A model generated the notes under the pieces. It had not been told where the DNA came from. It did not search any database and saw only the letters and a list, made by a program, of their open reading frames with translations. A DNA stretch of 64,000 nt from positions 15,069-79,068 of the forward strand of contig JAFTUH010000040.1 of NCBI GenBank assembly GCA_017466375.1. Reading direction: 5' to 3'. This document shows positions 1 through 64,000 of this stretch, piece by piece. How positions within the stretch are numbered: the first letter of the stretch is position 1; the number at the start of each line of letters is the position of its first letter. This DNA is from Clostridia bacterium (GTDB taxonomy: Bacteria; Bacillota; Clostridia; Oscillospirales; CAG-272). The translations under genes were made by a program, and so were the position numbers.

Positions 1-2
1 AT

Positions 3-212
3 GAAATCTTACGTCATGAATCTGTGTTCACGTTTGGGTATACATCCGAGGATAAAAAGATTCTCATCGTCAGTCCCGTACCGAAAAAAGTTATCCTGCG
101 CGACCGAGGAAGGACGCATACGATGGATAACGGCGATTATGTCGGCGATTTCCGCATGTATACCGCCACTGCGTTTCTCAATGCGCTGGAACGCGAGGTC
201 CTTGACCGATGA
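3..212 (+). CDS. 3' end of an unidentified protein-coding gene (5' part lies outside the window)
   Basis: The frame is open from the window edge to TGA at 210-212. Track ORF 24..212 is its GTG-truncated form. Codon third positions look coding-like and a hairpin terminator follows. No family recognised from ...FGYTSEDKKILIVSPVP...FLNALEREVLDR. Confidence 0.35.
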   Translation, partial: EILRHESVFTFGYTSEDKKILIVSPVPKKVILRDRGRTHTMDNGDYVGDFRMYTATAFLNALEREVLDR

Positions 213-290
213 ACGTCTGCACCACAGGCACAAAATTGTCTGATGGGCAAATCATTCTCCCAAAAATCTACGGAAACGCCTGCCAAATAG

Positions 291-322
291 AAAAGAGCGC
301 ACAGTGTGCGCTCTTTTTGTTT
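291..322. terminator. bidirectional rho-independent terminator between convergent genes
   Basis: 9-bp stem AGAGCGCAC/GTGCGCTCT (294-302/306-314) with a 3-nt loop, flanked by an A-run upstream and TTTTTGTTTT downstream. Confidence 0.6.
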
Positions 323-325
323 TCT

Positions 326-2053
326 TTACGCCACCGTTTGCGTATCGCGCATGCCGTTCCACAGCTCGTGATAGATTCCGCGCTTGTCCAGCAGCTCGTC
401 ATGGCTGCCGCGCTCTGCGATGCCGCTGTCCGTTACAACGATGATCTCATCGGCATTCTTGATCGTGGTAAGTCTATGCGCAACGATGACCGTCGTCCGT
501 CCGCGGCACAGCTCCTCCAAGCTCTTCTGAATCATGTACTCCGTTGCGTTATCAAGCGCAGACGTCGCCTCGTCCAAAATCAGAATCGGCGGATTCTTGA
601 GGAACACACGCGCAATCGCCACGCGCTGCTTTTGACCGCCGGACAGCTTTAGACCGCGCTCGCCGACGACTGTCTCATACCCATCGGGCATCGACAGGAT
701 GTACTCGTGGATATTCGCGCGCTTTGCCGCCGTCTCGACCTCCTCACGGGTCGCATCGGGACAACCGTAGGCGATATTTTCATAAATTGTCGCATTGAAC
801 AGGAACACGTCCTGTGCGACGATACCGATATTCTTTCTGAGTGAAGCACGCGTCACGTCGCGGATATCCGTACCGTCGATACGGATCTCTCCGCCGAGGA
901 TCTCATAGAAGCGCGGGATCAGGTGGCAGATCGTCGTCTTGCCGCCGCCCGACGGACCGACAAGGGCAAGCGTCTTCCCTGCCTCAAGCGTGAAGCTAAG
1001 CCGATCCAGCACGCGCTTACCGTCCTCCGTATAGGCGAAATCGACGTTATCAAACGTGATCTCCCCGCGCACACTGTCCAGCTCGGCGGCATCGGGGGCA
1101 TCCTCCTCCGCCGGATAGTCGATGATTTCGCAAAAGCGCTTGAAGCCGCTCATGCCGCTTTGGTACTGCTCAATAAAGCCGGTCAGTCGGCGCACGGGAT
1201 TCATAAACAGGCTGATATAGATGAGGAACGCCGCAAAATCACCGGGCGTGATCTCCCCACGATAGCAGAAGACGCCGCCTGCCACGTACAATAGCACGTT
1301 CAGAACGTCCCCGATAAACGTCGTACCGGAGGAAAACTCCGCCATGACGCGGTACGCCTTCGCACGCGCCTTGACGAATTTCTTATTGCCGGCATCAAAC
1401 CGTTCGTTCTCGTACGCGCGGCTCGTGTATGCCTTGGCGACACGAATACCGGAGATGCTGTTCTCCAATGAGGCATTGATCTCGCCGATCTCCACTCTCG
1501 TCGCGGTAAACGCGTCGGACATTTTCTTGTGCTTCTTTGCGGAGAAAAGGATCATCACCGGCAGTGCGGCGAACACGATCAGCGTCAGCGGCAGATGGAT
1601 CGTAGACATCATAATGAACGAGCCGATCAGCATCACCGTGGAGATAAATAGATCCTCCGGTCCGTGGTGCGCAAGCTCAGAGATGTCCATCAGATCGCTG
1701 ACGATGCGCGACATGATCGTACCCGTTTTGTTGTTATCGAAATACGTCAGCGGCAATCTCTCCAAATGATCGAAGACGTCCCGGCGCATATCCGCCTGCA
1801 TCCGCACGCCGACGATGTGCCCCCAATACTGGATGAAATAGTTGAGTCCCATCTTAACGAGATAGATTCCAAGCAGCACACCCGCCCAGATGAGCAGCAG
1901 CTTGACCGCACGGTTGGGGATGTACGTATTGATCATCTCGCGCGTGATCATGGGGTAGACAAAATCGCACGCAGACAGGCAGAGCGCGCAGAAGAGATCC
2001 GCCAAAAACAGCCGCATATGCGGTCGATAGTAGCCAATAAATCGTTTCAGCAT
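326..2053 (-). CDS. ABC transporter, fused permease/ATP-binding protein (type I exporter, MsbA/LmrA-like)
   Basis: N-terminal multi-TM domain plus an NBD with Walker A GPSGGGKT, signature LSGGQKQR and Walker B ILILDEATS. Start moved from 2116 to ATG 2053 (MLKRFIGYY), which is preceded by GAAAGGA. Confidence 0.9.
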   Translation of the reverse strand: MLKRFIGYYRPHMRLFLADLFCALCLSACDFVYPMITREMINTYIPNRAVKLLLIWAGVLLGIYLVKMGLNYFIQYWGHIVGVRMQADMRRDVFDHLERLPLTYFDNNKTGTIMSRIVSDLMDISELAHHGPEDLFISTVMLIGSFIMMSTIHLPLTLIVFAALPVMILFSAKKHKKMSDAFTATRVEIGEINASLENSISGIRVAKAYTSRAYENERFDAGNKKFVKARAKAYRVMAEFSSGTTFIGDVLNVLLYVAGGVFCYRGEITPGDFAAFLIYISLFMNPVRRLTGFIEQYQSGMSGFKRFCEIIDYPAEEDAPDAAELDSVRGEITFDNVDFAYTEDGKRVLDRLSFTLEAGKTLALVGPSGGGKTTICHLIPRFYEILGGEIRIDGTDIRDVTRASLRKNIGIVAQDVFLFNATIYENIAYGCPDATREEVETAAKRANIHEYILSMPDGYETVVGERGLKLSGGQKQRVAIARVFLKNPPILILDEATSALDNATEYMIQKSLEELCRGRTTVIVAHRLTTIKNADEIIVVTDSGIAERGSHDELLDKRGIYHELWNGMRDTQTVA

Positions 2054-2091
2054 ACAAAATCCTTTCGGGAAGAATTGGATACGGCACAAAT

Positions 2092-2142
2092 ACGTAAAAA
2101 GGCGGGCTGCCGCCAATGGGAAAATCCCATAGGAAGCAGCCC
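2092..2142 (-). terminator. probable terminator downstream of ftsZ
   Basis: GGGCTGC (2104-2110) pairs with GCAGCCC (2136-2142), enclosing an inner ATGGGA/TCCCAT hairpin. On the minus strand it is followed by CCTTTTTAC. Confidence 0.5.
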
Positions 2143-2157
2143 TTCCCGTTTTCAGAA

Positions 2158-3288
2158 TCAGAACAGACCCGTATTCTGTGCGGAAGAATCCGTCTTGCGG
2201 TTCTTTTTGAGCATGGAGAGAATCTCGTCAAACTCGTCGTCGGAAATGGACGGCTGAACGGGCTCTGCAGGCTCCTCTTCCTTTACAGACTCGTTATTTT
2301 TTTTTTCATCGGCAGCGGATGCGTCATCGCCATTGCTGTCGAAACCGGTGGCAATAATGGTAATCTTCATCTTATCCTCGAGTGCTTCATCAAATGCAAC
2401 ACCGAAGATTACGTTTGCATCGGCGGATGCCTCGGAAGCAATCAGCGTGGAAGCAACGTCGATATCCTCCAGTCCGATGTCGGGGGAGGCGGTGATGTTG
2501 ACAAGGATACCCTTCGCGCCGCTGATCGAGGTCTCAAGCAGCGGGCTGGAGATAGCTGCCTTGGCAGCAAGCTCTGCCTTATCCTTGCCGGTTGCCTCAC
2601 CAACACCCATGTGCGCGTAGCCTGCATCCTTCATAACAGACGTAACGTCTGCGAAGTCGAGGTTGATGTAACCGGGGATATTGATAAGGTCGGAGATGCT
2701 CTGTACGCCGTGGCTGAGCACGCCGTCAGCGATCTCAAATGCGTTGAGGAACGTGATGCGGGTCTCGGAGACCTGCTTCAGTCTCTCGTTCGGGATGATA
2801 ACGAGAGAATCGACAAACTGACGGAAGTTGCAGATACCTGCCTCCGCCTGCGTCATTCTCTTTGCACCTTCGAATGCGAACGGCTTCGTTACGACACCGA
2901 CGGTGAGGATGCCCATCTCCTGTGCGATCTTTGCAACGACGGGAGCTGCACCGGTACCGGTACCGCCGCCCATACCTGCTGTGATGAAGACCATATCTGC
3001 ACCGGCGATGGCGCTCTTGATCTCCTCGATGCTCTCCTCAGCGGCACGGGCACCGATCTCGGGGTTAGCACCTGCGCCGTGACCCTTGGTGATCTTCTCA
3101 CCGATCGGAATCTTGTGCGTAGCGCTGGACTTTGCCAGGGACTGCTTGTCCGTGTTGATCGCGATGAATTCAACGCTTCTGATGTTGGAGCTGATCATAC
3201 GGTTGACAGCGTTGTTACCGCCGCCGCCGACGCCGATTACTTTAATATTGACGCCGATTTCGGAATTGTTATCGAGTTCGAATGCCAT
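2158..3288 (-). CDS. ftsZ: cell division GTPase FtsZ
   Basis: N-terminus [17 protein letters not shown] and tubulin signature [18 protein letters not shown] is preceded by GGAGGA. Last gene of the dcw cluster. Confidence 0.97.
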
Positions 3289-3570
3289 AGTGGAAATCCT
3301 CCGTTAATGTTTCTGTATTCTTTTGCTTTAATAAATGATGATTTTTACGTTTCCTCTGCCGGAGCAGCGGATAGGCGACAAATGCCTTTTATAATATAAT
3401 ATACTTTATTTCGGAATTTTGCAATATGTTTTTCCGAATTTCTCAAGTTTTTTTCTTGAATTTCGCGAATTTTCTGCCACTTTCACACAATATTTACATT
3501 TATCTGGATATTATACACTTGCCGATTTCCAGAAATTTGTTTTATACATGTGTAAAATTCCAGATATTTC
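3289..3570 (-). promoter_or_regulatory. 282-nt AT-rich non-coding region upstream of ftsZ (promoter/regulatory region)
   Basis: No ORF with an RBS. Strongly AT-rich compared with flanking genes. Contains -10-like boxes and phased GAATTTY repeats (see findings). Confidence 0.45.
3396..3424 (-). promoter_or_regulatory. candidate sigma-A type promoter for ftsZ
   Basis: Minus strand reads TTGCAA (3424-3419), a 17-nt spacer, then TATTAT (3401-3396), about 110 nt upstream of the ftsZ ATG. Confidence 0.35.
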
Positions 3571-4806
3571 CTACCAATTCAAATCAAGCTGGTCATCAAG
3601 AACAACGCTTGTCTCATCCGTCGCTGTAAGGTCGATCTGTGCCTTCACAGCGGTGGAAAAGAGGCTGTCCTGAAGAACGGCCGATGCGATTTTGAGCTTA
3701 ACCGCAACGTCCTTCGTGTCACCGAAATTCAGAAGAAACTGTCCGTCGCAAACCATGCGGAGCGTATGCGCGTCTGTAAGGTCAACGGCTGTAATTCTGT
3801 CCGAAAGCGGAGAGGCAAGCACCGCCGCCGCGATGTCACGGATCATCCGTGCGCCGCGCTCATTCTCGAAAACGATGACGCGACCGGCTACCGCTTGATT
3901 AACGGCAGGCAGGCACAGACGGATCAGACCGTTCGCCGCCGCCTCATCCTCCGTAACGGAATCCAGCACACGCAAACTCGGCGAAAGCGCACGAAGCTCT
4001 CCGTATATGTACGCACTGAAGGTCGCCTCATCCTCCGTAACGGCGAAGTACACCGTATCGGGAGCCTGTCTGTCCACGTGCAGGGATCGCACGTAAGGGC
4101 AATGCAGTGTGACACGATTCTGCACGACACGCGAGCTGAACGAGTACAGATTCTGTCCCTCCTCCACACCGGCAGCATCAAGAATCGTCTCCGGCGAATA
4201 GAGCGACGCACCCGTTACCGTGATATCATTGACAACGTATGCAAGCTTGTACACAAGGACGAGCGCACACACAAGGAAAACAACTCCGATCAGCACAGCG
4301 AGACCGACTCGGCGGAGTCGCGCGAACGTCTTCTGACGGACCGCCCTTTGATACGCCTGCACGCGTTCCGTATCGCTCATCGTGTCCTCACGGAGAATAT
4401 CCTCAAATCGGCGGGGAATTTCCGTGCTGTGCTCCGAACGGTGTCCCGGACGCTCTCCTGCGCGCGGCTGTGTCTGCGCCGATTGCTTTACGCGCGCTTT
4501 TTCCGCATCCGTACGCACGCGTCCGCGAGGTTGGCGGCTTGTCCCGTCGCGAGGCATATCCTGTGCGGCGGCGTGCTTCTTCCCCGCACGAGCCATGCTT
4601 TCCCGCACGCGGTAGGGATTCTCGATGCGGCCGCCTGTCCGGGTTTTCTCCGTCGGTGCCCGCTCAGACGCTGAGGATCGCTTTTTCCCGATCGGTACCG
4701 CGTCCATGGAGTCATCCCACACGCGCGCAATCCTGTCGGGAGATTTCGAGTACCGCTGTGCGCGATCACGCACGCTGTTTCTCGTAATCGTTTCCGCACG
4801 GTCCAT
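3571..4806 (-). CDS. ftsQ: cell division protein FtsQ/DivIB-like (POTRA domain) with a long basic N-terminal tail
   Basis: Single TM (VGLAVLIGVVFLVCALVLVY) followed by a POTRA-like VNDITVTGASLYSPETILDAAGVEEGQNLY. Sits between murG and ftsZ. ATG 4806 is preceded by AAAGGAGGAAG. Confidence 0.8.
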   Translation of the reverse strand: MDRAETITRNSVRDRAQRYSKSPDRIARVWDDSMDAVPIGKKRSSASERAPTEKTRTGGRIENPYRVRESMARAGKKHAAAQDMPRDGTSRQPRGRVRTDAEKARVKQSAQTQPRAGERPGHRSEHSTEIPRRFEDILREDTMSDTERVQAYQRAVRQKTFARLRRVGLAVLIGVVFLVCALVLVYKLAYVVNDITVTGASLYSPETILDAAGVEEGQNLYSFSSRVVQNRVTLHCPYVRSLHVDRQAPDTVYFAVTEDEATFSAYIYGELRALSPSLRVLDSVTEDEAAANGLIRLCLPAVNQAVAGRVIVFENERGARMIRDIAAAVLASPLSDRITAVDLTDAHTLRMVCDGQFLLNFGDTKDVAVKLKIASAVLQDSLFSTAVKAQIDLTATDETSVVLDDQLDLNW

Positions 4807-4837
4807 ACGTCTTCCTCCTTTTTTCGTAATTTCGGTC

Positions 4838-5974
4838 TTATTTTTTTCTCTTCTTCACAAGATCCACAAGATCCAGATAAATTCTCTTATTCGCATCTGC
4901 CACGGCAAACGCACGGATCTTCTCCGACACAGCCTGGCGCTCTGCCTCTCCGGCATCGGACAAAAGATGCGCCACACGCGCCGTCAGAGGAGCAGCCTCG
5001 CTCGCCTCCAGATCCTTTTCCTCAAAGAGAGACGCCGCACCCGCATCCGCGAGCACCTTGGCATTTTTATACTGATGATTATTCGTCACATTCGGGGAGG
5101 GGATAAACACCGCGCACTTCCCCGCCATGGCAAGCTCGGATACCGTCATCGCTCCTGCACGGCAGATGATCAGATCCGCTGCCGCCATCTGATACGGCAT
5201 ATCGTAGATATACTCAACGAGGCGGATGTTTTCATATGCGTCCAGTCCCATCTCGCGGTACCACTGCCCGCACAGCTCTTTCTCGATCGCGCCCGTCGCG
5301 TGCAGATGAAAGACCTCGGGATGCTTGGCGGTGAAATCACGCATCAGTTTGAGCACGGCGGCGTTCAGACGCTCAGCGCCCATGCTTCCGCCATAGGACA
5401 GGATACAGTATTTGTACTTATCCGGAATACCGAGATGCCGCCGCGCTTCCTCCCTTGTAAGAACGGCGAAATCGCTCTGCAGGGGATTGCCCACGCGCAG
5501 GATCTTCTCCTTGCACGGAAGCTCGGCGCCCGTTTCCTCAAAATTCAGATAGATCCGATCAACGGCACGTGCGAGCATTTTGACAGCCACGCCCGGCACC
5601 GCGTTCGACTCGTGCAGTGCACAGGGGATCCCCATCTGCGATGCCGCCTTGACAACGGGCCAGCTGACGTATCCGCCCGTTCCGACGACGAGATCCGGCT
5701 TGAATTCACGGATGATCTTCTTTGCCTTGACCGGGGAGGTAACCGTCAAATACAGCGTCTTCAGATTCGACAGAGACAGAGAACGGCGCATACCCTGTAT
5801 TTCAACAAAATACAGCGGATAGCCTGCCGCGGGGACAAGCTTTGCTTCAATACCGCGCTTCGTTCCGACGTAGGCAATCTCAGCGGAGGGATCGTTCTGA
5901 CGGATCGTATTGGCAATGGCAAGAGCGGGATTCACATGACCTCCCGTACCTCCGCCTGTCATAAGAACGCGCAT
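4838..5974 (-). CDS. murG: UDP-N-acetylglucosamine--N-acetylmuramyl-(pentapeptide) pyrophosphoryl-undecaprenol N-acetylglucosamine transferase MurG
   Basis: MRVLMTGGGTGGHVNPALAIA N-terminus, dcw context, GGAGG RBS. Confidence 0.95.
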   Translation of the reverse strand: MRVLMTGGGTGGHVNPALAIANTIRQNDPSAEIAYVGTKRGIEAKLVPAAGYPLYFVEIQGMRRSLSLSNLKTLYLTVTSPVKAKKIIREFKPDLVVGTGGYVSWPVVKAASQMGIPCALHESNAVPGVAVKMLARAVDRIYLNFEETGAELPCKEKILRVGNPLQSDFAVLTREEARRHLGIPDKYKYCILSYGGSMGAERLNAAVLKLMRDFTAKHPEVFHLHATGAIEKELCGQWYREMGLDAYENIRLVEYIYDMPYQMAAADLIICRAGAMTVSELAMAGKCAVFIPSPNVTNNHQYKNAKVLADAGAASLFEEKDLEASEAAPLTARVAHLLSDAGEAERQAVSEKIRAFAVADANKRIYLDLVDLVKKRKK

Positions 5975-5996
5975 ACTGTACCTCCGATCTGATTCG

Positions 5997-7334
5997 TTAT
6001 TTTTTCAGGTAAGAATGTTTGGACACGGACAAAACGACGCCCATCTCTGCCATTAATATGATCAGAGACGTACCTCCGTATGAGAAAAACGGAAGCGGAA
6101 CGCCCGTATTGGGGAGCACGTCGGTAACAACGCCTATATTGAGAAGAGCCTGAATACCGACCTGGCTGATGATGCCGAACACAAGAAGGCACGAGAAGAT
6201 GTCCGGTGCACGCAATGCGATCAGATATCCTCTCCAGATAAACAGAAGGAAGAGAATAATCAGCGCCACAGCGCCGACAAAGCCCATCTCTTCACAGAAA
6301 ATGGCGAAGATGAAGTCATTCTGCGCCTCGGATACATAGCTGTGCTTCTGATTGCTTGCACCGAGTCCGACACCGAGGAAGCCGCCCGAACCGATGGCAA
6401 GAAGCCCCTGGGTAGTCTGCCACGCTTCATCGAGCTTATCCGCGTTTTTATCAAAAAACGTTGAAAGGCGCTGCTGTGCATACGGATTCAGAAGCAAAAA
6501 TCCTCCGCCGCCAACAACTCCGAAAGCCGTAGCAAGCAAGCCTACCCACCCGAGATGCGCACCGCCGACCACAAGAACAAACAGTGCGATCAATCCGAGA
6601 ATGATCGTGCCGGACAGATGCTTTTCCGCAAGCACAAGACCGCACGCGGCTCCGACAAAGAGGCACGGATACAGCCCGGCATACAAAAACGTCTTTCCTT
6701 TGGCGGATCTATCAAGCACAAGCTCCCGCTTTTTGTCGAGATACCAGGCAAGTATCATAACGAGCGCCACCTTCATGATCTCCGACGGCTGAAAGGTTGC
6801 CTCACCGAAGCCCAGCCATCTGCGCGCCTCGCCGTTGCTGATTCCGACACCCGGGATCAAAACGATAATCAGAAGAACTATGGCAACTCCGTACGCATAC
6901 GGTGCAGCCCACTTATAGAGCCAGATTGGAACAAGGGAAGCAACGATCAAAAAAACTGTTCCCAGTCCCATCCATATCATGTGCTTCTTGATATAGTGCA
7001 TACTGTCTTCTTTCTGCGCCAGTGCCTCGGGATAGCTTGCGCTGAAGACCATAATCGCGCCAAGCACAAGAAGAATAACGATAAGTGCAAGCATGACTCG
7101 GTCAACGCCGGTATGTATCCGGATAATCTCCGGCTCCGGCTTGCGCTCGGTCACAGCGGATACGCCTTCCCGTCTGACGGTCAGATCCGCTTTTTTGCGC
7201 GGGGGCCGTCCGCTTTTACCGGACACATCCTCCGTCGGAGTCATCATGCGTGGCTCACGGACAGCACGGGGACGTCCCGTACGCGTACTCTCCGGAGGAG
7301 CCTGTTTTGTTTTCGTTTCGGTTTCTTTTGCCAT
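5997..7334 (-). CDS. ftsW: SEDS-family peptidoglycan glycosyltransferase FtsW/SpoVE
   Basis: Polytopic FtsW/RodA/SpoVE-like sequence (C-terminal PNTGVPLPFFSYGGTS motif). Lies between mraY and murG. RBS GGAGGAG. Confidence 0.9.
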   Translation of the reverse strand: MAKETETKTKQAPPESTRTGRPRAVREPRMMTPTEDVSGKSGRPPRKKADLTVRREGVSAVTERKPEPEIIRIHTGVDRVMLALIVILLVLGAIMVFSASYPEALAQKEDSMHYIKKHMIWMGLGTVFLIVASLVPIWLYKWAAPYAYGVAIVLLIIVLIPGVGISNGEARRWLGFGEATFQPSEIMKVALVMILAWYLDKKRELVLDRSAKGKTFLYAGLYPCLFVGAACGLVLAEKHLSGTIILGLIALFVLVVGGAHLGWVGLLATAFGVVGGGGFLLLNPYAQQRLSTFFDKNADKLDEAWQTTQGLLAIGSGGFLGVGLGASNQKHSYVSEAQNDFIFAIFCEEMGFVGAVALIILFLLFIWRGYLIALRAPDIFSCLLVFGIISQVGIQALLNIGVVTDVLPNTGVPLPFFSYGGTSLIILMAEMGVVLSVSKHSYLKK

Positions 7335-7372
7335 TTTCTCCTCCGTTTTAGTATTGATAGATTATATAGCGA

Positions 7373-8392
7373 TTATATAGCGGTCAGCCCGAACCACGCA
7401 AGCACGCAGAACACCGCCGTCACAATGCTGAAGACACACACAATCTTTACCTCGCTCCAGCCGCACTTTTCAAAATGATGATGAATCGGTGCCATGAGAA
7501 ACAGCCGCTTACCGTGCGTCAGCTTGAAATAGCCGACCTGCAGAATGACGGATGCCGCTTCGCAGATATAGATAATGCCGCAAATCACAACGAGCAAAGG
7601 CGTTCCCGTGAGAAACGCACCGCCGACGACCATACCGCCGAGGAACAAAGAGCCAGTATCGCCCATGAACACGCGTGCCGGATAGAAATTATACACAAGG
7701 AATCCGACCGTCGAGCCGATCAGAACAGCGGAAACGAGCCCGAGCGATGCGGACGGCAGATCAATCACGGTAAAGAGATAGGATACGGCGGCGAAAAACA
7801 GTCCCACCACGAACGTCACGCTCGAGGCAAGTCCGTCGATGCCGTCCGTCAGATTGACAGCGTTAACAATGCCCGTGAGCAACAACAGAGCGATCACGTA
7901 ATAGAAGAAGCCGAGCTCGAGTGTCACGCCGGCAAACGGAATCACAAGTGAGGTCGAAATAACCCCCGTAAGCGTGAGTGCGATGAGGAAGAGTGCGGCG
8001 GCGATCAGCTGCAGAAGATATTTCTGCGGCGCGGTCAGCCCCTCGTTCTGCTTCTTGCGCAGCTTGGCGCGGTCGTCGATCACACCGATCAGCCCGTTCG
8101 TGAGTCCGTATCCGTATACGGTGAAGAACGGGAGCAGCGTCTCCAGCTGTCCGTCCACAAGCGCGATCACGGCAACAATGGCGACAGCAATCAACGATGC
8201 GGCAATAAACGCAAGTCCGCCCATCGTAGGCGTTCCCTCCTTGCTCTTGTGCCAGCGCGGTCCGATCTCCAGAATTTTCTGTCCCATCTTTTTGCTCTTG
8301 AGATACGGAATCAGACGGCGGGAAATCAGCACCGTACCGACGCACGTCAATACGAGCGTGAGGAGAAAGAGAAGCACACCTTTGTTACCCAT
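7373..8392 (-). CDS. mraY: phospho-N-acetylmuramoyl-pentapeptide transferase MraY
   Basis: MraY motifs GVIDDRAKL, NAVNLTDGIDGLA and APIHHHFE. dcw context. Confidence 0.95.
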   Translation of the reverse strand: MGNKGVLLFLLTLVLTCVGTVLISRRLIPYLKSKKMGQKILEIGPRWHKSKEGTPTMGGLAFIAASLIAVAIVAVIALVDGQLETLLPFFTVYGYGLTNGLIGVIDDRAKLRKKQNEGLTAPQKYLLQLIAAALFLIALTLTGVISTSLVIPFAGVTLELGFFYYVIALLLLTGIVNAVNLTDGIDGLASSVTFVVGLFFAAVSYLFTVIDLPSASLGLVSAVLIGSTVGFLVYNFYPARVFMGDTGSLFLGGMVVGGAFLTGTPLLVVICGIIYICEAASVILQVGYFKLTHGKRLFLMAPIHHHFEKCGWSEVKIVCVFSIVTAVFCVLAWFGLTAI

Positions 8393-8436
8393 ACGAACCG
8401 TTCCTTTTCGTTTATACAGATTGAACCGTCAGACGG

Positions 8437-9876
8437 TCACTTTTTTCTTTTGCGTCGGGATTTCATGCAGGCGAGGACTTTTTCCGCGGCAACGGCCCGG
8501 CTCGCCTTGACGAGAAGGACGTCGCCCGGCTCCAGCGCCTCGAGGATCATATTCGCCATTGTCTGCGGATCGCGCGTGTCCAGACTGACGTACACATTAT
8601 CCGCACGGATGCCGTTTTTGATCGCCGCCTCGGCAATCACGTCCGCCATCTTGCCGTAGCAGAAGAGGCGGTTCACCTTCGTCTGCGCCGCATACTGTCC
8701 GAGCTGATCGTGCATCAGGCGCGTGTATTCGCCAAGCTCCAGCATATCACCGAGCAGGGCGGCGGATTTCGCATTTCTCTGCGCACAGACGGCGGAGAGC
8801 ACATCAAGCGCGGCACGCATCGATTCGGGACTTGCGTTGTAGCAGTCCTCAATCACGGTGAAAGCGCCCATCTCGTAGATTTTCTGACGCATATCCGCAC
8901 CGTGGAACTGCAGAAGACCGCGGCGGATCGTGTTTTCGGTGAGTCCGAGCATCATACCGACTGCATAGGCGGCAACCGAATTGTAGACGTTGTGCTGTCC
9001 GAGCGTCGGAATCTGCACATTTGTGTACGCCTGATCGCGGCAGATGAGATCGTACGTCATTCCGTCACCGACTGTGCGGATATTGACGGCACGGTAATCG
9101 CCGTGTGCACTTTCGAGACTCATGAACAGCGGCTTCGGCGTAATCGAATCCGCACGCGCGTACAGAAGCGGCTCATCCGCATTCAGAAGAAGCACGCCGT
9201 CCGGCTTCATTCCGGCAACGATCTCCAATTTGGCACGGCAGATATTCTCGCGTGTGCCGAGGGAGGCAAGATGCGACGTACCGATATTCGTCACGACGGC
9301 AATATCCGGCTTCGCAATCTTCGAGAGCCGCTCAATCTCGCCGAGCGCGCTCATGCCCATCTCCAAAACGGACACAGCGTCATCCTTCTCCAGCGTAAAC
9401 AGCGTCATGGCAAGACCAAGATCGTTGTTGTGATTACCCTCCGTCTTGTGCGTTTTGCATCCTGCGGCGGCAACAGCGGCAATAAATTCCTTCGTTGTCG
9501 TTTTGCCGACACTGCCCGTAATGGCAACGACCTTCACCGCACTCGCATCACGGTAATCGGACGCAAGATCGCCGAGGGCACGGATCGGATCGTCCACAAC
9601 GATGACAGCGGCGTTCTTCTCCGCCATGGAATCCGGCACGCGCTGTGCCAGAAAGCATGCCGCACCGAGATCGGCGGCAGACGCCATATAATCGTGTCCG
9701 TCCACGCGCTCACCTGCAATAGCCGCAAAGAGCGAGCCGCCCTTTGCCTCGCGGGAATCGGTGCATATATCCGTAACGGACGCGGTACTTCCCTTGCCTG
9801 TCAGGACAAGCTCGCCGCCGACGATCCGTGCGATTTCTTCCGGGGTGTACGTTTTGATTTTGAGTGCTGCGTTCAT
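8437..9876 (-). CDS. murF: UDP-N-acetylmuramoyl-tripeptide--D-alanyl-D-alanine ligase MurF
   Basis: Mur ligase P-loop ITGSVGKTTTKE. Start moved to ATG 9876 (MNAALKIK), which is preceded by GGAAGGAAAG. Confidence 0.9.
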   Translation of the reverse strand: MNAALKIKTYTPEEIARIVGGELVLTGKGSTASVTDICTDSREAKGGSLFAAIAGERVDGHDYMASAADLGAACFLAQRVPDSMAEKNAAVIVVDDPIRALGDLASDYRDASAVKVVAITGSVGKTTTKEFIAAVAAAGCKTHKTEGNHNNDLGLAMTLFTLEKDDAVSVLEMGMSALGEIERLSKIAKPDIAVVTNIGTSHLASLGTRENICRAKLEIVAGMKPDGVLLLNADEPLLYARADSITPKPLFMSLESAHGDYRAVNIRTVGDGMTYDLICRDQAYTNVQIPTLGQHNVYNSVAAYAVGMMLGLTENTIRRGLLQFHGADMRQKIYEMGAFTVIEDCYNASPESMRAALDVLSAVCAQRNAKSAALLGDMLELGEYTRLMHDQLGQYAAQTKVNRLFCYGKMADVIAEAAIKNGIRADNVYVSLDTRDPQTMANMILEALEPGDVLLVKASRAVAAEKVLACMKSRRKRKK

Positions 9877-9918
9877 GTTCTTTCCTTCCGCTTTGCATCC
9901 GTCCGGATGCATGTCATG

Positions 9919-11433
9919 TTATCGTTTGCTTTGGCGCGCTGTCCATGCGGCACGCGCAATCTCTGCTTCGTCGAAGGGGAATTTCCCATCGGCGGTAATT
10001 TCATATGTTTCGTGTCCCTTGCCGGCAAACAGCAAAATCTCCCCTGCCCGTGCCTGCCCGACAGCATAGGCGATCGCCTCACGTCGGTCGGGAATCACGG
10101 TGTGCGGTCTCTCCCGATTCACACCGCGGAGAATATCCCTCAGAATTGATGCCGGATTCTCACTGCGGCTGTTATCCGCCGTCAGGATCACAAAATCGGC
10201 GAGGGAGGACGCGATACGCCCCATCACGGGACGCTTGCCCGGATCACGGTCACCGCCGCACCCGAACAAAAGAGTGATTTTCTGTCCCCTTCTGCGCACG
10301 TCACGCACCGTTCTCAGCAGTGTTTCGAGGGCGGCGGGGGTATGTGCGTAATCGATGAACAGGGTAAACGGCGCGCCCGGCAGATCCACCCGCTGCATCC
10401 GTCCGGCAACACCGCCGAAGGACGCAAGCGCATCCTGCACTGTCACGGGATCGACGGAAAGCATCCGCGCCGCTGTGATGGCAAGGAGTGTATTTTCGAC
10501 CGTAAAATGCCCGGGCACGGGGACGCGCACGCGGAACACCACGGTTTTTGCATAGTAAATGTAGGAGATTCCCTCCGCACCGTGCATACGGATTCGCATA
10601 GCGGCGGCATCCATATCGGGTGCATCCTCGGCATCCGTACCACACCTTATGAAGCGGCACGTCGGCGCAAGCTCCTCGAGTTCTTTTGCATACGGATCGC
10701 CTGCATTGACGATGCCGATCGGTGCAAGGGCAAACAGCCGCGCTTTCGCGGCGAGGTACCGCTCCAGCGTTCCATGATAATCGAGATGCTCTTCACTGAG
10801 ATTTGTGAAAACGGCAAGATCGATATGCATCGCGTCAAGCTTCCGCTGATCGAGCGCATGCGAGCTCGCCTCCAGAATGAGCACCTCCACCCCGTCATCC
10901 CGCATCTGCGCCGCCGCCCCGTAAAGATACTGCGGATCGGGCGTCGTCATCGCGGCAGGGGTATCAGACAGCTCACCGCCGCCGCCGAGATCGATCACGC
11001 GGTCAATGCTCTCGCATGACACCGTACCGATCATACCCGTTTTATACCCCGCCTCCTTCAGAATGGCGCGGAGCATATACGAGACGGACGTTTTTCCGTT
11101 CGTTCCCGTCACAGCGATCACGCGCATACCGCGCGTTGGATCCCCGTATCGGTTGTTCCAGATCAGCGCCGCGGCAAGACGTGTGTCCTGCACGGCAATA
11201 TACGGCACGCCGTCGGGGATACTCTCCCCCGCACGAATCACGGCGGCATAAGCACCGCGCGCCATCGCATCCGCAATATAGCGGTGTCCGTCACGGCGCG
11301 TACCGCTGAGGCAAATGAAAAGTGAATCCCTCCCCGCCAGGCGGGAATCGGAAACGATATCGGCAATCGCATGTGCCGTATCGGCAAAAACGGAAACGGT
11401 TTCGACTCCTGAAAGAAGCTCGGAAAGCTGCAT
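9919..11433 (-). CDS. murE: UDP-N-acetylmuramoyl-L-alanyl-D-glutamate--2,6-diaminopimelate (or lysine) ligase MurE
   Basis: Mur ligase P-loop VTGTNGKTSVSYM and C-terminal DNSRSENP motif. dcw context. Confidence 0.92.
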   Translation of the reverse strand: MQLSELLSGVETVSVFADTAHAIADIVSDSRLAGRDSLFICLSGTRRDGHRYIADAMARGAYAAVIRAGESIPDGVPYIAVQDTRLAAALIWNNRYGDPTRGMRVIAVTGTNGKTSVSYMLRAILKEAGYKTGMIGTVSCESIDRVIDLGGGGELSDTPAAMTTPDPQYLYGAAAQMRDDGVEVLILEASSHALDQRKLDAMHIDLAVFTNLSEEHLDYHGTLERYLAAKARLFALAPIGIVNAGDPYAKELEELAPTCRFIRCGTDAEDAPDMDAAAMRIRMHGAEGISYIYYAKTVVFRVRVPVPGHFTVENTLLAITAARMLSVDPVTVQDALASFGGVAGRMQRVDLPGAPFTLFIDYAHTPAALETLLRTVRDVRRRGQKITLLFGCGGDRDPGKRPVMGRIASSLADFVILTADNSRSENPASILRDILRGVNRERPHTVIPDRREAIAYAVGQARAGEILLFAGKGHETYEITADGKFPFDEAEIARAAWTARQSKR

Positions 11434-11480
11434 CGGTTACCTCCGGAAGTGTGATGGTATCTTTACACTTCCGGCACACG

Positions 11481-13841
11481 TCAGTCGTCGGTCAGACCGA
11501 GATGGCGCACCTCAATGGTGACAAGGGTTGCCTCAGGAACAACTTCTCCGGCGGCGGGCGACTGGCTGATGACCGTAGCGGTATCGCCGTTCGTTGCACC
11601 GGTGATAGAGACATTCAGCCCCGCATTCACAAGCAGTCGGTTCGCCGCTTCGGCGCTCTTTCCGACGAGATCGGGAACGGTGACTGTATTTTTCGGCGTT
11701 TCCTCACCCGTATACAGGATCAGTTTGCCGGTGTCCTTGAAAATCGTTTCGCCTGCGGCGGGGATCTGTGCCGTGATGCGGTCGCCGTCACCGACGATGG
11801 TATACTGAATGCCGCGCCAGCTGAGGTCGGAGACGGTTGCCTCCTTCGTCGCGCCGACGTAATTGGAGAGACTGACCTCGATCCGCTTCAGCTCATCCTC
11901 CGTATACTGCGCCTGCACGCCGAGATACGGAAGCACGAACGAAAGCAGCTTGGAGACATACGGTGCGGCAACAACGCTGCCGTACACGCTGCCCTTCATC
12001 GGCTCATCAACGACGATCAGAACCGCGATCTGCGGATCATCCGCGGGGGCATATGCCACGCAGGAGCCGAGACGGAACGACTTCTCGCCGTTCGCGTCAA
12101 ATTTATCCCGTTTCTCCGACGTACCGGTCTTTGCGGCTACCTTGTAGCCCTTGACGTACGCATTTTTCGCGCCGCCGTTGCCGGATACACCGTCCTCGAG
12201 GATCCACGTGATCGTATCGCACGTTTCCGTGCTGACGACCTGCCGGCGTGTCTCCGTCTCGTAAGACTGGATCACGCTGCCGTCATCGTCCACAATCTCC
12301 TTGAGCAGATGCGGCGTGACGAGATAGCCGCCGTTTGCGACGGAGGCGATCGCCGTGATCTGCTGAATCGGCGTCGTCTTGAACGTCTGACCGAAGGCGT
12401 AAACGGCAAGAGATACGCCGCCGAAATTCTTATAGGAGCTGATGATAGACGGGCTCTCACCGGGCAGATCGATCCCCGTAACCGAGCCGTAGCCGAACGA
12501 ATTGAAATAGCGATAGAACGTATCGGTGCCGAGTCTTTGTGCAAGCATCATCATGGTCGGGTTGCACGACTGCTGCAGCATCTGATAAAACGGCATAACG
12601 CCGTGTCCGCCTCGTTTGTGACAGCTGACATCGCCGTATCCCTTCACGAAATATTCACCCGTACAGGTGAAGGATTCGTTGAGGTCGGTAATCTTCCCTT
12701 CCTCCAATCCCATCGCGGTGGTGAGGATTTTGAACGTCGATCCCGGCTCGTACAGCTCGGTGACCGCTTTGTTCTTCCACATCGTGTAGAGGAGATTCAT
12801 CCGCGTCTCGGCGTACTCCTCCGATTCGGGATCCAGCAGGGCAAGCTTTGCCGCGCTCTCCTCATCGAGCACGTACGGCTGGTTCAGATCAAACGGCGGA
12901 TACGTAGCCATACCGAGGACTCCGCCTGTGTTGACATCCATGACGATACCCGTCACACGGTTGCCGGCGGCGGATTCGTAATACGTTGCCTTCAGTTGAT
13001 TTTCCAGCTCGTACTGGATGTACATATCAATCGTCGTGACGATATTGTATCCGTTTTCCGCCTCGACGTAGCTTTCGTAATCAAACGGCATATCTTTGTT
13101 GTGCGCGTCCTGCGCCTTGATGTACCGTCCGGACGTTCCTTCCATAATATTATTATAGTAGGCTTCCAGTCCGTATATGCCCTCGCCGTCCACGTTCGTA
13201 AAGCCGATCGTATGGGACGCGAGCGTATCGTAGGGATAATAGCGAATCGAGGACGCACGGAGGTAGATCATGCGGTTAAAGCCGTGCTCGGCGATGAACG
13301 CACGCACGCGGTCGGCGGTCGCCTCATCCACGTTTTTCTTGATAACCTCATACCGTCGGCCGTTCTTTGCCGCCTTCTCGATAACGGTATCGTAATCCAC
13401 GTTCAGAATGTCGGACAGCGCACGGGCGATCAGCTGATTCATCGGAATATCCGTGTAGGACGTTCCGTCGGCATCCGCCCACGTAAACAGAGCGTCTTCT
13501 TTATTCTCGGCGGCGTCCAGCTCCGCCATTGTGTCGATAATATCCTGCGGCGAGATAAACACCAGATACACCGTAGCGTTCGTTGCCAGAATATTTCCGT
13601 TCGTATCGTAAATATTGCCTCGCTCCGGATTGACCTCCGTCTCATAGGTAAGCTGATCCATCACCGCCTTGCGGTAATAATCGTGCTGGAGGATCTGCAG
13701 CCGAAAGAGCGCGACTATAAGAAAGAATGCAAATACGACAAGTAAGATCCCGAAAAGGATTACGCGGACCACCGTTCCGCGGTCGATCCTTTTTACGTCA
13801 GACAATACAGTTCCCCTCCCGCCATTTTCCGGCTTTTTCAT
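11481..13841 (-). CDS. class B penicillin-binding protein (FtsI/SpoVD type) with two C-terminal PASTA domains
   Basis: N-terminal TM; transpeptidase motifs STFK (EPGSTFKIL), SCN and KTGT; two PASTA-like repeats at the C-terminus (VTVPDLVGKSAEAANRLLVNAGLNV). Confidence 0.9.
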   Translation of the reverse strand: MKKPENGGRGTVLSDVKRIDRGTVVRVILFGILLVVFAFFLIVALFRLQILQHDYYRKAVMDQLTYETEVNPERGNIYDTNGNILATNATVYLVFISPQDIIDTMAELDAAENKEDALFTWADADGTSYTDIPMNQLIARALSDILNVDYDTVIEKAAKNGRRYEVIKKNVDEATADRVRAFIAEHGFNRMIYLRASSIRYYPYDTLASHTIGFTNVDGEGIYGLEAYYNNIMEGTSGRYIKAQDAHNKDMPFDYESYVEAENGYNIVTTIDMYIQYELENQLKATYYESAAGNRVTGIVMDVNTGGVLGMATYPPFDLNQPYVLDEESAAKLALLDPESEEYAETRMNLLYTMWKNKAVTELYEPGSTFKILTTAMGLEEGKITDLNESFTCTGEYFVKGYGDVSCHKRGGHGVMPFYQMLQQSCNPTMMMLAQRLGTDTFYRYFNSFGYGSVTGIDLPGESPSIISSYKNFGGVSLAVYAFGQTFKTTPIQQITAIASVANGGYLVTPHLLKEIVDDDGSVIQSYETETRRQVVSTETCDTITWILEDGVSGNGGAKNAYVKGYKVAAKTGTSEKRDKFDANGEKSFRLGSCVAYAPADDPQIAVLIVVDEPMKGSVYGSVVAAPYVSKLLSFVLPYLGVQAQYTEDELKRIEVSLSNYVGATKEATVSDLSWRGIQYTIVGDGDRITAQIPAAGETIFKDTGKLILYTGEETPKNTVTVPDLVGKSAEAANRLLVNAGLNVSITGATNGDTATVISQSPAAGEVVPEATLVTIEVRHLGLTDD

Positions 13842-14020
13842 ATGTAGCGAAAAAACGCAAGCACTCGGTTTTTACAGTCGGCACTTGCAGTTTTTCATTT
13901 TCTTCCATATATTATATGATTTTCCGTCCGCAAACATGCATGACGCACACAAAGCATAAATTTGCAAAACGCGGGAACGCCTTTCAGCGCACGCCCGCGT
14001 TGCGAACCGCTTGTCAGTGG

Positions 14021-14875
14021 TCAGTCGATGTACTCTCGGAGCTTCGCGAAATTCTCGGCAATTGCGGAAAGCATACCGGAGAACACGCTGTTCTCAACCT
14101 GCGCCTCATCCTCTGTCGGTGCGGAGATCTCCACCCGGTTGCCGCCCGAAACAGATACGAAGCGGTTTTCCACCAGATCGTTTTTCACCATGCCGATTTC
14201 GTTTACGGCGATATCCTCGATCACGCGGATATCGTCTCTCTCCTCAAGGCGGAGGTTCAGAATCTGCTCTTCCTGATCGATCGCATTGCACTCCGCTTCC
14301 AGCCGTGCAATCTCACCGGAAAGCTCATAGTTTTGTACAAATGCAAACAAAACAGAGAGAAGAATCACACCGAAAATCACTACCGAAACGAACGCTGCGA
14401 ACGGGAACGGTGCCTGTCCGACACGCACCTCCTGCAGCTTTACGTTTGCCTTTTTGTCACGGGCGGCGGCTTTAGCGGAACGATCACACTTCGCATCCGT
14501 GCCGAAACGGTTGACTGCCGTATTCGTCTTTACGGGCATCGGCTTGACAGTGTTTTTCTGTGCCGATTTATGTACGGGCGCCTTGGCTGCCGGACGGGAT
14601 GCGGTACTTGCCGCAGTCTTCTGTGCCGGCTGTTTTACTGCCGCGGTCTTCGGGGCGACCGTTTTCGGCGTCTCCGGGCGCTTCTCCGTCAGCGGATTCG
14701 GTGCATTTTCGTAAGGATCGAGACCGCGCTGTACACGGTCTACCATAACATACGTGCTCGGCGCTTTATACTGAACGGTTTTTGCAACACCGCGGGCAGC
14801 AAACTGCCGTTTCAGCTTATCACACAGCGGATTACCCGTGGGTGCGAAATTCTGATTTACGCCGTACGTTGTCAT
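14021..14875 (-). CDS. ftsL: FtsL/DivIC-like cell division protein with a long N-terminal extension
   Basis: One TM (FPFAAFVSVVIFGVILLSVLFAFV) followed by a coiled-coil-like segment (ELSGEIARLEAECNAIDQEEQILNLRLEE). Sits between rsmH and the PBP gene. RBS AAAAGGAGAG. Confidence 0.7.
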   Translation of the reverse strand: MTTYGVNQNFAPTGNPLCDKLKRQFAARGVAKTVQYKAPSTYVMVDRVQRGLDPYENAPNPLTEKRPETPKTVAPKTAAVKQPAQKTAASTASRPAAKAPVHKSAQKNTVKPMPVKTNTAVNRFGTDAKCDRSAKAAARDKKANVKLQEVRVGQAPFPFAAFVSVVIFGVILLSVLFAFVQNYELSGEIARLEAECNAIDQEEQILNLRLEERDDIRVIEDIAVNEIGMVKNDLVENRFVSVSGGNRVEISAPTEDEAQVENSVFSGMLSAIAENFAKLREYID

Positions 14876-14920
14876 GCTGTTCTCTCCTTTTAATTATTAT
14901 TTTATCGTGCGATGTCTCCG

Positions 14921-15859
14921 TCACAACTTCTCCGCACAGCGGAGCTTTGCACAATGTGACCGGGAATTCGCCTTAATCTCCTCCTCGGTGGGGAGGATCG
15001 GTTTTTTGCTGAGCAATCGGATCTTCGGGGTATTGCCGCATACACACACCGGAAAACTCGGCGGGCAGGTGCATCCGGAGGCAAGTGACGCGAACGTCTG
15101 CTTCGTGATACGGTCCTCCAGCGAGTGGAATGTGATCACTGCGGCACGTCCGCCGGGATTGAGCCGCGCTACCGCCGCCTCAATGGACGGAGCGATTACG
15201 GCAAGCTCGCCGTTGACTTCAATGCGGATCGCCTGAAACGCGCGGCGTGCCGGATGCTGATTCTCCTTATACCGTGCGGCGGCAGGAATTGCGTCGCGCA
15301 CGATTTCGGCAAGCTCAATCGTCGTTTCGATCGGTTTTGCTTCTCTCGCCTGCACGATAGCAGAGGCGATACGGGGTGCAAACTTTTCTTCTCCGTAATC
15401 GCGGAGAATACGGATGAGTTCCGATGCGGCGTATCCGTTGACGACATCTGCCGCCGTGATTCCTGCGGACTGATCCATGCGCATATCGAGCGGCGCTTCT
15501 GCCATATAGGAGAATCCGCGGTCCTTTTCGTCCAACTGATAGGAGGAGACACCGAGGTCCCACATCACGCCGTCGATTTTTTCGATGCCGAGCATATCAA
15601 GCACCGAGGATATTTCCGAGAAATTCGATTTGACCACCGTCACCCGATCGGAGAACGGGGCGAGCCGTGCCGAACACGCAGCAAGTGCCGCGTCATCCCG
15701 ATCCAGACAGATCAGGCGGCTTCCCGCAGGCAGTCTCGAAGCGATCTCATAGGAGTGACCGCCGCCGCCCGCCGTACAGTCCACGAAAACACCGCCGCGG
15801 ACAGGCTCAAGTGCCTCCATACATTCACGCGCAAGGACGGATACATGGGAGAATTCCAT
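14921..15859 (-). CDS. rsmH: 16S rRNA (cytosine1402-N4)-methyltransferase RsmH (MraW)
   Basis: Typical RsmH sequence (HVSVL..., FVDCTAGGGGHS). Second gene of the dcw cluster. Confidence 0.95.
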   Translation of the reverse strand: MEFSHVSVLARECMEALEPVRGGVFVDCTAGGGGHSYEIASRLPAGSRLICLDRDDAALAACSARLAPFSDRVTVVKSNFSEISSVLDMLGIEKIDGVMWDLGVSSYQLDEKDRGFSYMAEAPLDMRMDQSAGITAADVVNGYAASELIRILRDYGEEKFAPRIASAIVQAREAKPIETTIELAEIVRDAIPAAARYKENQHPARRAFQAIRIEVNGELAVIAPSIEAAVARLNPGGRAAVITFHSLEDRITKQTFASLASGCTCPPSFPVCVCGNTPKIRLLSKKPILPTEEEIKANSRSHCAKLRCAEKL

Positions 15860-15894
15860 ATTGGTTACCGTCCTTCACAATTTTTTTGGAACGA

Positions 15895-16314
15895 TCACAA
15901 GCCGAGGTTCATCATCTGCTGCAGGATGGACTCCGTCTTATCAACGCTGTTGATTTCGTTCCATCTCTCCTCCGACCAGATCTCAGCGTAGTTGAGATGC
16001 CCGACAATGACGGCACCCTTCTGGATATTGGCGTATGCAATCAGATCAGCGGGGATCAGAACGCGGCCCTGCGCGTCCGGCTGTACCTCAGCGGCTGTCG
16101 CACAAAGGTAGCGGATGATCTCTCTTGACTGGATAGCGGGAAGCTCGGAAAGCTTTGCCGTGTACTTTTCCCACTCTTCCATGGAGTAAACGGATAGACA
16201 CTTGTCTACATTGCACGTGATTACAAACGAATCGCCGAGTTGTTCACGGTGTTTCGCCGGAATAAAGAGTCTGTTCTTCGCATCAAGATTATGCGTGAAT
16301 TTTCCCATCAGCAT
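15895..16314 (-). CDS. mraZ: transcriptional regulator MraZ
   Basis: MLMGKFTHNLDAKNRLFIPAKHREQLG and a second SpoVT/AbrB-like repeat (DAQGRVLIPADL). First gene of the dcw cluster. Confidence 0.93.
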   Translation of the reverse strand: MLMGKFTHNLDAKNRLFIPAKHREQLGDSFVITCNVDKCLSVYSMEEWEKYTAKLSELPAIQSREIIRYLCATAAEVQPDAQGRVLIPADLIAYANIQKGAVIVGHLNYAEIWSEERWNEINSVDKTESILQQMMNLGL

Positions 16315-16354
16315 GTCTTCCGTTCCCCCTTTCGCCAGTTTCGCGCTCTACAAT

Positions 16355-16386
16355 CCACCACAATCGTGGGCGAGTGCGCCACTTTT
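16355..16386 (-). promoter_or_regulatory. GTGG-repeat region, candidate MraZ operator in the dcw leader
   Basis: Minus strand reads AAAAGTGGCGCACTCGCCCACGATTGTGGTGG, just downstream of the candidate -10. GTGG occurs at offsets 0 and +21/+24, with an inverted CCCAC in between. Confidence 0.2.
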
Positions 16387-16390
16387 CTTT

Positions 16391-16419
16391 ATTATAAACT
16401 TTTTTGAAGCAAAACACAA
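16391..16419 (-). promoter_or_regulatory. candidate dcw (mraZ) promoter
   Basis: Minus strand reads TTGTGT (16419-16414), a 17-nt spacer, then TATAAT (16396-16391), inside an AT-rich region about 80 nt upstream of mraZ. Confidence 0.4.
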
Positions 16420-16612
16420 GACCTTTTCAGAATATTTTTTGCATTTTTCTAAAATTTTTTTCGTATTTCTCTCCCGTCCCCGATATTTCCCGTTCCCTTG
16501 TCGGCTTTGTTTTTCATTTTTATCCAAAATTCCCTGTATTTGTATATTTTACATCCGCCGAAAGTCGACACAGAACATATGTTTTTGACAAATGCAGGGC
16601 TCCTTCCGGCGC

Positions 16613-16680
16613 GAAAAAACCGCTGTCCGTTTCGGACAGCGGTTTCATAAAAACAGGCGGCACATTACGCCGCCTGTTTG
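16613..16680 (-). terminator. two tandem rho-independent terminators after the MscS gene
   Basis: Hairpin 1: CAGGCGGC/GCCGCCTG (16654-16661/16670-16677), then TTTTTAT on the minus strand. Hairpin 2: CCGCTGTCC/GGACAGCGG (16620-16628/16634-16642), then TTTTTTC. Confidence 0.7.
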
Positions 16681-16685
16681 CAAAA

Positions 16686-17498
16686 TCAATTGTTCTTCAC
16701 ATGGACGTCGAGCTGATTGTACGGAATCTCGATGCCGGTCTTGTCAAAGGCAAGTTTGACAGATTCAATCACATCGAAATAGACCGTCCAATAATCCTCG
16801 TTCTTCGCCCAGGCGCGCGCTTTAATCTGCAAAGCCGATGCACCGTGCGCACCGATGCGAACGAACGGCTCGGGATCCGCAAGGACGAGCTCATGCGCCT
16901 CCAGAATTGTCATAACAACCTTTTTGGCCTTTTCAAAATCCGTCGCATACGAAATGGAAAATTCGAAATCAACACGGCGGGTATCCTTCTCGGAATAGTT
17001 GATAATCGTACCGCTTGAAAGCGCACCGTTCGGGATATGGACGACTTTATTGTCCACAGTCACGACATTTGTGTATGTAATATGGATGTCGGCAACCGTA
17101 CCCGAGATACCCTGTGCTTCGATAAAATCATCCACCTTAATGGGACGCGTGAGCAGGATCAACACACCGCCGGCGAGGTTGGAAAGCGCACCGTTGACAG
17201 CAAGACCGACGCATACACCAAGCGAAGCGATCAATGCGGTAATGCCGCTGGTATCGATGCCGAGATAGCCTACGAGGCAAACGCCGACAAGACATTTGGC
17301 AGCAATCTTGCCTACATAGACAAACGTCTTAAGCACCGTTTTATCGGCGTTCTTCTTCTCGCCGTCAGCGAGGATCTTTTTGCCCAACCAGTTGATCAGC
17401 TTGAATGAAACAAGCAGTACGATAGCGGAAACGAGCAGTTTCACACCTGTGCTGAGAGCCCAGGCAACAAGGGTGTCGAGAATTGCGGAAAGAGACAT
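16686..17498 (-). CDS. small-conductance mechanosensitive channel (MscS family)
   Basis: Three N-terminal TM helices followed by the MscS beta-domain pattern (GGVLILLTRPIKVDDFIE...GTVADI). RBS GGAGG. Confidence 0.9.
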   Translation of the reverse strand: MSLSAILDTLVAWALSTGVKLLVSAIVLLVSFKLINWLGKKILADGEKKNADKTVLKTFVYVGKIAAKCLVGVCLVGYLGIDTSGITALIASLGVCVGLAVNGALSNLAGGVLILLTRPIKVDDFIEAQGISGTVADIHITYTNVVTVDNKVVHIPNGALSSGTIINYSEKDTRRVDFEFSISYATDFEKAKKVVMTILEAHELVLADPEPFVRIGAHGASALQIKARAWAKNEDYWTVYFDVIESVKLAFDKTGIEIPYNQLDVHVKNN

Positions 17499-17540
17499 GG
17501 TATTATACCTCCAAAAAAAATTATCTTGTTTGCAGCGCGC

Positions 17541-18056
17541 TTACTCGTACCGTTCATCGAGGATCGCAAGAGCCGCTTCCGCGGCGCTTTCCGTCATGGA
17601 ATCCCCGATCGGACAGCCGTATTTGAGCAGTTCGCGGACATAAGTAGAGCTGACGCAAGCGATCTCGGGCGATGCCGGCAGGATGACCGTCTCCAGTTCG
17701 GGATCGAACCGCTTCATAATCGCCGCGAGCGAGTATTCGTAGTCGAAATCCGACGCACACCGTGCACCGCGCACGATGTACCGGATATCTCTTGCCGCCG
17801 CATACGTGGAAGACAGACCGACGCAGATCTCGGGACGCACGTTGGTGATCCCCTGCTCCGCCAGATCGCGGCAGGTCTCAATGAGGAGCGTCAGCCTCTC
17901 CTCGCAGGTGAACATGCCGCTCTCCTTCTCCCCGTTGGACATGACCACTACGTACACGAAATCAAACATCCGTGCCGCACGGGCGATCAGATCGGCATGA
18001 CCTTTCGTGACGGGATCAAAGCTGCCCGTCAGCATGGCAATCCGTTTGTTTTCCAT
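17541..18056 (-). CDS. coaD: phosphopantetheine adenylyltransferase CoaD
   Basis: GSFDPVTKGHADLI nucleotidyltransferase motif. Start moved to ATG 18056 (MENKRIAMLTG), preceded by GGAGGAGG, 2 nt after the rsmD stop. Confidence 0.93.
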   Translation of the reverse strand: MENKRIAMLTGSFDPVTKGHADLIARAARMFDFVYVVVMSNGEKESGMFTCEERLTLLIETCRDLAEQGITNVRPEICVGLSSTYAAARDIRYIVRGARCASDFDYEYSLAAIMKRFDPELETVILPASPEIACVSSTYVRELLKYGCPIGDSMTESAAEAALAILDERYE

Positions 18057-18058
18057 AT

Positions 18059-18703
18059 TTATGCCTCCTCCGCCGGGCGAAGCACGGTGATCCGCGCGCG
18101 TCCGTAAGACGTCGTACGCTCGACTGTATAGCATGCGGCGAGCGTCTCATCCCCGCCGAATACATCCTGCATGACGTAGGCAAGCTCGGCGTCGGCAATC
18201 TCTGCCTTCGTCATACGGCGGCGGGTAAGACGTGCATTTCCGTCGTCATCCGTCTCGCAGACGACAGCGGCACCGGGCGCCAGGATGCCCGCGTCAGCAA
18301 GCTTTGCGAGCACGTCCGGCAACAGCCCCTCCGCATACGGCGGATCGAGGAAGACAACATTGTACGTCTCCCGTCCCTGCGCACCGCGGATAAACGCCGT
18401 CCAATCCGCGCACGAGATACGGCAGCGTTCGAACAGGTGCGTCTTTTTCGCGTTTTCGATCATGACCGCGTTCGCCTCACGGGAGGCGTCGATCATCGTC
18501 GCACGTGCGGCGCCGCGGCTGAGTGCCTCCAGTGCCATCTGTCCCGATCCGGCAAACAGATCGAGCACGGCGCGCCCCTCCAGCTCAAACTGGAGCATGG
18601 AAAAAATCGCCTCTTTCACTCTTTCGGATGTCGGTCTGGTATTCTCGCCCTCAGGCGCGATCAGTTTCGTACCGCGGGCACTACCTGTGATAATTCGCAT
18701 CAT
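18059..18703 (-). CDS. rsmD: 16S rRNA (guanine966-N2)-methyltransferase RsmD
   Basis: RIITGSARGTKLIAPEGENTRPTSERVKEAIFSML and the SAM motif LDLFAGSGQMALEALSRGA. Conserved rsmD-coaD pair. Confidence 0.88.
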   Translation of the reverse strand: MMRIITGSARGTKLIAPEGENTRPTSERVKEAIFSMLQFELEGRAVLDLFAGSGQMALEALSRGAARATMIDASREANAVMIENAKKTHLFERCRISCADWTAFIRGAQGRETYNVVFLDPPYAEGLLPDVLAKLADAGILAPGAAVVCETDDDGNARLTRRRMTKAEIADAELAYVMQDVFGGDETLAACYTVERTTSYGRARITVLRPAEEA

Positions 18704-18715
18704 ATCGTAATCCTC

Positions 18716-20614
18716 CTATGTTTCATCGGGATGCAGAAATTTGTATACGTTCACGCCGTCAGCTTCAGACAAACCGTGCACGGCGGCTATATCGGCGGGA
18801 GATGCCTGCCGCATGGCAGTCACCGTACCGAAATGGGAAAGAAGCGTCTTCGCCTTTGCGGGGCCGATCCCCTTCACCTTTTCGAGTGAGGAGGTGCGCA
18901 TCGTTTTCCGCTTCGCCGCCGTCATGCGGGACACCGTAAAGCGGTGGACTTCCTCCTGCAGATTATAGAGGAAACGGAATACGGCGTTATCGCGGGCGAC
19001 ATTGATCTCCTCGCCCTCGCCGACAAGCGTTCTCGTTTTGTGGTGCTCATCCTTGACCATGCCGAACACGGGAATATCGACACCGATCTCGCGCAGAACT
19101 GCACGCACGACAGCAACATGCGTCTCCCCGCCGTCCAGCAAAATCAAATCCGGGCGGACAGCATACGCGCCGTCCGTGTCGGAAAGGTGCGCCATCCGCC
19201 GCCGGATCGTCTCGCGCATAGATTCGTAATCGTCGGGCGCCCCCTCCACGGATCGGATACGGAAAAGGCGGTATTCGCTTTTTTTCATCTTACCGTTCAC
19301 CGCGACAACCATACCTGCGGTGATATGCTCGCTACCGAGGTTGGAGATATCGTACGCCTCGATACGTTCGGGCACCGTCTCCAGTTGAAGCAGAGACGCC
19401 AGCCGCACAAGCATGCCCGTGTCCTTCTCTTCCCGTTTCGCCTGATTCTCACCGTGCTCGGCGGCATCGCGCTGTGCCATGAGACAGAGCTTGCGGGCGT
19501 CGCCCCTCTGCGGTGTACGCACGGTTACGCGCCGTCCCGCTTTTCCGCTGAGATATCCCGACACAACGTCGTACTCCTGCGGCGGCAGATCGAACGAAAG
19601 CAAAACCTCCGAGGGGATATATTCACGGCTGTTGTACAGACCGATAATAAACGCACTGATCGGCGAATCGTCGAAAAGCGCCGCATCCGTATCCGCGCCC
19701 GAAACGGTGATCTCATCGGGGGAAAAGCGAAAATGCTCGCTGTCGGCAATATACCCTCCGCGCACGTAAAAGACGGCGGCCGCATCCCCCATCTCCGACG
19801 GAGCGAGCGCGATCACGTCACATTCATAGTCCGGGGCACCAACGACTTTCTGCGTTTCACCGAGCCGTTTCAGCGCCGCGATCGAATCCCGGCACCGTGC
19901 CGCCTCCTCAAAGCGAAGATCCTCCGCACACGCTTCCATACGCGCGGTAAGATCGGCAAGTGCCTGCCTCGTTCCGCCGCGCAAGATCTGCACCGCACAT
20001 TTGATGATCTCGGCGTATTCCTCCTCGCTGACATCGCCTGCGCACACACCGACGCACCGTCCCATCTGGCGGTACACGCACGGGCGCTCCTTGCCGATAT
20101 CGCGCGGAAATACTCTCTTGCACGACGGCAGACCGAGCGTCTGCTCCAGCGTACGGATCACAGAAAAGACCGTTGACACACCCGAATACGGGCCGAAATA
20201 CATGGCGCGGTCGTCCTCGCGCTTGCGCGTCATGGACAGTCTGGGATACGCCTCCCCCGTGCTGAGGCGGATATACGGATACGATTTCGCATCCTTCAGC
20301 TTGATATTATACTTCGGATTGTATTGCTTGATAAGCTGATTCTCAAGTGCGAGCGCTTCCATCTCCGTATCGCACGTGATGAAATCGAAATCCGCAACGC
20401 TCCCCGCCATACGCGAGGTTTTGATATCATGCGCGCCGTGGAAATACTGCGACACGCGATCTCTGAGCGAGCGGGATTTGCCGACGTAGATGACCTTGCC
20501 TGTCGGGGCGCGCATGATATACACGCCGGGCACACGCGGAAGTGCCGCCGATTTTGACCGCAGATGGGAGAGAATCTCATCCCGCGTCCTGCCGTCCGTA
20601 TAAGACAAAATCAT
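18716..20614 (-). CDS. uvrC: excinuclease ABC subunit C (UvrC)
   Basis: GIY-YIG motif (PGVYIMR...VIYVGKS), UVR domain, C-terminal helix-hairpin-helix. Start moved to ATG 20614 (MILSYTDG), preceded by GGAGGG. Confidence 0.95.
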   Translation of the reverse strand: MILSYTDGRTRDEILSHLRSKSAALPRVPGVYIMRAPTGKVIYVGKSRSLRDRVSQYFHGAHDIKTSRMAGSVADFDFITCDTEMEALALENQLIKQYNPKYNIKLKDAKSYPYIRLSTGEAYPRLSMTRKREDDRAMYFGPYSGVSTVFSVIRTLEQTLGLPSCKRVFPRDIGKERPCVYRQMGRCVGVCAGDVSEEEYAEIIKCAVQILRGGTRQALADLTARMEACAEDLRFEEAARCRDSIAALKRLGETQKVVGAPDYECDVIALAPSEMGDAAAVFYVRGGYIADSEHFRFSPDEITVSGADTDAALFDDSPISAFIIGLYNSREYIPSEVLLSFDLPPQEYDVVSGYLSGKAGRRVTVRTPQRGDARKLCLMAQRDAAEHGENQAKREEKDTGMLVRLASLLQLETVPERIEAYDISNLGSEHITAGMVVAVNGKMKKSEYRLFRIRSVEGAPDDYESMRETIRRRMAHLSDTDGAYAVRPDLILLDGGETHVAVVRAVLREIGVDIPVFGMVKDEHHKTRTLVGEGEEINVARDNAVFRFLYNLQEEVHRFTVSRMTAAKRKTMRTSSLEKVKGIGPAKAKTLLSHFGTVTAMRQASPADIAAVHGLSEADGVNVYKFLHPDET

Positions 20615-20632
20615 CCCTCCGTTCTCTGCAGA

Positions 20633-20669
20633 AATGAAAAGAGGCGAAAAGCATTCTCCGCTTTTCGCC
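20633..20669 (-). terminator. rho-independent terminator after ptsH
   Basis: Stem GGCGAAAAGC/GCTTTTCGCC (20643-20652/20660-20669), followed on the minus strand by TCTTTTCATTT. Confidence 0.6.
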
Positions 20670-20746
20670 GCGATTGGCACAAAGGCACAAGGCCGAGCTG
20701 TAAACCCGGCAGTTTCCTTACAGGTATCCCACCGAACGCGGTGCGA

Positions 20747-21010
20747 TCAGTCGTTGAATCCGGTATCGATGAGCTCGGCAAGACCGTCGAGCGCCTCGTT
20801 TTCATCGGTTCCGTCCGCAATCAGTGTGATCGTCATTCCTTTGACGATGCCGAGAGAAAGGACACCGAGCAGGCTCTTCGCGTTTACGCGTCTGTCCTCA
20901 CGCTCCACCCAAATGGAACTGCGGAAAGAATTTGCCTTCTGAATGAAGAACGTAGCCGGTCTTGCATGGAGTCCGACGCTGTTCTTTATAGTCACATCGC
21001 GAGAAATCAT
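20747..21010 (-). CDS. ptsH: phosphocarrier protein HPr
   Basis: GLHARPA (His15 site) and NAKSLLGVLSLG (Ser46 site). Start moved to ATG 21010 (MISRDVTIKN), preceded by AAGGAG. Confidence 0.9.
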   Translation of the reverse strand: MISRDVTIKNSVGLHARPATFFIQKANSFRSSIWVEREDRRVNAKSLLGVLSLGIVKGMTITLIADGTDENEALDGLAELIDTGFND

Positions 21011-21085
21011 ATTGTATGCTCCTTGGGTGCAAATATTCGTGGAATCTGCGCACATTTTTCGGGCAAATTCCGATAACTTACTTAC

Positions 21086-21114
21086 AGTATATCAAATTTT
21101 CCGCGCAAAATCAA
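21086..21114 (-). promoter_or_regulatory. candidate ptsH promoter
   Basis: Minus strand reads TTGATT (21114-21109), a 17-nt spacer, then TATACT (21091-21086). Confidence 0.45.
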
Positions 21115-21154
21115 TAGATTTTCTTTATTTTTTCATTTTTTCACAGTTTTATGT

Positions 21155-21200
21155 GGACAAAACGGGCATTTTGCAAACATTTTGCCGTGAGAATGCCCGT
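21155..21200 (-). terminator. probable terminator after the ABC ATPase gene
   Basis: ACGGGCAT/ATGCCCGT stem (minus-strand 5' arm at 21193-21200, 3' arm at 21162-21169), starting at the stop codon, followed by TTTGTCC. The T-tract is weak. Confidence 0.45.
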
Positions 21201-21922
21201 CAGTACATGCCTTCCGTCCGTTTATTGCCGGTCTGGTAATCACGGTGCAGCTTGAGTTCACCGTTATCCATACGGAAAATACGGTCGGCGTGATCGGCAA
21301 TCGACAGATCGTGCGTAACCATGACAAGCGTCTGTCCGAGCACGCGCTTCGTCTCCAGAAGGAGCTTCAGCACCTCATCGGCATTGGCACGGTCGAGATT
21401 ACCCGTCGGCTCGTCGGCAAAAACGATATCGGGCATATTGATCAGCGCACGGGCGATGGCGACTCGCTGCTGCTGACCGCCGGACAGCTCGCTCGGCAGG
21501 TGGTGCAGTCGTTCGCCGAGCTGCAAGGTCTCGACCAGTTTTCGGAGATTCTCCTGATAGCTCATATCGGGCTTGTTGCACATGACGGTAGGGATCAGGA
21601 TATTCTCCAGCGCCGTGAACTGCGGAATCAGATTGTGCCTCTGGAAGACGAAGCCCATATTGATACCGCGGAAGCGTGCCAGCTCGTCGGCGGACATTTT
21701 TGTGATATCCTCCCCGCGGATCTTGACCCGTCCCGCATCGGCGTTCAGAAGACCTGCGCAGATGTGCAGAAACGTACTCTTACCCGATCCCGACGTACCG
21801 ATGATGGCGACAAACTCGCCCGGCTCCACCTTGATCGACGCGCGGTTGACGGCGGTGACGACCGTATCGTACTGCTTATACTGTTTGATGACGCTTTCCG
21901 TCTGAAGCATATATTCAGCCAT
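21200..21922 (-). CDS. ABC transporter ATP-binding protein (MacB/LolD/FtsE-like)
   Basis: Walker A GTSGSGKST, signature LSGGQQQRVAIARAL, Walker B IVFADEPTGNLD. Lies downstream of the FtsX-type permease gene. Confidence 0.92.
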   Translation of the reverse strand: MAEYMLQTESVIKQYKQYDTVVTAVNRASIKVEPGEFVAIIGTSGSGKSTFLHICAGLLNADAGRVKIRGEDITKMSADELARFRGINMGFVFQRHNLIPQFTALENILIPTVMCNKPDMSYQENLRKLVETLQLGERLHHLPSELSGGQQQRVAIARALINMPDIVFADEPTGNLDRANADEVLKLLLETKRVLGQTLVMVTHDLSIADHADRIFRMDNGELKLHRDYQTGNKRTEGMY

Positions 21923-21937
21923 AATTTTGATCCTTTC

Positions 21938-24199
21938 TTATTCCTCACCGTCACCGGCGCCGCCGTTTTCCAGCGTATATCTCGATTTGATATACGAACG
22001 GAACGGCAGATAGGTGGAGAAGAATCCGCAGCCGACCGACACGACGATACTCGTGAGGATCGCGTACCACGGCATATAGAACTCGTAGCGGACGTATTCC
22101 TTTTCGAAATACGGCATGATGACGTTGAACACGTAGAACAGCCCGTAGCTGCTGAGATAGCTGAGCGCGATCGCCACGATGAGCGACAGCACCGCCATCA
22201 CCGTACCGCCCTGCAGATAGATCTGCCGTATATCCTTGACAGACGCGCCGAGCGACTGCAGAATATTGAACTCTTTTTCTCTCTTGAAGTAGTACAGCGT
22301 CTGCGAGAAGAACCACACAAGCGGGGAGATGCAGAGAATCAGCAGCGCGATGCAGATATAGAGTTCGGTATAATGCTTATCCGCCTCGATCGTGTCAAGG
22401 CTTAAGCGGTGTGTGTTGGAGATGTGCGTCTCGCCGTACAGGCGTCCCCACTCGCGCAGCTCCGCCTCGATGCGTGCCGTATCCTCGCTCGAAAGCGACT
22501 GATCGACGTGGATCTGCAAGGTCGTTGCATCTGCGCGCCGTCCGCCGGAGACGATTCTGTAATCGTCCGTATTGAAGAAGATCGGCATACTGCCCGAGGG
22601 GATGTTTTCAATGATCGCGCCGACGGTAAACGTGTAGTATTCGTGCTTGAAATACTCGATCTGATCCTTCAGCAGATTGCGTCCGGTCAGATTGGAATCG
22701 ACCTCGCGGATCTGCCCTGTTTTGACGCCGATCTGAATCGTGTCGCCAACCTCGAACTTATACGTCTTGATATTCGAAATCGAGTCGCCGATGATGACCG
22801 TTCCCGGCGTTGTGTAGATGCAGTTCAAATCGCCTGTGTATTTGTACTTTTCAAGCGTCCGGAGCTGTTCCTCCGTCATGCCGTAATAGACGACCTCGTT
22901 TGAGACGCGCTGGTATTCGACGGGATGGCGCTCGCTTTCGTAGACGACCAGATTCTTAAACGGCATGACGTTATCTACGTGCGTCAGCATATGCGAGCCG
23001 ATCTCAATCGCCTCGATGCTGTTATTCATGGCGCGCACCTCGGTGATGCCGTCGATGGCGTACAGCTCCTCGCTCATCTCGTCATCGTACGTAAACTCCG
23101 TCTCGGTAAGATTGACCGTGAACTGCGGACGCGGATAGTGCAGTCCCGTATCGTAAATCTCGGACAGATACAGTCCGCAGATAAACAGCGCGCAGAACAC
23201 GATCGCCGTTGTCAGAAGCTGGGCACTGTACTTGCGGAAACGCCAGATCGAATAAAACTCGTACTGTGTCGGGAATTTCTTGCCGAGCAGATTGATCGAA
23301 CGCATCGGAGAGGTGACGAGGTTGGAATTATCCTCCGTCACGATCAGCGTCATCGGCTGGCGGATAGACATAAGGCGCATCGGCATCCATACGGAGGCGA
23401 GCACGACGACCGTCCCGAACAGCAGCACGCCGAGGATAACCAGCCACGAGAATCGGAACGCAAAGCCCGACGGCAGGTAGATCAGATACACGGCAAGCGT
23501 GGAGAACAGCACGGACGGGATCAGCGTGACAAACGAGATCACGAACAACTCCCAGAACGCCGTACCGAACAGCTTTTTGAAATCCGCCCCGAACGTCATG
23601 TAGACGCCGTAGGTGAATTTATACTGATTGACGCGGATATTGTACAGTGCCGTGAGCAGGAAAATCGACACAGCGAGCAGCACAATCGTGATGAAAATGA
23701 ACGTCACGAGATTCTTCGCCGTGTTCTCCTCAAAATGCAGAAGCGGCGTAACGGCGATCATGAACGATTCCCCCGATTTGCCGAGCGATTTCAGATCGGG
23801 GATGTAATTTTCGCGGAAGCGTGCCTCGCTCACGTCCTTATCCTTCAGGAAAAAGAGGAAGAAATCAAACCGCTTCTCGGCGGACATATAGTTGAGGTTC
23901 TCCTCATAGCGGACGATCTTGAAGATCAGATCGTTTTTGAACACCGCACCCGAATCGTTGAATATGTAGTTCGCCTGGTCCTCGTTCAGATCGCGCAGTG
24001 CCATGTGGTAGTCGTACTCCGCCATGACGTGCTGATACTCTACGTCGTTATTGTTCGCATAGGACACAGCCATCAGACCGTAAAAAGACTGAATAATAAA
24101 CAGTGCCGCAAAAAAGCAGAGATACTGCTTAAAATTGAAAAATACGCTTTTGACAGCGATCTTCACGCTCCGTGTTAGATACTCAAACAATGCTTCCAA
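21938..24199 (-). CDS. ABC transporter permease, FtsX/MacB-like (two FtsX modules)
   Basis: 753-aa polytopic protein with two clusters of TM helices separated by a large soluble domain. TTG start at 24199 preceded by AAGGAG with a 6-nt spacer. Precedes the ATPase by 15 nt. Confidence 0.85.
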   Translation of the reverse strand: MEALFEYLTRSVKIAVKSVFFNFKQYLCFFAALFIIQSFYGLMAVSYANNNDVEYQHVMAEYDYHMALRDLNEDQANYIFNDSGAVFKNDLIFKIVRYEENLNYMSAEKRFDFFLFFLKDKDVSEARFRENYIPDLKSLGKSGESFMIAVTPLLHFEENTAKNLVTFIFITIVLLAVSIFLLTALYNIRVNQYKFTYGVYMTFGADFKKLFGTAFWELFVISFVTLIPSVLFSTLAVYLIYLPSGFAFRFSWLVILGVLLFGTVVVLASVWMPMRLMSIRQPMTLIVTEDNSNLVTSPMRSINLLGKKFPTQYEFYSIWRFRKYSAQLLTTAIVFCALFICGLYLSEIYDTGLHYPRPQFTVNLTETEFTYDDEMSEELYAIDGITEVRAMNNSIEAIEIGSHMLTHVDNVMPFKNLVVYESERHPVEYQRVSNEVVYYGMTEEQLRTLEKYKYTGDLNCIYTTPGTVIIGDSISNIKTYKFEVGDTIQIGVKTGQIREVDSNLTGRNLLKDQIEYFKHEYYTFTVGAIIENIPSGSMPIFFNTDDYRIVSGGRRADATTLQIHVDQSLSSEDTARIEAELREWGRLYGETHISNTHRLSLDTIEADKHYTELYICIALLILCISPLVWFFSQTLYYFKREKEFNILQSLGASVKDIRQIYLQGGTVMAVLSLIVAIALSYLSSYGLFYVFNVIMPYFEKEYVRYEFYMPWYAILTSIVVSVGCGFFSTYLPFRSYIKSRYTLENGGAGDGEE

Positions 24200-24220
24200 G
24201 GCTTTCTCCTTATTTCTCGT

Positions 24221-24652
24221 TCATCCGAACAGACTGTCAATATAGGTGATATCAAAGCGCATATTCACCGGCTCGTATTCGTACTCGCCGCAGAGAAAAT
24301 ACGGAGCGTATTCTCCCGTACCGACCACGATATACAAAGGCGGACGCGTATCCGTTTTGTCCGTCATCGCAAACGTGACGGTGTAATCGGCAGGCGTATC
24401 CGCCGCTTTTCTGCGCATACAGGGGATCCCGTCAAACGAAAGCATAAACAGCTCCACGTCCGTCCCTGTAAGGGTAATCTCCGCCCCGTCCGAGGCACGC
24501 GAAACGGTCACGGAATCAATGAGCGCAAGCATGGTGACCTCATCGACAGGGGCCGGCAGGACCTCCCCGAGCGTATAGGCGCGAAGCGAGACACACGAGG
24601 CAAGCAATACCGTCATCGCAAGGATCACCAAAAGGCAGGTAAACCGTTTCAT
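24221..24652 (-). CDS. small lipoprotein of unknown function
   Basis: Only the last 143 codons of track ORF 24221..26209 are credible. ATG 24652 is preceded by GGAGGAACGG. Signal peptide MKRFTCLLVILAMTVLLASC carries the lipobox LASC. Ends 21 nt before the permease gene. Confidence 0.7.
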   Translation of the reverse strand: MKRFTCLLVILAMTVLLASCVSLRAYTLGEVLPAPVDEVTMLALIDSVTVSRASDGAEITLTGTDVELFMLSFDGIPCMRRKAADTPADYTVTFAMTDKTDTRPPLYIVVGTGEYAPYFLCGEYEYEPVNMRFDITYIDSLFG

Positions 24653-24752
24653 TTCCGTTCCTCCGTAAAACAATAGGGGCAGTATACCATTATTATACAG
24701 CGGCACACGCGCCTGTGCAAGGGGGTGTTTGTGAATTTTTTTGCGTGGACTC

Positions 24753-24781
24753 TTTCCCAGCGGCACAATTTGTGATATAAT
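24753..24781 (+). promoter_or_regulatory. candidate polA promoter with extended -10
   Basis: TGATATAAT (TG at 24773-24774, TATAAT at 24776-24781). The -35 (TTTCCC) is weak. Lies 37 nt upstream of the polA ATG. Confidence 0.4.
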
Positions 24782-24817
24782 ATAGGATATAAAAGTACGG
24801 ACACGGGAGATTTTGTT

Positions 24818-27337
24818 ATGAAAACGCTTCTCGTCATCGACGGCAACAGTATTCTGAACCGCGCCTTTTACGGTATCCGCCCTCTTTCCACGAAAACGGG
24901 GCTCCCCACCAACGCCGTCTACGGCTTTATCACGATCCTCAAAAAGCACATCGACGCGCTTGCGCCCGACCGTATTCTCTGCGCGTTTGACCGCAAGGCA
25001 CCGACCTTCCGCCACAAGATGTATGACGGCTACAAAGCGACGCGCAAGGGCATGCCGGAGGAGCTTGCCATGCAGCTCCCGTACGCCAAGGAGGTTGCCG
25101 CGGCGATGGGCTGCTGCGTCGTCTCCATGGACGGATACGAGGCGGACGACATTCTCGGCACGGCCTCCGCAATGGCAGAAACGGCGGGCGATATGCACAC
25201 GTTCATCCTGACGGGCGACCGCGATTCCTTGCAGCTTGTCTCGGAGAAAACGACCGTTGTCCTCGTCAAAACGAAGGAAGACATCCTCTACACGCCCGAC
25301 GTTTTCCGCGCGGAGTACGGCATCACGCCTGCGCAGTTCGTGGACGTAAAGGCACTGATGGGCGATATCTCCGACAACATCCCGGGCGTACCGGGTATCG
25401 GTGAAAAAACGGCACTCAAGCTGATCGGGCAGGCAGGCTCCCTCGACGCGGTTTATGCAAATCTTGACGGGCTGGGGCTGACGAAATCCGTTACGGAAAA
25501 ACTGCGGACGGGCGAGGAAAGTGCACATCTGTCGCGCCGTCTTGCCGAGATCTTCCGCGCCGTGCCGATGGAAACGTGCCTCATCTGCACGGACTGCACA
25601 CAGGATCGCGCGAAACTGAACGAACTGTTTACCGAGCTGGAATTCACCGCACTCAAATCGCGGTTCTCCCTCACAGACGACGATACAGCCCCCGTACAGG
25701 CGACCGAGGAGATCCCCGCATTCATCCCGCTTGCCGAGGCAGGATCGCTTCCGGCTGAGGAGCCGATTGTCTGCGCGCTCACGGAGAACGGCGCTCTTGC
25801 CGCCGTCATCGGAGATACGCACGTCATTATCCCGGCGGATTCCGTAAAAGACGTTCTCGACGCACATCCCGTCGTTTGCCACGATTATAAAAAACTGTAT
25901 GCGGCACTGACCGAACGCGGCATCACACCGCAATGCATTTTCGACACGATGCTTGCCGCATATCTGCTCTCCCCCGGCGAGGGAAATTATCCCCTCACAC
26001 GCGTAGTGCCGCAGCATATCGGATGCGAGATCACGGAGTTTACCCCCGAGGCAGAGGCGCACTTTACCGCACGGCTGTATCCGATTCTGAAAGAGGAATT
26101 GGACAGGCACGGCATGACGGATCTCCTTTGTGAGATCGAAATTCCTCTTGCGGAAGTACTCGCGGAGATGGAAACCGCCGGCTTCACCCTCGACGCGGAC
26201 GGACTGCACGAATACATCACCGCTTTGCAGATCGCCGCCGAGGATCTCGCGCAGACAATCTATGAGGAAGCGGGCGCACCGTTCAACATCAATTCTCCGA
26301 AGCAGCTCGGCGAGGTGCTATTCGAAAAGCTCGGTCTGCCGCCGTCCAAAAAGACACAGCGCGGCTACTCGACCGATGCGGAAACACTGGAAAAGCTCCG
26401 TCCGTATCACCCGATCATCGGGCACATTCTCGACTACCGTCAGCTTGTGAAACTGACCGGCACGTACGGCGACAACCTGATCGCTCTGCGCGGCGCGGAC
26501 GGCAAGATCCACTCCCGCTTCAACCAAACGGGCACGGCAACGGGACGGCTGTCCTCGACCGATCCGAACATGCAGAACATTCCCGTGCGCGGTCAGCTCG
26601 GGCGCGAGCTCAGACGTTATTTCACCGCTACGGACGAAGGTCACATCCTGCTCGATGCGGATTATTCGCAGATTGAGCTCCGCCTGCTCGCCATTCTCTC
26701 GGGCGATAAGGCAATGCAGCACGCCTTTCTTACCGGCGAGGACATCCACCGCGCGACCGCGTCGCAGGTATTCCGCACGCCGATCGAGGAGGTAACGCCG
26801 GAGCTTCGCAGCCGTGCCAAGGCAGTCAATTTCGGCATTGTTTACGGCATCGGCGAGTATTCCCTCTCGCAGGATCTCGGCATCTCCCGCGCCCGTGCAG
26901 GCGAGTATATCCGCAGTTATCTGGACACGTATCCGGATGTGGAGCGGTATCTTGACGAGACGGTCGAGGCGGCAAAGCGGGACGGATACACGACGACGAT
27001 GTTCGCCCGCAAGCGCTTCATTCCCGAGCTGTCCTCGCAGAACAAAAATATCCGCGCGTTCGGCGAGCGCGTGGCGAAAAACAGCCCGATCCAGGGCACG
27101 GCGGCGGATATTATCAAGATCGCCATGATCCGCACGAGGGACGCACTCCGCGAGGCGGGTATCGATGCGAAGCTGATCTTGCAGGTGCACGACGAGCTGA
27201 TCGTGGAGGTTGCGAAGCGCGACCAAGCCGCAGCCGCAGAGATTCTCGGGCGCGAAATGGAGGGCGCGGTGTCCCTCGCCGTGCCGCTGACGGCAGAGGT
27301 ATCCGCAGGCGAGAACTGGTTTGAAGCGAAACAGTAA
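24818..27337 (+). CDS. polA: DNA polymerase I
   Basis: N-terminal 5'-3' exonuclease domain (LLVIDGNSILNRAFYG). Family A polymerase motifs DYSQIELRLLA and QVHDELIVE. Confidence 0.97.
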   Translation: MKTLLVIDGNSILNRAFYGIRPLSTKTGLPTNAVYGFITILKKHIDALAPDRILCAFDRKAPTFRHKMYDGYKATRKGMPEELAMQLPYAKEVAAAMGCCVVSMDGYEADDILGTASAMAETAGDMHTFILTGDRDSLQLVSEKTTVVLVKTKEDILYTPDVFRAEYGITPAQFVDVKALMGDISDNIPGVPGIGEKTALKLIGQAGSLDAVYANLDGLGLTKSVTEKLRTGEESAHLSRRLAEIFRAVPMETCLICTDCTQDRAKLNELFTELEFTALKSRFSLTDDDTAPVQATEEIPAFIPLAEAGSLPAEEPIVCALTENGALAAVIGDTHVIIPADSVKDVLDAHPVVCHDYKKLYAALTERGITPQCIFDTMLAAYLLSPGEGNYPLTRVVPQHIGCEITEFTPEAEAHFTARLYPILKEELDRHGMTDLLCEIEIPLAEVLAEMETAGFTLDADGLHEYITALQIAAEDLAQTIYEEAGAPFNINSPKQLGEVLFEKLGLPPSKKTQRGYSTDAETLEKLRPYHPIIGHILDYRQLVKLTGTYGDNLIALRGADGKIHSRFNQTGTATGRLSSTDPNMQNIPVRGQLGRELRRYFTATDEGHILLDADYSQIELRLLAILSGDKAMQHAFLTGEDIHRATASQVFRTPIEEVTPELRSRAKAVNFGIVYGIGEYSLSQDLGISRARAGEYIRSYLDTYPDVERYLDETVEAAKRDGYTTTMFARKRFIPELSSQNKNIRAFGERVAKNSPIQGTAADIIKIAMIRTRDALREAGIDAKLILQVHDELIVEVAKRDQAAAAEILGREMEGAVSLAVPLTAEVSAGENWFEAKQ

Positions 27338-27340
27338 AAT

Positions 27341-27376
27341 AAAGGCACCCGATCTGGTCGGATCAGGTGCCTTTTC
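27341..27376. terminator. bidirectional rho-independent terminator (polA / nitroreductase convergent pair)
   Basis: AAAGGCACC (27341-27349) pairs with GGTGCCTTT (27366-27374); an inner GATC/GATC pairing lengthens the stem. Confidence 0.7.
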
Positions 27377-27378
27377 GA

Positions 27379-27903
27379 TTATTTCACGCGAACGATTCTG
27401 GCCTCGATTCTTTCTCGTGCGCCGGGGATCGGGTCTGCCGGATAGCCGAGGATGCAGTTGCCGACGCCGACGAAATCGCCCTCCAGCCCCCATTCTTTGA
27501 GGAGAGCCTTTCCCTCGTCCGTCTCAAACATCTCCCGGGCACGGTGAATCCAACACGAGCCGATGCCAAGCGAATGGGCGGCAAGCATGAGATTCTGCAT
27601 CACAAGGCATCCGTCCTCGACAGCCGTGCGGGAGCGCGCGCGATCGACAAGCACGACGACCACGGTCGGCGCACCGTAAAACGGATCTCCGTCCTGCCTC
27701 ATGACAGCGGCATTCATGCGAGAGAGTTTATCTCTTGTCGCCTTATCCTCGACGGCGACCATATACGCGACCTGCCGATTCATTCCCGACGGTGCATACA
27801 GCCCCGCGTTCAGAATCGCGGACAGCTCCGCTTCGGTGATTTTCTCCTCTTTATACGAGCGGACGCTTCGCCGCTCAATCAGTGCGCGGATGACTTCGTT
27901 CAT
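27379..27903 (-). CDS. nitroreductase family protein
   Basis: IRALIERRSVRSY...APSGMNRQ nitroreductase pattern. Start moved to ATG 27903, preceded by GGAGGAAG. Confidence 0.88.
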   Translation of the reverse strand: MNEVIRALIERRSVRSYKEEKITEAELSAILNAGLYAPSGMNRQVAYMVAVEDKATRDKLSRMNAAVMRQDGDPFYGAPTVVVVLVDRARSRTAVEDGCLVMQNLMLAAHSLGIGSCWIHRAREMFETDEGKALLKEWGLEGDFVGVGNCILGYPADPIPGARERIEARIVRVK

Positions 27904-27960
27904 ACTTGCTTCCTCCGATGGTTCTGGATACAAATATTGTACCATCCGCGTCCGTCTCTG

Positions 27961-30411
27961 TCAAGAGCGCACCGCATAGGAAACGGTGCCGTCCGTCCAC
28001 ACTGCGTCTGCTGTATCGCCCGATCGGATTCTTCCGGAAAGCATCGCCTCCGAAAACGTGTCCTCGATATGCCGGATGACGGCACGGCGGAGAGGACGCG
28101 CGCCATAGGTCGGATCACGTCCGGCGGCGGCGATGTTTTTCACGATCTCCTCCGTGAAATGCACCGTGATGCCGAGCGCGGCGATCCGCTTTGTCACCTC
28201 GGCGAGCATACGCGCCGTGATTTCGCAAAGCTCGCTCTCGCCGAGCTTTTCAAACAGGATCACCTCGTCAATCCGATTGAGAAATTCGGGGCGGAATGTC
28301 GCCTTCAGCGCCTCTGTCACCCGCGCTTTCCGCTGTTCGTATTCTGCCTCCCCGCCTGCGGAAAAACCGAGCACGCCCGTGCCGCCCCATCCTGCCGCAC
28401 CGATATTTGACGTCATAATGATAACCGTATTGCGGAAATCGATGCGTCTGCCCTGCGCATCCGTAAGCGTGCCGTCCTCCAGCACCTGCAAAAGGAGATG
28501 GAACACGTCCGGATGCGCTTTTTCGATCTCATCAAACAAAACGACAGAGTACGGATGCCGTCTGACACGCTCCGTCAGCTGACCGCCGTCATCGTAGCCA
28601 ACGTAGCCGGGCGGCGAGCCAATCATGCGCGACGTCGTGAATTTCTCCATATATTCGGACATATCGATGCGGATAAGTGAGTTCTCGCCCCCATACATCA
28701 CGTCCGCAAGCGCGCGGGCAAGCTCCGTTTTGCCGACACCGGTCGGACCGAGAAACAGAAATGAGCCGACCGGACGACCGGGATCCTTGAGCCCTGTCCG
28801 ACCGCGTCGTATTGCACGGGCGAGTGCCGATACGGCTTTGCTTTGCCCGATCACGCGCTCCGTGAGCAGGGATTCGAGACGCGAAAGACGTGCGCCCTCC
28901 TCCTCGGCAAGACGGGAGACGGGCACCCCCGTCCACGCGGTCACGACAGCGGCGACATCCTCCTCCGTGACCGATTCCTCCCGCCGCTGGGCAATGGCGA
29001 CACTGCCGCGGCTGCTCTCGTACTCCTCCCTGAGATGGCTCTCACGGTCGCGGAGGACAGCGGCGTTTTCGTAATCCTCGGCTAAAATTGCCTCCTCTTT
29101 CTCTGCCGTCAGCGCACGGAGCGCGCTCTCGATCTGCACCGTTTGTGCTTGCGGCATTGCCGCCGAGAGCCGCTTTTTTGCCGCCGCCTCATCGATCAGA
29201 TCGATCGCCTTATCGGGCAGATACCGGTCGCAGATGTACCTGACGGACAGACGCACTGCGGCATCGATCGCCTCGTCGGTGATCTTCAGCCTGTGATGCG
29301 CCTCGTATCGGTCGCGAAGTCCGAAGAGGATCTCTCTCGCCTCCGACGCCGACGGTTCGCCGACGAGCACGGACTGAAACCGTCTCTCCAGTGCGGCATC
29401 CTTCTCGATATGGCGGCGGTACTCGTCAATCGTCGTTGCACCGATGATCTGAAGTTCCCCGCGTGCAAGCGCCGGTTTGAGAATATTCGCCGCGTCCAGG
29501 GCTCCCTCTGCACCGCCCGCGCCGATGATGGTGTGCATCTCGTCAATAAACAGAATCACGCGGCTGTCTTTCGTCGCTTCCTTGAGCACGGAGCGCATCC
29601 GCTCCTCAAATTCGCCGCGGTATTTCGCCCCTGCGATCATAGCGGCAATATCGAGCATGACGATCATCCGCCCGCGGAGATTTTCGGGCACGCTCCCCTC
29701 CGCAATTCTGCGCGCGATTCCCTCAACGACCGCCGTTTTGCCGACGCCAGGCTCCCCGATCAGGCACGGATTGTTTTTCGTCCGACGGGAGAGGATACGG
29801 ATCACGCGGTCCGTCTCCTCCTCACGTCCGATGACGGGATCCAGCCTGCCCGCCTCCGCCCACGCACACAGATTCCGCCCGTATGCACTGAGCGCCGGAC
29901 AGTCCCGGATCGCCTCCTTACCGCCCTTCTCCGCGCGAATCTGCCCGGGCATCGAAAGTCTTGTCGGCGGATTCTCCCCCGCACCGAAATACGCCGTCAC
30001 ATCCCCGCGGATCTCGTTGACGGAGGCGCCGAGAGTCGCAATGATGCGCACCGCTTCGCACTCCCCCTCCGATGTGAGGGCAAGCAGAAGATGCTCCGTG
30101 CCGATAAAGCCGTGTCCGGCACGCACGGACTCCACCGCCGAATTTTCGATCACCTTTTTCGTGCGCGGCGTCATATCGGCGGCGGTCACATGGCTGCTCT
30201 CCCCGATGCCGGACGTATCGGTGATCTGCTTTTTCACGGTATCGTACCGCACGCCGCGGGATTCCAGAATCCGTGCGGCGATGCTGTCCGGCTCCGACAG
30301 AAGCCCGAGCAGAAGATGCTCCGTGCCGATGTACGTATGCCCCAATTCCCGTGCGGCGGTGAGTGCCCGATTCAAGGCGCCCTGTGCTTTCTGTGTGAAG
30401 CGATTCATCAT
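27961..30411 (-). CDS. clpC: ATP-dependent Clp protease ATP-binding subunit ClpC (class I AAA+)
   Basis: Two Clp_N repeats (GHTYIGTEHLLLGLL, GHGFIGTEHLLLAL), Walker A GEPGVGKT and GPTGVGKT, and a UVR-like linker (EDYENAAVLRDRE). Start moved to ATG 30411, preceded by GGAGGG. Confidence 0.93.
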   Translation of the reverse strand: MMNRFTQKAQGALNRALTAARELGHTYIGTEHLLLGLLSEPDSIAARILESRGVRYDTVKKQITDTSGIGESSHVTAADMTPRTKKVIENSAVESVRAGHGFIGTEHLLLALTSEGECEAVRIIATLGASVNEIRGDVTAYFGAGENPPTRLSMPGQIRAEKGGKEAIRDCPALSAYGRNLCAWAEAGRLDPVIGREEETDRVIRILSRRTKNNPCLIGEPGVGKTAVVEGIARRIAEGSVPENLRGRMIVMLDIAAMIAGAKYRGEFEERMRSVLKEATKDSRVILFIDEMHTIIGAGGAEGALDAANILKPALARGELQIIGATTIDEYRRHIEKDAALERRFQSVLVGEPSASEAREILFGLRDRYEAHHRLKITDEAIDAAVRLSVRYICDRYLPDKAIDLIDEAAAKKRLSAAMPQAQTVQIESALRALTAEKEEAILAEDYENAAVLRDRESHLREEYESSRGSVAIAQRREESVTEEDVAAVVTAWTGVPVSRLAEEEGARLSRLESLLTERVIGQSKAVSALARAIRRGRTGLKDPGRPVGSFLFLGPTGVGKTELARALADVMYGGENSLIRIDMSEYMEKFTTSRMIGSPPGYVGYDDGGQLTERVRRHPYSVVLFDEIEKAHPDVFHLLLQVLEDGTLTDAQGRRIDFRNTVIIMTSNIGAAGWGGTGVLGFSAGGEAEYEQRKARVTEALKATFRPEFLNRIDEVILFEKLGESELCEITARMLAEVTKRIAALGITVHFTEEIVKNIAAAGRDPTYGARPLRRAVIRHIEDTFSEAMLSGRIRSGDTADAVWTDGTVSYAVRS

Positions 30412-30496
30412 AATTCCCTCCGTCGGCAAATACTGTGCAGGCTTCTCCGCACCTTTGCCTCCGTTATTTTCGCCGCGAAATTTCCGCTTCATACAG

Positions 30497-31042
30497 TTAT
30501 TGCCGTTCTCTTTCGGCGAAATTGTACGCCTCGGCAAGTCTGTCCCACGTTCGTTTATCCGTTACGCCCGTCACGTCCAGCAGATTCGCCCGCTGAAAAA
30601 TACGGATCGCCTCCTCCGTCATCTGATCGTAGACGCCGCTTAAAGGGATCTCCCCGCCCTCTCCAAAAAAGATCCGTATCGATTCGAGCATGATCTGCAA
30701 AATCAGCACGAGCGAGCTTTTCTCCCCCAAACGGACGGCACCGTGCGCATCGGTAAACGGATACAAAGCGCCACCCGCCCCGCTGTCACTATAGTAAAGC
30801 GCGTACACCTCGCGGATCTTCTGCCACGTGGCAAAATCGACCTCCCCCGTCTCGGGGAGCAAATATTTCCGCTGAAAGGCGCGCACGGCGTTCGCCGTTG
30901 CTCTGTCATAGCTGCCATCTACTGCTACACTGAGTGATTCGTCCCCCGTCTGCCGGGAAATGAAACGGAGCATCTCCTGCAAAATGCGGATGCGCTCCTC
31001 CTCATCGCGAAAATCGTAATAGATATTCTGATACGGCTGCAT
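30497..31042 (-). CDS. peptidoglycan-binding (PG_binding_1-like) repeat protein, no signal peptide
   Basis: Two repeats of the pattern DG.Y...T..AV..FQ....L..TG.VD..TW. Start is ATG 31042 or GTG 31045, after GGAGGAGGG; it overlaps the stop of the upstream gene. Confidence 0.7.
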   Translation of the reverse strand: MQPYQNIYYDFRDEEERIRILQEMLRFISRQTGDESLSVAVDGSYDRATANAVRAFQRKYLLPETGEVDFATWQKIREVYALYYSDSGAGGALYPFTDAHGAVRLGEKSSLVLILQIMLESIRIFFGEGGEIPLSGVYDQMTEEAIRIFQRANLLDVTGVTDKRTWDRLAEAYNFAERERQ

Positions 31043-32439
31043 CACTCTATCCCTCCTCCGTACTGTGTGCCGGACGTGTCTGTTCCCTCGCGGAGATCCC
31101 TGTACGTTTCAGTGATCGAATCCCACGTAACGGCGGAAACGATCCCCGACGGATTCAGCCCGAACAGCGACTGATACGCGCGGACTGCCGCCGCCGTGGA
31201 AGCGCCGAACTGTCCGTCCACGGTAAGCTTCGGAATCGAGGTGTAGGTGTCGGAGATGAAATTCAGATACTCCTGCAACGCCTCGACCTCCTCACCGGAT
31301 GAGCCTACCCTGAGCTGAAATCCCGGATACGGGCGTGTTGCCTCGGTGAAATAGCCCGGCGGGAGGGAGGCAAGCTGACCGCGGTACGCGTCGTACAGGC
31401 GGTTCCACGTGACCGTATCGACAATGCCCGTGACGGGGAGCCCGTATGTCTGCTGGAACGCCTCCACTGCCTGCTTCGTTGCCGAACCGAAGATCCCGTC
31501 CACGGTGACAGTGGGAATCGTCTCGACGAAATATCCGACGAAAGCAAGCAAATACTGCAGTTCCCGCACGCCCGTGCCCGTTGCTCCCTCCGCAAGCCGG
31601 AGTTCAAACAGATTCGTCACGTCGGACAGCGGCAGCCCCTCCGCGTTCAGCTCGGACAGCCGCTTCACCCCGTTGAATATACGCTGGATCATGTACCACG
31701 TCGCCCGTCCGATAATGCCGTCCTCCGTCAGACCGAATACGCGCTGGAATTCGCGCACCGCCGCCTCCGTCTCCGATCCGTAAATGCCGTCCGGATTCGG
31801 TATCTTCGGAATGGACGGATAGTTTTTCGAGATACGGTTGAGGCGTATTTGGATACGGCGGATCTCGTTGCCGCTTGTGCCGGGACGGAGCGGTACGCCG
31901 GGATAGCTTTCCGAAAGCCCCACAACAGGCGCATCGCGGACCAGCTCGATATCGTCCCCGTAGTAGTTTTGGAGAATCTCAATCGGTGTCAGCCCCTCTT
32001 CGGCAAGCGTGACCGATCCCCACTGCGAAAGACCGCCGCAGGTGACGGTCGTGCCGTTGCAGTACTGGGCAAACAGCGGTGCAACGCTGCCCGATCTCCG
32101 CAGATAATCGTTGAAAATCCCGTCCACGATCTCGGAAATATTGTCGAAAATATCCCGTCCGTACACGAAGGACTGATCGAACGCGGTGGAGTTTGTGATG
32201 TCAAAATTGTATCCGCGGGAGCGATAGTATTCCGTATAGACGCGGTTGAGGGCGAAGGTGATCTGCGCTAAAATGTTGGCACGAATCGCGCTTTCCGGCC
32301 ACGTCGGATAGATTTCACTGGAGGCGACGTTCTTTATGTAGTCGGGGAAATTCACCGTCACGTTCTGCGCCGCCTGATCCGGTGCGCCAAGATGCACAGT
32401 GATCGTCTCGGGAATAATCGGCAGTTGTGCGTCTGTCAT
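31042..32439 (-). CDS. peptidoglycan-binding protein: unknown ~190-aa N-terminal domain plus three PG_binding_1-like repeats
   Basis: Three repeats such as GTSGNEIRRIQIRLNRISKNYPSIPKIPNPDGIYGSETEAAVREFQRVFGLTEDGIIGRATW. Start moved to ATG 32439 (MTDAQLPIIPE), preceded by GAGGAGG. Confidence 0.75.
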   Translation of the reverse strand: MTDAQLPIIPETITVHLGAPDQAAQNVTVNFPDYIKNVASSEIYPTWPESAIRANILAQITFALNRVYTEYYRSRGYNFDITNSTAFDQSFVYGRDIFDNISEIVDGIFNDYLRRSGSVAPLFAQYCNGTTVTCGGLSQWGSVTLAEEGLTPIEILQNYYGDDIELVRDAPVVGLSESYPGVPLRPGTSGNEIRRIQIRLNRISKNYPSIPKIPNPDGIYGSETEAAVREFQRVFGLTEDGIIGRATWYMIQRIFNGVKRLSELNAEGLPLSDVTNLFELRLAEGATGTGVRELQYLLAFVGYFVETIPTVTVDGIFGSATKQAVEAFQQTYGLPVTGIVDTVTWNRLYDAYRGQLASLPPGYFTEATRPYPGFQLRVGSSGEEVEALQEYLNFISDTYTSIPKLTVDGQFGASTAAAVRAYQSLFGLNPSGIVSAVTWDSITETYRDLREGTDTSGTQYGGGIE

Positions 32440-32449
32440 ACGTACCTCC

Positions 32450-32869
32450 TCACAAGAGCGGATTTTCGCCCGTGGGCGTCTCAAATATGCGCAGTTCACT
32501 TTCTCCGTCCGTGCGGAACTCGGACAGAGGGATAAGCTGCACCGGCTGGGTGGAAATCACCCCGTCAAAAATCGGAACGCCGACGTTTTCCACCGTGCCG
32601 TAGCCGTCCTTCTGCACCGTGATGTTATAGACGCCGTACGGCGCGGGATCGCCCGGCTTCATGGACAGGGCGGCAGGCGGTGCTGTAAGCTGTACCGTAT
32701 CTGTGATCCCGTCCTCATTCGTGCGGAGCGAATACAGAAGCACGCTCCCCTCCCCCGCCTCGCCGCTGTAAATCCGGACAAACGCACCCTCGATGGGCAG
32801 CGTCTCCCGCGCCTTGCGGACAATCACGCGGAGATAGCCGCGCCCCGCCGATGCACTCTGCTCGTTCAT
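32450..32869 (-). CDS. small carboxypeptidase-regulatory-like (beta-sandwich) domain protein
   Basis: GYLRVIVRKARETLPIEGAFVRIYS...YNITVQKDGY resembles the CarboxypepD_reg fold pattern. RBS AAGGGAGG. Ends 10 nt before the next gene. Confidence 0.6.
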   Translation of the reverse strand: MNEQSASAGRGYLRVIVRKARETLPIEGAFVRIYSGEAGEGSVLLYSLRTNEDGITDTVQLTAPPAALSMKPGDPAPYGVYNITVQKDGYGTVENVGVPIFDGVISTQPVQLIPLSEFRTDGESELRIFETPTGENPLL

Positions 32870-32961
32870 AAAATCGCCTCCCTTACAAAATATCGTTATA
32901 CTATATGCGCAAAGGCGGGCGTTCGTGACACGGCGGTTTTCGCAAAAAATTCACGCCTCCA

Positions 32962-32990
32962 TAGACAAAACGAAAAAAATATGTTACAAT
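32962..32990 (+). promoter_or_regulatory. candidate folA promoter
   Basis: TAGACA (32962-32967), a 17-nt spacer, then TGT-TACAAT (extended -10; TACAAT at 32985-32990). Confidence 0.45.
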
Positions 32991-33021
32991 ATTTTTATAT
33001 GTAAGGGAAAGGAGAGCGCGT

Positions 33022-33516
33022 ATGACTGCACTGATCGCGGCTTTTGCAGACAATCGGGTGATGGGCAAGAACGGCCGTCTGCCGTGGCACATTCCCGAGG
33101 ACTTGAAGCGATTCCGCTCCCTGACGGAGGGGCACACCGTCATCATGGGGCGACGCTCGTTTGAGGAAATCGGCAGAGCACTTGCCAACCGTCAGACGAT
33201 CGTCCTCAGCCGGAATCCCGCATTCGCCGCGGAGGGCTGCACCGTCGCATGCTCGCTCACCGAAGCCATCTCCCTCGCCGACCGGACGGAAATTTTCATC
33301 GCTGGCGGTGCGTCCGTATATGCCGAAGCACTCCCTCTGTGCGATCGGCTGTATATCACGAGAATCGACGCACCCTTTGACGGAGACACGTTCTTCCCCG
33401 ATTTTGACGAGACGGCGTTTTCTCTCACGGAGGAGACCGCTGTTTCGGGAGAGATTCCCTGCCGCTTTCTCACCTACGATCGGATCCGTCACAAAATTTC
33501 GGCGGAAGATTTTTGA
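33022..33516 (+). CDS. folA: dihydrofolate reductase
   Basis: IAAFADNRVMGKNGRLPWHIPEDLKRFRSLTEGHTVIMGRRSFEEIG. RBS AAAGGAGAG. Confidence 0.93.
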   Translation: MTALIAAFADNRVMGKNGRLPWHIPEDLKRFRSLTEGHTVIMGRRSFEEIGRALANRQTIVLSRNPAFAAEGCTVACSLTEAISLADRTEIFIAGGASVYAEALPLCDRLYITRIDAPFDGDTFFPDFDETAFSLTEETAVSGEIPCRFLTYDRIRHKISAEDF

Positions 33517-33604
33517 ACCCGTCACAATCATTTCACATTTCTGTCAGCCAGCTGTCATTTGCGGGCGATATAATATCGGTATGAAGCACGAAAGGAGGTC
33601 CCGT

Positions 33605-34339
33605 ATGCCGTCTGTCCAGCAGATTTTCGAGCGAAAAGAGAAAAAGTATCTCCTCTCCGAAAAAGAGAAGGATGCCCTGCTTGCGCGCATCGGCGACCGC
33701 CTCACACCGGATAAATACGGTCATTCCACCGTGTGCAGTCTGTATTTCGACACAGCGGATTACCGCATAATCCGTGCCTCCATCGGTGCACGGACGTACA
33801 AGGAAAAGCTCCGTCTTCGCTGCTATGGCACCCCGGACACCGACAGCACCGTATTTCTGGAGCTCAAAAAGAAATACCGCGGCGTAGTCTACAAGCGGCG
33901 CGAAAAAATACCCCTCTCCGCCGCATACGATTACATCAACACAGGCGTACTGCCGAAAGACACGCAGATCATGCGTGAGATCGACTGGATGCGGAAGACG
34001 AATGACCTCGCCCCCGTAATCCTGCTCGCGTATGACCGGGAGGCTTTCTATTCGGAGGAGATCGCAGGACTGCGCCTCACCTTTGACACAAACGTGCGCT
34101 TCCGCACGGAGGATCTCCGCCTTGAGCACGGCCCGGACGGGCAGACGCTCCTCCCGACGGGCAGATACATTCTCGAGATCAAAACGCTCGGGGCGATGCC
34201 TTTGTGGCTGACGCACGAGCTGGACGCACTTTCCCTCTATCCGACCTCGTTTTCCAAATACGGCACGGCGTACAAAGAGTATCTCTGCCCTGCCCACGCC
34301 GATCATTTTTCACCGATACAGGAGGCATTCCATGCTTAA
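33605..34339 (+). CDS. VTC-domain (polyphosphate polymerase domain, CYTH-like tunnel fold) protein
   Basis: FERKEKKYLL...CSLYFDT...YKEKLRLRCYG...LELKKKYRGVVYKRR...LEIK pattern, typical of bacterial VTC-domain proteins. Start placed at ATG 33605, after GAAAGGAGG; the upstream part of track ORF 33161.. overlaps folA. Confidence 0.8.
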   Translation: MPSVQQIFERKEKKYLLSEKEKDALLARIGDRLTPDKYGHSTVCSLYFDTADYRIIRASIGARTYKEKLRLRCYGTPDTDSTVFLELKKKYRGVVYKRREKIPLSAAYDYINTGVLPKDTQIMREIDWMRKTNDLAPVILLAYDREAFYSEEIAGLRLTFDTNVRFRTEDLRLEHGPDGQTLLPTGRYILEIKTLGAMPLWLTHELDALSLYPTSFSKYGTAYKEYLCPAHADHFSPIQEAFHA

Positions 34340-35006
34340 CGCTCTGTTTCAGCCGCTGTTTACTACCTCGTTTACGCTTTCGAATTACCTCATCTGCACC
34401 GCCGTCGCCCTCGTGCTCGGCGTAATCACGGCTGCCGCCGCGTCCTTCCGCACGACGGCTTCGCGCAGTTTTCTTCTATCCCTCGTCCTTCTGCCGCCGA
34501 TCGTGCAGACGGTTATCATGCTCGTCAACGGCAGTATCGGCACAGGTATCGCCGTCATGGGCGCGTTCAGTCTCGTCCGTTTTCGTTCCATGCCCGGCAG
34601 CGCCCGAGAAATCGCCACGATCTTTCTTTCGATGGCGATCGGTCTTGCTACCGCTACGGGATATCTCGGTATCGCCGTCCTTCTCACGCTGATCCTCTCT
34701 GCGGTACTCGTGATTGCCGCGCTTCCCGTTTTTGCACCGAAGCAGGTGCGCCAGCTCGTCATCACCGTACCCGAATCCCTCAACTATGCGCACGCTTTTG
34801 ACGACGTGTTTGCCAAATACGCAAAAAATGTCCGACTTATTTCCGTGAAAACGACGCACATGGGCAGTCTGTTCAAGCTCACGTACACGCTGTCCATCGC
34901 TGACACGGAGAAAGAAAAAGAGCTGATCGACGCGCTCCGTTGCCGCAACGGCAATCTGGAAATTGCACTCGGGGTCGCTGCCGGTGCAGAGGGAGAACTT
35001 TTATGA
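34332..35006 (+). CDS. DUF4956-family membrane protein
   Basis: Four to five TM helices with the conserved AFSLVRFRS segment, and a soluble C-terminal domain. The ATG overlaps the end of the VTC gene by 8 nt. RBS AGGAGG. Confidence 0.8.
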   Translation: MLNALFQPLFTTSFTLSNYLICTAVALVLGVITAAAASFRTTASRSFLLSLVLLPPIVQTVIMLVNGSIGTGIAVMGAFSLVRFRSMPGSAREIATIFLSMAIGLATATGYLGIAVLLTLILSAVLVIAALPVFAPKQVRQLVITVPESLNYAHAFDDVFAKYAKNVRLISVKTTHMGSLFKLTYTLSIADTEKEKELIDALRCRNGNLEIALGVAAGAEGELL

Positions 35007-36985
35007 AAAAAACGCGCTTGGCAACATATGTAATCCCGCTTTTAATCGCCGCCGTCACGCTCACTGCGTGCGCCGATATGACAACACCGCCGTCTCAGAC
35101 TGACGACGGTGTTTTTCAAGAGATCACCGACGGCGGCTCCGTAAACACGCCCGACACGGGTGCCTCCGTCGATGCAGATACCGCACCGGGCGATTTCGAC
35201 CTCTCCGTATCGGATCGCGACACAGACGCTTCTTACGGTACTGTAATCGCCACGGTCACGTTTTCGGACACCGCCGTTACGATCAGCGGCACGGGCGTCT
35301 CCGCCGACGGTACCGCCGTCACGATTTCACAAGCGGGCACGTATATCCTCACGGGATCGTGCGCCGACGGATCGGTAACGGTCAACATCCCCGTCGAGGA
35401 TAAGGCACAGATCGTCCTGGACGGGCTTTCGCTCACCGCAAAAAACGGTGCCCCTCTCGTAATCGAACAGGCGGACAAAGTATTTTTGACGCTTGCAGAA
35501 AACACAATAAATACCCTCTCCGACGCTGCCGATTATACGCTTACGGCAGGTGATTCCACCGTGGATGCGGCAATCTTCTCCAAAGAGGATCTGACCATCA
35601 ACGGCACAGGATCGCTCACCGTAAACGGAAGCTATAAGCACGGCATCGTCTCGAAGGACGATCTCGTCATTACAGGCGGCACGATCACCGTTACTGCCGC
35701 ATCCACCGCCATCGACGGCAAGGACAGCGTGCGCCTCACGGGCGATCCCGTTATCACCGTAAATGCAGGCACGAACGGCATACGTTCGACAAATGCCGAA
35801 GACCCAGAGCGCGGATACGTATGGATCGACGGCGGTACGGTTACCGTAAACGCCGGCACAGACGGGATCGAAGCCGTCACGCTATTGCGCATCGACGGCG
35901 GTGCGATCAAGCTGGCAACGGGCGGCGGCTCGGCAAACGCATCCACGACCACGGACGGCGGCAGAAACGTCGGCTGGGGTATGTGGGGCGGTTATCCCGG
36001 GTATCCCGGCGGACACGGACAGACGACAAGCGAAGATTCCGCCAGCGCCAAGGCGCTCAAATCCACCGGCGATATTATGATTACGGACGGCGTAATCACG
36101 ATCGATTCCTCCGATGACGCAATCCACGCGAATGCAAACGTGACGATCACAGGCGGCACGATCACTGCTGCCTCCGGTGACGACGGCATCCACGCCGATA
36201 CAAAGCTTACGATCACAGGCGGCGATATCACGGTGACGAAAAGCTACGAGGGACTCGAAGCAACGGATATCGTATTCGCAGGCGGACGCGCCTACATCAC
36301 GGCAAGCGATGACGGGTTGAACGCCGCGGGCGGCAACGACGGATCCTCTTTCGGCGGCGGTATGGGACGCCCGGGACAGAATCCGTTCTCCGGCACGACG
36401 GGGACGCTGACCATTGCGGGCGGATACCTGATCGTGAACGCGGCCAGCGACGGCGTGGACTCCAACGGCACGCTCACCGTGACGGGCGGCGTAACGCTTG
36501 TATCCGGACCGACGAACAGCGGCAACGGCGCGTTGGATTATCAGTCGGGCGCATCGATCACGGGCGGCACGTTTATCGCATGCGGTGCTTCCGGCATGGC
36601 GCAGAATTTCTCCGACGCCTCGCAGGGCTGCATCATGGTAAACGTGCAGACGCAGCCGGCAAACAGCCCGATTGCGATCTGTGACGCAGACGGCACGGTA
36701 CTTGCCTCCTTTACGCCCATGAAGGCGTATCAAAACATCGTTATCAGCACGCCTTCCCTTAAAAAGGACGGCACATACGCGATCCGCACGGGTGAGATCC
36801 CGACCGCGGACGGATTCGGCTATGCGGCAGGTGGCACGATGGAAAACGGCACCGTGCTCGCTGAAATCGAGCTGTCCTCCCTCATCTGCGGCGGCGGCAT
36901 GGGCGGATTCGGCAATCCCGGCGGCATGGGCGGTACTCCTCCCGGAGGCTTCGGCGGAGGCGGACGTCCCGGCGGAGGTTGGTAA
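35003..36985 (+). CDS. Cthe_2159-type beta-helix (carbohydrate-binding domain) lipoprotein with a Gly-rich C-terminal tail
   Basis: Start ATG 35003 (ATGA overlap with the DUF4956 stop). Signal peptide with lipobox LTAC. Many repeats of the type ITGGTITVTA..DAI.. / DGI.A. Tail is GGGMGGFGNPGGMGGTPPGGFGGGGRPGGGW. Confidence 0.7.
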   Translation: MKKTRLATYVIPLLIAAVTLTACADMTTPPSQTDDGVFQEITDGGSVNTPDTGASVDADTAPGDFDLSVSDRDTDASYGTVIATVTFSDTAVTISGTGVSADGTAVTISQAGTYILTGSCADGSVTVNIPVEDKAQIVLDGLSLTAKNGAPLVIEQADKVFLTLAENTINTLSDAADYTLTAGDSTVDAAIFSKEDLTINGTGSLTVNGSYKHGIVSKDDLVITGGTITVTAASTAIDGKDSVRLTGDPVITVNAGTNGIRSTNAEDPERGYVWIDGGTVTVNAGTDGIEAVTLLRIDGGAIKLATGGGSANASTTTDGGRNVGWGMWGGYPGYPGGHGQTTSEDSASAKALKSTGDIMITDGVITIDSSDDAIHANANVTITGGTITAASGDDGIHADTKLTITGGDITVTKSYEGLEATDIVFAGGRAYITASDDGLNAAGGNDGSSFGGGMGRPGQNPFSGTTGTLTIAGGYLIVNAASDGVDSNGTLTVTGGVTLVSGPTNSGNGALDYQSGASITGGTFIACGASGMAQNFSDASQGCIMVNVQTQPANSPIAICDADGTVLASFTPMKAYQNIVISTPSLKKDGTYAIRTGEIPTADGFGYAAGGTMENGTVLAEIELSSLICGGGMGGFGNPGGMGGTPPGGFGGGGRPGGGW

Positions 36986-36996
36986 TACAAAAGCGG

Positions 36997-37027
36997 AACA
37001 GCTGTAAAAAATTACAGCTGTTTTTGC
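36997..37027 (+). terminator. rho-independent terminator
   Basis: AACAGCTGTAA/TTACAGCTGTT stem (36997-37007/37012-37022) with loop AAAA, followed by TTTTGC. Confidence 0.7.
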
Positions 37028-37103
37028 ATTTCAGTGTAACTTTTCTGCCGAAACGGTGTCTATATAGGTGAAAGGCCTTATCCGTACAGAAAGGAAAGCA
37101 AAG

Positions 37104-37661
37104 ATGGATGACAATCGTATTATAGACATGTACTTTGCGCGCAGTGAAGACGCGATCGCCGAAACGGACAAAAAATACGGGCGGTACTGCCGCACCATTG
37201 CGTACAATATCCTCTTCTCCCACGAGGATGCGGAGGAATGCGTCAGCGACACGTACATGAAAGCGTGGGATTCGATGCCCCCGCAAAAGCCGCTGTACCT
37301 CGCCGCATTTCTCGGAAAAATCACGCGCAATCTGTCGCTGAACCGCTTCAAGAGGGAGCACGCACAAAAAAGAAGCGGCGGCGTACAGGTAGTATTCGAT
37401 GAACTTGCAGAATGCATCCCCGATCCGTCCGCAGATGACGACATCAGCGATGAAATCGTGCTGAAAGAAGCACTCAACTCCTTTTTGGCTGCTTTATCGC
37501 CGCTGCATCGCGTCATCTTTGTGCGCAGATACTGGTATCTCACCCCGCTGAAGGAAATCGCCGCAGCATACGGCTGCACAGAAGGCAGCGTAAAATCGAT
37601 ACTTTCACGCACACGCACCCGTTTCCGAAAACATCTTGAGAAAGAAGGAATCCGTATATGA
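37104..37661 (+). CDS. ECF-type RNA polymerase sigma-70 family factor
   Basis: Region 2 (EDAEECVSDTYMKAW) and region 4 HTH (LKEIAAAYGCTEGSVKSILSRTRTRFRKHL). Start moved to ATG 37104, preceded by GAAAGGAAAG. Confidence 0.85.
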   Translation: MDDNRIIDMYFARSEDAIAETDKKYGRYCRTIAYNILFSHEDAEECVSDTYMKAWDSMPPQKPLYLAAFLGKITRNLSLNRFKREHAQKRSGGVQVVFDELAECIPDPSADDDISDEIVLKEALNSFLAALSPLHRVIFVRRYWYLTPLKEIAAAYGCTEGSVKSILSRTRTRFRKHLEKEGIRI

Positions 37662-38860
37662 AATGTATGAAACTGCTCGAAGCCTTTGGGCTGATTCACG
37701 AATCCTACGTTACCGAAGCCTCCCCGGAAAATGAAAAGAAAATCTCCCGCGGAAATGCTTCCCGACTCGCGCTCCGCTACGGTGCGCTTGCCGCCGCCCT
37801 TGCCCTCGTAATTCTCGGCGGCATGCAGCTCTACCGCCAAAGCCTGCCGCAGTACGCCACGGAAATGCTCTCCGTTTCGGAAACGGATATCGGCATGGGA
37901 TTCGAGGGATATCAGGTATACGAGATCAGTGAGCTCCGCACGGACAACCCGACAGACGGAAAAGCGATCACATCACTGAACGCATACCGAAACACGATCT
38001 CTTACGACGAGCGGCTGTACCCGTACGGACAGGATCTGGACGCTATGAAAGCATATCTGCTTTCGCTCGCGGATAAACTCGGGCTGGACACCGACACGCT
38101 CGAAATCCTTGACAACGCGCCCGGCGAAGGGCAGATGCAGGGACTTATCATGGAATTTGCCTCCCGCGGTCTGGAAGTACCGGAATACTATAAGCTCCCC
38201 TACATCGTGTATGTACAAACGGAGAATTACAGAATCGAAGTAAACGCCGATATGACGGCGACAATCTTTTTCACAGAGCGGCCCACTCTCCCCGCAGAGT
38301 ATCACTTCACACACACCTCCACACCGGAAGAGCTCGCCGCGGCAGGTGAATATCTGTGGTCGCAGTACGGCGATCTTGTCGGATACGAGAATCCGCAGAT
38401 GCGAATCAAGGGCGGTAACTACAGCATCGAAGGCACGCAGTCGTACAGTCTCGCTTTTTATGAAGGAGAGCGAGATAAAACAGAGAATTTCGAGAACTAT
38501 TCCTTCAACCGCGCCGAATTCGCCCCCGACTCCGACGGAAAGTTGTACCTGATCCACATCTACAGCGACGCAGCACTGGAAAAGATCGGACTGTATCCCC
38601 TCATCAGCGAAGAGGCGGCGAAAGCGCTCCTGCTCGACGGTCAGTATTACACAAGCGTCACGGAAGAATTCCCCGGCGAGGATGCGGTTGTACGGTGCGA
38701 ACTCATGTACCGTGCCGGCAGTAAGGATAAGATTCTTCTGCCGTTCTACCGCTTCTATGTACTGCTCGAGAATGCGCCCGGCATGCATCTGTATCCCGAC
38801 GGTATGCAAACATACGGTGCGTACTATGTGCCCGCCGTCGATCCTGCCTATCTGCAGTAA
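37658..38860 (+). CDS. single-pass membrane protein, putative cognate anti-sigma factor
   Basis: ATGA overlap with the sigma gene stop. Short cytoplasmic N-terminus, one TM (YGALAAALALVILGGMQLY) and a ~330-aa extracytoplasmic domain. No ZAS motif seen. Confidence 0.55.
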   Translation: MKCMKLLEAFGLIHESYVTEASPENEKKISRGNASRLALRYGALAAALALVILGGMQLYRQSLPQYATEMLSVSETDIGMGFEGYQVYEISELRTDNPTDGKAITSLNAYRNTISYDERLYPYGQDLDAMKAYLLSLADKLGLDTDTLEILDNAPGEGQMQGLIMEFASRGLEVPEYYKLPYIVYVQTENYRIEVNADMTATIFFTERPTLPAEYHFTHTSTPEELAAAGEYLWSQYGDLVGYENPQMRIKGGNYSIEGTQSYSLAFYEGERDKTENFENYSFNRAEFAPDSDGKLYLIHIYSDAALEKIGLYPLISEEAAKALLLDGQYYTSVTEEFPGEDAVVRCELMYRAGSKDKILLPFYRFYVLLENAPGMHLYPDGMQTYGAYYVPAVDPAYLQ

Positions 38861-38867
38861 AAGAAAC

Positions 38868-38899
38868 GAGGTGCCAAAAGGCACCTCTTCTTTCTTTTC
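38868..38899 (+). terminator. rho-independent terminator
   Basis: GAGGTGCC/GGCACCTC stem (38868-38875/38880-38887) with loop AAAA, then TTCTTTCTTTTC. Confidence 0.7.
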
Positions 38900-38977
38900 A
38901 AAATCCCACACTCCCTCTTGTAAAACGGGCAAAGATGTGTTATACTGTTATTTGTATGAATTTTTGGAAACGGACGG

Positions 38978-40576
38978 ATGAATATGACACTTGAACAAGA
39001 AATCAACCGCCGGCGGACGTTTGCGATCATCTCGCATCCCGACGCCGGTAAAACGACGCTGACGGAGAAATTCCTCCTGTACGGCGGCGCGATCCAATCC
39101 GCAGGCTCCGTCAAGGGAAAGGCGTCCGACAAGCACGCCGTCTCCGACTGGATGGAGATCGAGAAAAAGAGAGGTATCTCCATCACCTCCTCCGTTATGC
39201 AGTTTGAATACGACGGATTCTGCATCAATATTCTGGATACCCCCGGACACCAGGACTTCTCCGAGGACACGTACCGCACACTGATGGCGGCGGACAGTGC
39301 CGTCATGGTCATTGATGCCGCAAAGGGTATCGAGCCGCAGACGAGAAAGCTGTTCAAAGTCTGCGCCATGCGCGATATTCCCATCTTCACGTTCATCAAC
39401 AAGATGGACCGCGAGGCGCGTGATCCGTTTGATCTGCTGGATGAGTTGGAAACGGAGTTCGGCATCGCCACGTATCCGATCACGTGGCCGATCGGATGCG
39501 GTCTCCGCTTCAAGGGCGTGTACCACCGCGAACACAAATCCATCTACTCCTACGCCGATGCACACCGCGGACGCGAGCGTCTTTCCTCCATCGACTGCAC
39601 AATTGAGGACACGGACAAACTGGACGAGCTGATCGGCGAGGAGGCACGCGCGGAGCTGGTCGATCAGGTCGAGCTGCTCGACGGCGCGGGTGTGGATTTC
39701 GATCTCGAGAAGGTGCGCCACGGCAAGCTCAGCCCGGTCTTCTTCGGCTCGGCGCTGAACAACTTCGGTATCGAAACGTTTCTCGAATGCTTCCTCCGTA
39801 TGACGACAGCCCCCCTGCCCCGCAAAACGGAGGGAGACACAGTCGAACCGTTCGATCCGCGTTTTTCGGCATTTGTCTTCAAAATCCAGGCGAACATGAA
39901 CAAAGCCCACCGCGACCGCATCGCGTTCATGCGCATCTGCTCGGGCAGATTCGAGCGCGGCGAAGATTACTATCACGTGCAGGGCGATAAAAAGCTGAAG
40001 CTGTCCCAGCCGCAGCAGATGATGGCGCAGGAGCGCTCCGTTATCGATGAGGCGTATGCGGGCGACATCATCGGCGTATTCGATCCGGGCATTTTCTCGA
40101 TCGGTGATACGGTCTGCGATCCGTCGATGAAGGTGACATTCGAGGGCATTCCGAACTTCGCGCCGGAGATTTTCGTGGAGGTCGAGCAGATCGACAGCAT
40201 GAAGCGCAAGCAGTTTGCAAAGGGCATGAATCAGATTGCGCAGGAAGGTGCGATCCGTATCTTCTGCGAGCCGAACTCCGGTATGGAGCGTGTCTACGTG
40301 GGCGTAGTCGGCACGCTGCAGCTCGACGTGCTCGAATCGAGAATGAAGAGCGAATACGGTGTCGATTACCGCCAGTATCCGCAGCCGTACACGATCATCA
40401 AGCGCGTACCTGACGGCGTGGATGTATCGAAGCTGAATCTGTACGAGGTCAAGTGGGTGCAGGATTTCCGCGGCGGCAACTATCTCCTCTTCCAGACGCA
40501 GTGGCATGTGAATCACACGCTGGATAAAAACGAGGGACTGAATCTCCTCGAATACGGCGACACGAAAGACGAATAA
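38978..40576 (+). CDS. prfC: peptide chain release factor 3
   Basis: RRTFAIISHPDAGKTTLTEK, DTPGHQDF, NKMD GTPase motifs and RF3-like length. An alternative start is ATG 38984. Confidence 0.95.
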   Translation: MNMTLEQEINRRRTFAIISHPDAGKTTLTEKFLLYGGAIQSAGSVKGKASDKHAVSDWMEIEKKRGISITSSVMQFEYDGFCINILDTPGHQDFSEDTYRTLMAADSAVMVIDAAKGIEPQTRKLFKVCAMRDIPIFTFINKMDREARDPFDLLDELETEFGIATYPITWPIGCGLRFKGVYHREHKSIYSYADAHRGRERLSSIDCTIEDTDKLDELIGEEARAELVDQVELLDGAGVDFDLEKVRHGKLSPVFFGSALNNFGIETFLECFLRMTTAPLPRKTEGDTVEPFDPRFSAFVFKIQANMNKAHRDRIAFMRICSGRFERGEDYYHVQGDKKLKLSQPQQMMAQERSVIDEAYAGDIIGVFDPGIFSIGDTVCDPSMKVTFEGIPNFAPEIFVEVEQIDSMKRKQFAKGMNQIAQEGAIRIFCEPNSGMERVYVGVVGTLQLDVLESRMKSEYGVDYRQYPQPYTIIKRVPDGVDVSKLNLYEVKWVQDFRGGNYLLFQTQWHVNHTLDKNEGLNLLEYGDTKDE

Positions 40577-40580
40577 AACA

Positions 40581-40613
40581 AAAAAGGCACCCCTTACCGG
40601 GATGCCTTTTTTT
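40581..40613. terminator. bidirectional terminator (prfC / zinc-ribbon gene convergent pair)
   Basis: AAAAAGGCACCCC ... GGGATGCCTTTTTTT: a stem with one mismatch, with an A-run and a T-run on the two sides. Confidence 0.6.
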
Positions 40614-40620
40614 CATGGAT

Positions 40621-41346
40621 TCAGTTGAGCTTGCAGCCGCACTTGCCGCAGAAGCTTGCTTTGTCATCAATACGTGCGCCGCACTGCGGGCAAACCGCCG
40701 CATTGTTGATCTCCTCATAGAACGCAGCCTGTACAAGGCCGAGGAAGAGATTTGCAAAGAGCGCATAGAGAACGCTGACCACGAAGAGGACAATGGCGAA
40801 CAGAACGCCGACATACGGAATCAGTCCGAGCAGCGTAAGCACGAGAGCAACAACACCGAACGCCAGTCCGAACAGGAAATCTGCCAGGAACATGGACGCC
40901 TTATAGCCCATCGTACGCGCCTTGGAGACCTTGATCGCCTCAGTGGGAGCGATATTGGGCTCCTGCACCAGAATGTACGGGGTGAGGCGGTACTCATATG
41001 TACGAATGATAGCAAAGATCGGACCGACGATCGGAATCAGACTCCAGATGAAGATCCAAAGCATCATCCAGCCCATGCCGCAAAGCACACGCTTGATCGT
41101 GCCCCAATCCTTAAAGCAGGAGAAGATATCCACAGCCTTTACTTCCTGACCTCTGTAGCCGTACAGAAAGATCATCGTCATTGACGTCGTGAAGAGCATG
41201 CCGATTGCGAGGGAAACACCGATCACCGCACCGAACAGCACGGAGAAAACGAAACTCAGAATTCCCGAAAGCAGGGAGATTCCCCAAAGCCGGATCGGCT
41301 TCTTCATGAGCACCTTGAACGCGTTGCCGTAAATTTTCAAAACCAT
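40621..41346 (-). CDS. polytopic membrane protein (DUF975-like) with a C-terminal zinc ribbon
   Basis: Several TM helices. C-terminal CPQCGARIDDKASFCGKCGCKL. Start provisionally ATG 41346 (GGAG 10 nt upstream); the track start 41394 would be almost leaderless. Confidence 0.7.
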   Translation of the reverse strand: MVLKIYGNAFKVLMKKPIRLWGISLLSGILSFVFSVLFGAVIGVSLAIGMLFTTSMTMIFLYGYRGQEVKAVDIFSCFKDWGTIKRVLCGMGWMMLWIFIWSLIPIVGPIFAIIRTYEYRLTPYILVQEPNIAPTEAIKVSKARTMGYKASMFLADFLFGLAFGVVALVLTLLGLIPYVGVLFAIVLFVVSVLYALFANLFLGLVQAAFYEEINNAAVCPQCGARIDDKASFCGKCGCKLN

Positions 41347-41405
41347 AAACAATACTCCGTTCCGTGGTGATACCACAGTATTTGAGATTTGCATCTCTGT
41401 ACATT

Positions 41406-41434
41406 ATTGTAACAGCGCCGAAGCAATTTGTCAA
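41406..41434 (-). promoter_or_regulatory. near-consensus promoter for the zinc-ribbon membrane gene
   Basis: Minus strand reads TTGACA (41434-41429), a 17-nt spacer, then TACAAT (41411-41406). The -35 lies inside the inverted repeat TTTGTCA/TGACAAA (41427-41433/41441-41447). Confidence 0.5.
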
Positions 41435-41464
41435 TCGTTTTGACAAAATTCCTTCACAAATTGT

Positions 41465-42037
41465 TTACGGCAGTTCAAACTCTCTGTCGATGCATTCGTA
41501 GATCATCCGATAGGTTGCCTCGGCGTTTTCCAGCGAGCCGTTTTTCATCAGAATCACCGCACCGAACAGCAGCGATCGGATAATATACACCTTCCGCTGC
41601 ATGACCTCGGAGGGCATATTGACGGAAGCACAGTAGTGCTGCACGACGTCGTTGGAAAGCACGGAGATTTTTCCTTTTTCCCGGATCTGCGACTCATCCA
41701 GCGAGCTGTCATTCAGAAGAATGATCGCCTGGAACCCGGGATTCTCGCACAGAAATCGGATATACGCCAGGCACAGATCCAAAATCATCGCGCGGTAGTC
41801 CCCCGGATGCAAAAGCAGAACCTCCTTCTGCACCTCTGCCCAACGGCGGTTTATGTAGCGAAGCACTTCAAGAATCAGTTCATTTTTATTTTTGAAGTGC
41901 TTATACGGCGCGGCACATGAGACGCCGCACTCTGCTGCGACACGGCGGATCGAAAAATCAGCTACACCGTGATCCGCAATCTCACGGATCGTCGCTTTGA
42001 TGATCCGCTCACGGGACGTTTCACTCGGCTGCCGCAT
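41465..42037 (-). CDS. TetR/AcrR family transcriptional regulator
   Basis: N-terminal HTH: RERIIKATIREIADHGVADFSIRRVAAECGVSCAAPYKHFKNK. Overlaps the upstream ligase gene by 17 nt. Confidence 0.9.
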   Translation of the reverse strand: MRQPSETSRERIIKATIREIADHGVADFSIRRVAAECGVSCAAPYKHFKNKNELILEVLRYINRRWAEVQKEVLLLHPGDYRAMILDLCLAYIRFLCENPGFQAIILLNDSSLDESQIREKGKISVLSNDVVQHYCASVNMPSEVMQRKVYIIRSLLFGAVILMKNGSLENAEATYRMIYECIDREFELP

Positions 42038-43745
42038 TGCCGTTATCCCCCTCCGTCATATTTTCCTCGGCGGCACGCTTGATCTTGCGCGTCGTCGTCT
42101 TGACAAACTCCGTTTTGCGCACGTTGACTTTCATGATACGGCGGAACGACGGCAGCATCTCATTGACCTCGCGCACGATGCCGAGCATGATCTCGCGCAC
42201 CTTTTCGCGGTATTCGGGGCTGTCGGGCGTAATGCCGTCCTTCGCAAGACGTTCGTCCACCGCTTCGTAATCCGGGAATACGGCGGCAGTCACGACAACG
42301 TCGCGCTCGCCCTCCTCACCGAAGACCATCGACTCCTTCACAAGCGGATGCTTGTCGAGGTAATACTCCAGCTCCTCGGGGAAGATCTTCTTGCCGTTCT
42401 GCGTGACGATCATGGATTTGCGCCGTCCCGTGATCTGGTACGCACCGTTCTCCTTCTGTCTGGCAAGATCGCCCGTGCGGAACCAGCCGTCCGTGAGTAC
42501 GCGCGCCGTCTCTTCGGGATTTTTATAGTAGCCGAGCATGACGTTCGGTCCGCGCACGGCAAGCTCGCCGACACCGTTTTCATCGGGATCGAGCAGCTTG
42601 ACATCCACCCCGCTGACGGGATAGCCTATATCGTCTGCACAGCGGTAGAAATCACTGTGCATGATACAGACGGGGGAAGTCTCCGTCAGACCGTATCCGA
42701 TCAGCACCTGAAATCCGAAGCGTTCGAGATCCTCATACACCTCGGGTGAAAGCGGCGCAGCACCGGAGAGAATCCGCGTAAGTCTGCCGCCGAACGCATC
42801 GCGCACGGTAGAGAAAATACGGCGGGAGAGCGCGGAATTTGACCGTCCGACCGCATCGGAAGCACGCCGTTGGAGAGCAAGCACAGCCGAACCGCCCTTG
42901 ATATTCTTATACTTTCTCAAAATCGAATTGCGCAGTGTCTCGAGAATCAGCGGCACCGCGATAAAGACCGTCGGGGAAAACAGCTTGAAATCCTCCGTCA
43001 GACGGCGAAGCGAATCATTATACGCAATACTGCCGCCCGCATACAGAATCGCGAGCAGTCCGGCAGTGCATTCATACGTATGATGGAGAGGCAGAACGGA
43101 GAGAACGCGATCCTCCGTACCGACGCTGACCTTGCGCACGACGCGTACGATATCGCTGCACACATTGTACTGCGAGAGCATGACTCCCTTGGCAAGTCCG
43201 GTCGTACCGGAGGTATAAAGCAGGATACCGAGCGCCTTCGGATCGACTGTATGATCGGCAAACGACGTGTCTCCAGTCACGAGAAGATTCTCCCCCGTGC
43301 GGATCATATCGGACATATTCTCGGCGGGCAGGCGGATCCAGTCGCCGGTGAGCGCATTGATTTTGTCCTCCATACCGCCCATATAGACGATGGCGGACAG
43401 CTCGGAGTCATCAATCACGTACTGCAGCTCCTCCGGCTTGAGTTCCTTATCGAGCGGCACAATGATACCCGTCCCCGCGCACACGGAAAGGTACGTCAGC
43501 GCCCACTCGTAGCAGTTTTTGCCAAGCACGCCGATCTTTTTTCCCTCAAGCTCCCGACTGTTCAGATACGTGGAAAACGCCTTCACGTTCTCCCCAAGTT
43601 CTGCGTACGTAACCTCGCGCACGCCTTTTCCTTCTCTATAGATAAAAGCACATTCGTCATGAAACAGCTCTGCACCCGTAAGCACGATTTCCCGTACGGT
43701 AAAGACATCCCGCACGTCGTAAACAAGTCTTCCGTTTTGATTCAA
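42021..43745 (-). CDS. AMP-dependent synthetase/ligase (long-chain fatty acid--CoA ligase-like)
   Basis: AMP-binding motif LYTSGTTGLAKGVMLS and GYGLTETS. TTG start at 43745 preceded by GGAGGA with a 7-nt spacer. Confidence 0.88.
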   Translation of the reverse strand: MNQNGRLVYDVRDVFTVREIVLTGAELFHDECAFIYREGKGVREVTYAELGENVKAFSTYLNSRELEGKKIGVLGKNCYEWALTYLSVCAGTGIIVPLDKELKPEELQYVIDDSELSAIVYMGGMEDKINALTGDWIRLPAENMSDMIRTGENLLVTGDTSFADHTVDPKALGILLYTSGTTGLAKGVMLSQYNVCSDIVRVVRKVSVGTEDRVLSVLPLHHTYECTAGLLAILYAGGSIAYNDSLRRLTEDFKLFSPTVFIAVPLILETLRNSILRKYKNIKGGSAVLALQRRASDAVGRSNSALSRRIFSTVRDAFGGRLTRILSGAAPLSPEVYEDLERFGFQVLIGYGLTETSPVCIMHSDFYRCADDIGYPVSGVDVKLLDPDENGVGELAVRGPNVMLGYYKNPEETARVLTDGWFRTGDLARQKENGAYQITGRRKSMIVTQNGKKIFPEELEYYLDKHPLVKESMVFGEEGERDVVVTAAVFPDYEAVDERLAKDGITPDSPEYREKVREIMLGIVREVNEMLPSFRRIMKVNVRKTEFVKTTTRKIKRAAEENMTEGDNGNAAAE

Positions 43746-43777
43746 TGCATGATCCTCCGTTATGCTTTTCAGATAAA

Positions 43778-43792
43778 GTTATCACTGATAAC
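43778..43792. promoter_or_regulatory. perfect 7-1-7 palindrome, candidate TetR operator
   Basis: GTTATCA-C-TGATAAC, located 8-22 nt downstream of the -10 of the ligase-tetR promoter. Confidence 0.5.
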
Positions 43793-43800
43793 CTACCGGG

Positions 43801-43829
43801 ATTATACCATAAATATGCGCCGCTGTCAA
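43801..43829 (-). promoter_or_regulatory. consensus sigma-A type promoter of the ligase-tetR operon
   Basis: Minus strand reads TTGACA (43829-43824), a 17-nt spacer, then TATAAT (43806-43801). Confidence 0.6.
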
Positions 43830-43865
43830 TGCTCATGCAGAATTTTATATTTTTTCAAAAAAATC

Positions 43866-43894
43866 TTGACAGCGGGCATCGGGCGTGCTATAAT
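43866..43894 (+). promoter_or_regulatory. consensus sigma-A type promoter of the aro leader/operon
   Basis: TTGACA (43866-43871), a 17-nt spacer, then TATAAT (43889-43894). Confidence 0.6.
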
Positions 43895-43948
43895 AAGCCG
43901 TAGAGAACAAATTTGCATGTTTATGCAGACAAGGAGATACGAAGTACG

Positions 43949-44011
43949 ATGGCTTCCACGTTCGCATTTGCATACTATTACTTTTACTTTTTTACGTTTC
44001 AGAACGCGTAA
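43949..44011 (+). CDS. candidate Phe/Tyr-rich leader peptide (20 aa: MASTFAFAYYYFYFFTFQNA)
   Basis: ATG 43949 with AAGGAG at 43931-43936. Ten of 20 codons are Phe/Tyr, seven of them consecutive. TAA at 44009-44011. Lies between a consensus promoter and a terminator, upstream of the Phe/Tyr biosynthesis operon. Confidence 0.5.
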   Translation: MASTFAFAYYYFYFFTFQNA

Positions 44012-44078
44012 CGGGTAAGAGTGATTTTTGCTGCGAAAATAAAGCCGCATCATTTCGTATATATTTACGATTGACAGG

Positions 44079-44113
44079 CCTCACAGTGAAAACACTGTGG
44101 GGCTTCTTTTATT
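44079..44113 (+). terminator. intrinsic terminator in the aro leader (candidate attenuator)
   Basis: 10-bp stem CCTCACAGTG/CACTGTGGGG (44079-44088/44093-44102) with loop AAAA, followed by CTTCTTTTATT. It sits 84 nt upstream of the aroF ATG. Confidence 0.6.
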
Positions 44114-44196
44114 CTTTATCCGTCTGCACTGACGCATGCATGAAAATTTTTGCAAACAAATCCGATTATATGTAAGAAACAAAAGGAGATACCCCC

Positions 44197-45201
44197 ATGA
44201 TTGCAGTACTGAAAAGCACAGCTACCGAACAGCAGATTGAAAACATTATCGAATGGATCCGTTCCGTCGGACTGGACGTTCATATTTCCCGCGGTCACTA
44301 CCAGACTGTCCTCGGTCTGATCGGCGATACCCGCAAGATCGATGAAGATCTGCTCAGCGGTCTGGATATCGTTGAGACGGTCACGCGCATCAGCGAGCCG
44401 TTCAAGCAGGCAAGCCGCAAATTCCATCCCGAGGATTCCGTCATCGAGGTCGCTGATACCTCCGTCGGCGGCGACGTGTTCGCATTCATGGCAGGTCCCT
44501 GCTCCGTCGAGAGTGAGGAACAGATCATCTCCATCGCCCGCGACGTAAAAGCGCTCGGCGCCACGATGCTCCGCGGCGGTGCATTCAAGCCGCGTACCTC
44601 TCCGTACGATTTCCAGGGACTGAAAGCAGAAGGACTTGAGCTGCTCCTGCTCGCCAAGAAGGAAACCGGACTGCCGATCGTTTCCGAAATCATGAACGCG
44701 AACCACCTGCCCATGTTCGAGGACGTGGACGTCATTCAGGTTGGTGCGAGAAATATGCAGAACTTCGAGCTTCTGAAGGAGCTCGGACGGACGAAGAAAA
44801 CGATTCTTCTGAAACGCGGTCTTGCCAACACGATCAAGGAGCTTCTGATGAGTGCCGAGTACATCATGGCAGGCGGCAACGAGAACATCATCCTCTGCGA
44901 GCGCGGCATCCGCACGTTTGAGACGTACACGCGCAATACGCTGGATATCTCCGCCGTATCGGTCATCCGCGAGCTGTCCCATCTGCCCGTGATCGTGGAT
45001 CCGAGCCACGCGACAGGCGTTGCCAAATACGTCAAATCCATGGCACTCGCCGCCGCAGCAGCCGGTGCACACGGCGTCATGATCGAGGTACACAACGATC
45101 CCGCACGCGCGCTGTGCGACGGACCGCAGGCACTCACGCCCGCCCAGTTCGGGGATGTCGCCAAAGGCGTACACGCCGTCCTCGACGCGATCCGCGAGTA
45201 A
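44197..45201 (+). CDS. aroF: 3-deoxy-7-phosphoheptulonate (DAHP) synthase, type I-beta, with an N-terminal ferredoxin-like regulatory domain
   Basis: ~75-aa N-terminal domain (MIAVLKSTATEQQIENIIEWIRSVGLDVHISRG), then the catalytic barrel FMAGPCSVESEEQ...GAFKPRTSPYDFQG...DPSH. RBS AGGAG. Confidence 0.93.
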   Translation: MIAVLKSTATEQQIENIIEWIRSVGLDVHISRGHYQTVLGLIGDTRKIDEDLLSGLDIVETVTRISEPFKQASRKFHPEDSVIEVADTSVGGDVFAFMAGPCSVESEEQIISIARDVKALGATMLRGGAFKPRTSPYDFQGLKAEGLELLLLAKKETGLPIVSEIMNANHLPMFEDVDVIQVGARNMQNFELLKELGRTKKTILLKRGLANTIKELLMSAEYIMAGGNENIILCERGIRTFETYTRNTLDISAVSVIRELSHLPVIVDPSHATGVAKYVKSMALAAAAAGAHGVMIEVHNDPARALCDGPQALTPAQFGDVAKGVHAVLDAIRE

Positions 45202-45225
45202 AGAAACCATACCCCGGAGGCAGTT

Positions 45226-46062
45226 ATGACAGTCGGAATTGTCGGACTTGGACTGATCGGCGGCTCGATGGCGAAGGCCTACAAGCAAAACGGGACGGAC
45301 ACCGTCCTCGCCGCCGAAATCGATATCCCCACGCTGGAATACGCGCGTCTGATCGGTGCCATTGACGGCACACTGACGGAGGATGCACTCGGCACGTGCG
45401 ATCTGCTCCTCATCGCGCTGTATCCCGAGGCGGCGATCGCGTATCTTACCAAGATCGCGCCGATCGTGAAAAAAGACGCCGTCGTCATCGATCTGTGCGG
45501 CACGAAGCGCACCGTATGCGAGGCAGGATTCGCCCTCGCCAAGGAGCACGGCTTCACCTTCGTCGGCGGCCATCCGATGGCGGGTCGGCAATACTCCGGC
45601 TTCAAGTACGCGGATGCAAATCTGTTCCGCGGCGCGCCGATGGTCATTGTACCGCCTACACGGGATGATATTTTCCTGCTCGATCGGGTGAAGAGAGTGC
45701 TCGCCCCCGCCCAGTTCGGACGCTTCTCCGTCACTACGGCGGATAAACACGACGAGGTCATCGCGTTCACCTCGCAGCTTGCGCACGTCGTATCCAATGC
45801 GTACGTAAAAAGCCCGACGGCACAGATTCACAGCGGATTTTCCGCCGGCTCGTACAAGGATTTGACGCGCGTGGCACGGCTGAATGAGGACATGTGGAGC
45901 ATGCTGTTCGTGGAGAACAAAGAATACCTCGCCTCCGAGCTTGACACGCTGATTGGTGAGCTTCAGAAATACCGCGACGCAATCGCCAGCGGCGACACGG
46001 ATACGGTACGCGAGCTTCTCCGTGACGGCAGAATCCGCAAGCAGGAAATCGACGGTAAATAA
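45226..46062 (+). CDS. tyrA: prephenate dehydrogenase
   Basis: VGIVGLGLIGGSMAKA Rossmann motif and GGHPMAG. RBS GGAGG. Confidence 0.9.
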   Translation: MTVGIVGLGLIGGSMAKAYKQNGTDTVLAAEIDIPTLEYARLIGAIDGTLTEDALGTCDLLLIALYPEAAIAYLTKIAPIVKKDAVVIDLCGTKRTVCEAGFALAKEHGFTFVGGHPMAGRQYSGFKYADANLFRGAPMVIVPPTRDDIFLLDRVKRVLAPAQFGRFSVTTADKHDEVIAFTSQLAHVVSNAYVKSPTAQIHSGFSAGSYKDLTRVARLNEDMWSMLFVENKEYLASELDTLIGELQKYRDAIASGDTDTVRELLRDGRIRKQEIDGK

Positions 46063-46081
46063 TTAAATTAGGAAGAAAAGT

Positions 46082-47134
46082 ATGCAGACAGTATCGGTAA
46101 ACGTATCCCGCCCGTATGAGGTGAGGATCGAGACGGGCATTCTCGCCCGTGCCGGGGAAGAAATCCGCAAAACGCTCGGCGAGGGACGCATTATGATCGT
46201 CACGGACGACACGGTGGACGCCCTCTGGGGCGCACGGCTGGAATCCTCGCTGACGGAGGCGGGAGTTTCGTTTAAGAAATTCGTGATTCCGCACGGGGAG
46301 GCGTCGAAAAACGCGCAAAGCTGGCTCGCCCTGCTCGAAACGCTCGCTGAAAACGCATTCACGCGCACGGATATCCTCTGTGCGCTCGGCGGCGGTGTCG
46401 TCGGCGATCTCACCGGATTTGCCGCGGCTACGTTTTTGCGCGGTATCCGTTATGTCGGAATCCCCACGACGCTCCTCGCCATGGTTGATTCCTCCGTCGG
46501 CGGCAAAACCGCGGTCGATCTCAGCCGGGGCAAGAACCTCGCGGGGGCGTTCCATCATCCTTCGCTCGTCCTGTGCGACCCCGGCGCGCTCTCCACACTG
46601 CCCGAGGAGGTATTTGCGGACGGCATGGCGGAGGTCATCAAATACGGCGTGCTCGGTGATGCGGAGCTGTTTGAAATATTGAAAGACCGCGATCATCTCC
46701 CGATGGAGGAGGTCATCCGCCGCTGTGTCGCGATGAAAGCCGCAATCGTGGAGGAGGACGAAACGGATCACGGCAAGCGAAAGCTGCTCAACTACGGACA
46801 TACCGCCGGTCACGCAATCGAGGCACGTGCGAATTTCACGATGCTGCACGGTCACGGCGTGGCGGCAGGCATGGTGATCGCGGCGCGGTATGCGCACTCG
46901 ATCGGACTGTGCGGCGGCGGAATTATCGAGGAGATCGCCTCGCTCGTGCGCCTGTACGGACTGCCCGATGCATCCCCGTATCCGGCGTCGGAACTTACTG
47001 AAACGGCACTCCGCGACAAAAAGCGCGAGGGCGGCAGGATCGATCTCGTTCTGCCTGAGCGGATCGGCAGCTGCGTGCTCCACCGCGTCGGCGTCGATGC
47101 ACTGCCCGCATTCCTCAGCGGAGGCGCGGTATGA
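46082..47134 (+). CDS. aroB: 3-dehydroquinate synthase
   Basis: GGGVVGDLTGFAAATFLRGIRYVGIPTTLLAMVDSSVGGKTAVD and HGHGVAAGM. Confidence 0.93.
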   Translation: MQTVSVNVSRPYEVRIETGILARAGEEIRKTLGEGRIMIVTDDTVDALWGARLESSLTEAGVSFKKFVIPHGEASKNAQSWLALLETLAENAFTRTDILCALGGGVVGDLTGFAAATFLRGIRYVGIPTTLLAMVDSSVGGKTAVDLSRGKNLAGAFHHPSLVLCDPGALSTLPEEVFADGMAEVIKYGVLGDAELFEILKDRDHLPMEEVIRRCVAMKAAIVEEDETDHGKRKLLNYGHTAGHAIEARANFTMLHGHGVAAGMVIAARYAHSIGLCGGGIIEEIASLVRLYGLPDASPYPASELTETALRDKKREGGRIDLVLPERIGSCVLHRVGVDALPAFLSGGAV

Positions 47135-48405
47135 TCTTCACCTTTACAAAATCCCCGACGGGTGGGGCGATCCCTGCAATCCCGTCGAAATCGGCGGCAC
47201 ATCGCCTGCTCATCTGCGCCGCGTTTGCAGATGCGCCCTGCACGATCATCTGCCCCGTCACAAGCGAAGACATCGACGCGACGGCACGCGTGCTGAACGC
47301 CCTCGGAGCGAACATCACCCGCACGGGGGACGGTTTTTCCGTCATTCCTGTCGGCACGGTACAGCGCGGTGCGATTCTCGACTGCGGTGAAAGCGGATCG
47401 ACACTCCGATTCATGCTGCCCGTCGCGGCGGCGATCGGTGCACAGGCGCGTTTCGTACGCCACGGTCGGCTCGCGCAGCGTCCCCTCTCCCCGCTTTATG
47501 AAGAAATGGCGCGTCACGGCGCAATCCTGCCCGACGACGCAGCGATCGATCCGCTCACGGTGGGCGGCAGGATGACGGCAGGTGAGTACACGATCGCCGC
47601 GAACGTATCCTCCCAGTTTGTAAGCGGACTGCTCCTCGCAATGCCGCTGACCGGCGGCAAATGTGCCGTCAATCTGACCGACAGAATCGAGTCTGAGGAT
47701 TATATCCGCATCACGGCATCGGCAATGGCACGATTTGGCGCGGCTCCCGCCGTCTCTGCGGACGGACGGCGATACGAAGGCGGAATCCTCCCCTACCGCT
47801 CCCCCGAAAATTGCACGGTGGAGGGCGACTGGTCCAACGCGGCGCTCTGGCTCGCGGCAGGTGCCATCGGAAAAGAGCCGGTCACCGTAACGGGACTGGA
47901 TCCCGACTCCCCGCAGGGAGACAGACGAATCGCAGACGTGCTCCGTGCCTTTGGCGCGGCAGTCACCGTCGAGGGCGATCGCGTAACCGCCGCCCCTGCG
48001 CCCCTGTCCGGCATCACGCTGGACATGTCACAGATTCCCGATCTCACCCCCGTGATCTCCGCTGTTGCGGCGGCGGCCAAGGGCGAGACGGTCATCGCAG
48101 GCATCGCACGGCTTCGCATCAAAGAAAGCGACCGCGCCGCCGCTATTGAAGAGATGCTGACCTCCCTCGGTGCGGACGCACGGGCAGAGGAAGACCGCAT
48201 CGTGATCCGCGGCGGACACCCCCTGCACGGCGGCACCGTATCCTCCGTGCGCGATCACCGCATGGTGATGTGCGCGTCACTCCTCGCCAATCTTGCGGAT
48301 GGGGACGTCTCCGTCACAGAGGCAGAGGCTATCCGCAAATCCTATCCCGGTTTCGCCGAGGACTTCCGTAAGCTCGGCGGCATCCTTACTGAGTCGGAGG
48401 CATGA
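47131..48405 (+). CDS. aroA: 3-phosphoshikimate 1-carboxyvinyltransferase (EPSP synthase)
   Basis: PSKSAAHRLLICAA, GESGSTLRFMLP, DHRMVM motifs. ATGA overlap with aroB. Confidence 0.93.
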   Translation: MIFTFTKSPTGGAIPAIPSKSAAHRLLICAAFADAPCTIICPVTSEDIDATARVLNALGANITRTGDGFSVIPVGTVQRGAILDCGESGSTLRFMLPVAAAIGAQARFVRHGRLAQRPLSPLYEEMARHGAILPDDAAIDPLTVGGRMTAGEYTIAANVSSQFVSGLLLAMPLTGGKCAVNLTDRIESEDYIRITASAMARFGAAPAVSADGRRYEGGILPYRSPENCTVEGDWSNAALWLAAGAIGKEPVTVTGLDPDSPQGDRRIADVLRAFGAAVTVEGDRVTAAPAPLSGITLDMSQIPDLTPVISAVAAAAKGETVIAGIARLRIKESDRAAAIEEMLTSLGADARAEEDRIVIRGGHPLHGGTVSSVRDHRMVMCASLLANLADGDVSVTEAEAIRKSYPGFAEDFRKLGGILTESEA

Positions 48406-49496
48406 CAGACATGTTTCTCAGAAATCTTCACCTTGACATCTACGGCGGATCGCATGACGAAAAAATCGGCGTGCGCGCCGTCGGACTGCCGCCCGGTGAG
48501 GCGGTGAATACAGACACGCTTCAGTCCTTCCTCGCGCGGCGTGCGCCCGGATCGACGAAATACGGTACCCAGCGCAAAGAGCCGGACGCGCCTGTATTCC
48601 TCTCGGGAATCACGGACGGAAAGCTGGACGGCGAGACGCTCGAAGCTGTAATCTACAACACAAATCAGCGCTCGGGCGACTACCCTGCCGTGCCGGACGT
48701 ACCGCGCCCATCCCATGCGGATTTCGCCGCGATTCAGAAATACGGGCAAGCCGTGGATCTGCGCGGCGGCGGACATTTTTCCGGCAGACTGACCGCCCCT
48801 CTTTGTATCGCAGGCGGCATCGCCCTGCAGATCCTCGCACGGCGCGGCATCTTCGTCGGTGCACACATCTCCTCCGTCGGTGAGGCGGATGATGCGCGGT
48901 TTGATCCGCTTACCGTATCAAAAGATGATTTCGACGCGGTGCTCGCGCACGGATTCCCCGTGATCGATACGGCTGCCGGTGAACAGATGCAGGCGATCAT
49001 CGATGACGCCCGTCTCGCATGCGACTCCGTCGGCGGTACAATCGAATGTGCCGTGATCGGGCTTCCCGCCGGTCTCGGCGAGCACATGTTCTGGGGGATG
49101 GAAAACCGCATCTCCCATGTAGCGTTCGGCGTGCCCGGGCTGAAGGGAATCGAATTCGGTGCGGGATTTGATCTCGCCCGTATGCGCGGCTCCGAAGCGA
49201 ACGATCCGTTCCAAACGGACGGAGAGCGCGTATTCACCACGAAAAACAACAGCGGCGGCATCCAGGGCGGCATGACAAACGGTATGCCACTGACGTTCCG
49301 CTGTGTATTGAAGCCGACGCCTTCCATCGGCATGGAGCAACAAAGCGTAAGCCTCTCCAAAATGGAGAACACGAAAATCTCCGTCGGCGGTCGGCATGAT
49401 CCTTGCATTCTCGTACGCGCCGTCCCCGTTATCGAAGCGGTCGCCGCCATTGCGGTCCTCGACGCGCTGCTCGATCCCGCCTTGCTTCCTTTGTAA
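48402..49496 (+). CDS. aroC: chorismate synthase
   Basis: YGGSHDEKIG, RPSHADF and GGGHFSGR motifs. The start is ambiguous: ATG 48402 overlaps the aroA stop, while ATG 48411 has better spacing from GGAGG. Confidence 0.9.
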   Translation: MTDMFLRNLHLDIYGGSHDEKIGVRAVGLPPGEAVNTDTLQSFLARRAPGSTKYGTQRKEPDAPVFLSGITDGKLDGETLEAVIYNTNQRSGDYPAVPDVPRPSHADFAAIQKYGQAVDLRGGGHFSGRLTAPLCIAGGIALQILARRGIFVGAHISSVGEADDARFDPLTVSKDDFDAVLAHGFPVIDTAAGEQMQAIIDDARLACDSVGGTIECAVIGLPAGLGEHMFWGMENRISHVAFGVPGLKGIEFGAGFDLARMRGSEANDPFQTDGERVFTTKNNSGGIQGGMTNGMPLTFRCVLKPTPSIGMEQQSVSLSKMENTKISVGGRHDPCILVRAVPVIEAVAAIAVLDALLDPALLPL

Positions 49497-49526
49497 AAAA
49501 TTCAGATATATATTAGGAGTTTAACC

Positions 49527-50672
49527 ATGGATCTTTCAGAACTGAGAAAACAAATCGACACCATTGACAATGATCTCCTCCGCCTGTTCATGGAGCGTAT
49601 GCAGATCTCCAACAGCATTGCAGAATACAAAAGAGAGCACGGTCTGCCCGTCCTCGACAGTGCCCGTGAGCGCGAGCTGCTCGCAGGCATCGCAGAACGC
49701 GCCGGGGAGGACATGGACGAATACGCCGTCGTGCTGTATTCCACGATCCTCTCTTTGAGCCGCTCGTACCAGCACAAGAAGCTCGCACCCGAAAGCAAAT
49801 ACGGTGCGATCATCCAAAACGCGCTGGACACGACCGAAAAGCTGTTCCCCGAGAAGGCGCGTGTCGCCTGCCAGGGCGTGGAGGGCGCGTACTCCCAAAT
49901 CGCCGCCACGAAGCTGTTCAAGCTCCCCTCCATTCTCTATTTCAGCGCATTTGACGGCGTGTTCGCCGCCATTGAATCGGGCATGTGCGACTACGGCGTT
50001 CTGCCGATCGAGAACAGCACCGCCGGCTCCGTCAAGAGAGTGTACGATCTGATGGTCGATCACAATCTCTATATCAATCGCTCCATGCGCGTAAAGATCG
50101 AGCATCATCTGCTTGCCAAGCCCGGCACGAAGATGACCGACATCAAGGAGATCTTCTCTCATGAGCAGGCGATCGATCAGTGCGCCGCTTTCCTGCGCAC
50201 GTTCAAGGATGTAAAAATCACCGTATGCCAGAATACTGCCGTCGCCGCGCAGATGGTCGCACAGTCCGATAGAAAGGACGTTGCGGCGCTCTCTGCCCGC
50301 GCTTGTGCCGAGCTGTACGGACTGGATTCTCTCGCGGACAGCGTACAGGACAAGAGCAACAACTACACGCGCTTCATCTGCGTATCCCGCCGTCCCGAGA
50401 TTTATCCCGGCGCTGACCGCACGAGCATCATGCTCGTCACCCCGCATAAGCCCGGTGCGCTCTACAACGTGCTGGCACGCATCAACGCGCTCGGTCTGAA
50501 CCTCTTGAAACTCGAGTCCCGCCCGATTCCCGAGAGAGAATTCGAGTTCATGTTCTATTTCGACATCGAAGGCTCGGCGTATGCACCGGAGCTCACCGAG
50601 CTGATCTCCGAATTGGAAGCGGACAGCGAACAGTTCAAGTATCTCGGCACGTATGCTGAGACGATCGGCTGA
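49527..50672 (+). CDS. pheA: bifunctional chorismate mutase / prephenate dehydratase (P-protein type, with C-terminal ACT domain)
   Basis: N-terminal CM_2 (LSELRKQIDTIDNDLLRLFMERMQIS), the PDT domain (VACQGVEGAYSQIAA...TRF), then an ACT-like end. Confidence 0.92.
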   Translation: MDLSELRKQIDTIDNDLLRLFMERMQISNSIAEYKREHGLPVLDSARERELLAGIAERAGEDMDEYAVVLYSTILSLSRSYQHKKLAPESKYGAIIQNALDTTEKLFPEKARVACQGVEGAYSQIAATKLFKLPSILYFSAFDGVFAAIESGMCDYGVLPIENSTAGSVKRVYDLMVDHNLYINRSMRVKIEHHLLAKPGTKMTDIKEIFSHEQAIDQCAAFLRTFKDVKITVCQNTAVAAQMVAQSDRKDVAALSARACAELYGLDSLADSVQDKSNNYTRFICVSRRPEIYPGADRTSIMLVTPHKPGALYNVLARINALGLNLLKLESRPIPEREFEFMFYFDIEGSAYAPELTELISELEADSEQFKYLGTYAETIG

Positions 50673-50673
50673 T

Positions 50674-51912
50674 ATGAGTGAAACAAAAATCTACGGACTG
50701 CTGGGGGAGAAGCTCGGACACAGCTACTCTCCGCAGATCCACGCGCACCTCGGAGAGTACGAATACCGTCTGTTTGAACGGGCGGAGGAGGACGTGCCCG
50801 CGTTTCTGAACTCGGGTGAATTTGAAGCGATCAACGTAACGATCCCGTACAAAAAGACGGTCATGCCGTACCTTGCGGAAATCTCCGACGAGGCGATCAA
50901 AATCGGCTCGGTGAATACGATCACGCGGGTAGAAAACGGCCTGCGCGGAGATAATACGGATTACTACGGCTTCTCCTATATGCTCGCCGAAAGCGGCATC
51001 GACGTCAGAGGCAAAAAATGCCTCGTTCTCGGCTCAGGCGGTGCATCCGTGACTGCGCAGGCGGTGCTTGCCGATCTAGGTGCGATCCCCGTAGTGATCT
51101 CCCGCGGCGGTGAGAACAATTATGACAATCTCGACCGCCATGCCGATGCATCCGTGATCGTGAACACAACACCGGTCGGAATGTACCCCAAAAACGGCGT
51201 CTCCCCGATTGATCTGTCGCTCTTCCCCGCCCTCACCGGCGTGGTCGATATGATCTACAATCCGCGCCGCACTGCGCTGATCCTTCAGGCGAAAGACCGC
51301 GGCATCCCTGCCGTGAGCGGACTGTCTATGCTCGTCGCGCAGGCAAAGCGTGCCAATGAGCTTTTCTTTGCCCGTCCGTTGCCCGATACGGTTACCGAAG
51401 AGGTGATCCGCAAAACGAGACGGCAGATGGACAACGTGATCCTGAGCGGTATGCCCGGCTGCGGCAAATCAACGGCGGGCATGCGGCTCGCCGAACGGCT
51501 CGGCTTCGATTTCGCCGATACGGATGAGGAGATCGTGCAGATGACAGGGCGCACGCCTGCCGAGATTATCAAGGCGGAGGGCGAGGACACGTTCCGTAAA
51601 ATCGAGCATGACGCCGCGTGTGCGCTCGGCAAACGAAGTCACACCGTGATCGCGACCGGCGGCGGCATCGTCACACGGGCGGAAAACCGCGATCCGCTCC
51701 GTCAGAACGGCACCGTGATCTATCTCACACGACCGCTTGAAAAGCTTGCGACGGGAGGCAGACCGCTGACAGCGAAAAACGGCGTGCAGGCGCTGTTTGA
51801 TACGCGCCGCCCGCTGTATGAATCCTGGGCGGATGCGTGCGCCGTCTGCAAGGATGACACGGAAGAAACCCTACAAAATCTACTCGCCGCCATCGATGCG
51901 GCAAAGGAGTAA
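50674..51912 (+). CDS. aroE: fused shikimate dehydrogenase (AroE) - shikimate kinase (AroK)
   Basis: Residues 1 to ~250: GEKLGHSYSPQIH...NVTIPYK...NTD...LGSGGAS. From ~252: shikimate kinase with Walker A GMPGCGKST, DTDEEI and IATGGG. One uninterrupted frame. Start ATG 50674, 1 nt after the pheA stop. Confidence 0.9.
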   Translation: MSETKIYGLLGEKLGHSYSPQIHAHLGEYEYRLFERAEEDVPAFLNSGEFEAINVTIPYKKTVMPYLAEISDEAIKIGSVNTITRVENGLRGDNTDYYGFSYMLAESGIDVRGKKCLVLGSGGASVTAQAVLADLGAIPVVISRGGENNYDNLDRHADASVIVNTTPVGMYPKNGVSPIDLSLFPALTGVVDMIYNPRRTALILQAKDRGIPAVSGLSMLVAQAKRANELFFARPLPDTVTEEVIRKTRRQMDNVILSGMPGCGKSTAGMRLAERLGFDFADTDEEIVQMTGRTPAEIIKAEGEDTFRKIEHDAACALGKRSHTVIATGGGIVTRAENRDPLRQNGTVIYLTRPLEKLATGGRPLTAKNGVQALFDTRRPLYESWADACAVCKDDTEETLQNLLAAIDAAKE

Positions 51913-51915
51913 TGT

Positions 51916-52350
51916 ATGCGAATTTTGATTATCAACGGACCGAATCTGAATATGCTCGGCGTACGTGAGCCGTCCGTCTACGGCACGGGAAGTTATGAAC
52001 AGTTGTGCGCGATGCTGCACGGCTGGGCGGATATGCTGGACGTCGAAATCGAGATCTTCCAGTCGAATCACGAGGGCGCGATCGTGGACGAAATCCAGGA
52101 GGCACTCGGGAATTTCGACGGCATCGTGATCAATCCGGCGGCGTACACGCACACGAGCGTCGCGATCCTCGACGCGCTCAAGGCGGTATCGATCCCGACG
52201 GTGGAGGTGCATATCTCCGACGTGAATGCAAGAGAGGAATTCCGCCGCCACTCGTTCGTGTCCCTCTATGCGATGAAGACGATCGCCGGCTTGGGATTCG
52301 ACGGCTATCGCGTAGCACTGGAAACCTTGAAAACCGCGCTTGCCGAGTAA
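51916..52350 (+). CDS. aroQ: type II 3-dehydroquinate dehydratase
   Basis: MRILIINGPNLNMLGVREPSVYG...QSNHEGAIVD...INPAAYTHTSVA. Confidence 0.95.
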   Translation: MRILIINGPNLNMLGVREPSVYGTGSYEQLCAMLHGWADMLDVEIEIFQSNHEGAIVDEIQEALGNFDGIVINPAAYTHTSVAILDALKAVSIPTVEVHISDVNAREEFRRHSFVSLYAMKTIAGLGFDGYRVALETLKTALAE

Positions 52351-52359
52351 ACCGAATCG

Positions 52360-52389
52360 AAAAAGAGACGCAGAAGCGTCTCTTTTTTT
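52360..52389 (+). terminator. rho-independent terminator of the aro operon
   Basis: AAAAAGAGACGC/GCGTCTCTTTTT stem with loop AGAA, followed by a T-run. Confidence 0.75.
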
Positions 52390-52418
52390 GCCGTTTCTCT
52401 GTTTTTTACGAATACCCG

Positions 52419-52447
52419 TTGAATTTGTGCGGAAAATATTGTATAAT
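52419..52447 (+). promoter_or_regulatory. near-consensus promoter of the envelope glycopolymer operon
   Basis: TTGAAT (52419-52424), a 17-nt spacer, then TATAAT (52442-52447). Confidence 0.55.
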
Positions 52448-52486
52448 AATGATGTATTATTATTTTTGGAAAGGAGGCGTTCCGTT

Positions 52487-54619
52487 TTGAAAGAAAAGCC
52501 TAACCGCCAAGGCAAAAAATCCTCGCCCGGACTGCTCCGCGGCAGCGTAATTCTCAGCGGCGTTGACCGTTTGCTCACGTGCATATACCGCTGTATCAAG
52601 GACGGCTTCTTCGGACGGATCTTCTCCGCGTATCCGCAAAGTGCAATCAGCACAGCGGACAAGCCCTCCGGCGGCAGAAAAAGCTTTCTGTACAGGCGTA
52701 TACTGCTGCCCGTGCGGCGCGCCATTTCCGTACGCGCGGAGCACAGCTTCTTCCTCTCCCTCATCCAGCGGCTGATTGCTTTCTTCCTCCGCTGCCGACT
52801 GCGCGTATACGGAACCTTTTTCCTTACGTTCGGTATCTATACTGCCGCCGCGTATCTCCTCTCCCTGCTTGGAGGCGGCTCTGTTCCTTTCTCCAATCTC
52901 ATCATCGCCGCGGTGCTGGTCCTCTCCTCCATCGCGCTGATTACTGCCAACGTATCTCTCTCCGAAGCACTTTTGTCGTCATCGTTCGCACCGCGGCTAT
53001 GTGCCGTTTTCGGCATACGTCAAAAATCATTGCGGGCGGAAGGGCTCTCCGGCAGATCGGACGTTGCCTTTATCGTGGGTATGATCCTCGGTCTATTGAC
53101 GACTGCGATCCCCGTGAGTTATATTTTCCTTTTGTTTGCGGGCGTTTTCCTCCTTTACCGCATTTTCGTGACACCGGAGCTCGGTGTCTCCGCCCTCTTT
53201 TTGCTGATGCCGTTTCTGCCTACCATGGTGCTGGCAGCACTTCTCATATATACCGCACTTTGCTTCGGCATCAAGCTGCTTTTAGGCAAACGCAAAATTT
53301 ATTTTGAAACGGTCGATCTGGCAGCACTGCTGTTCGCTCTCGCGATATTGCTCGGCGGCGTATTCTCCTTCTCGTCGGGATCCTTGAAACCGGCTCTTCT
53401 CTTGGTCTGCCTGATGGGCGGCTATTTCCTCACGGTGCTCATGTGCAGAACGGAGGAGTGGCTCACGCATTGCACCGGCTCCTCGATCCTGGGTGCCGCT
53501 TTTGTCTCCCTGTACGGTATTCTCCAATACTTTACGGGATCCATCGGCGAGGCTGGCGCATGGCTCGATACCGAAATGTTTGAAGATATCGCCGGGCGCG
53601 TCGTCTCCACCTTGGAAAACCCGAACATGCTCGCGGAATACCTGATTCTCCTTCTGCCTATCGCTGCCTGCCGCTTTTTGACGCGCGGCACTCCCATGAA
53701 ACGTGCCGCCGGTCTATGCGCCGCCGCGCTGATGGGCGTTTGCCTGATTCTCACGTGGAGCCGCGGCGCATGGCTTGGACTGATCTTCGGTGCGTTCCTG
53801 TTCCTTCTGATCTGGCACCGCCGGGCACTGTCTCTGATTCTCGCCGGGGTGATCGCTGTGCCGGTTCTCCCCTTCGTCCTGCCCGAGTCCATCATATCCC
53901 GATTTACAAGTATCGGCAATCTGGCTGACACCTCAACCTCCTACCGTTTGAATATCTGGCGCGGTGCCGTGCATATGCTGGGCGATTTCTGGCAGAGCGG
54001 CATCGGTGTCGGAGAGGCTGCGTGGGACACGGTGTATCCGCGGTATTCCCTCGCCGCCATTGAAGCGGCACCGCATGCGCACAATCTGTACCTGCAGACG
54101 TGGATCGAATGCGGTATCGTGGGAATTTTGCTGTTGTTTGTCTTCCTGTTCTTCCTTTGTCAGGCGAATTTCTCGTTCTACCGCGCGCTTTCCGATATGC
54201 GGAAAACGATCGTGGAATCGATCTCCGCTACCCATTTGAAACCGAACATGGGAGAAAGCCGTACCGCTGTTATTCACGACAACGGCACGGATCGCGCTTC
54301 CGCTGAAAAGGAGATCACGGCACTCCGCCTGAATGCTGCGGCCCCGCTATGCGGTCTGCTGGCTGCACTCGCGCAAGGGTTGACCGATTACACCTGGTAC
54401 AACTACCGCGTATTCCTGATGTTCTGGCTGGTAGCCGGTCTTACCGCCGCCTACGCTCGCTGCGGAACGTCGGAACTTACACACATCAAGAGCGTCAATT
54501 CTCACAGGCAGGACACGCCGGATGAGGCGGAGGCTGAAATTCACCTTGCGCCCCCCGCCGCCAAATCGGCTAAACAAAAAACAAAAAAAGTGGAGAAAGG
54601 AACCGTCTCTCATGGCTAA
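52487..54619 (+). CDS. O-antigen ligase / polymerase-like (Wzy_C family) polytopic membrane protein
   Basis: Wzy_C-like core (LILTWSRGAWLGLIFGAFLFLL) with more than 10 TM helices. No in-frame ATG lies near the 5' end. TTG 52487 is preceded by AAAGGAGG with a 9-nt spacer. Confidence 0.75.
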   Translation: MKEKPNRQGKKSSPGLLRGSVILSGVDRLLTCIYRCIKDGFFGRIFSAYPQSAISTADKPSGGRKSFLYRRILLPVRRAISVRAEHSFFLSLIQRLIAFFLRCRLRVYGTFFLTFGIYTAAAYLLSLLGGGSVPFSNLIIAAVLVLSSIALITANVSLSEALLSSSFAPRLCAVFGIRQKSLRAEGLSGRSDVAFIVGMILGLLTTAIPVSYIFLLFAGVFLLYRIFVTPELGVSALFLLMPFLPTMVLAALLIYTALCFGIKLLLGKRKIYFETVDLAALLFALAILLGGVFSFSSGSLKPALLLVCLMGGYFLTVLMCRTEEWLTHCTGSSILGAAFVSLYGILQYFTGSIGEAGAWLDTEMFEDIAGRVVSTLENPNMLAEYLILLLPIAACRFLTRGTPMKRAAGLCAAALMGVCLILTWSRGAWLGLIFGAFLFLLIWHRRALSLILAGVIAVPVLPFVLPESIISRFTSIGNLADTSTSYRLNIWRGAVHMLGDFWQSGIGVGEAAWDTVYPRYSLAAIEAAPHAHNLYLQTWIECGIVGILLLFVFLFFLCQANFSFYRALSDMRKTIVESISATHLKPNMGESRTAVIHDNGTDRASAEKEITALRLNAAAPLCGLLAALAQGLTDYTWYNYRVFLMFWLVAGLTAAYARCGTSELTHIKSVNSHRQDTPDEAEAEIHLAPPAAKSAKQKTKKVEKGTVSHG

Positions 54620-55100
54620 GCGTAAAACCGGATTCAATCTTATGGACGCGGTGATCCTCGTGGCGATTCTCGCCGTGGTCGCACTGCTTTTGTACGTATT
54701 TGTCTTCAGCGAATCCGCCTCTGTGCAGGCAGGAAACACGGACTCGTACACGCTTACCTACGTCGTCGAAGCCACCAAGATCAGCGAGGAATTCGCGGAC
54801 AAAATCAGCATCGGCGACACTGTCATTGATTCTGCCAAAAAGATGCGGATCGGTACGGTCACCGCTGTGGAGGTAAAGCCGTACGAACATATGGCAACCA
54901 ATCTTCACGAGGGCAAACTCGTGCTGACGCCTGTGGACGGATACAAAAACCTGGAAATTACAGTACAGGCGGATGCCGTTCTGGACGGAATCTCGTACAG
55001 CATAAACGGATATGAAATGTACGTCGGCGCAAAGATATTCCTGTCATTCGGGGATATGGTCTGCTCCGGGTACTGCATTTCTCTGGATGCGGCACAGTAA
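54612..55100 (+). CDS. DUF4330-family membrane-anchored protein
   Basis: N-terminal FNLMDAVILVAILAVVALLLY anchor typical of DUF4330, then a ~120-aa beta-rich domain. ATG 54612 overlaps the stop of the ligase-like gene by 8 nt. Confidence 0.7.
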   Translation: MAKRKTGFNLMDAVILVAILAVVALLLYVFVFSESASVQAGNTDSYTLTYVVEATKISEEFADKISIGDTVIDSAKKMRIGTVTAVEVKPYEHMATNLHEGKLVLTPVDGYKNLEITVQADAVLDGISYSINGYEMYVGAKIFLSFGDMVCSGYCISLDAAQ

Positions 55101-55127
55101 ATACCCATCCCCGAAAGGATTGAACGT

Positions 55128-56315
55128 ATGAATACCACCCTGATATACGGCATTGTCGCGGTGATCTGCTCCGCCCTTTTAGCGTATGCACTCACCCCGC
55201 CGATCCGCGTTCTCGCGTATAAAATCGGTGCTATCGACGTCCCGACAGACGGCAGACGGATGCACACGCGCCCCACACCGCGTCTCGGCGGTCTTGCCAT
55301 TTTCTTCGGATTTGTCGTCACCTCCCTTCTCTTCTGTGAGGTGACTCCCTCTCTCGTTGCGATCTGGATCGGCGGACTGATCCTTTGCACGCTCGGTACG
55401 CTGGATGACATTTTCCGTCTGCACTGGCTTGTGAAAATGACCGTGCAGTTCGCCGTTGCGGGAATTGCGATCTCGCAGGGCGTCCTGATCAATCAGATCA
55501 ACCTCGGCGGATCCTACGTACAACTCGGCGTATGGAGCTATCCGATCACGCTTCTGTGGATCGTCGGGCTTACCAACGCGATCAACCTGATCGACGGTCT
55601 GGACGGTCTCGCCTGCGGTGTTTCCGCCATCAGCTCCCTCTCCATTCTGTGCGTGATGCTTCTTCTCGGCGATGCGGGATCTGCTCTGATCACCGGTATC
55701 CTTGCCGGTGCCTGCATCGGATTTCTGCCGTTCAACCGAAATCCCGCACGCATCTTTATGGGGGATTCGGGTGCTTTGTTCCTCGGTTACACCTTCGCGC
55801 TGATCTCCATTGAAGGCGTGTTCAAGCTGCACACAATTCTCTCCTTTATGATCCCGCTGTCCATTTTCGCGTTTCCGATTCTGGATACGCTCACGGCAAT
55901 CGTCCGCCGTCTTCTGCACGGCAAGAATCCCTTTGCACCGGATCGCAGCCATCTGCATCACAAGCTGATCGACCTCGGCTTCACACAGAAGGAAACGGTC
56001 GGCATCCTGTACGCAATCTGCGGCATCCTCGGTCTCGTGGCAGTCACGTTCACCGAGACGATGTTCCCAAACGAGCGTCTGCTCAAATCCGTCCTGCTGG
56101 CGGCAGCGGCACTGATCATCTTCTGGCTCAACTATATCGTCATGAAAAACCCGTCCACGCGCTATCTCTCCGGCCTTTTTGATCCAAGCGAAATTCCGCC
56201 GGAGCAGATCTCCCCGACAAAAAAAGGAGATCCGGACGAAGAGACGCAGCCAACCGACGAGGCGGCAGAGTCTCCCTATGCCGGAATAAGCACCGATGAA
56301 ACGGACAACAAATAA
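55128..56315 (+). CDS. MraY-family glycosyltransferase 4 (WecA/TagO-like undecaprenyl-phosphate sugar-phosphate transferase)
   Basis: VPTDGRRMHTRPTPRLGG, NAINLIDGLDGLA and NPARIFMGDSGALFLG motifs. RBS GAAAGGA. Confidence 0.9.
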   Translation: MNTTLIYGIVAVICSALLAYALTPPIRVLAYKIGAIDVPTDGRRMHTRPTPRLGGLAIFFGFVVTSLLFCEVTPSLVAIWIGGLILCTLGTLDDIFRLHWLVKMTVQFAVAGIAISQGVLINQINLGGSYVQLGVWSYPITLLWIVGLTNAINLIDGLDGLACGVSAISSLSILCVMLLLGDAGSALITGILAGACIGFLPFNRNPARIFMGDSGALFLGYTFALISIEGVFKLHTILSFMIPLSIFAFPILDTLTAIVRRLLHGKNPFAPDRSHLHHKLIDLGFTQKETVGILYAICGILGLVAVTFTETMFPNERLLKSVLLAAAALIIFWLNYIVMKNPSTRYLSGLFDPSEIPPEQISPTKKGDPDEETQPTDEAAESPYAGISTDETDNK

Positions 56316-57144
56316 CGAAAAGCGATCGGACATCACCGTTTTGCCCATCGTACCCGGCACGCTGATTCTCAGCGGTGTGATGCTGCTTGCGTTTCTGATT
56401 CTGCTGATCGTTCTGAATCTGAACGGTATGATCGATCTGCCCAACTGGATGGAGCGCATGATCGGCACAGCGGAAAACGTGAGCGATCACAGCGACAGCT
56501 TCGGTGAGTCGTTTCTCTCCTCCCTGAACGGTACGGAACAGTCAATTGAATCGGATCCCGTATTTATTGAGACAAACAGCGAGGCCCTCCTCACCGCACT
56601 GATGGAAACGGTGCCTGCACAGTCGTATTATCAGACGTGCACGCTCACCCGCACCAATGCAGAGGGAACATCACGCACGAGACAGCTTTTCCGCCTCGTT
56701 TCCGGCGGGAAGGAGTACACGGAGATTCTCTTCCGCGGGCAGCTCGAACGCGCCGTAACGGTCAATGAGACGGCAGTCCGCATCGCGGAACAGAATGCAT
56801 CACGCGTGTTCCCGCGTACGGCAGATTCCGTGTTTACAGCGGAGAGTGAGATCGGGTTTCCCTCCCTCGCCCGTATGATGCAGATGATTGAAGCGGCTGA
56901 AGACGGCGCATATACGCTCTCAATCAGTGCACCGGAAAGTACGTCGTGCATCCGTGCCGAGTTCACTGATACGCTCAGCGGAATCCGTGAGGTTTTTGAT
57001 ATTCTCCCCGATATCGGCGTGATTTTTGCCGCACAGTCCTACCTGCCCGGCGAAGACGCCCCCTACTACTCGCTGACAACGACATCCCTTTTGACGGACG
57101 TCACAGGATTTGACAACTCCGTCTTTGACATACCCAATTCGTAA
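56296..57144 (+). CDS. membrane-anchored protein of unknown function
   Basis: Basic N-terminus, one TM (LILSGVMLLAFLILLIVL), ~220-aa external domain. Overlaps the 3' end of the preceding gene by 20 nt. The RBS is weak, so the start is uncertain. Confidence 0.55.
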   Translation: MKRTTNNEKRSDITVLPIVPGTLILSGVMLLAFLILLIVLNLNGMIDLPNWMERMIGTAENVSDHSDSFGESFLSSLNGTEQSIESDPVFIETNSEALLTALMETVPAQSYYQTCTLTRTNAEGTSRTRQLFRLVSGGKEYTEILFRGQLERAVTVNETAVRIAEQNASRVFPRTADSVFTAESEIGFPSLARMMQMIEAAEDGAYTLSISAPESTSCIRAEFTDTLSGIREVFDILPDIGVIFAAQSYLPGEDAPYYSLTTTSLLTDVTGFDNSVFDIPNS

Positions 57145-57167
57145 GGAACGTGAAAGGATTTACCGCC

Positions 57168-57686
57168 ATGCCGAAACAGAACACCCGCGAACGGCGCAGA
57201 CTGAATGCCGTCGACTACTTTCTCATCATTGCCGCTATTCTCTGTATTGCCGGCGCCGCACTCCGCGTAGTTATCGGAAATGCGGGAGGATCGCTTTCCT
57301 CGCCGGTCGTGCAGGAGGATTACATTGTATCGTTCAAAATTGAGAACATCCGCCGTACGTCCACGGAGTATCTGACGGAGGGTGAGGAATTCTACATTGA
57401 ATCCACGAAGCAGTACATGGGCAAGATCACCGGCAGCGTAGCCACGTCCCCTGCTCTGTTTTACGTTGAGGACGCAAACGGGAATTACGTTCTGACGGAT
57501 GCTCCCGAAAACGGAGACGCTTCCCGAGAAGACGTCCACGGCACGATGCTCGTCAGCGGATACATGAGCGAGAGCGGATTCCTGCTCGGCGGCTCCACAC
57601 CGATTGCGGCGAACAAAGACCTGACGCTTCGCAGTAAAAATCTGTCCGTAAAGATCATCATCACCGACATCGCCAAGGCATCCTAA
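57168..57686 (+). CDS. DUF4330-like membrane-anchored protein (second copy)
   Basis: RRRLNAVDYFLIIAAILCIAGAAL anchor with the same architecture as 54612..55100. Start placed at ATG 57168, after GAAAGGA. Confidence 0.6.
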   Translation: MPKQNTRERRRLNAVDYFLIIAAILCIAGAALRVVIGNAGGSLSSPVVQEDYIVSFKIENIRRTSTEYLTEGEEFYIESTKQYMGKITGSVATSPALFYVEDANGNYVLTDAPENGDASREDVHGTMLVSGYMSESGFLLGGSTPIAANKDLTLRSKNLSVKIIITDIAKAS

Positions 57687-57726
57687 AAAAACGCCCTCCG
57701 ACGGATTGCTCCGCGGAGGGATTTTT
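57685..57726. terminator. bidirectional terminator
   Basis: CCCTCCG/CGGAGGG stem (57694-57700/57714-57720) flanked by AAAAAAA and ATTTTTG. Sits between convergent genes. Confidence 0.6.
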
Positions 57727-57727
57727 G

Positions 57728-58342
57728 TTACTGCTTTCCTTTCTTTTTCAGCCAAACGGCGAGGATGATCCCACCGATCACGAAAACAGCACCGATCACC
57801 ATAATAACCGCACCGAGGGCGCCGACCGGATTGAACGTCTCCACCTGCGGAAACGCACTCTCGAACGGATTCCCGTAAAAACCCGATCCAAACTCCTGTA
57901 TCATGCTGTCGACACTCGACTCAAACGAGCGCACCATCAAACTTGAGATAACGGTCGCCGCACCGCCTATGAGCAGGAAGAATGCCCCAATCACGGCAGT
58001 ATACACGCCGGCAATCCAACCGAATCGGCGAAGTCCGCGACCGATAAAGCCGGGCGCCCGGTCAAGCCACTTCGGATAGTTCGGTGACTCCTGCTCCGCG
58101 GACGGATTCTCACCCGTCGGCCGTCCTGCCTGTGCCTCCGGTGGCTCCTCCTCTGACAGGAGAAAATCGACCGTCACGCCGAACACCGCCGCCAGCGCCT
58201 TCAACTTTGTGATCTCCGGCTCGGATTCTCCCGTCTCCCATTTGCTGACCGCCTGTCTGGACACGCCGATCTGCTCCGCAAGCTCCTCCTGCGATTTTCC
58301 CGTTTTCTTTCGATAGTAATAAATCTTCTCGGACAGTTTCAT
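57728..58342 (-). CDS. XRE-family HTH regulator fused to a two-TM membrane domain
   Basis: LSEKIYYYRKKTGKSQEELAEQIGVSRQAVSKWETGESEP HTH_3 motif, followed by two hydrophobic helices. Start moved to ATG 58342, preceded by AAAGGAG. Confidence 0.85.
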   Translation of the reverse strand: MKLSEKIYYYRKKTGKSQEELAEQIGVSRQAVSKWETGESEPEITKLKALAAVFGVTVDFLLSEEEPPEAQAGRPTGENPSAEQESPNYPKWLDRAPGFIGRGLRRFGWIAGVYTAVIGAFFLLIGGAATVISSLMVRSFESSVDSMIQEFGSGFYGNPFESAFPQVETFNPVGALGAVIMVIGAVFVIGGIILAVWLKKKGKQ

Positions 58343-58370
58343 ATAAAATCTCCTTTCTGTCAGTACAATC

Positions 58371-58399
58371 AGTATAGCAAAACAGTGCCCGGAACACAA
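58371..58399 (-). promoter_or_regulatory. candidate promoter of the XRE gene
   Basis: Minus strand reads TTGTGT (58399-58394), a 17-nt spacer, then TATACT (58376-58371). Confidence 0.4.
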
Positions 58400-58410
58400 C
58401 CAATTCCGCC

Positions 58411-58438
58411 TTGCAATTCCGCAACCGACAGTTGCAAT
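58411..58438. repeat. two TTGCAAT boxes 21 bp apart (candidate operator)
   Basis: TTGCAAT at 58411-58417 and 58432-58438, with an internal GCAAC/GTTGC inverted repeat between them. Lies just upstream of the -35. Confidence 0.3.
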
Positions 58439-58463
58439 CTCCCAAAATCAGTGTCAGCAAGCG

Positions 58464-58499
58464 AAAAACGCCGCGAATCTGAGATCCGCGGCGTTTTTT
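58464..58499 (-). terminator. rho-independent terminator after ftsH
   Basis: AAAAACGCCGCG/CGCGGCGTTTTT stem (58464-58475/58487-58498), directly after the ftsH stop codon. Confidence 0.7.
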
Positions 58500-58500
58500 A

Positions 58501-60528
58501 TCAGTATTTTACTTCAGGCGGACGCTCATCCTGTGCCTGCTGCTCTTCGCGGCGGCGGCGCTCCTCCTCACGCTTTCTCTCCTGCTCGGCGAGATGCTGG
58601 GCGCGCTTTTCGTTCTCCTCCGCACTGCGGCGGCGTTTCTCCGCGACCATTTCCTCCAGCTCCTCATACGTCACGGGAGCTTCATCCGTCGCGTCCATGG
58701 CGCGGTTGAACTGCTCCTCCTCCATGATCTCGTTCTTCATGAGGAAGCCGGCGATAAAGTGGAGCTTCTCCATCTGCTCCTTGAGAATCTTCTCAGCGGC
58801 AGCATAGCCTTCGGAGATAATCCGCTTGATCTCGGCATCGATATTCGATGCGGTCTGCTCGGAATAGTTGCGCGTGTTGTTGAAATCGCGTCCGAGGAAA
58901 ACCTCGTCACTGCCGGAATCGTGTCCGTACAAAATCGGTCCGAGAAGCTCAGACATACCATACTTCGTGACCATACCGCGGGCAATCGACGTCGCACGCT
59001 GGATATCGTTCGACGCGCCGGTCGAGATATCGTCCATGATAAGCGCCTCCGCCACACGGCCGGCAAGCAGCGTGGTGATCTCGTTCACCATGTCGTTCTT
59101 GGACATATACGAGCGATCCTCCTTCGGGAGGGACAGCGTGTAGCCGCCGGCTCTGCCGCTCGGGATGATCGAGATCTGATGCACGGGATCGTTCTCCTGC
59201 ACCGCGCGCGTGACGATGGCGTGACCTGCCTCGTGATACGCGGTGAGCTTCTTCTCCTTTTCGGAGATAACCTTCGACTTCTTCTGCGGACCGACGATGA
59301 CCTTAATCATCGCCTCCTCGAGATCGTTCATGCCGATCAGAGTCTTACCCTTCCGTGCGGCGAGGAGTGCCGCCTCATTCAGAAGGTTGGAAAGGTCTGC
59401 ACCGGTAAAGCCGACCGTCGTCTTGGCAACGACACGGAGATCGACATCTTTCTCCAGCGGCTTGTTCTTCGCATGGACCTTGAGGATCTCCTCACGTCCC
59501 TTGATGTCGGGATAGTTGACGGTGATCTGTCTGTCAAATCGACCGGGACGGAGCAAAGCGGGGTCGAGAATATCGGGGCGGTTCGTTGCCGCAAGGACGA
59601 TAACGCCGTCGTTCGTACCGAAGCCGTCCATCTCGACGAGCAGCTGGTTGAGGGTCTGCTCTCTCTCATCGTGACCGCCGCCGAGACCTGCGCCTCTGTG
59701 ACGTCCGACCGCGTCGATCTCATCAATAAAGATAATGGACGCGGGGGATTTCTTTGCTGTTTCAAACAGATCACGCACGCGGGATGCGCCGACACCGACG
59801 TACATTTCCACGAAATCGGAACCGGAAATGGAGTAGAACGGCACACCTGCCTCGCCTGCGACAGCCTTGGCAAGAAGCGTTTTACCCGTACCGGGAGGAC
59901 CGACAAGAAGGACACCGTGCGGGATCCGTGCGCCGAGCTTCGTGAAGTACGCGGGATCGCGGAGGAATTCCACGATCTCCTCCAGCTCCGCCTTTTCCTC
60001 ATCCGCACCGGCGACGTCTTTGAAGAGCACCTTATTCTTATCCGACGAGACGAGCTTCGCCTTGGCTCTGCCGAAGGACGCGATCTTCGAGCCCTTACCG
60101 CCGCTCATATTCGCCATAAAGAAAATCCACACAGCGATGAAGAGCACGATGATAATGATATACGGCAGATACGCTACCCACATCGGGATACTCTTCGGTG
60201 CGGGGATATTGTACGATTCGATGATCCCGTTTTCATACTGTTCGAGAACGGTATCGCCAAGCGCCCACAAGAAGAGATCGAGGCTTCTGAGCTCGTACGT
60301 ATAGATTGCCTCGCCCTCCACGCCGTCCAAAACGACGCGAACCGTCATCGTAAGCAGATTATCCTCATCGATGACAAATTCCTTGACCTGCTCATTTTCA
60401 AAATAGGTGATCACATCGCTGAACGTGACCTCCTCCTTCGGGAGGCTCTGGAACAGTGCTGCTGTCCCGAAAATGATCACGCCGATCAGAATGATATAGA
60501 AAATGGCAACCTTAAAGTTTCTTTTCAT
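58501..60528 (-). CDS. ftsH: ATP-dependent zinc metalloprotease FtsH
   Basis: Two N-terminal TM helices, Walker [12 protein letters not shown] region, zinc motif HEAGHAI. Highly charged C-terminal tail. RBS GGAGG. Confidence 0.97.
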
Positions 60529-60616
60529 GCAGTCCTCCGAGTCTCATCTGCCCGCCGCACTTTGCGGACAGACGGCAAATTCATGGTAAGCGGATACAGC
60601 CGCTGATTTATCCCGC

Positions 60617-61183
60617 TCAGTTCTTCTCATAAACCTCGCGCTTCAAAATGCCGACGTACGGCAGTGCGCGGTATTTTTCCGCATAGTCAAGTCCATAACC
60701 GACGACGAACTCATCCGGAATGCTTGCGCCTACGTAGTCGGATACAAAATCCACCTCACGGCGGGATGGTTTATCGAGCAGCGTGCACGTTTTCACGCTT
60801 CTCGCGCCGTTAATGCGCAGATACTCCGTAAGGTACGAGAGCGTCTTACCGCTGTCGATGATGTCCTCCACGATCAGAATATTGCACTCGCTGAGATCGG
60901 AACGGCACAGATCCAGATGGATCTTGATACGACCGGTTGTTGTCGTGCCCGCGCCGTACGAAGAGACCTTCATAAAATCGATTTCCACAGGCAGCGTGAT
61001 CTTCTTCATAAGATCTCCCATGAAGACGACGCTTCCCTTCAGAATGCCGAGAAGCACCAGCTTGCCGTCCGCATTTTTGTAATCCTCATCAATTTTTGCC
61101 GCGATCTTCGTAGTAATGCGATCGATCTCCTCAGCGGAAACGAGAATGCGTTCCACATCTGTGTGCATCATAATTTCGCTCAT
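60617..61183 (-). CDS. hpt: hypoxanthine phosphoribosyltransferase
   Basis: PRPP motif ILIVEDIIDSGKTLSYL. Conserved tilS-hpt-ftsH order. Start provisionally ATG 61183, downstream of AAAGGAG. Confidence 0.92.
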   Translation of the reverse strand: MSEIMMHTDVERILVSAEEIDRITTKIAAKIDEDYKNADGKLVLLGILKGSVVFMGDLMKKITLPVEIDFMKVSSYGAGTTTTGRIKIHLDLCRSDLSECNILIVEDIIDSGKTLSYLTEYLRINGARSVKTCTLLDKPSRREVDFVSDYVGASIPDEFVVGYGLDYAEKYRALPYVGILKREVYEKN

Positions 61184-61246
61184 GCCCGTCAGAACTCCTT
61201 TAGTCATACATATATATAGTGCCGCACATCGGGCGGAGTATGCGAT

Positions 61247-62662
61247 TTACAGAAGAAAATATGTGAAGCAAACGTACCCTTCCTGCGAACGGGAGGTGAT
61301 TTTTCCGTCCCGATACGGCAGTCCGGGAATCCACAATACGCCGCCGTCATCGCACACAACGGGCAGCCGCGCACGGTCAGCCGGCGGAATTTTTGCTTCA
61401 TTCAGCATTTTTTTCACGACGCGCGTCATGCCGCCTATGCGGATACTGTCACCGCCGCGGCGGAAACGCACGAGCACTGTACCTTTTATTGTATCAAACG
61501 GTATTGCCGTACGTATAGATAATTTGTAAATATTTTGGCAATCTTCCTCTTTTTCGGGCATTTCTTCCTTCCACGCCCTCTCCATACGGACACCGAAGCC
61601 GTAATGCGGAAACAGATTATCGCCAAGCATCAGCGGAACCTCGAAATCCGGATCCGGCTCAGGAATCTCCGCCCTGCCCTGCTCCATCGTCAGAAGCCGC
61701 CCTGCCACCACGGCAGTGATATCCCCGGGCAGACTGACACGGGAAAAGCCTCCCATGCGGACCGCGCGCATAACATCATGGATATGCTGTGCCGTCAGAT
61801 CGCGTCTGCCGCCTGCCGCATTTTCGTAAAGCAGGATAATCGATCGGGAAAGAAGCGCGTCCGGCTGCGGCTGCAGATGATCCAGCGACACGAATGTCTC
61901 GTTCGCAAGATGACCGAGCGCCGCCTTCGCCATATCGTGCATATATTCCGTGTCCGCACGCAGAGAATCGCACGTTCTCGCGACCGAGAGTGCCGGTTCG
62001 GGCGCAATCTGCCGCATCAGAGGCACGATTTCCTTACGGATAAAATTGCGTGTATACAGCGTATCCTCATTCGTCGAATCGGTGACGTATGGGATCTCCT
62101 CCTGACGGCAATATTCGCGGATCGCCTCCGCAGTACAGCCGAGCAGCGGACGGACAATACACCCGCGCACAGGCGGAATCCCGCAAAGACCATCAAGCGC
62201 CGTCCCCCGTGCCAGACGGAACAGCACCGTCTCCAGATTATCGTCAGCGGAGTGCGCTGTGGCAATCCGCGTCCCCTCCATCTCATCGGCAATGCGATAA
62301 AGGACCTCGTACCGCAGCGTACGCGCCGCTTCCTCAAGCCCGACGGAATGTGCTTCGCTGTAGGCCGGAGCATCCACCTTCTCGAGGCGGAAATCGATAC
62401 CGCGCGCCGCACAGAAATCGGCACAGAACTGCGCGTCCCGATCCGCTTCCTCGCCGCGGATTCCGTGATGCACGTGTACGGCAACAAGCGAAAGCTTCCT
62501 TTCCGCGCAATACGGAACAAGCAGAGTGAGCAATGCCGCAGAATCCGCACCGCCCGAATAAGCGGCAAGCACACGGCGGCAATCGGTCATAGCAGGCTGA
62601 ATCGGCGCGATATCCATCGCCGAGCGAAACGCCTGCTTTGCGGAATGCTGAGACTTGTGCAT
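61247..62662 (-). CDS. tilS: tRNA(Ile)-lysidine synthetase TilS
   Basis: PP-loop AAYSGGADSAAL. Start moved to ATG 62662 (MHKSQHSAK), preceded by GGAGG. Confidence 0.9.
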   Translation of the reverse strand: MHKSQHSAKQAFRSAMDIAPIQPAMTDCRRVLAAYSGGADSAALLTLLVPYCAERKLSLVAVHVHHGIRGEEADRDAQFCADFCAARGIDFRLEKVDAPAYSEAHSVGLEEAARTLRYEVLYRIADEMEGTRIATAHSADDNLETVLFRLARGTALDGLCGIPPVRGCIVRPLLGCTAEAIREYCRQEEIPYVTDSTNEDTLYTRNFIRKEIVPLMRQIAPEPALSVARTCDSLRADTEYMHDMAKAALGHLANETFVSLDHLQPQPDALLSRSIILLYENAAGGRRDLTAQHIHDVMRAVRMGGFSRVSLPGDITAVVAGRLLTMEQGRAEIPEPDPDFEVPLMLGDNLFPHYGFGVRMERAWKEEMPEKEEDCQNIYKLSIRTAIPFDTIKGTVLVRFRRGGDSIRIGGMTRVVKKMLNEAKIPPADRARLPVVCDDGGVLWIPGLPYRDGKITSRSQEGYVCFTYFLL

Positions 62663-62681
62663 ATCGCACCTCCATACAGAT

Positions 62682-62945
62682 TTATACAGATCGAAAAACG
62701 GACTCTTCCAGCGCGCCGCACGCACTGAGGAGCAGAACACTCATCAGAATATGCTCAATCATAGGCGGCACCTGCGAGAGAAGCATCCCCCGCGCCATCG
62801 CCTGCGAGGGGCAAGTCACAATCGTCAGAACGTAAGCAGCTATGTACAACGCATCGATCAGGGCGAGTGCCCAAAACAGATGCGATACGTTGGCAAACAA
62901 ACGGCGAAATGTATTTTTTTCGAAAAGATTCTTTTGTTTTTGCAC
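62682..62945 (-). CDS. small (87 aa) putative two-TM membrane protein, unknown function
   Basis: GTG 62945 preceded by AAAGGAG with a 7-nt spacer. Two hydrophobic segments. Stop is 19 nt before the tilS ATG. No family recognised. Confidence 0.45.
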   Translation of the reverse strand: MQKQKNLFEKNTFRRLFANVSHLFWALALIDALYIAAYVLTIVTCPSQAMARGMLLSQVPPMIEHILMSVLLLSACGALEESVFRSV

Positions 62946-62980
62946 GTTTTTTCTCCTTTCGTGAACGGATCAGTCCATAG

Positions 62981-63011
62981 ACAGTATACCATACACAAAG
63001 GTCATCCGCAA
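62981..63011 (-). promoter_or_regulatory. candidate promoter P1 (extended -10) of the small ORF-tilS-hpt-ftsH operon
   Basis: Minus strand reads TTGCGG (63011-63006), a 17-nt spacer whose last 3 nt are TGG, then TATACT (62988-62983). Copy 1 of the 13-nt repeat ACAGTATACCATA. Confidence 0.45.
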
Positions 63012-63074
63012 GCGGAAAGAGTCGGCAACACAGGACGCCGCCGACAAAAGCGGGAGAAAAAAGCGTACACTGTT

Positions 63075-63105
63075 ACAGTATACCATAATTCCTTATTGAT
63101 TTCAA
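63075..63105 (-). promoter_or_regulatory. candidate promoter P2 (extended -10), duplicate of P1
   Basis: Minus strand reads TTGAAA (63105-63100), a 17-nt spacer whose last 3 nt are TGG, then TATACT (63082-63077). Copy 2 of ACAGTATACCATA. Confidence 0.45.
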
Positions 63106-63140
63106 CAGATATCGGGAAAGATTTTCGCACGCAAACGCAT

Positions 63141-63186
63141 AAAAGCATAAGAAAAAGCGGCCAAAGCCGCTTTTTCTTATGCTTTT
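63141..63186 (-). terminator. long perfect hairpin terminator after the surface protein gene
   Basis: 21-bp perfect stem AAAAGCATAAGAAAAAGCGGC/GCCGCTTTTTCTTATGCTTTT with loop CAAA. It overlaps the TAA stop at 63185-63187. Confidence 0.75.
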
Positions 63187-64000
63187 ATGCACGTTTTCTG
63201 CGTGTCAGGAGAAGCACGGCGACACCCAGTGCAAGAACTGCTGCGATCACAGCGATAATGATTCCCGTATTACCGGAAGCACCCGGATCAGTAGCCGTAT
63301 CGGTCGGCTCCGTTTTTGCAGGCTCCGTCTCATCGGAATCGCTCGGTGTGAGAGTGGCGGTTTCGCGCGTCTCCGTCACACCGCACGCCTCGCAAGTACG
63401 GGTCTCCTCACCGGCCGCATCGGCACTCGGCGCCTTTGTTTCGCTCCATGCACCGAAGCTGTGTCCGAGCGCACTTACCTTGTCATCCGTATAGGAATCG
63501 CCGCAGGCACAGGTGTACGTCGTATAGCCGTCCTCCGTGCACGTCGGTGCGGTCACGGCAGATGCGTACTCGTGCTTGTGCGGCTCGCTGTCCTCATCCA
63601 CCACGATATACGTGCTGAAATGCTCGAGCTCTGCCGTCGCGGTGCGTGCAGACACGTCAACCGTAGTATGCAGCGGCTCCAGCTTTCCGTCCTTCGCCAT
63701 GAAATACACGGTGACGTTCACGCTGTATCCGTCGGGAATCGCAAAGGTAACGGTCAGCTTGCCTTCGGGCTGTACGGACACATTATCCTTCTCTGCCGTG
63801 AATTCGTACGCCACGTACTTCTCGGCAACGCTCATCATCGCAGTAACGACCGTATCAAAAACGTCGCCGCTGAGGATCTCCTCGATCTTGACGACCGTAT
63901 CTTCCTCAAAGCAATCGTTTTCGGGAACGGTCACGGCAGAATCCGCGGGAACGTGATAGGTAACGCCGTCCTGTACGATCACATCCGACTCCGCAAGCAC
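63185..64000 (-). CDS. C-terminal part of a cell-surface protein with a Cys-rich module and a C-terminal membrane anchor (5' end outside the window)
   Basis: ORF open to the window edge. Cys-rich segment (HKHEY...APTCTEDGYTTYTCACGDSY...GHSF...ETRTCEACG), acidic Thr/Pro-rich linker, TM helix IIIAVIAAVLALGVAVLLL, and a basic RRKRA end. Confidence 0.7.
   Translation of the reverse strand: MLAESDVIVQDGVTYHVPADSAVTVPENDCFEEDTVVKIEEILSGDVFDTVVTAMMSVAEKYVAYEFTAEKDNVSVQPEGKLTVTFAIPDGYSVNVTVYFMAKDGKLEPLHTTVDVSARTATAELEHFSTYIVVDEDSEPHKHEYASAVTAPTCTEDGYTTYTCACGDSYTDDKVSALGHSFGAWSETKAPSADAAGEETRTCEACGVTETRETATLTPSDSDETEPAKTEPTDTATDPGASGNTGIIIAVIAAVLALGVAVLLLTRRKRA

Follow-up and report, generated by a model that had tools for sequence, protein, structure and literature searches.

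A VTC-domain tunnel enzyme, its DUF4956 membrane partner and a Cthe_2159-type lipoprotein: a three-gene unit of possible polyphosphate function in a gut Clostridium

What might a bacterium do with a relative of the yeast polyphosphate polymerase domain whose gene overlaps that of a membrane protein, which in turn overlaps that of a surface lipoprotein? Three such genes lie in a 64,000-nucleotide stretch of a Clostridia genome (the window). The preliminary description compared them to yeast, where the VTC domain makes polyphosphate (polyP) and passes it through a membrane partner. In textbooks, bacterial polyP synthesis is the work of PPK1 and PPK2 alone. PPK1, PPK2 and PPX were not seen in this genome. 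We therefore consider here what each of the three proteins resembles, how consistently their genes occur together, and which functions are compatible with both.

Organization of the locus

Features are on the forward strand unless indicated. The first gene (33605..34339) encodes a 244-aa VTC-domain triphosphate tunnel enzyme, predicted to be cytoplasmic and Vtc4-like. The second (34332..35006) encodes a 224-aa DUF4956 membrane protein with five helices and a C-terminal ACT-like domain, and the third (35003..36985) a 660-aa, acidic, Cthe_2159-type lipoprotein with parallel beta-helix repeats and a Gly-rich tail. The tight coupling described earlier is present in the open reading frames. The VTC stop codon (TAA, 34337-34339) falls 3' of the DUF4956 ATG at 34332, giving an 8-nt overlap, and AGGAGG occurs 7 nt 5' of that ATG. 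The DUF4956 and lipoprotein genes share the 4-nt ATGA at 35003-35006.

A sigma-70-type site (TAGACA-17-TACAAT with a TG) at 32962..32990 is likely the promoter of the unit. The motif T(A/G)GACA-N17-TACAAT was also identified upstream of the VTC gene in three relatives (L148, L149 and L152). All three are without the dihydrofolate reductase gene that is placed here (33022..33516; Pfam DHFR_1, E=3.2e-52) downstream of the promoter and ahead of the conserved VTC leader. This gene is lineage-specific, and is found at the site in L150 and L151. Closer to the VTC gene is the block TTCACATTTCTGTCAG, followed by TATAAT (33532..33574). The block is unchanged in four relatives (VTC proteins 77-96% identical to that of the window), and is probably a promoter or operator. 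A riboswitch in this leader was rejected, as there is neither an Rfam match nor covariation.

Downstream of the trio is an 11-bp hairpin followed by a T run (36997..37022), which is probably a leaky terminator. The stem is kept in L148, where a C-G pair has become A-T through changes on both sides. The ECF sigma factor and membrane protein reported directly after the trio were also identified. The sigma factor gene (37104..37661) has Sigma70_r2/r4 and TIGR02937 matches; its reading frame opens at GTG 37068, and in L148 and L150 the called gene starts at the ATG and encodes 185 aa. It overlaps by ATGA a gene (37658..38860) for a 400-aa single-pass membrane protein that has no Pfam match and is a candidate anti-sigma factor. 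The two genes are conserved as a pair in L148 and L150, and the pair ends at a strong intrinsic terminator (38868..38887; 8-bp stem with six GC pairs, then a T run). At two further loci (L078 and L079), sigma genes adjoin VTC/DUF4956 and are followed by RsgI-like anti-sigma factors. An ECF-type promoter motif, GTAAC-N16-TGTCTA, precedes the sigma gene (37036..37062). It is 100% conserved in L148 and L150 and, counting this site, has only three matches genome-wide. Control of the trio by this sigma factor was rejected, because the motif is absent before the VTC gene. A second nearby match (32962-32987, minus strand) is ambiguous, as it overlaps the better-conserved sigma-70-type site.

A Vtc4-like enzyme and an MgtC-like membrane protein

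The assignment of the first protein to the VTC family stands. Residues 9-224 match Pfam VTC (PF09359) with E=3.6e-40 (138.4 bits, cut-off 23), and the alignment spans profile positions 1-232 of 235. The 244 aa form one domain, with no other Pfam match; no SPX domain and no transmembrane helices were found. The AF2 model (pLDDT 86.1) has a closed beta-tunnel fold that is nearest to Vtc4. The top nine Foldseek matches are to Vtc4 (3g3r/3g3q, TM 0.70-0.72) and ranks 10-13 are to Vtc2 and Vtc3, its inactive paralogues. Hydrolytic triphosphate tunnel metalloenzymes (E. coli YgiF, AtTTM3 and CYTH adenylate cyclases) have the same tunnel fold and are the second-best structural matches.

The Lys/Arg residues of the tunnel have been conserved rather than lost. 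In the HMM alignment, K14, R70, R72, K88, Y143, R145 and R157 correspond to Vtc4 K200, R264, R266, K281, Y359, R361 and R373. All of these Vtc4 residues except R373, which is not listed, are required for polyP synthesis in yeast (10.1101/2023.01.27.525886). The seven window residues, along with E191 and S217-K218, are almost invariant among 117 homologues. E191 and S217-K218 are at the expected positions in the fold. Because a profile of residues 150-232 gave only a chance hit against the PDB, we infer their equivalence to the Mn-binding E426 and the catalytic S457 and K458 of Vtc4 from the fold match and motifs rather than from a residue-level alignment.

In hydrolytic tunnel enzymes, a second metal site is built from the glutamates of an ExExK motif on the first strand and an ExE motif on the last, and Vtc4 is without that site (PMC4641920). 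The window protein has R10-x-E12-x-K14 (RxExK) and E191-x-K193 (ExK) in their place, and these are invariant in 115-116 of the 117 sequences. The acidic patch is thus incomplete, with two of its three glutamates missing and Arg and Lys present instead. Because RxExK and ExK replace the hydrolase motifs and Vtc4 also lacks the second metal site, the sequence suggests that the protein is polymerase-like rather than hydrolase-like. Counting against this is E12, the single retained hydrolase-type glutamate, which is at the position of Vtc4 Thr198.

The second protein is, as proposed, a polytopic DUF4956 membrane protein (PF16316, E=5.9e-15). In the AF2 model (pLDDT 88), five helices are followed by a beta-alpha-beta-beta-alpha-beta domain with fold matches to ACT, CutA and PII. 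Comparison with MgtC by hhalign gave 95.6% and E=1.2e-8 over 188 columns, with DUF4956 aligned along its full length. Matches to the Pfam MgtC model are below the gathering score, with 23 of 67 DUF4956 proteins matching weakly (best E=0.017). By profile comparison, then, DUF4956 is a remote MgtC homologue. It is similar to MgtC/SapB (PF02308) in size and in having a hydrophobic N-terminal and an ACT-like C-terminal domain but, unlike MgtC, is strictly tied to a VTC gene. The genome carries a true MgtC elsewhere (C16). MgtC itself is known to be a regulator that binds other membrane proteins and is not known as a channel (see also 10.1101/2024.04.20.589940). A Vtc1-like channel by homology was rejected for DUF4956, as neither its sequence profile nor its modelled fold matched a VTC chain in the PDB.

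Since the partner is MgtC-like and not of the Vtc1 type, the yeast analogy holds for the layout only. As in the yeast VTC complex (Vtc4/Vtc3/Vtc1; PDB 3G3Q, 3G3R, 7YTJ, 8I6V), a cytoplasmic enzyme accompanies a membrane protein. The tunnel fold, the Pfam family and the triphosphate-binding Lys/Arg/Tyr set are common to both and, judging by fold match and motifs, the Mn-binding Glu may be as well. In contrast, the bacterial enzyme has neither an SPX domain nor transmembrane helices fused to it, its membrane partner does not resemble Vtc1/DUF202, the third component is a surface lipoprotein, and polymerase activity is a prediction here.

An exported third partner and a conserved core

Identification of the third protein as an exported Cthe_2159 beta-helix lipoprotein was confirmed by matches to PF14262 (E=4.1e-92, 308.6 bits) and PDB 4peu (E=3.7e-40) and by a lipobox. 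The lipobox, L-T-A-C at residues 20-23 (MKKTRLATYVIPLLIAAVTLTAC), fits [LVI][ASTVI][GAS]C after a signal peptide, and at least 90% of 54 homologues retain Cys23. Homology to Cthe_2159 of Clostridium thermocellum (PDB 4PEU/4PHB), a polysaccharide-lyase-like beta-helix, covers residues 75-312 and involves the same repeat type, but the window protein is twice as long, lipid-anchored and has the Gly-rich tail. The idea of a surface protein that binds the polymer fared less well in the case of polyP. The pI is 4.05 and the conserved surface is acidic. As Asp, Glu and Asn make up the conserved residues, alongside a single Lys, direct polyP binding is unlikely. The lipoprotein probably binds Ca2+. 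Every one of the 13 strong Cthe_2159 matches (E of 1e-46 or better) is in a VTC-bearing genome. The near-confinement of the family, within the phylum, to genomes with VTC/DUF4956 casts doubt on a purely plant-polymer-binding role, and we urge caution in annotating Cthe_2159-family proteins as plant-polymer binders.

Among 201 genomes sampled from the phylum, VTC and DUF4956 are present in exactly the same 31, with matching copy numbers. DUF4956 directly follows VTC on the same strand at 79 of 80 independent genome loci, usually with an overlap of 8 or 17 nt. The Cthe_2159 gene is next at 53 loci, forming the full trio, and the pair is without the lipoprotein at 22. Co-occurrence of the three families is thus strong. 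VTC and DUF4956 are an obligate pair and the invariant core of a widespread bacterial module, and the trio is its Cthe_2159-linked variant. The close relative L152 has kept the pair alone, so the core can do without the lipoprotein.

The VTC and DUF4956 gene trees have the same deep split into two clades, one linked to exported CotH kinases and the other, which includes the window's pair, to Cthe_2159 lipoproteins. Third partners are extracytoplasmic throughout: a signal peptide, lipobox or N-terminal anchor was identified in 62 of 62 Cthe_2159 and 19 of 19 CotH proteins. CotH kinases, whose co-occurrence the preliminary description proposed to check, accompany the deeply separated clade of pairs rather than this one. 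There is no CotH gene within the window's module, and the two CotH genes of the genome are on other contigs. CotH was rejected as a partner here, being adjacent in 3 of 80 clade-B loci and belonging to the sister clade. Recurrent functional neighbours were also rejected, as flanking genes are unrelated to one another (133 genes fall into 128 families) and include no recurrent glycan genes; the exception is OmpR-type two-component systems, present at 24 of 80 loci.

VTC-DUF4956 is also combined with an exported protein as third member in the cotH/polyphosphate-polymerase/DUF4956 accessory genes of Gram-positive pel loci (10.1101/768473; Streptococcus intermedius SIR_1592-1594, 10.1101/2024.04.20.589940) and in C. 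perfringens NELoc-2 (PMC2879425). These pairs fall in the deeply separated clade of both trees, and their exported partner is a CotH kinase where that of the window is a Cthe_2159 beta-helix lipoprotein. Unlike the pel-locus cassettes, the window module stands alone, with no adjoining pel genes. In the literature searched, the beta-helix variant is described in no paper and, as the preliminary description had stated, no bacterial member has a demonstrated function.

Possible functions of the module

The most likely reading, which we hold tentatively and at somewhat less than even confidence, is a membrane-bound polyphosphate polymerase with output that reaches the cell surface. The VTC protein would bind DUF4956 at its basic loops and its cytoplasmic ACT-like domain and, positioned at the membrane, would build a phosphate polymer from ATP. 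Either this polymer or phosphoryl groups taken from it would become accessible outside the membrane, where the acidic, probably Ca2+-binding, beta-helix lipoprotein would be the extracytoplasmic component. We infer the polymerase activity, the physical contact between proteins, the passage across the membrane and the role of the lipoprotein. Output is placed at the surface because all third partners are exported and strong Cthe_2159 matches are confined to VTC genomes. We count several points against this reading: DUF4956 is not of the Vtc1 type, MgtC is not known as a channel, the lipoprotein is acidic, E12 is retained, L152 has only the pair, and deletions of CotH-type genes in S. intermedius had almost no phenotype in rich medium (10.1101/2024.04.20.589940).

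PolyP made by the VTC protein could instead stay in the cytoplasm for phosphate and magnesium buffering, with the MgtC-like partner anchoring or regulating the enzyme (for example, via a ligand-sensing ACT-like domain) and the lipoprotein merely co-expressed. We consider this unlikely, although it is in line with the homology of DUF4956 to MgtC, the existence of the pair without the lipoprotein in L152 and at 22 of 80 loci, and the need for a housekeeping polyP source in a genome without PPK1 and PPK2. The authors of the S. intermedius study also suggest cytoplasmic polyP (10.1101/2024.04.20.589940). Buffering fits poorly with a third partner that is always exported and of a type that follows the VTC/DUF4956 clade, and with Cthe_2159 genes almost confined to VTC genomes. 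VTC is also not anticorrelated with PPK1, which is present in 10 of 31 genomes with VTC and 22 of 170 without; given this lack of exclusion, VTC as a PPK1 replacement was rejected. Also doubtful is that the enzyme makes no polymer but processes or senses triphosphates or nucleotides, as a subunit in control of the MgtC-like protein, while the lipoprotein is glycan-binding or adhesive, as reported for Cthe_2159. Most tunnel enzymes are hydrolases or cyclases, AtTTM3 has the tunnel centre of Vtc4 yet does not polymerise, and E12 is of the hydrolase type; Pfam describes the Cthe_2159 family as carbohydrate-binding, and related beta-helices are adhesins. Set against this are the invariant Arg and Lys in place of two of the three site-2 glutamates, the apparent retention of the Lys that distinguishes catalytic Vtc4 from inactive Vtc2/3, and flanks that are without recurrent glycan genes.

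A very unlikely reading is that phosphoryl donors carried across the membrane by the pair serve a CotH or beta-helix partner in modifying wall polymers or proteins. A CotH-linked sister clade does exist, and CotH and Cthe_2159 genes are together in one operon at three clade-B loci (L060, L061 and L063), but the beta-helix protein is without a kinase-like fold, no CotH-fold kinase is known to use polyP, and there is no known substrate. That chance or shared regulation alone put the three genes side by side can practically be dismissed: a highly variable flanking context speaks for it, but the adjacency of the pair (79 of 80 loci) and of the full trio (53 of 80), the perfect phyletic co-occurrence of VTC and DUF4956 and the conserved translational overlaps all argue otherwise.

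In summary, that the enzyme is strictly paired with an MgtC-like protein and that the exported partner is specific to the clade both point to membrane-crossing chemistry, and through these genes phosphate-polymer chemistry in the interior of a gut Clostridium may be connected to the cell surface. About 15% of the genomes sampled from the phylum carry the module. As two thirds of these carriers are without PPK1, and none of PPK1, PPK2 and PPX was seen here, an active Vtc4-type polymerase would, if real, be an unrecognised bacterial source of polyP. A stronger form of the surface-output reading, which we regard as quite improbable, is that the two core proteins form a polyphosphate synthase-translocase that works independently of PPK and has an MgtC-like membrane subunit as its base. 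In gut Clostridia it would decorate the surface of the cell with polyP, to be held or trimmed by the acidic, Ca2+-binding lipoprotein. If true, this would trace the extracellular polyphosphate of gut commensals to a genetic source and would be the first transport-type function in the MgtC superfamily. The module offers a handle on two long-standing questions, the role of the MgtC family and the targets of exported CotH and Cthe_2159 proteins.

Gene arrangement and distribution

The gene for a VTC-domain protein (33605-34339, + strand, stop TAA at 34337-34339) overlaps by 8 nt the DUF4956 gene, which starts at ATG 34332 on the same strand with AGGAGG 7 nt upstream. The TGA of the latter shares ATGA at 35003-35006 with the start codon of the lipoprotein gene. 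Pfam assigns the three products to VTC (PF09359, E=3.6e-40), DUF4956 (PF16316, E=5.9e-15) and Cthe_2159 (PF14262, E=4.1e-92). The Cthe_2159 crystal structure (4PEU) also matches lipoprotein residues 75-312 (E=3.7e-40), and the N-terminus, MKKTRLATYVIPLLIAAVTLTAC, is a signal peptide with lipobox. Downstream are a gene for an ECF-type sigma factor and an overlapping gene for a 400-aa membrane protein. The overlaps, family assignments and sigma factor/membrane protein pair noted in the preliminary description are all borne out. The Gly-rich, Trp-terminated tail of the lipoprotein (36860-36985) is poorly conserved in length among 54 homologues, and occupancy of their alignment falls beyond residue 600.

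We retrieved 80 genome loci with a VTC profile. Because these are the top-ranking matches to a profile made from close relatives, a single clade is represented. VTC is followed by DUF4956 on the same strand in 79 of the 80, commonly with an overlap of 8 or 17 nt, and a Cthe_2159 gene directly follows in 53. Genome G190, from the same order, has the pair split, which is rare: VTC is alone on one contig (L093, C23), and DUF4956 and Cthe_2159 are on another (L123, C16).

Among 201 genomes sampled without bias from the phylum, VTC occurs in 31 and DUF4956 in exactly those 31, with matching copy numbers. Cthe_2159 was found in 16 genomes, 13 of which (every strong match) are VTC-positive. The sampled genomes are partly related, hence not independent, and counts are given without P-values. 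Many family codes are represented among the VTC-positive genomes. Co-occurrence with CotH, which the preliminary description proposed to check, holds at the genome level (24 of 27 CotH genomes have VTC), but CotH adjoins mainly a sister clade. PPK1 is present in 32 genomes; as 10 of these have VTC, mutual exclusivity of the two was rejected. No PPK1, PPK2 or PPX was found in the source genome (91% complete). We conclude that the three-gene arrangement is real and non-random.

Two clades with exported partners

Trees of 117 VTC and 115 DUF4956 proteins, including all 36 VTC loci of the 201-genome sample, share an identical deep split (SH-aLRT 100). One clade contains all 20 pairs with adjacent CotH and none with Cthe_2159; the other, which includes the window, contains all 59 pairs with adjacent Cthe_2159. 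These labels separate perfectly in both trees, despite a quick method and a long central branch that drew a tool warning. One operon can hold both kinds of exported partner, as a large Lamin-tail/CotH protein is encoded directly upstream of VTC-DUF4956-Cthe_2159 at three loci (L060, 2142-4583; L061, 3957-6668; L063, 7545-10004). Four genomes (G022, G186, G168 and G012) have one module of each kind. The source genome also has CotH-family genes away from any VTC (contig C40, 5705-6709, L002; contig C58, 5313-6329, L003).

A signal peptide, lipobox or membrane anchor occurs at the N-terminus of 62/62 Cthe_2159 and 19/19 CotH proteins, and the third partner is always extracytoplasmic. The Cthe_2159 lipoproteins are uniformly acidic (pI 4.05-4.65), and their conserved positions, glycines aside, are nearly always Asp, Glu or Asn and include a single Lys. 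Such a composition would be better suited to binding cations or to catalysis than to binding a polyanion directly.

A CotH-type cassette has been described as accessory genes at Gram-positive pel loci (10.1101/768473), and deleting its genes singly in S. intermedius changed little or nothing in rich medium (10.1101/2024.04.20.589940). The C. perfringens NELoc-2 listing includes a sigma factor, CotH, a 685-aa protein and a pair of VTC genes with a ~225-aa membrane protein after each of them (PMC2879425). In the literature searched, DUF4956 is named in only five papers, and nothing joins Cthe_2159 with polyphosphate or VTC.

Genomic context and regulation

In close relatives the module occupies the same site as in the window, between a peptidoglycan-binding operon and prfC, and in two (L150, L151) the surroundings match. 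In the window, a DHFR gene (33022-33516) sits between a sigma-70-type promoter (32962-32990, + strand), which the relatives keep ahead of VTC, and the conserved VTC leader. Its absence from the site in three close relatives (L148, L149 and L152) indicates lineage-specific insertion into, or loss from, the 5' region of the operon. Next to the module, one transmembrane signaling pair has been exchanged for another: at the equivalent syntenic position, L148 has the sigma gene and 400-aa protein (11483-13239), L149 has a BlaI/BlaR1-like repressor-sensor pair instead (11222-14794), and L152, where the module is VTC and DUF4956 alone, has nothing (4877-5021). Given this variation, VTC and DUF4956 form the stable core, and the lipoprotein and signaling pair are accessory. 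OmpR-type two-component systems, present at 24 of the 80 loci, are the sole recurrent neighbors; the remaining 133 flanking genes represent 128 different families. Sigma factors with RsgI-like anti-sigma factors lie downstream of the pair at L078 and L079.

A 16-nt block, TTCACATTTCTGTCAG (33532-33547), is identical upstream of VTC in four relatives whose VTC proteins share 77-96% identity with that of the window. It is surrounded by TCACA and CTGTCA repeats and is a possible operator. No riboswitch was found in the conserved VTC leader. The stem of a hairpin 3' of the lipoprotein gene is preserved in L148 by a two-sided change. The ECF-type motif GTAAC-N15-17-GTCTA occurs three times genome-wide, and two occurrences flank the module. 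One (37036-37062, + strand) is the sigma gene's own promoter motif. The other (32962-32987, minus strand) faces the divergent peptidoglycan-binding operon; its meaning is ambiguous because it overlaps the sigma-70-type promoter on the opposite strand.

The VTC enzyme, its membrane partner and possible function

The VTC proteins form a very large family (at least 8000 single-domain proteins of ~240 aa). The structure nearest to an AlphaFold2 model of the window's protein (28 homologues as input, pLDDT 86) is the catalytic domain of yeast Vtc4 (3G3Q/3G3R, TM 0.70-0.72). The best 13 structural matches all belong to the VTC complex, with Vtc4 taking the first nine places and Vtc2 and Vtc3 the next four; tunnel enzymes from outside the complex rank below them. 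HMM alignments place K14, R70, R72, K88, Y143, R145 and R157 at Vtc4 K200, R264, R266, K281, Y359, R361 and R373; all of these Vtc4 residues except R373 bind triphosphate and are required for yeast polyP synthesis (10.1101/2023.01.27.525886). The seven window residues, with E191 and S217-K218 (probably equivalent to Vtc4 E426 and S457-K458), are invariant or nearly so across 117 homologues; the tunnel Lys/Arg residues that the preliminary description proposed to check are therefore kept.

In the DUF4956 model (pLDDT 88), five helices precede a ferredoxin-like domain that matches ACT, CutA and PII folds. The positive-inside rule would put the C-terminal domain in the cytoplasm and the N-terminus on the outer side. 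R83/R85, in a predicted cytoplasmic loop, are among the invariant residues, as is a D200-x-x-R-x-R-N-G-N-L motif of the C-terminal domain. The preliminary description drew an analogy with the yeast membrane partner, but DUF4956 matches no VTC-complex chain by sequence or fold. Weak Pfam MgtC matches occur in 23 of 67 homologues, and the DUF4956 profile aligns with that of 17 true MgtC proteins (probability 95.6%, E=1.2e-8, 188 columns). The S. intermedius DUF4956 protein was already named an MgtC homologue (10.1101/2024.04.20.589940). A true MgtC-family gene is also present in the source genome (contig C16, 18509-18892, L134).

The VTC protein may be a tunnel enzyme other than a polymerase. 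Hydrolytic tunnel enzymes have a second metal site, formed by the glutamates of ExExK together with the latter Glu of ExE, that is absent from Vtc4 (PMC4641920). The corresponding motifs in the window are R10-x-E12-x-K14 and E191-x-K193, so invariant basic residues stand in place of two of the three glutamates. This favors, without proving, a polymerase-like rather than hydrolytic enzyme. AtTTM3 shares its tunnel centre with Vtc4 yet cannot polymerise (PMC4641920). Besides the non-polymerase reading, the rival explanations are polyP synthesis confined to the cytoplasm and a role for the module in surface phosphorylation. The best-supported mechanism, to which we give somewhat less than an even chance, is that the VTC/DUF4956 pair would act as a membrane-bound polyP polymerase whose output would reach the cell surface. 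The module is the beta-helix-linked variant of a bacterial VTC/MgtC-like pair.

Follow-up and report, generated by a model that had tools for sequence, protein, structure and literature searches.

A candidate Phe/Tyr leader-peptide attenuator preceding the aroF operon in Clostridia

The region upstream of aroF in the window (the whole 64,000-nucleotide stretch of clostridial DNA that was analysed) very probably, at a probability of roughly 0.85, constitutes a ribosome-mediated leader-peptide transcription attenuator that senses charged tRNA-Phe and tRNA-Tyr jointly and controls readthrough into an eight-gene operon. An earlier note on this DNA had read the region as a case of classical leader-peptide attenuation, and that reading is supported by a conserved leader ORF, a promoter, a terminator and mutually exclusive, covarying helices.

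The element opens with a sigma-A/sigma-70-type promoter at 43866-43894 (+), comprising a TTGACA -35 box (43866-71), a 17-nt spacer and a TATAAT -10 box (43889-94). It was reported in this form by the earlier note; the spacer also carries a TG extension, and promoter scoring in the window gives 12/12 consensus matches. Transcription is predicted to start near 43901, about 48 nt 5' of the leader ATG, which itself lies 55 nt downstream of the -10 box. The leader ORF is preceded by the Shine-Dalgarno sequence AAGGAG at 43931-43936 (+), present where it had been placed, 12 nt 5' of the ATG. This spacing, flagged previously as long, falls at the long end of the 6-12 nt range of the family and recurs in five family loci, the window included. 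The leader ORF (43949-44011, +) comprises 20 codons followed by TAA and encodes MASTFAFAYYYFYFFTFQNA, with six Phe, four Tyr and no Trp, the stretch YYYFYFF placing seven aromatic residues in a row; the coordinates and composition given in the earlier note (10 of 20 residues Phe or Tyr, seven consecutive, no Trp) thus hold in every particular. The regulatory codon run, TAC TAT TAC TTT TAC TTT TTT (Y9-F15), extends from 43973 to 43993 (+) and provides the predicted ribosome stall sites, while further Phe codons are located at 43961-63, 43967-69 and 43997-99 (+). On its two strands the window contains 2346 short ORFs, and this is the sole one with at least six aromatic residues per 10; it reaches eight, and the runner-up five.

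The operon downstream comprises eight genes, assigned by Pfam and extending from 44197 to 52350 (+). Its first gene, aroF, is preceded by a Shine-Dalgarno sequence of its own (AAGGAG at 44183-88, ATG at 44197; 44183-44199, +) and encodes a DAHP synthase with an N-terminal FXD domain. The order is aroF, tyrA, aroB, aroA, aroC, pheA (CM-PDT), an aroE-aroK fusion and aroQ. The operon is considered to end at 52350 because the next ORF encodes an unrelated Wzy_C-type protein. The Pfam assignments confirm the earlier description of an operon with pheA, tyrA and the common pathway and with no trp genes, and its products, Phe and Tyr but not Trp, match the Trp-poor leaders. The best named relatives of AroF are 65-78% identical to it, and the exact protein occurs on metagenome contigs only.

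Conservation of the leader was examined in 79 loci encoding the closest AroF relatives, where a leader was defined as a short ORF with at least six Phe/Tyr/Trp in 10 residues located no more than 500 nt upstream of aroF. Such an aromatic-run ORF is present on the sense strand of 68/79 loci, compared with 3/79 on the reverse complement, 1/79 in shuffled sequences and 0/70 in a nearby control segment; these counts (68/79 against 0-3) exclude the possibility, raised as a caveat in the earlier note, that T-rich DNA alone supplies the Phe codons. The start codon is ATG in 64/69 family leaders, and 56/69 have an SD-like 4-mer no more than 20 nt from the start, at a spacing of mostly 6-12 nt. A promoter with at least 10/12 matches precedes the leader ATG by 130 nt or less in 58/69 related loci (1/69 shuffles). 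Family leaders contain 21% Phe, 16.5% Tyr and 0.3% Trp, whereas the other two frames hold 1.2-1.8 stops per leader. Phe and Tyr are specified by 299 TTT, 56 TTC, 115 TAT and 162 TAC codons, and the aromatic codon run is conserved with synonymous codons while the terminator stem carries changes on both sides, which is the pattern the earlier note had suggested looking for in an alignment. A conserved block, UACUUUUACUUU, reads as Tyr-Phe-Tyr-Phe in 66/66 aligned loci, a count that is partly circular since the ORFs were picked by aromatic content. This Tyr/Phe codon block is also under RNA-pairing constraint, so that coding is not the only source of its conservation. Enrichment in Phe and Tyr nevertheless reaches past the paired block, and codon order varies.

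The leader RNA of the window can adopt three helices. Region 1 (43961-43989, +) forms the 5' strand of an anti-antiterminator hairpin, P1, through positions 43961-66, 43970-72 (both within Phe-Ala codons) and 43977-89 (Tyr/Phe codons). Its partner, region 2 (44013-44037, +), pairs through 44013-25 with 43977-89, through 44029-31 with 43970-72 and through 44032-37 with 43961-66. The pairing of 43977-43989 with 44013-44025 that had been proposed by eye is exactly the core of this minimum-free-energy hairpin (43958-44041; -27.2 kcal/mol, z = -5.1). The intrinsic terminator (44076-44113, +) displays a 13-bp stem formed by 44076-88 and 44093-105, an AAAA loop and the tail CUUUUAUU, whose U tract is interrupted in the window; the hairpin has a folding energy of -21.4 kcal/mol (z = -5.75). 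The 10-bp hairpin previously delimited at 44079-44102 is the real G+C-rich core of this structure, but the full stem is longer, with 13 pairs spanning 44076-44105. The antiterminator, which the earlier note could not locate convincingly, is formed by 44020-44033, bases inside region 2, and region 3 (44084-44096, +). Region 3 covers the upper terminator 5' arm and the loop and extends 4 nt into the 3' arm. Across loci the antiterminator is conserved, and it shows covariation with the terminator. Positions 44084-92 pair with 44025-33, and positions 44093-96 with 44020-23. The antiterminator fold (44012-44096) has an energy of -22.0 kcal/mol (z = -2.6), and the region 2-region 3 duplex reaches -16.2 kcal/mol, as against -9.0 +/- 2.2 for shuffled sequences. 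P1 and the antiterminator exclude each other because their coordinates in region 2 overlap, and the three helices are mutually exclusive, sharing bases 44020-33 and 44084-96. The fold check advocated in the earlier note, a search for mutually exclusive terminator and antiterminator structures, thus yields both at overlapping coordinates.

The helices are retained among relatives. An intrinsic terminator lies between the leader and aroF in about 65/69 loci; across the alignment its stem is 92.5% paired, with 12/12 pairs changed on both sides. RNAalifold run on a MAFFT alignment recovered the terminator base only, and P1 and the antiterminator were defined by inspection and afterwards tested by pair counting. 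Across alignments, P1a is 74-76% paired and P1b 82-85%, compared with 38-49% when the partners are slid. For the antiterminator, 73-74% of cells are paired in alignments A1 and A2, compared with 30-65% when slid. In an alignment built without fitting to a structure, the paired fraction is 74% (33-60% when slid), and the covariation score exceeds that of all 500 shuffles. One pair of this helix reads U-A in 44 loci and U-G in 20, and no locus leaves it unpaired, despite a switch of the partner base from A to G that keeps the terminator paired. The family median energy of the cognate region 2-region 3 duplex is -18.3 kcal/mol, compared with -10.9 for dinucleotide-shuffled and -12.5 for non-cognate partners, and the cognate duplex presents a z below -2 in 50/66 loci. 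The leader stop codon falls where region 2 begins in 34 loci and past its end in 32; it is located at least 17 nt (median ~44 nt) before the terminator.

These structures suggest how the element would operate. In the basal state region 1 would pair with region 2 as P1, sequestering region 2, so that the terminator (44076-44105 plus the U tract) would form and most transcripts would stop near 44110. When Phe or Tyr is scarce, a translating ribosome would stall within YYYFYFF and cover region 1, leaving region 2 unpaired and able to pair with region 3 once the latter is transcribed. The antiterminator would thereby remove the site at which the terminator nucleates, and RNA polymerase would read through into aroF. 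With both amino acids in ample supply, the ribosome would translate as far as the stop codon, which borders region 2, and depart, allowing P1 to re-form and transcription to terminate; in half of the relatives it would instead translate right through region 2. Leader translation, ribosome stalling and a kinetic choice between helices are the steps that we infer from the conserved architecture.

A kinetic character of the switch is indicated by folding with ribosome masks. In equilibrium folding with the footprint masked over the stop codon or over any one of the Phe/Tyr codons, the terminator forms with P ~0.96 in all states, and with region 1 masked it dominates at equilibrium in the window and in most loci; the switch must therefore be kinetic. 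The 3:4 helix of the E. coli trp leader is likewise more stable than its 2:3 helix. Since equilibrium masking left the terminator in place, truncated transcripts and duplex energies were used instead. In the co-transcriptional test the terminator 3' arm is absent, and the measure is the extent to which upstream partners occupy the terminator 5' arm. The family median of this occupancy is 0.55 for the free transcript, 0.69 with the ribosome stalled on the Phe/Tyr run and 0.45 with the ribosome at the stop codon (p ~1e-9). In the window, occupancy rises from 0.40 to 0.77 upon stalling and is 0.70 with the ribosome at the stop. A ribosome parked at the window stop codon would leave 44025-33 free, and the repressed state would therefore require ribosome release and refolding of P1, not steric blocking alone.

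Other readings of the same region account for less of the evidence. Where the hairpins were an RNA-only switch that binds a small molecule, a tRNA or a protein, the ORF would be a by-product of a U/A-rich conserved RNA. The Tyr/Phe codon block is indeed a conserved helix strand, so its conservation needs no translation, and T-box and protein-mediated attenuation are common in Firmicutes (PMC2965389). Such a switch would not explain, however, the ATG in 64/69 leaders, the SD-like site in 56/69 or the fact that the Tyr/Phe frame alone is open; nor would it explain why aromatic enrichment continues past the paired block, with variation in codon order and in the synonymous codons used. The structure is a plain interrupted hairpin without a conserved unpaired pocket, and a Faecalibacterium locus retains a Tyr-rich ORF despite sequence divergence. 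Moreover, an Rfam search at gathering scores identified no family, Phe_leader and T-box included, in either the window or 20 related loci; in E-value mode the window gave chance-level matches only, such as the trpB motif RF04312 (20.6 bits against a threshold of 59), which matched via the terminator alone. An RNA-only switch thus appears quite unlikely. That the leader is translated but acts by another route (Rho-dependent polarity, mRNA stability, or a boost to aroF from translational coupling or reinitiation) would fit the preference for the terminator at equilibrium in every state, and a general reinitiation role of leader genes has been proposed (PMC4833913). Yet the leader stop lies 70-230 nt from aroF, too distant for coupling, the intrinsic terminators with their U tracts are conserved, and the complementarity of region 2 to the terminator apex of its own locus would serve no purpose, which renders such routes very unlikely.

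That the ORF has a terminator of its own and makes a small hydrophobic peptide with a function, while aroF is transcribed independently, is extremely improbable. The peptides are hydrophobic, and a similar motif, FAAxYFYFYF, recurs across loci, but their length varies from 14 to 42 residues and their C-termini shift with the position of the stop codon while the RNA helices are kept. Five family leader peptides found no match in NCBIfam (E up to 10) or Pfam (E up to 1), no promoter-like site was found in the window between the terminator and aroF, and over 160 loci link the element to aroF. As for a chance ORF in T-rich intergenic DNA beside an ordinary terminator, the region is A+T-rich (G+C 0.39), but the comparative data refute this origin: the controls yield 0-3 leaders against 68, the ORF is unique among the short ORFs of the window, and the covariance model described below matches it with E = 5e-19. 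Attenuation by a stalled leader ribosome remains the reading that we favour.

The mechanism proposed is a known one, and the closest precedents are aroR-aroF of Corynebacterium glutamicum and the uORFC-13-1 motif of Acholeplasma. The general design is that of E. coli pheL-pheA and trpL-trpEDCBA (cited in PMC11802643), with the same promoter, Shine-Dalgarno sequence and short ORF bearing tandem codons for the end product. The same 1:2, 2:3 and 3:4 helices are also present, with the codons in region 1, the stop at the edge of region 2 and a terminator before the first structural gene. In contrast with the E. coli leaders, to which it shows no sequence or covariance-model similarity, the clostridial element combines Phe and Tyr in one run, for sensing two amino acids, precedes the common shikimate pathway and both terminal branches rather than a single branch, displays an antiterminator that extends into the terminator loop and 3' arm, and belongs to a Clostridia lineage, not to Proteobacteria. 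In C. glutamicum, an Actinobacterium, a Phe/Tyr leader likewise precedes an operon starting with the DAHP synthase gene aroF, and stalling at aromatic codons enhances readthrough (Neshat et al. 2014, as related in PMC11802643). By the same account, that leader carries a Phe-Tyr-Phe triplet only and responds to Phe, not Tyr, whereas the clostridial leaders, compared with it by description only, contain 7-10 aromatic codons with near-equal Phe and Tyr.

The uORFC-13-1 motif (Brewer et al. 2021, PMC8632094) was reported only from Acholeplasma, a Firmicutes-related lineage, and unassigned environmental sequences, with 24 representatives. It is a predicted uORF with a promoter, RBS, start codon and Phe-coding U run with 'at least one' Phe, directly followed by an intrinsic terminator; it occurs exclusively before aroF, and its proposed role is to gauge how fast Phe is incorporated (PMC8632094). 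All of its architectural features (uORF, RBS, start codon, U run, terminator and aroF) are found in the clostridial element, although the latter is set apart, by description, by its long mixed Tyr/Phe run and defined antiterminator. Further Firmicutes attenuators located where a T-box would be expected are the His leader peptides predicted before hisS/hisZ in Bacilli and C. difficile, which involve another amino acid and other genes, with no sequence relation to the present element (PMC2965389; PMC4833913, citing Lopatovskaya 2010). Given the hisS/hisZ and Acholeplasma aroF predictions, the mechanism is not unprecedented in the phylum. The earlier note is fair in associating Firmicutes chiefly with T-box and TRAP control; leader-peptide attenuators have, however, already been predicted there (PMC2965389, PMC8632094). 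T-box riboswitches of Firmicutes aro, phe and tyr genes serve the same goal, sensing tRNA charging to control an intrinsic terminator; the clostridial element presents no T-box fold or sequence, and its proposed sensor is the translating ribosome rather than direct tRNA binding.

A full-text literature search returned no report of the element in Clostridia, although the survey by Lopatovskaya et al. 2010, which treats attenuators across bacteria, lay outside its coverage, so that an earlier prediction is possible. On balance, the loci seem to define a family of leader-peptide attenuators, bivalent for Phe+Tyr, that is widespread in Clostridia (Oscillospiraceae and allies, Emergencia-labelled MAGs) and previously undescribed. 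This family would occupy the usual place of a T-box and govern the whole shikimate/Phe/Tyr supraoperon, with an antiterminator that invades the terminator loop and 3' arm, two ORF architectures (stop at the region 2 edge, or reading through region 2) and occasional recruitment to an arylacetate-to-arylpyruvate (PaaK/Ior-like) operon. It would represent a clear and abundant case of classical attenuation from a phylum, Firmicutes, in which one would expect tRNA-sensing T-boxes, and a single leader could integrate two amino acids for control of a whole pathway. The element is a predicted, unannotated regulator in many gut and rumen Clostridia, and a new RNA or leader family could improve genome annotation. 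Its cultured carriers include Sporobacter termitidis DSM 10068, Flintibacter faecis BX5, Pseudoflavonifractor sp. AF19-9AC and Hominicoprocola fusiformis CLA-AA-H269. It bears on how gut commensals tune the synthesis of aromatic amino acids, a source for host-relevant aromatic metabolites, and may offer a compact Phe/Tyr-responsive part for engineering anaerobes.

The element itself is real, widespread and apparently undescribed, and its function is what we infer from its linkage and architecture. It precedes aroF in some 70 genomes of related Clostridia and on over 100 metagenome contigs, its carriers being Oscillospiraceae and relatives together with MAGs labelled Emergencia. A search with the leader pattern identified 120 metagenome loci; where the sequence downstream is readable, aroF follows in all except two. 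Region 2 has the consensus AGUAAAAGUGAUUUUUGCUGCAAA over related loci. Two weak covariance-model matches in the window, at 44067-44200 (-; 22 bits) and 63080-63186 (+; 17 bits), were rejected as noise, the latter sitting on a bidirectional terminator between unrelated genes. The model detects one copy of the element in the window, with 106 bits and E = 5e-19, and gives 66 matches in 80 loci.

The leader element upstream of aroF is real and is apparently an unannotated, new case of a well-known regulatory kind. In the window, a leader ORF with an ATG start (43949-44011, + strand) encodes the peptide MASTFAFAYYYFYFFTFQNA, which comprises six Phe, four Tyr and no Trp residues, with seven aromatic residues in succession. 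Upstream of the ORF are a perfect, TG-extended TTGACA-17-TATAAT promoter (43866-43894, +) and the Shine-Dalgarno (SD) sequence AAGGAG (43931-36, +). Folding places after it a 13-bp terminator stem, in which 44076-88 (+) pairs with 44093-105; the loop is AAAA, the tail CUUUUAUU and the energy -21.4 kcal/mol (z = -5.75). The ATG of aroF lies at 44197 (+). The promoter, AAGGAG, leader ORF, hairpin with U-rich tail and aroF start claimed in an earlier note were all found. Of the 2346 short ORFs that the two strands of the window contain, the leader ORF alone has at least 6 aromatic residues in 10; its best 10-residue stretch holds 8, and that of the runner-up 5. Back to back with the leader promoter, at a distance of 36 nt, is another perfect TTGACA-17-TATAAT promoter, likewise TG-extended (43801-43829, -). 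It is directed towards a divergent gene of the AMP-binding, acyl-CoA ligase type (42021-43745, -), after which comes a TetR-family regulator (41465-42037, -). Two 12-of-12 promoters within one 200-nt intergenic region are unusual.

Pfam assignments gave the gene order aroF, tyrA, aroB, aroA, aroC, pheA, aroE-aroK fusion, aroQ, where aroF encodes a DAHP synthase I that begins with an FXD domain and pheA a chorismate mutase-prephenate dehydratase. The gene after aroQ encodes an unrelated Wzy_C-type protein, and no trp genes were found in the operon among the Pfam-assigned downstream ORFs. This gene content and the unrelated next gene indicate that the operon spans the common pathway and both the Phe and the Tyr branch, in agreement with the content previously proposed (pheA, tyrA and the common pathway, without trp). 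Leaders lacking Trp codons match an operon lacking trp genes. Shikimate dehydrogenase and shikimate kinase (aroE-aroK) are joined in a single 419-aa ORF (50653-51912). The ferredoxin-like FXD domain at the N-terminus of the DAHP synthase (44197-45201) corresponds to PF18152; in Thermotoga-type DAHP synthases this domain mediates Tyr/Phe feedback inhibition. If it has that role here, Tyr and Phe would be sensed by both allosteric and transcriptional control.

The exact aroF protein of the window was found in metagenome contigs only, and the comparison set consisted of 80 loci encoding its closest relatives (65-78% identity), nearly all from Clostridia. They include Oscillospiraceae (Sporobacter termitidis, Flintibacter, Lawsonibacter, Pseudoflavonifractor and Hominicoprocola, among others), Acutalibacteraceae and Ruminococcus MAGs, and two MAGs labelled Emergencia, which NCBI taxonomy assigns to Peptostreptococcales. 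The survey of aroF upstream regions that the earlier note had suggested revealed that the aromatic-run ORF is kept. A short ORF with at least 6 Phe/Tyr/Trp in 10 residues is present 70-230 nt upstream of aroF in 68 of the 79 loci with sufficient upstream sequence, as against 3/79 in the reverse complement, 1/79 in shuffled sequence and 0/70 in the segment 1-1.5 kb upstream. Typical peptides are MNNNFFAAEYFYFYFYSEKR and MKSTLFAAAYFFYFFFYFICGK..., and two additional loci, a Faecalibacterium MAG and one truncated contig, qualify by inspection. Leaders start with ATG in 64/69 cases and are preceded by an SD-like 4-mer in 56/69, mostly 6-12 nt upstream; 58/69 loci have a promoter that agrees with the consensus at 10/12 positions or more, at a median distance of 33 nt upstream of the leader ATG (shuffles 1/69), and strong hairpin and U-tract terminators follow the leader in ~65/69. 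Across the family, leaders contain 21% Phe, 16.5% Tyr and 0.3% Trp, while the other two frames carry 1.2-1.8 stop codons per leader. The Faecalibacterium MAG displays a divergent, Tyr-only leader, MLMARYAYYYVLYGKCRA (five Tyr, no Phe), ~80-135 nt upstream of aroF and followed by a terminator, a composition which suggests that the amino acid sensed can shift within the family. Both an aromatic leader within 2.5 kb upstream and an Rfam match, T-box included, are absent in ~10 of the 80 loci (L011, L014, L048, L059, L064, L068, L073, L075, L076 and L077). A DNA pattern for the leader core matched at least 120 metagenome loci, and aroF lies downstream in 102 loci among the matches listed with readable downstream sequence. 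The element is widespread in gut and rumen Clostridia, including cultured strains, and is thus open to direct testing.

Three RNA blocks are conserved in the aligned loci. Region 1, the Phe/Tyr codon strand, has the consensus UUUGCAGC followed by UAYUUUUACUUU, corresponding to Phe-Ala-Ala and then Tyr-Phe-Tyr-Phe codons. Region 2 (44013-44037), with the consensus AGUAAAAGUGAUUUUUGCUGCAAA, is located 3' of the stop codon in short leaders and within the ORF in long ones. The terminator apex, which contains region 3 (44084-44096), has the consensus GCAGUGAAA(N)CACUGC, a degree of conservation unusual for a terminator. In the window, regions 1 and 2 pair into a hairpin with interruptions, termed P1 (43977-89/44013-25, 43970-72/44029-31 and 43961-66/44032-37; -27.2 kcal/mol, z = -5.1), whose apical extension (43992-97/44006-11) takes in the stop codon; the pairing of the Tyr/Phe run with the post-stop segment, previously noticed by eye, is reproduced here. 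Region 2 has a second complementary partner in the terminator, made up of the upper part of the 5' arm, the loop and the start of the 3' arm. The resulting antiterminator, which the earlier note had failed to see, involves pairs 44025-33/44084-92 and 44020-23/44093-96, and the segment 44012-44096 adopts this fold at -22.0 kcal/mol (z = -2.6). P1 and the antiterminator both draw on bases 44020-33, and the antiterminator shares 44084-96 with the terminator, which by construction makes the three helices mutually exclusive.

Without recourse to an alignment, the cognate region 2-region 3 duplex presents a median energy of -18.3 kcal/mol, compared with -10.9 for dinucleotide-shuffled region 2 and -12.5 kcal/mol for non-cognate pairs from different loci, and z is below -2 in 50/66 loci; the window duplex scores -16.2 vs -9.0 +/- 2.2. 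Sub-lineages differ in sequence yet stay complementary, e.g. GGCUAAUUUGUG/CACAGGUUAGACC vs GAGUGAUUUUUGCUG/CAGUGAAAACACU in the window. Pairs were counted on a MAFFT alignment to which no structure was fitted (A1). P1 and the terminator are paired in 82% of cells (71% after column shuffling, 39-49% with partners slid 1-3 columns), with a covariation score of 0.40 vs 0.21 shuffled. For the antiterminator the corresponding values are 74% (69% shuffled, 33-60% slid) and 0.236 vs 0.173; in both cases 0/500 shuffles scored as high. On a second, covariance-model alignment of 66 loci (A2), fitted to P1 and the terminator only, the antiterminator, which is outside the model, is 73% paired vs 30-65% slid. 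The terminator is 92.5% paired on A2. Compensatory stem changes, which the earlier note had proposed to look for, are seen as both-side changes at all 12 terminator pairs and as antiterminator covariation above all 500 shuffles. At one position of the terminator 5' arm, A is replaced by G in part of the loci (and the opposite U by C), yet the region 2 partner remains U, and that column forms U-A in 44 loci, U-G in 20 and is unpaired in 0. Searched with the covariance model, the window contains one copy only, at 43944-44113 (106 bits, E = 5e-19), and the 80 loci give 66 hits.

The leader-peptide attenuation initially proposed is supported by these conserved elements, the exclusive, covarying helices and the linkage to aroF. 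The arrangement is consistent with classical, ribosome-mediated attenuation of a bivalent kind, sensing both Phe and Tyr. Where no stalling occurs, P1 would form first and the terminator next, and transcription would end near 44110. A ribosome stalled at codons 9-15 would cover region 1 and leave region 2 free to capture region 3, including the terminator loop and nucleation pairs, allowing the polymerase to continue into aroF. Leader translation, stalling, their kinetics and the physiological response are here predicted features. In equilibrium folds of the full leader, the terminator has a probability of ~0.96 in each of three states: region 1 free, region 1 under a stalled ribosome, and the ribosome at the stop codon. 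Ribosome position thus makes no difference at equilibrium, a caveat which means that the switch has to be a kinetic one, the view generally accepted for E. coli trp attenuation. Co-transcriptional folding was approximated with transcripts ending before the terminator 3' arm, with a footprint masked on the Phe/Tyr codons for the stalled state. Upstream partners occupied the 5' arm of the terminator with family medians of 0.55 free, 0.69 stalled and 0.45 at stop (Wilcoxon p ~1e-9). In the window, masking raises occupancy from 0.40 to 0.77; with the ribosome at the stop codon, 44025-33 is still exposed (occupancy 0.70), and in this model repression probably requires the ribosome to leave and the far more stable P1 to refold. 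Two leader classes were distinguished on A2. In 34 loci, including the window (stop codon 44009-44011), the ORF ends where region 2 begins (-6 to +16 nt), while in 32 it continues across region 2 and ends 25-60 nt further on, still at least 17 nt before the terminator. Leaders of the latter class carry conserved C-terminal motifs that simply reflect the in-frame reading of region 2, e.g. ...KVKVLFAANN or ...FCC[KRN].

Neither in the window nor in 20 related loci does the leader element match an Rfam family, T-box included; it is not a T-box, and no Pfam or NCBIfam model matched the leader peptide. The proposed mechanism is like that of the E. coli pheL/trpL-type attenuators and of the C. glutamicum aroR-aroF attenuator (PMC11802643). 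With uORFC-13-1, a motif proposed to precede aroF in Acholeplasma (PMC8632094), the likeness is one of architecture only. Leader peptides have been predicted in Firmicutes for hisS/hisZ (PMC2965389; PMC4833913). No account of the element in Clostridia was found in the literature searched, the coverage of which is incomplete. It introduces no new principle; it is a clean, abundant, previously uncatalogued case where the solution expected for the phylum differs.

When the entire 5' region is folded, the minimum free energy structure (-90.3 kcal/mol, z = -6.6) pairs 43914-43930 with 44123-44141 (UGCAUG..UGCAGAC with GUCUGCA..GCAUGCA), joining the 5' UTR before the leader SD to a segment past the terminator, and would enclose the entire attenuator in readthrough transcripts. 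The terminator-to-aroF spacer is unusually long, 92 nt in the window vs 20-60 nt in most relatives. In the fold of 44012-44114, which lacks region 1, GGGUAAGAG (44013-44021) pairs with the U tract CUUCUUUUAUUC (44104-44113) while the terminator hairpin stays intact, a pairing that may be an effect of composition. At one locus matching the leader core (L182), no aro gene was found within 2.5 kb downstream. At another, L107 (metagenome contig OGMF01000420.1; core 3377-3421, -), a complete leader of type MSILVFAAAYYYFYFIYSVSKSDFCCN with promoter and terminator does not precede aroF. Its first gene (1787-3109, -), separated from the terminator by a stretch that holds another promoter-like site, is phenylacetate-CoA-ligase-like (AMP-binding_C_2), and its second (45-1790, -) is indolepyruvate/pyruvate:ferredoxin oxidoreductase-like. 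Judged from sequence, the pair likely provides a route from arylacetate to aromatic keto-acid (arylpyruvate), which would also be compatible with a Phe/Tyr sensor.
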